Positions 1 to 12,914 of a DNA stretch of 12,914 bases are shown piece by piece. Positions within the stretch are counted from its first letter, which is position 1. Each line of letters starts with the position of its first letter. The notes beneath the pieces were generated by a model. The model did not search any database and was not told the DNA's origin. It was given only the letters and a program-made list of their open reading frames with translations. Both the position numbers and the translations under genes were made by a program. Source of the stretch: Candidatus Thorarchaeota archaeon (GTDB lineage: Archaea; Asgardarchaeota; Thorarchaeia; Thorarchaeales; Thorarchaeaceae); contig RDNZ01000061.1 of NCBI GenBank assembly GCA_011364905.1, positions 1 through 12,914 of the forward strand. Direction: 5' to 3'.

Positions 1-603
1 GACGATAATACCTCTGGGTTCTTCTTCACCAAAGATTTCTGCTTGAAACGACATAAACTCAGTCTCAGGGTCTTTCCACATGTTCATTGGCAATCCTGCC
101 TTGTTGCAGGTGTGCTCCAAGAACTCTCTTGTGTCCCATTTCCAGTCCACAGGTACCTGTGGGAGGAGGAGGCCTCGGAACATGCCTCTACTTGCAATCA
201 ATCCATCTCTCCCGACTTTGACGAGATCTAGCAGCTCCTCTGGCTTTGAATACTCTATCTTCTTGGGAGGTGTCAGGACACTCAAATCGACTATTATTGA
301 GTCAAGTTCCTTTGGAGTGACTCGTGGAAAACGCGGATCATTGATTGCTGAGTCCACCGCAGAATCAACAGTGGCTTCGACCAAGGGATAGGAGGGATAG
401 GGCCGACCGATACAGCCCCTCAGAGTGACGCGTCCGTCAAAGACCGTGTTTAATGTTACAAAGACTCCTGATTTGGCACGAAGATGTTCAGGTGTGTCTT
501 CTGGGGCTTGTAGTTTTTTTCCGGTCGTTACGATCTCATCTATAGTCTTTCTGGCAAGACCAACAAGAAAGACTCCATCATCATCGGAGTAAGCATAGGA
601 CAC
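1..603 (-). CDS. AMMECR1-domain protein (TIGR00296 / AmmeMemoRadiSam protein A family), 3' end truncated by window edge
   Basis: Not in the ORF track. Manual translation from GTG at 603 (in-frame TGA just upstream at 609-607): MSYAYSDDDGVFLVGLARKTIDEIV...KSGVFVTLN...LRGCIGRPYP...SAINDPRFPRV...LSVLTPP...GRDGLI...GLLLPQVPVDWKWD...TCNKAGLP...FQAEIFGEEEPRGIIV. LRGCIG, DPRF and GLLLPQV are family signatures. The frame is open for 201 codons to position 1. Confidence 0.93.
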   Translation of the reverse strand, partial: MSYAYSDDDGVFLVGLARKTIDEIVTTGKKLQAPEDTPEHLRAKSGVFVTLNTVFDGRVTLRGCIGRPYPSYPLVEATVDSAVDSAINDPRFPRVTPKELDSIIVDLSVLTPPKKIEYSKPEELLDLVKVGRDGLIASRGMFRGLLLPQVPVDWKWDTREFLEHTCNKAGLPMNMWKDPETEFMSFQAEIFGEEEPRGIIV

Positions 604-655
604 TGTTCATCAACTCATTATACCTTTACGAGTTCATCGTTATTATCTTGACTCT

Positions 656-1969
656 TCAGGATTTCTGGACTGGCACCTTCCCAGGAATACCCGGTCCTGT
701 GACAAACTCGCCATCATCAAAAACGACCACTCCTCCCACTATTGTGGTAACAGCATGTGCCAATACGCGCCTTCCCTCAAATGGAGTGATTTTCGCTTTT
801 GAGAAGAAGTCATTGCCTTTTATTGTGTCCTCCTGAATCCGGGCCAACACTATATCAGCGTCATACCCCTTGGTGAGAATACCTTTTGTTTCAAGTCCAA
901 TAATTCGTGCAGGAGCTGATGAACAAACTCTCAGATAGTCAATCCATGCCATTCGCTTCTCAAAGACCTCTGTCAGCATGAGTGGGAGCGTTGTTTCAAG
1001 ACCCGGAATCCCCGATGATGCCTTCAGGAAAGGTGCTGTTTTCTCCCACTTCTTGTGAGGCGCGTGGTCAGAAGCAACGCAGTCAATTGCCCATGTCTTA
1101 CACAAAGCCTCCATCAACATCTTGTTATCGTAGGGTGATCTAAGAGGGGGAAGTACTTTAGCCACTCCATAATCATGCCGAAAGTCGCCTCCTGACAGAA
1201 ACAGGTGGTGAGGAGTGACCTCTGAGGTCAGAGTGTCTTCTGCACGATTTTCATAGATCAATCTAGCAGTGGCTGCGCAGCTGACATGGCAAACATGAAG
1301 TCTTGCTTCGTACTCTATCTTTGCTTCAATGAATGATTGGACCGATTTCACCTCGTCCTCACAACTGTGCGAGAGAAAGAACTCCTCCATGTCCTTTGGT
1401 ACTTTATTATCAGGAGGCAAGTCCGGATGGAAAAGAAGTGGCATCTGACTGGCAACTGCTAGTTTTGTGCATTCCCTGATTCTTTCTGGTGTATACACTA
1501 CATCGTGGTCTAGAGGTGCGTGAGGATAGACCTTCAGGCCCAGAATATCTCGTAACATCTGGACATCGAAATTCTCTATCTTGCTGGGTATTCCAGCGTA
1601 GAACCCCACATTCACGTAGCTCAGTTCTTGTGATCGGGCTATTTTTTCGTCGAGGGTCTTCCGGTCAAGAACTGGGGGGTCTGAATTAGGCATGTCGACT
1701 ACTGTGGTCACGCCGCCAGCAGCGGCAGCCATTGTTCCAGTTTCATAGTCCTCCATGTCGGACTGTTTGAGATCCCGAAGGTGGACGTGAATGTCAATCA
1801 GGCCTGGTAGAACGTAGAGCCCTCTACAATCAATTGAATCACGGTATTGAGGTTCATCACCATGCTTGTAAACGCCTTCTATTTTGCCCGACTCGATTGA
1901 CACAGAGCGTATTGTCTCTCTCCCATTCTCTATGAAAATTCCATCCTTAAGGACCAAATCTACGGACAT
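656..1969 (-). CDS. pyrC: Dihydroorotase (type I, amidohydrolase superfamily)
   Basis: 437 aa. PGLIDIHVHLRD (metal HxH plus substrate Arg), AAAAGGVTTVVDMPN (substrate Asn), HVCHVS, EVTPHHL, PPLR, SDHAPH (catalytic Asp plus substrate His), GIPGLE and GYDADIV. Confidence 0.88.
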   Translation of the reverse strand: MSVDLVLKDGIFIENGRETIRSVSIESGKIEGVYKHGDEPQYRDSIDCRGLYVLPGLIDIHVHLRDLKQSDMEDYETGTMAAAAGGVTTVVDMPNSDPPVLDRKTLDEKIARSQELSYVNVGFYAGIPSKIENFDVQMLRDILGLKVYPHAPLDHDVVYTPERIRECTKLAVASQMPLLFHPDLPPDNKVPKDMEEFFLSHSCEDEVKSVQSFIEAKIEYEARLHVCHVSCAATARLIYENRAEDTLTSEVTPHHLFLSGGDFRHDYGVAKVLPPLRSPYDNKMLMEALCKTWAIDCVASDHAPHKKWEKTAPFLKASSGIPGLETTLPLMLTEVFEKRMAWIDYLRVCSSAPARIIGLETKGILTKGYDADIVLARIQEDTIKGNDFFSKAKITPFEGRRVLAHAVTTIVGGVVVFDDGEFVTGPGIPGKVPVQKS

Positions 1970-2018
1970 ATGCCATCAACGCCGGTTCTTCAGCGTGAGG
2001 TTGAATACCCACTAACCT

Positions 2019-2837
2019 TTACTCAGGAGCTTCAGGAACTTTAAACTTGTTAGCAACAAATCGTGTGAAATCTGTTGCGCTAATCATCCCCATGAGTCTG
2101 TTACCTTTGCCTACCACAGGTAATGAACTTAGCTTTGCGTCTAGCATCTTCGATGAGGCATCTGCTATTGAGTCGTCTGGATGGGCAAGGGGTGGTTGTT
2201 GAAGCATGGCATCCACAACACGAATTTGTCGTACCTGATTTGCACGATGCTTATCCGGTACCTCCACAGTGAACTTTGCCATGGCCTGCGCGACCATCCG
2301 TTCTGTAATCAGTCCCAGAACCCGACCTCCATCGGTGACTGGCATGCCTGCATAGCCAGCTGCAAGCATATCCCCTCTGGCCTTCACAAGCCTCGCCACC
2401 GGATTGACCTGTAAAATGTCTTCCTTGGTCATGATCTGTTCGACTTTGACATCCTTGAACTTCTGGACCAGCTGTGAAATCTGAACCTTAGTAATCACAC
2501 CGACAAGTTTTCCCTCACCGTCTACAACAGGACAACCACTCATTTCACGTTCAATCATGAGCTGTGCGACATCTGTCACCTCTTCATCAGGACCTACTGT
2601 GATGACGGGTTCGGTCATTGCACTAGATACATGGAGCCTCTTTATTGAAAGAGCTACTACCTTGCTTACACCCAATCTGTCGGCGATGTCGGCATATGTG
2701 AGAATTCCCTGAACATTCCCATTTTCCACGACAATCAGCCTTTCAACACCCTTCTTCTCAAGTAGCTCGAGCGCGTAGGACAGTCTCTGGTCCTTGTCGA
2801 TTGTGACTGGCTCGACCATAATTTGGCTCACTTTCAT
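2019..2837 (-). CDS. Stand-alone four-CBS-domain protein (two Bateman modules)
   Basis: 272 aa. Four repeats of V..IM / PV(T/V) / G(I/V/L/M)(L/I)(T/S) (GILTYAD, GVITKVQ, GLITERM, GMISATD). GGAG RBS at 2850-2847. Confidence 0.9.
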   Translation of the reverse strand: MKVSQIMVEPVTIDKDQRLSYALELLEKKGVERLIVVENGNVQGILTYADIADRLGVSKVVALSIKRLHVSSAMTEPVITVGPDEEVTDVAQLMIEREMSGCPVVDGEGKLVGVITKVQISQLVQKFKDVKVEQIMTKEDILQVNPVARLVKARGDMLAAGYAGMPVTDGGRVLGLITERMVAQAMAKFTVEVPDKHRANQVRQIRVVDAMLQQPPLAHPDDSIADASSKMLDAKLSSLPVVGKGNRLMGMISATDFTRFVANKFKVPEAPE

Positions 2838-2896
2838 TGCGATAATCTCCTATCAGTACATACACAGTCCAAGCTGGCTCATGAGTGTTTGACCAA

Positions 2897-3457
2897 CTAG
2901 CTACGACAGTTCTCACACAGATATTCGCCATCTTCTTCAATCAGATCTGTTGAGTATTCGCCGCAACTGTCACATTCGCCTCCATAGGTAATGTCCTCAT
3001 CCTCTTCTTTTTGCCGTTCAACACCATCACTTCTGAGACGTAGTGACTCGACAAGTATATCGATAAGTTCTGGAGACCAACGAAGCAGGTCTCTCGAAGT
3101 GATAATTCCTGCCAGAGAATTGTTCTTTAGAACGGCAACACGGCGAATGTTACTTCGTGCCATCACTCGCATGGCCTCTGTCAGCCCAGTCCCAGGTTCT
3201 ACATGAATGATGGGTGATGACATAATATCCCGAGCAGCTGTGGTCTTTGCGTCCCTCTCTTCTGCAATGACACGCCTGACAATGTCCGACTCGGTTATTA
3301 TTCCAAGCGGATGTTCCTTAGCAACAATGACTATGGAACCTATATCCATCTTAGTCATGGATGTGGCAACATCAAAGACGGTTGCGTCTGGCGGCATCGT
3401 TACAACATTGATAGACATGATGTCTCTCACAAACATTGAATGAGAGGGATCAGACAT
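2897..3457 (-). CDS. CBS-pair protein with C-terminal Cys4 (Zn/Fe ribbon) domain
   Basis: 186 aa. VRDIMS...GIITESDI...ARDIMSSPII...GIITSRDLL, then an acidic linker and CDSC-x15-CENC at the C-terminus. GAGG RBS upstream. Confidence 0.9.
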   Translation of the reverse strand: MSDPSHSMFVRDIMSINVVTMPPDATVFDVATSMTKMDIGSIVIVAKEHPLGIITESDIVRRVIAEERDAKTTAARDIMSSPIIHVEPGTGLTEAMRVMARSNIRRVAVLKNNSLAGIITSRDLLRWSPELIDILVESLRLRSDGVERQKEEDEDITYGGECDSCGEYSTDLIEEDGEYLCENCRS

Positions 3458-3547
3458 TTATTTAACCTCAATTTTATCAGAAGCTGGTCAGACGCCCGGC
3501 CACCAACTGGCAAAGTGTCTTCTCGAGCTGGACTTTTACATGTCTGA

Positions 3548-3553
3548 TTTTAA
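3548..3553 (-). promoter_or_regulatory. Candidate TATA box (TTTAAA) for the CBS-CBS-pyrC-AMMECR1 genes
   Basis: TTTAAA in the 136-bp spacer between the rqcH stop and the CBS-ribbon start. Motif match only. Confidence 0.3.
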
Positions 3554-3593
3554 ATGTGTCTGTGTCCTCTTGTATCAGAAAGAGCGTTCATTA

Positions 3594-5609
3594 TCACTGT
3601 TCAATTCTACCCCCTCCCGCAGGCAATACACGCATCATATCTTCCTGAGGTATTTGACTCACTAGAATGGCACGATCTTCAGGTACTAGTCCTTTGAGTC
3701 GATTGAGCACTTCCTTAACGAGTTGTCCTTTCTTTGTATCGCCTGGAACCACCTGCACATGATACTCAGTTTGTGTTGCTACTGCCGAAGGAGGCCCTGA
3801 GATTGGAATCGCATACTCCTCCTCTAGTATGACTCCTACCGATAACTCAACAGACACTTTTCGAATATAGTTCTTGGTTCCATACAACATCACAGCTCCA
3901 GATGGCAGGTATTCACCTGAAGGTGGACTAAAGCTCACCTGTTCCGGATTTACCCAGTATGCATCGCCATTCGATAGCCCATCCTGCCATGCACTGGAGA
4001 ATGTGACTGCAAACTGCGCAGCCTCTTCCAGTGTCTGTTGGCTTGGCGGCTCATCGGGCACTTTGACTATCGTGTACGGAGCCCCATGAAGTGCAGCATG
4101 CAGGAATATGTCATTTGCTCCCATTTGCCGTTTTGCAAGGGTCTCGTTACTCTTTGCATCACGTCCGCCCAAAACAAGAAAGCCCTCTGATGAAATGAAC
4201 CACCGGAACTTCTCATACCACTGCTTCTTCCTTTTCTTCACTGGAACTCTCGTGCTCTCTGGTTCCGGCACTGTCTCCTCCAATCTCTCAAGCTTCTCTT
4301 TTGTCTTCGCAATCTGTTTTCTTGCGCCTTCTGTTTTTGATTCTGCCTTTTTGGCTTGGTCATATGCAAGTGCGGCGTTATCCTGAACCGAGAGCCGAAT
4401 GTCCAGTGTCACATCAACTTCATTCAGTTTCACGATTATCTGGCCTTGAGATGGAATAATCCTCTGAATCAGCCTAGCGGAAGGGATGCCCTGTTTTCGT
4501 CCTTGGTCAATTTTGGATATGATTTCTTCCCATTGTGTTCCTGCAGCCCTTGCTTTCGTGACTGTTTCCAAGACCTCCTGAATAATAGTGAAGTGAGAAT
4601 ATATCAGCTCTCCTGCCACTCTGAGGTCTCTGGCTTTTGCCGTTAGGCTGTCTATACTCTCATTCTGTTTCTCGATTATTCGCTTTAGTTTCTCTCGTTC
4701 TATTGAGCGCGCATCTTGTTCCTGATCTTCTTCCAGTTCGGTTTCAGACACTCCAAAGAAGGCGTCGATGGCTTGGCTGAAAGTACTGAATGTTTCAATG
4801 GGCAAGTCCCTATAGAGCTCGAATCTAAACGGAAGAAATGCAGTGAAATCAGGCTCTTCGTCTTCAGCAGGTTCGTCATCAAAGACTATGTTTGGTTCAT
4901 TGACTCCTCCTCTCAGTTTATCGATAAAGATGCCCAATCCTGTCTGTAAGTCCGTCAGTGTTTGACCATCAATTTCAGAACTCATTGCTTTTGGTGAAAC
5001 TTTTCCCAACGCACAGATCTCTTCGATGCTTAGAGAATCGAGATTGAGTCGACTTGTCAATGTTCGAACTATGTTTGCATTTGAGCCCGTGATGGTTTCC
5101 TGCAGTGACCCTGGCTCAAGGCTCAGGACATCCAGTCCTCGTGGCGGAGGAAACTCATACCTGGCCTTTGGTACAACATCTCGGTCTCGCATCTTTCTGT
5201 ATCGCATAGCGACAAAGATGGTATCCTCTGGATCCAGAAGAAGTAAGTTGCCAATGCCAAACAATTCTGCGACAAGTTTGTATGTGTTGGCCTCATCTCC
5301 CACCTCGATTACAACAATTCTATCCATTTCATGTTGTCTGACCGAGGTTACTCGTTTATCCCTGAGATATTTCCGCAGCACTGTGCAGAACTTGGGTGGT
5401 GTTCTTGGTGCCTTACGTACGAACTCTGTGAGATGAATACGATGGCCAGGATGAACGAGAAGCTGTGTCGTGCCTCCACCTGGTTGGTACAGTTTTAGCA
5501 CAAAGATGTCGCCGTACTGATAGACATTTTTGATAAAGGCACCTTCTGCTGACTGACGAAGCTCAGGTAGGATGAGCCTAATGTCAATGTTACTCATCGA
5601 GTCCTTCAT
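3594..5609 (-). CDS. rqcH: Archaeal ribosome quality-control factor RqcH/Rqc2 (NEMF/NFACT family)
   Basis: 671 aa. N-terminus MKDSMSNIDI, F..VLRKYL, EMDRIV (DR motif), AELFGIGNLLL, coiled coils flanking an M domain (GELIYSH...NAALAYDQAKK), KQWYEKFRWFISSEGFLVLGGRDAKSNE and HAALHGAP (NFACT-R), then the archaeal C-terminal part (WVNPEQVS..PPSGEYLPSG). GGTGAG RBS at 5620-5615. Confidence 0.95.
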   Translation of the reverse strand: MKDSMSNIDIRLILPELRQSAEGAFIKNVYQYGDIFVLKLYQPGGGTTQLLVHPGHRIHLTEFVRKAPRTPPKFCTVLRKYLRDKRVTSVRQHEMDRIVVIEVGDEANTYKLVAELFGIGNLLLLDPEDTIFVAMRYRKMRDRDVVPKARYEFPPPRGLDVLSLEPGSLQETITGSNANIVRTLTSRLNLDSLSIEEICALGKVSPKAMSSEIDGQTLTDLQTGLGIFIDKLRGGVNEPNIVFDDEPAEDEEPDFTAFLPFRFELYRDLPIETFSTFSQAIDAFFGVSETELEEDQEQDARSIEREKLKRIIEKQNESIDSLTAKARDLRVAGELIYSHFTIIQEVLETVTKARAAGTQWEEIISKIDQGRKQGIPSARLIQRIIPSQGQIIVKLNEVDVTLDIRLSVQDNAALAYDQAKKAESKTEGARKQIAKTKEKLERLEETVPEPESTRVPVKKRKKQWYEKFRWFISSEGFLVLGGRDAKSNETLAKRQMGANDIFLHAALHGAPYTIVKVPDEPPSQQTLEEAAQFAVTFSSAWQDGLSNGDAYWVNPEQVSFSPPSGEYLPSGAVMLYGTKNYIRKVSVELSVGVILEEEYAIPISGPPSAVATQTEYHVQVVPGDTKKGQLVKEVLNRLKGLVPEDRAILVSQIPQEDMMRVLPAGGGRIEQ

Positions 5610-5632
5610 TTAATCTCACCTGGCACTCAAAC

Positions 5633-5654
5633 CGACACGATTATAACCTCGTCG
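5633..5654. promoter_or_regulatory. Candidate shared (bidirectional) promoter: palindromic TTATAA at 5641-5646 inside an imperfect inverted repeat
   Basis: CGACACGA-TTATAA-CC-TCGTCG. It is the only TATA-like element in the 79-bp spacer between divergent rqcH and the EMC6-like gene. Confidence 0.4.
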
Positions 5655-5688
5655 ATTGAACGAGCCATCGCTTAGGTAGTGGCTGTCA

Positions 5689-6021
5689 ATGAATCTCACT
5701 CCTCTTCAAAGTATCTTCAAACGAATGTTTGCACGATGGGATGACTCTCCAAATGATCAGCAGTACTATGTGAAGATTTTCTTTGCTATGGTTAGTGCAT
5801 TGATCTGCGGCGTTGCTGGTCCAATATTCGCAGGGACTCGAGGAGTGATGTTTGGTTTCCTTGTCTACGTTCTCTCTCTCTTTGTCATTCGCTATCTCTT
5901 AGAAATTAGCCTAGAGGACCTGGGTGGGACACAAAAGATGATCACAAACTCACTACCCTCATACTTGATGCTCTGGGTCGTCTTGTGGACTTTGATATAC
6001 GCCTTTACAAGTCCTGTCTGA
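5689..6021 (+). CDS. EMC6/RAB5IF(OPTI)-like three-TM membrane protein (Rab5ip family; partner of Oxa1-superfamily insertases)
   Basis: 110 aa. Amphipathic N-terminal helix, TM1 YYVKIFFAMVSALICGV, GxxG hinge into TM2, acidic loop LEISLEDLGGT, TM3 ending LWTLIY. Matches the size, topology and motifs of RAB5IF/EMC6 as I recall them; no search was run. Confidence 0.72.
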   Translation: MNLTPLQSIFKRMFARWDDSPNDQQYYVKIFFAMVSALICGVAGPIFAGTRGVMFGFLVYVLSLFVIRYLLEISLEDLGGTQKMITNSLPSYLMLWVVLWTLIYAFTSPV

Positions 6022-6047
6022 GATTCTAGCAAGTCCTCATTGTGAGA

Positions 6048-6062
6048 TTGTGAAAATCACAA
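6048..6062. promoter_or_regulatory. 15-bp palindrome TTGTGA-AAA-TCACAA, candidate Lrp/AsnC operator (or RNA hairpin)
   Basis: Perfect 6-bp arms around an A3 centre, nested in an outer inverted repeat GTGAGATT (6042-6049) / AATCTCAC (6064-6071), about 160 bp upstream of an Lrp gene. Confidence 0.5.
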
Positions 6063-6090
6063 GAATCTCACTGGTTGACAAAAGGGACTC

Positions 6091-6127
6091 GTCACTCTCA
6101 TAGTGTCATTCTCAATCGACATTCTGA
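6091..6127 (+). repeat. Three degenerate 10-bp direct repeats
   Basis: GTCACTCTCA (6091), GTCATTCTCA (6105) and GACATTCTGA (6118), spaced 14 and 13 bp apart. Confidence 0.4.
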
Positions 6128-6152
6128 AAATTGCGAATAGTACAAATAACCC

Positions 6153-6159
6153 TTAATAA
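6153..6159 (+). promoter_or_regulatory. Candidate TATA box (TTAATAA) for lrp-kaiC
   Basis: AT-rich TTAATAA about 70 bp upstream of the lrp ATG, with a GGTGGT RBS-like element at 6209-6214. Confidence 0.35.
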
Positions 6160-6223
6160 CGCTCTTTTGTGAATTATTCGATGCGCAAGAACTTCCCCAG
6201 ATAGGACTGGTGGTAGCTGAAAA

Positions 6224-6694
6224 ATGGACCAACTGGATAGAGACCTACTTCATATACTTCAGAAGGATGCAAAAACCCCCTTCACACGAATAGCAGAAGA
6301 GCTGAATCAGCCAGACACTACTATCCATTTTAGGGCCAAGAGGCTTAAAGAAAACAACACCATAACCAGATATTGTGCCCTGGTTCATCCAGAAGCTCTC
6401 GGGTACACGGCTTCGGCCATTTTTCGTATAGAGATAGGTGGTCATATTCTTCCTGAGATTAGTAAAGACCGAACACACACCTTCGCTGAAGAGCTTGCAG
6501 AGGATGAACAATATTTGTGGGTGGCAGTAGACGAGGAGCCTATGATTGTCCATGCGCTCACAATGGGAACTGGCGAAGAAGACCTTCAGAGAAGGGCTGA
6601 TGTTCTTCGGAAATCTCCAGATGTTGTAAAAGTGACTATGACGCCAGTTAGTGCTGTTGTCAAAGGATGGGAACTTAGTGGTACTTCAAAGTGA
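6224..6694 (+). CDS. Lrp/AsnC family transcriptional regulator
   Basis: 156 aa. N-terminal HTH MDQLDRDLLHILQKDAKTPFTRIAEEL...TTIHFRAKRLKENNTI...VHPEALGY, followed by a RAM-like domain. Confidence 0.92.
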   Translation: MDQLDRDLLHILQKDAKTPFTRIAEELNQPDTTIHFRAKRLKENNTITRYCALVHPEALGYTASAIFRIEIGGHILPEISKDRTHTFAEELAEDEQYLWVAVDEEPMIVHALTMGTGEEDLQRRADVLRKSPDVVKVTMTPVSAVVKGWELSGTSK

Positions 6695-6705
6695 GATGAT
6701 ATTCC

Positions 6706-7449
6706 ATGATCCGTGCCAAAACAGGAATTTCCGGACTTGACGAGCTTATTGGTGGCGGGATGATTGAAGGCAGCACCGTTCTATTATCTGGGCAGTCGGG
6801 ATCCGGAAAGACGATCTTTGGACTTCAATTCCTGTACAATGGGATTACTAAGTACAATGAACCAGGTGTGTTCGTTACTCTTGAAACACGACCAAATGAG
6901 CTCAGGGCTGAGGCCGGTCAATTCGGATGGGACCTTCATATCTTGGAAGAGAAGAACGAGTTAGTAATCATTGATGCGGCATCAAACAAAGCTGGTCAAC
7001 CAACTTCTGAGAGATATGCACTTCGGCGCGGATTCGATATGACCATGCTTGCCAGCGAAATCTATAGGGCAGTTGAAGAAGTCAAGGCGAAACGACTAGT
7101 GATTGATTGTATCTCAGCTCTTGGGATTAAATTCAGTGAGCCCTCAGAGGTGAGAAACGAGATATTTCGAATAAGTGCAATGCTTCGAGATGAACGCCTT
7201 AAGGTGACCTCCCTCTTCATTAGCGAAATAATAGAACCAAACTCGCTTAGTCGCGCAGGTGTCGAACAATTCATTGCACAAGGTCTAATTACTCTGAGGC
7301 TTTCAGAGGTGAATGGAGCTCTTGAGAGAGATCTTCTCATTTGGAAGATGAAACAAACTCCACATAGCCTGAAGAAACACTCGTTCAAAATTGGCAAATC
7401 AGGAATAGAGATTGCCACTAGAAAGAGCACAAAGACGAAGAAATCCTAG
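6706..7449 (+). CDS. Single-domain KaiC/RAD55-like RecA-superfamily ATPase
   Basis: 247 aa. KTGISGLDELIGGG, Walker A GQSGSGKT, GVFVTLE, FGWD, Walker B RLVIDC, R.L.IWKM..TPHS...F.I...GI. Starts 11 bp after the lrp stop, so probably co-transcribed. Confidence 0.92.
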   Translation: MIRAKTGISGLDELIGGGMIEGSTVLLSGQSGSGKTIFGLQFLYNGITKYNEPGVFVTLETRPNELRAEAGQFGWDLHILEEKNELVIIDAASNKAGQPTSERYALRRGFDMTMLASEIYRAVEEVKAKRLVIDCISALGIKFSEPSEVRNEIFRISAMLRDERLKVTSLFISEIIEPNSLSRAGVEQFIAQGLITLRLSEVNGALERDLLIWKMKQTPHSLKKHSFKIGKSGIEIATRKSTKTKKS

Positions 7450-7931
7450 AACAGCGAGAAAATCTGGATTACAAGATACCCCAACAGAAGAAACGGCAGC
7501 AATGGTGGAGTGATCTCTTTATCGTTTCTTTTGACTCTCCAGTAGAGATAGCCGCCAAGAAGCATGATGAAAAGCTCTCCACCGAGTCCCAAAATAGCCT
7601 CAAGAACTGGTTGATTCCAGTTTGCTAGTTCTATTCCAGGACTAAACAGGGACACAATAAAGAGAACCTTGGCATCAGCTCCACCTATCGAGCCCAATCT
7701 AAACAGAATGTATACCAGAGGGATGGTCAGTAATAATGCGGTCGCGTGCAAGACGATACTGGTAACAAAGTGGCTCGTGAAGACCGATATTGTGCCGCCA
7801 ATTATGACTCCAGCTAAAACAAGTTCATTCTTGACAGTTCTGTACCGTAGGTCGAGAATTGAATAGACCACTAGGAGCAATATGATGGTAATGAAGTGAA
7901 CAAAAGATACCAATGACAAATCAAGAACCAT
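7446..7931 (-). CDS. A24-family prepilin / class III signal peptidase (minimal form)
   Basis: 161 aa, very hydrophobic. First catalytic Asp in SILDLRYRTVKN, second in IGGADAK, C-terminal PPLLPFL. Its stop overlaps the KaiC-like gene's stop by 4 bp (CTAG). Confidence 0.85.
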   Translation of the reverse strand: MVLDLSLVSFVHFITIILLLVVYSILDLRYRTVKNELVLAGVIIGGTISVFTSHFVTSIVLHATALLLTIPLVYILFRLGSIGGADAKVLFIVSLFSPGIELANWNQPVLEAILGLGGELFIMLLGGYLYWRVKRNDKEITPPLLPFLLLGYLVIQIFSLF

Positions 7932-8088
7932 CGAGCTCTGACTCCTGCCACTAAATCATGTCAATCCTGTATATAGTCATAGCCTTTGGTCTTTACAGTA
8001 ACACAGATTAGGCACCTATCGGTTTTCGCGACCTGTGTGTGAGAGTGAAATACACGCCTCATAGCTTTACAGTTCAGAAGCTGATCGA

Positions 8089-8976
8089 ATGAATGACCCA
8101 TATCAAGTAATTCATGATACTACATTTCGTCTGTTGAAAAAGGCTGTCACAGAACTTCCCTCTGATATTAAGGAGGCTCTTGAAACCGCAAGGAATAATG
8201 AAACAGATGAAACCGCAAAGACCCAGCTCTCTGCTATTCTTACGAATTTAGAAATTGCAGAAACTGGTGTTCCTATGTGTCAAGACACTGGAATTATGAT
8301 CTTCTACGTAAAAGTCGGAGCCAAGTTCCCCTTCGCCGGTGAAATCAAAGAGGCCATAACTCAAGCTTGCCGAAAGGCGACCAAAGAAATCCCAATCAGG
8401 CCAAATGCAGTCAATCCCATTGTTGGAGGAAACTCTGGGGATAACACTGGCGTGAAGATTCCGTGGATAAACTGGGAGATTGTTGATGGTGACTCTGCAC
8501 AGATCACCGCGTTTCCAAAGGGTGGAGGAAGTGAAAACGCAAGTATTGTGGGAATGCTCAAACCCGGTGTTGGTCTGACTGGAGTGAAGAAACTTGTGGT
8601 CGATAATGCGTTTTCGTACATGGGAAAAGCCTGTGCTCCTAACATCATTGGAGTAGGCATTGGCGGCGGTGCGGACATTGCAATCAAGATTGCCAAGCAA
8701 CAATTGATGAGGCCTCTTAATGACAAGCACCCCGAACCTGAAGTTGCTAAGATTGAGGAAGAACTCATGGATGCCATCAACTCATCGGGGATCGGTCCTA
8801 TGGGTCTGGGTGGAAAGACCACAGTCCTAGGTGTGAAAGTTGACTATGCCATGCGTCATCCCGCCAGCCTTCCTGTTGGAGTTGCAGTCCAATGTTGGGC
8901 TGCACGACGAAGCACTGCAGTAATCTCGAAAGACCTCAAGGTCACGTACTTGACACATCCACTGGAGGGAAACTAA
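8089..8976 (+). CDS. fumA: Class I (Fe-S) fumarate hydratase, alpha subunit
   Basis: 295 aa. PMCQDTG, IRPN, GDNTG, KGGGSEN, ACAP..IGVGIGG, GIGPMGLGG.TT, HPAS, QCWAARR, giving three cluster cysteines. Confidence 0.92.
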   Translation: MNDPYQVIHDTTFRLLKKAVTELPSDIKEALETARNNETDETAKTQLSAILTNLEIAETGVPMCQDTGIMIFYVKVGAKFPFAGEIKEAITQACRKATKEIPIRPNAVNPIVGGNSGDNTGVKIPWINWEIVDGDSAQITAFPKGGGSENASIVGMLKPGVGLTGVKKLVVDNAFSYMGKACAPNIIGVGIGGGADIAIKIAKQQLMRPLNDKHPEPEVAKIEEELMDAINSSGIGPMGLGGKTTVLGVKVDYAMRHPASLPVGVAVQCWAARRSTAVISKDLKVTYLTHPLEGN

Positions 8977-8977
8977 G

Positions 8978-9586
8978 ATGGCGGAATATCATTTGACAAC
9001 CCCAATTTCAGAAGAGGCCGCTAGAAAACTCAAGGTCGGAGATGTGATCTACGTCACTGGCGAGCATGTATATACAGCACGTGACGAGGCACATGAACGA
9101 GCCATTGAGATGTTCGAGAAGGGAGAGAAACCCCCTGTAGACTTTGAAGGCAGTGTTATCTACCATGTAGGTCCTGTGGCTTGGAAGAAAGATGGAAAAT
9201 GGAAGATTGTTTCTGCCGGACCCACTACCAGCATCAGAATGGAGCTGTTCGAGGATGCGTTCCTCCGTGACTATAAGGCTCGAATCTTAGTTGGCAAGGG
9301 TGGGATGGGAAAGAAGACCCTTGCTGCTCTCAAGGAGGTTGGGGCTGTGTATTGTAGTTACACCGGGGGCTGTGGTGCATTGGCTGCTAAAGGCCTTAAA
9401 GAGGTCCGCGCATACGAATGGCAAGACCTTGGTATGCCAGAGGCTCTCTGGGTCATCACCGCTGAGGAGTTCGGTCCACTCCTTGTTACCATGGACTCAC
9501 ATGGCAAGAGCATACATGAAGAAATGGATAAGCTTGTCGCGAGTCGTAAGGCTGAGGTCTATGCCAAAATTGGTGTCAAAGAGTAG
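8978..9586 (+). CDS. fumB: Class I fumarate hydratase, beta subunit
   Basis: 202 aa. LKVGD, TARDEAH, YHVGP, GPTTSIRM, GKGGM, LGMPEA, FGPLLVTMDSHG. Starts 1 bp after the alpha stop, with GGAGG at 8964-8968. Confidence 0.92.
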   Translation: MAEYHLTTPISEEAARKLKVGDVIYVTGEHVYTARDEAHERAIEMFEKGEKPPVDFEGSVIYHVGPVAWKKDGKWKIVSAGPTTSIRMELFEDAFLRDYKARILVGKGGMGKKTLAALKEVGAVYCSYTGGCGALAAKGLKEVRAYEWQDLGMPEALWVITAEEFGPLLVTMDSHGKSIHEEMDKLVASRKAEVYAKIGVKE

Positions 9587-9589
9587 AAT

Positions 9590-9985
9590 CTATGGGATCA
9601 GAACCACAATCAACGAAATTAGTCCGAGCACAAGTGCAACCGATAATAAGCAATAGAAACAGCTTGTTTCACCTTGGTTCCGTATCATTCCGGATTTTAA
9701 TCCTAGGAGCCCACCCAGTACTGCAGCCACGTAAACAGCGAACTGTGGTGGGAGCACATATGGGCTATTAGGCCAATCGTTGAGTGCTGCGAATTCATAA
9801 AGTGGCAGTGTAATGGCTACGGCTACTAGAGGGATAACAATGACTAGTAGGACAAGTGTTTTTGAAGTACCTGAGTAGAATCCACGACCAGAATAATGTC
9901 CAGCCTCAATTCCAATGATCAGTGAAATCATACAGGACAGCATTGTGATTGTTAATGTTGTTACTGCCAATTCAAATCCCCACAA
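9590..9985 (-). CDS. Hypothetical four-TM membrane protein
   Basis: 131 aa, TTG start (uncertain). Four hydrophobic segments; fills the gap between fumB and the tfrA upstream region; AT-rich promoter-like sequence upstream. No family recognised. Confidence 0.6.
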   Translation of the reverse strand: MWGFELAVTTLTITMLSCMISLIIGIEAGHYSGRGFYSGTSKTLVLLVIVIPLVAVAITLPLYEFAALNDWPNSPYVLPPQFAVYVAAVLGGLLGLKSGMIRNQGETSCFYCLLSVALVLGLISLIVVLIP

Positions 9986-10006
9986 TCAGTATGACTTTAT
10001 ACCAAA

Positions 10007-10018
10007 ATAAACGTTTAT
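10007..10018. promoter_or_regulatory. Perfect 12-bp palindrome ATAAACGTTTAT, candidate operator
   Basis: Lies in the divergent spacer between the 4-TM gene and tfrA and overlaps a minus-strand TTTATTTT TATA-like element. Confidence 0.3.
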
Positions 10019-10124
10019 CGAAATCTTGACAAAATGAAACATCTACCCCGAGTTAACCAAACTCTCGTTCTTTGTAGCTAAACAGTAAGTCTTAAAGAGT
10101 GCCACAAGTCCGGACGGTTCAATC

Positions 10125-11843
10125 ATGGAGAAGCTCTCCACTGGAGGATTGTTGTTGGACTACAAGACAATCATGTGCGATGTTCTCGTTGTCGGTGCTG
10201 GCGGAGCCGGATGCCGTGCGGCAATAGAGGCTTCTAAGCACAACTTGGACGTCATCATGCTAAGTAAGGAGCTCCTCGGCAAGGCGCATACAGCCATGGC
10301 TGAGGGTGGCTATAATGTATCCCTGGGTAATGTAGACCCAGATGATAATCCCGAAACCCACTTCAAGGACACCATTGTTGGTGGTAATTATCTCAACAAT
10401 CAGAAACTTGCAGAGATCCTTGTTAATGACGCACCACAGCGTATCTTTGATTTAGAGGATATGGGGGCCGTTTTTGATAGGACTCCTGAGGGAAAGATTG
10501 CCCAGAGACCTTTTGGAAAACAGAGCTGGCGCAGAACAGCATATGCCTCTGACAGGACAGGGTCTGAGATTATGGTCACTCTTGTAGAAGGGGTTCGAAA
10601 GTCGTCTGTCCGTGTTTTTGACGAGGTCTTTTCCACGAAACTACTAGTTACAGATGGCAAAATCTCTGGAGTATGTGCTGTAGACCTGAAATATGGTGAC
10701 TATCTCGTATTTCGAGCAAAATCCGTCGTCATGGCTACAGGCGGGGCTGGAAGAATCTTCAGCGTCACGAGTAATGCGCAGCTCGATGTTGGTGATGGTT
10801 ATGGCATGGCTTACGAAGCAGGTTGTGAGATGATTGACATGGAGATGGTCCAGTTTCATCCAACTGGCATGGTCAAGCCCGAGTCCGCTAGGGGTCGATT
10901 GGTCACAGAAGCTGTCCGTGGTGAGGGAGGAATTCTTCTCAATAACAAGGGCGAACGCTTCATGAATCGCTACTATCCTCAAGTCATGGAGCTCGCAGGT
11001 CGTGACCAGGTTGCTCGTTCTATCATGACTGAGGTCAAAGAAGGAAGAGGCTCCCCAGATGGAGGTGTCTACCTGAGCATCGCACACCTTCCTCGTTCCA
11101 TCATCGAGTTTCGACTAGAGAGCATGATAGAGCAGTTTGAGGACGCGGGGGTTGATATTCGAGAAGAACCGATGCAGGTATCACCAACAGCCCACCATTT
11201 CATGGGTGGTATCAAAATCGACGAGGACTCGTCCACAAACATTCAGGGTCTCTATGCAGCTGGCGAGTGCACTGGTGGTGTCCATGGTGGAAACCGACTC
11301 GGTGGGAATGCCCTCGCAGATACACAAGTCTTTGGTGCAAAATCTGGAGAAAGTGCTGCAGAGTATGCAAAGAGTACAACTCATCTAGGTGTTAATCGAG
11401 ATGAGATTAACGAAGAATTCACAAGACTGGAGTTAATGCTGAAGCGCAAAGAGGGTGTTTCACCTGCTGATGCTCGCCACGAGCTCACTGAACTCATGTG
11501 GAGTAAAGTGCAGATCTTCAGAAAAGAGGATGAAATGCAGTATGCAGTGAAAGAGCTCAGACGTATTCAGAAAGAAGTAGTACCCATGATTAAAGTTGAT
11601 GTCCCTGTAAAGCGTTTCAATCCTGGTTGGCATCAAGCCATAGAATTTGCTCATATGGTCACAACGGCCAGAATGGTCGCAGAGGCAGCGGTGATACGAA
11701 AAGGTAGCAGAGGTGCCCACTTTCGAGTCGATGCTGATCCCAAAGATAAGGGCTATTACAATATCGTCATTCACAAGGGCAAAGAAGGTGAGATGGAGCT
11801 GCGAAAGGAAGATCTAGTGATCACCAAGATCACGCCACCATAG
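10125..11843 (+). CDS. tfrA: Fumarate reductase/succinate dehydrogenase flavoprotein, thiol:fumarate reductase subunit A type (start may be TTG 10155)
   Basis: DVLVVGAGGAG (FAD Rossmann), GKAHTAMAEGG, QRPFG, MATGG, QFHPTG, LVTEAVRGEGG, GRDQVAR, HHFMGG, AAGE, HGGNRLGGNAL, SRGAHFR. Catalytic His/Arg/Glu residues are intact. The tfr call rests on the adjacent CCG-fused B subunit. Confidence 0.88.
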   Translation: MEKLSTGGLLLDYKTIMCDVLVVGAGGAGCRAAIEASKHNLDVIMLSKELLGKAHTAMAEGGYNVSLGNVDPDDNPETHFKDTIVGGNYLNNQKLAEILVNDAPQRIFDLEDMGAVFDRTPEGKIAQRPFGKQSWRRTAYASDRTGSEIMVTLVEGVRKSSVRVFDEVFSTKLLVTDGKISGVCAVDLKYGDYLVFRAKSVVMATGGAGRIFSVTSNAQLDVGDGYGMAYEAGCEMIDMEMVQFHPTGMVKPESARGRLVTEAVRGEGGILLNNKGERFMNRYYPQVMELAGRDQVARSIMTEVKEGRGSPDGGVYLSIAHLPRSIIEFRLESMIEQFEDAGVDIREEPMQVSPTAHHFMGGIKIDEDSSTNIQGLYAAGECTGGVHGGNRLGGNALADTQVFGAKSGESAAEYAKSTTHLGVNRDEINEEFTRLELMLKRKEGVSPADARHELTELMWSKVQIFRKEDEMQYAVKELRRIQKEVVPMIKVDVPVKRFNPGWHQAIEFAHMVTTARMVAEAAVIRKGSRGAHFRVDADPKDKGYYNIVIHKGKEGEMELRKEDLVITKITPP

Positions 11844-11854
11844 GAGGCCAGAAG

Positions 11855-12914
11855 ATGACAAAGACATTCAAAACAAGCGTGCAGCGCTACAATCCTGACA
11901 GTGATGATGCACCATACTACCAAGAGTTTGATGTTGAATACGAACCTGGTATGACTGTTCTTGACACGCTGCTCTATATCCAAGACAAGTTCGATTCAAG
12001 CTTAGCATTTCGTTGGGAGTGCAGAGGCGGCCAGTGTGGTTCATGCGCCGTGAAAGTCAACAGAACTGCTCGCATCGCATGTCGGACCAAGGTGAATCCT
12101 GAGGAGAATCTGGTCCTCGAACCACTCGAAAAGATGCCTGTCATCAAGGACTTGGTCACTGATATGGCTCAGACATCGTATCGCATCAGACGTATCCGTC
12201 CATATGTTGCGCGCGATAAGCCGCCACAGCATCCAGAGATTATCCATGCCGAGGAGATTGAGAAAGTCCGTGAGATCCGTAAATGCATTGAGTGCAGTGC
12301 CTGTCTGTCCAACTGCCCAATTGTTCATGAAACCTGGGACTACCCGGGTCCAATGATTATCCGCCAGATTGCCAGACTTGCACTTGATCCACGTGATGTT
12401 GAAGATCGTGTTGCTATGGCGCTTGATGAGAAGGTCTATAGCTGCACGACCTGCAAAATGTGTACTGACATTTGTCCAAAGAAGATAGATGTCCCCTCGT
12501 TGGCTGTAGAGCTACTCCGTGCAAAGGCAGTCGAGGCTGGCTATCAACTGGTAGAGGGTCAGCAGGCATTTGTTGATGCAATCAATAAAACTGGCAGGTC
12601 TGTTCCTGTTAAGGATGCCCCTCTCCTCAAACAACTCGAGGATGCAGAGTTCTTTGTGGAAAACCCCCGAGACCGAGTTGCTTTCTTCACCGGCTGTCTC
12701 ATAGACTACCGGATGCAGAGTACTGGGAAGGCTTTGATTGAGGTACTGAACCGCAACAATGTGGATGTGGTTGTTCCCAAAGAACAGTGGTGCTGTGCTA
12801 GTCCAGCATTCAGGACTGGAGACCTCAACACTGCTCACGCTGCAGCACGAAGAGTCACTGAGATATTTGAGGAGGCCTGCAGGAAGTACGACTGCGACAC
12901 AGTGGTGGTCGCAT
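11855..12914 (+). CDS. tfrB: Thiol:fumarate reductase subunit B type (SdhB-like Fe-S domain fused to a CCG/HdrB-D-like domain), truncated by window edge
   Basis: Not in the ORF track. ATG 11855 after GGAGG (11843-11847); open for 353 codons to the edge. CRGGQCGSC...C ([2Fe-2S]), CIECSACLSNCP and CTTCKMCTDICP (two [4Fe-4S]), then VAFFTGCLIDY...VVVPKEQWCCASP (first CCG-type domain, C281-x31-C313C314). Confidence 0.9.
   Translation, partial: MTKTFKTSVQRYNPDSDDAPYYQEFDVEYEPGMTVLDTLLYIQDKFDSSLAFRWECRGGQCGSCAVKVNRTARIACRTKVNPEENLVLEPLEKMPVIKDLVTDMAQTSYRIRRIRPYVARDKPPQHPEIIHAEEIEKVREIRKCIECSACLSNCPIVHETWDYPGPMIIRQIARLALDPRDVEDRVAMALDEKVYSCTTCKMCTDICPKKIDVPSLAVELLRAKAVEAGYQLVEGQQAFVDAINKTGRSVPVKDAPLLKQLEDAEFFVENPRDRVAFFTGCLIDYRMQSTGKALIEVLNRNNVDVVVPKEQWCCASPAFRTGDLNTAHAAARRVTEIFEEACRKYDCDTVVVA

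Follow-up and report, generated by a model that had tools for sequence, protein, structure and literature searches.

An EMC6/OPTI-like membrane protein of Thorarchaeota, encoded head-to-head with an NFACT/RqcH gene

We analyzed a stretch of 12,914 nucleotides from a Candidatus Thorarchaeota archaeon (contig RDNZ01000061.1), further referred to as the window. We focused on the open reading frame at positions 5689-6021, the product of which we call P0001. Between positions 656 and 12913 the gene order is an amidohydrolase, two CBS genes and NFACT (with an NFACT-C domain), followed on the other side of the divergent gap by the EMC6-like gene, an AsnC-type regulator, a KaiC-like ATPase, an A24 prepilin-type peptidase, fumarase AB and a fumarate-reductase-type flavoprotein with an Fe-S subunit. 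These neighbours mark the DNA as archaeal. This block is largely syntenic in several Asgard families when compared with loci L009-L020, and it is unusually stable for archaea. The features around the gene of interest are listed below.

3594..5609, minus strand: NFACT, an RqcH/NEMF-type ribosome quality-control factor (Pfam NFACT_N 2e-59, NFACT-R_1 1e-30, NFACT-C 4e-6)
5610..5688, no strand: divergent intergenic region, 79 bp between the start codons, probable bidirectional promoter
5689..6021, plus strand: EMC6/OPTI-like gene (P0001), ATG start, 110 aa
5698..5727, plus strand: short N-terminal helix, aa 4-13, with basic K11, R12 and R16 nearby (AlphaFold2 secondary structure)
5749..5829, plus strand: membrane helix 1, aa 21-47, with the family motif Y-[YW]-x-[KR] and a small-residue face A..G..CG (AlphaFold2, hydropathy, family alignment)
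5836..5898, plus strand: membrane helix 2, aa 50-70, with invariant R51, G52, G56 and Y60 (alignment of homologues, AlphaFold2, hydropathy)
5899..5928, plus strand: acidic loop E-I-S-L-E-D-L-G-G of the OPTI-like 'acidic-GG' kind, ending in invariant G79 and G80 (alignment)
5929..6009, plus strand: membrane helix 3, aa 81-107, with T86, N87 ... W96 ... W100-T-L-x-Y (alignment, AlphaFold2)

The ATG start of P0001 is supported by the N-terminus M-[ND]-L-T-P-L, since it is kept in 43 aligned homologues. A reading made earlier from the sequence only (the sequence-only reading) had described a protein of 110 residues with three transmembrane segments at this place, and the reading frame is as described. 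Hydropathy revealed three hydrophobic segments, and the AlphaFold2 model, built on the 43 aligned homologues, agreed with them (pLDDT 89.1, pTM 0.81; helices 4-13, 21-47, 50-70 and 81-107). In this model the protein consists of a short N-terminal helix and three packed membrane helices, and it can be superposed on the solved structures of EMC6 and OPTI. The helix of residues 4-13, which is probably cytoplasmic, overlies the N-terminal region of OPTI in a 103-residue VIA superposition. The GG of the acidic loop is invariant in the 43 homologues and is aligned to IDEEEYGG of OPTI, while helix 3 corresponds to VIWIIFYT of OPTI and FWTFLYG of EMC6.

We assessed whether P0001 belongs to the EMC6/OPTI family at the level of single sequence, family profile and structure. 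P0001 alone matched Pfam PF07019 (EMC6, the former Rab5ip family, which includes EMC6 and RAB5IF) with E 9.3e-4 and 20.1 bits, below the curated cut-off of 23.3. Its match to EMC6_arch (PF19094) was also below the cut-off (E 0.17, 12.8 bits, cut-off 26.7). A phmmer search of P0001 against all PDB sequences gave a single match, 7TUT chain 9 (E 0.0044, residues 12-105). This chain is the 'Obligate partner of TMCO1 insertase' (OPTI), also named RAB5IF or C20orf24. The HMMER alignment with this chain paired RMFARWDD with RSDAAWED, YYVKIFFAMVSALICGV with YWFRQIIAVVLGVIWGV, AGTRGV with RGFLGI, LEISLEDLGGT with LQIDEEEYGGT and LWTLIY with IWIIFY. It recovered every motif pair that the sequence-only reading had given for human RAB5IF.

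Further, a profile of 43 Thorarchaeotal sequences was searched against 1.84 billion representatives, and 61 proteins were obtained at E 1e-3 or better. Together with P0001 they form a set of 62 family representatives, of which 51 individually matched Pfam EMC6 (best 1.6e-14) and just 13 matched EMC6_arch. Judged by these profile matches, the Thorarchaeotal and Asgard branch is nearer to the eukaryotic model PF07019 than to EMC6_arch. When the 62-representative profile was compared with 177,635 PDB sequences, OPTI was matched at E 4.9e-16 and 61.7 bits, human EMC6 at 6e-7 and 32.4 bits and yeast EMC6 at 3e-4; no PDB sequence besides OPTI and EMC6 scored better than E 1. In the structure comparison of the P0001 model the top seven matches were all OPTI or EMC6, clearly apart from the remainder. 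The closest clusters in a protein atlas were unnamed archaeal proteins, some with EMC6_arch or EMC6, all with scores below 0.9, which we treat as leads only.

P0001 is a genuine member of the EMC6/OPTI (Rab5ip) family. The expected match to the Rab5ip profile is below the cut-off for the single sequence, but it is clear for most of the family representatives, and the expected structural match was found directly. It is extremely improbable that an unrelated small hydrophobic protein mimics EMC6/OPTI with its membrane helices by chance, and this explanation is effectively refuted by the family profile, the Pfam matches and the structural matches, as the alignment is collinear over the full length and polar motifs outside the hydrophobic cores are shared as well (GG loop, T-x-G, W...W..Y).

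Within this family P0001 is closer to OPTI than to EMC6. The score of OPTI exceeded that of EMC6 by about 27-30 bits with the 62-representative profile, regardless of whether its eukaryotic row was included. Without this row OPTI was matched at 4.4e-14 and 55.5 bits, and EMC6 at about 1e-5 and 28.8 bits; the profile made of Thorarchaeotal sequences only gave 20.5 bits for OPTI versus 11.8 for EMC6. The suggestion that the acidic-GGT loop, and the protein with it, is more OPTI-like than EMC6-like was therefore borne out (55.5-61.7 versus 28-32 bits). The loop joining helices 2 and 3 contains on average 2.9 acidic and 1.4 basic residues in the family. In EMC6 this loop is basic and longer, whereas in P0001 it is acidic and has the GG.

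There are also differences from each of the eukaryotic proteins. OPTI, the obligate partner of TMCO1 in the GEL complex, a part of the ER multipass translocon, has an N-terminal extension of approximately 20 residues that is absent in P0001. It resides in the ER, whereas P0001 belongs to the cytoplasmic membrane of a host without PAT or BOS complexes, and instead of TMCO1 its partner would be a DUF106/YidC-like protein. EMC6 (PDB 6WW7 chain F, 6WB9 chain 6), which pairs with EMC3 in the ER membrane protein complex, shows far weaker similarity (21-32 bits), and archaea have no counterpart of the eight- to nine-subunit complex to which it belongs. GET2/CAML, the partner of GET1/WRB, has the same proposed role of a three-helix partner of an Oxa1-superfamily insertase (PMC8675477); in the searches made it gave no sequence or structural match to P0001.

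Approximately 150 close homologues were identified, each genome having a single copy; their sources were exclusively metagenome genomes of Thorarchaeota or other Asgard archaea. The nearest ones were 65-95% identical and came from Thorarchaeota or 'Promethearchaeota' metagenome genomes. The sequence-only reading expected such proteins to be annotated only as hypothetical. This is true for the Thorarchaeotal homologues, apart from some that carry the spurious JGI label 'amino acid permease', and an Odinarchaeota homologue is already named 'Rab5-interacting family protein' by NCBI. A single-copy EMC6/OPTI-like gene was present in 73 of 76 genomes of the host's family. The gene was also found in several Asgard families with one DUF106 gene, and Loki-type genomes with two DUF106 genes had one EMC6-like match each. 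Among the 41 Thermoproteota genomes sampled it was detected in 35, again as a single copy. One Loki-type genome (G316, family f9, one contig, about 90% complete) contained neither an EMC6/OPTI-like match nor a full-length NFACT_N, which could be a joint loss or strong divergence.

Both the type of protein and its OPTI-like character are already published, and P0001 is the Thorarchaeotal member. Each of the nine archaeal proteomes examined by Lewis and Hegde (2021, PMC8675477) had one, and only one, EMC6-like protein. The authors observed that the Lokiarchaeum protein matches human C20orf24 (OPTI) even better than EMC6, and they predicted heterodimers of the YidC/EMC6-like and TMCO1/C20orf24 types. 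Sundaram et al. (2022, PMC9630114) named OPTI, showed that OPTI and TMCO1 are mutually dependent and referred to 'GEL complex homologues in archaea'. EMC6 also appears among the Asgard-eukaryote structural clusters of a 2026 preprint. The described archaeal proteins (Lokiarch_50810, MJ0606; EMC6_arch) share with P0001 the broad family, the single copy per genome and the predicted YidC/DUF106 partner, and the published Loki protein is, like P0001, nearer to C20orf24 than to EMC6. P0001 differs as a Thorarchaeotal branch for which PF07019 (E 9e-4) is the better model than EMC6_arch, in a host genome with two DUF106 paralogues. By profile statistics and a structural model, our analysis confirms an insertase partner of the OPTI/EMC6 type in Thorarchaeota, and it places the Asgard/TACK form nearer to OPTI than to EMC6. 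This agrees with the published idea that an archaeal YidC/EMC6-like pair gave rise to the insertase heterodimers of the ER.

We searched for DUF106/EMC3_TMCO1 genes in the source genome (3.08 Mb, about 81% complete) and found two. Both are located on other contigs, so the window indeed lacks the DUF106/TMCO1-like partner, as had been stated from its sequence.

Contig C72 (L001), 500-1069, minus strand: DUF106 paralogue A (P0123), adjoining adenylate kinase (adk)
Contig C68 (L002), 1450-1974, plus strand: DUF106 paralogue B (P0124), TMCO1-like

The archaeal YidC is classically located near secY and adk (Makarova et al. 2015, PMC5898192). The two paralogues are 42% identical. P0124 and its family matched MJ0480 and TMCO1 (4e-6 for the single sequence, 8.5e-7 for the profile), and EMC3 at just 0.035, while P0123 and its shallower family matched solely MJ0480. 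Two DUF106 copies were present in 37 of the 40 genomes of the host's family that are at least 90% complete, and two are also the rule in a large Loki-type family. In most other Asgard families, and in the Thermoprotei genome that was checked, there is a single copy.

We consider it likely that P0001 is the Thorarchaeotal member of an archaea-wide EMC6/OPTI-like family which most likely binds the YidC-like DUF106 insertase and aids membrane insertion. The data behind this reading are the family membership, the fold, the greater similarity to OPTI than to EMC6, the single-copy conservation and the two candidate DUF106 partners in the genome. Binding to DUF106 is the most likely because of homology with the EMC3-EMC6, TMCO1-OPTI and GET1-GET2 pairs and because of the predicted MJ0480-MJ0606 dimer of M. 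jannaschii. By analogy with these pairs, P0001 would form a heterodimer with the DUF106 insertase in the cytoplasmic membrane, would stabilise it, and would help to build the site where nascent proteins pass their transmembrane segments into the bilayer at the ribosome. Two observations count against this reading: the P0001 gene is linked to NFACT and not to any DUF106 gene, and the Pfam score of its single sequence is sub-threshold (20.1 versus 23.3 bits).

The sequence-only reading went further and regarded P0001 as a possible archaeal precursor of the GEL complex. In this form P0001 would be an orthologue of OPTI only, pairing with P0124, a separate EMC6-type subunit would serve the adk-linked DUF106, and the split between GEL and EMC would be older than eukaryotes. 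The margin of OPTI over EMC6 speaks for it, and so do the matches of paralogue B to TMCO1, when paralogue A matched MJ0480 alone, and a second, very weak EMC6-like open reading frame in the genome (P0122). However, the gene is kept as a single copy, also in Asgard families and Thermoproteota with one DUF106, and Loki-type genomes have two DUF106 genes and yet one EMC6-like match. Moreover, P0123 and P0124 are far closer to each other than to any eukaryotic paralogue; their identity of 42% therefore suggests a lineage-specific duplication. We consider such a dedicated precursor unlikely; the claim is not supported, as nothing in the data requires it, and the idea itself is already contained in PMC8675477.

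The open reading frame P0122 and its neighbour are located as follows.

Contig C47 (L004), 1249-1575, minus strand: P0122, 108 aa, three-helix, weak EMC6-like profile similarity
Contig C47 (L004), 2-1252, minus strand: membrane-anchored arylsulfotransferase-type beta-propeller gene, its start overlapped by P0122 by 4 nt

P0122 was matched by the broad profile at E 1.8e-5 and by hhalign with a probability of 90.6%. It had no similarity to P0001 by BLASTP and no match in the PDB, its AlphaFold2 model was poor (pTM 0.36), and it was present in 7 of 40 genomes of the host's family. It is translationally coupled to the propeller gene. It is too weak and too patchy to be accepted as a second EMC6-like paralogue and is kept as a lead only.

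Instead, the P0001 family looks like a general archaeal partner of YidC/DUF106, ancestral-like to EMC6, OPTI and probably GET2, because it is single-copy and present in Thermoproteota and in Asgard lineages with a single DUF106. The simplest reading of the comparisons is that, among the eukaryotic descendants, OPTI and TMCO1 would have diverged least. The OPTI-like sequence is then best read as a retained ancestral state and not as evidence of a dedicated pre-eukaryotic GEL complex, since TMCO1 is likewise the best match among the eukaryotic paralogues for the single Thorarchaeotal DUF106 that matches any.

The less ordinary feature of the gene is its head-to-head pairing with NFACT/RqcH, which is kept in Asgard archaea and Thermoproteota. 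Asgard neighbourhoods were located by tblastn (loci L009-L020), and the comparison further covered the Thermoprotei locus L021 and genomes G344-G383. The EMC6/OPTI-like gene was head-to-head with NFACT/RqcH at 49 of the 51 Asgard and Thermoproteota loci checked, 15 of 16 in Asgard archaea. All 12 loci from other Asgard genomes, which represent at least seven families, had this arrangement, even at 22-30% protein identity. In five further Asgard genomes the pair was adjacent in three, the genes were 5 kb apart in one, and both were missing in one. The arrangement was the same in the Thermoprotei genome that we reached via a family member (L021). With this genome counted, 35 of the 41 Thermoproteota genomes sampled had a detectable copy, and in 34 of them NFACT was adjacent and divergent. 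We found no mention of a pairing between NFACT/RqcH/NEMF and EMC6 in the literature searched, including Makarova et al. 2015.

In the alignment of the intergenic region we observed a conserved core, ACCGA-n5-TT[AT]TAAC-n5-TCGATTG, at about 5633-5660. It is invariant in five Thorarchaeotal genera, and its flanks vary. The core is probably the shared TATA/BRE region of a bidirectional promoter. Since this short conserved region is common to both genes, NFACT and the EMC6/OPTI-like gene are probably co-expressed. The pairing shows co-regulation at most. Part of the signal in Asgard archaea is plain synteny, because the block of approximately 12 kb, with metabolic genes, is syntenic there as well.

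The conserved pair might also mean that P0001 acts mainly together with NFACT/RqcH, for instance by providing a membrane site where stalled membrane-bound large subunits are rescued, and that insertase partnership is not its role, or not its sole one. The retention of the pair and of its short intergenic region in 15 of 16 Asgard and 34 of 35 Thermoproteota cases is in line with this, as are the single TATA-like core between the genes and genome G316, in which both are missing. However, the eukaryotic homologues have a well-defined role as insertase partners, and NFACT has neither a membrane segment nor a known membrane partner. Gene order, as stated above, speaks for co-regulation at most; both genes are housekeeping and ribosome-related, so that common expression could suffice, and the syntenic block extends to the metabolic genes. 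We therefore hold this explanation to be very unlikely.

The pair with NFACT may reflect a real functional coupling of ribosome-associated quality control with the YidC-type insertase, and in Thorarchaeota the duplicated DUF106 might provide two insertase forms that share or divide one partner. We regard this as a tentative and rather doubtful proposal. If true, quality control at membrane-bound ribosomes would have had a forerunner in archaea. The stable pairing with NFACT is a concrete and testable handle on the organisation of archaeal membrane-protein biogenesis, and the duplication of DUF106 in Thorarchaeotal and Loki-type genomes is another concrete one.

Finally, 20 of the 61 proteins matched by the Thorarchaeotal profile were looked up by name. 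One was eukaryotic, from the fungus Dimargaris, and all others that carry names were archaeal (Baldr-, Odin- and Hodarchaeia, Methanomethylicaceae and Thermofilum). Recognisable GEL homologues were said to be absent from fungi (Sundaram et al. 2022, PMC9630114). The protein of Dimargaris verticillata (P0185), a zoopagomycote fungus, has the UniRef name EMC6. It is a clear orthologue of OPTI, matching 7TUT chain 9 at E 2.3e-17, compared with 0.07 for EMC6.
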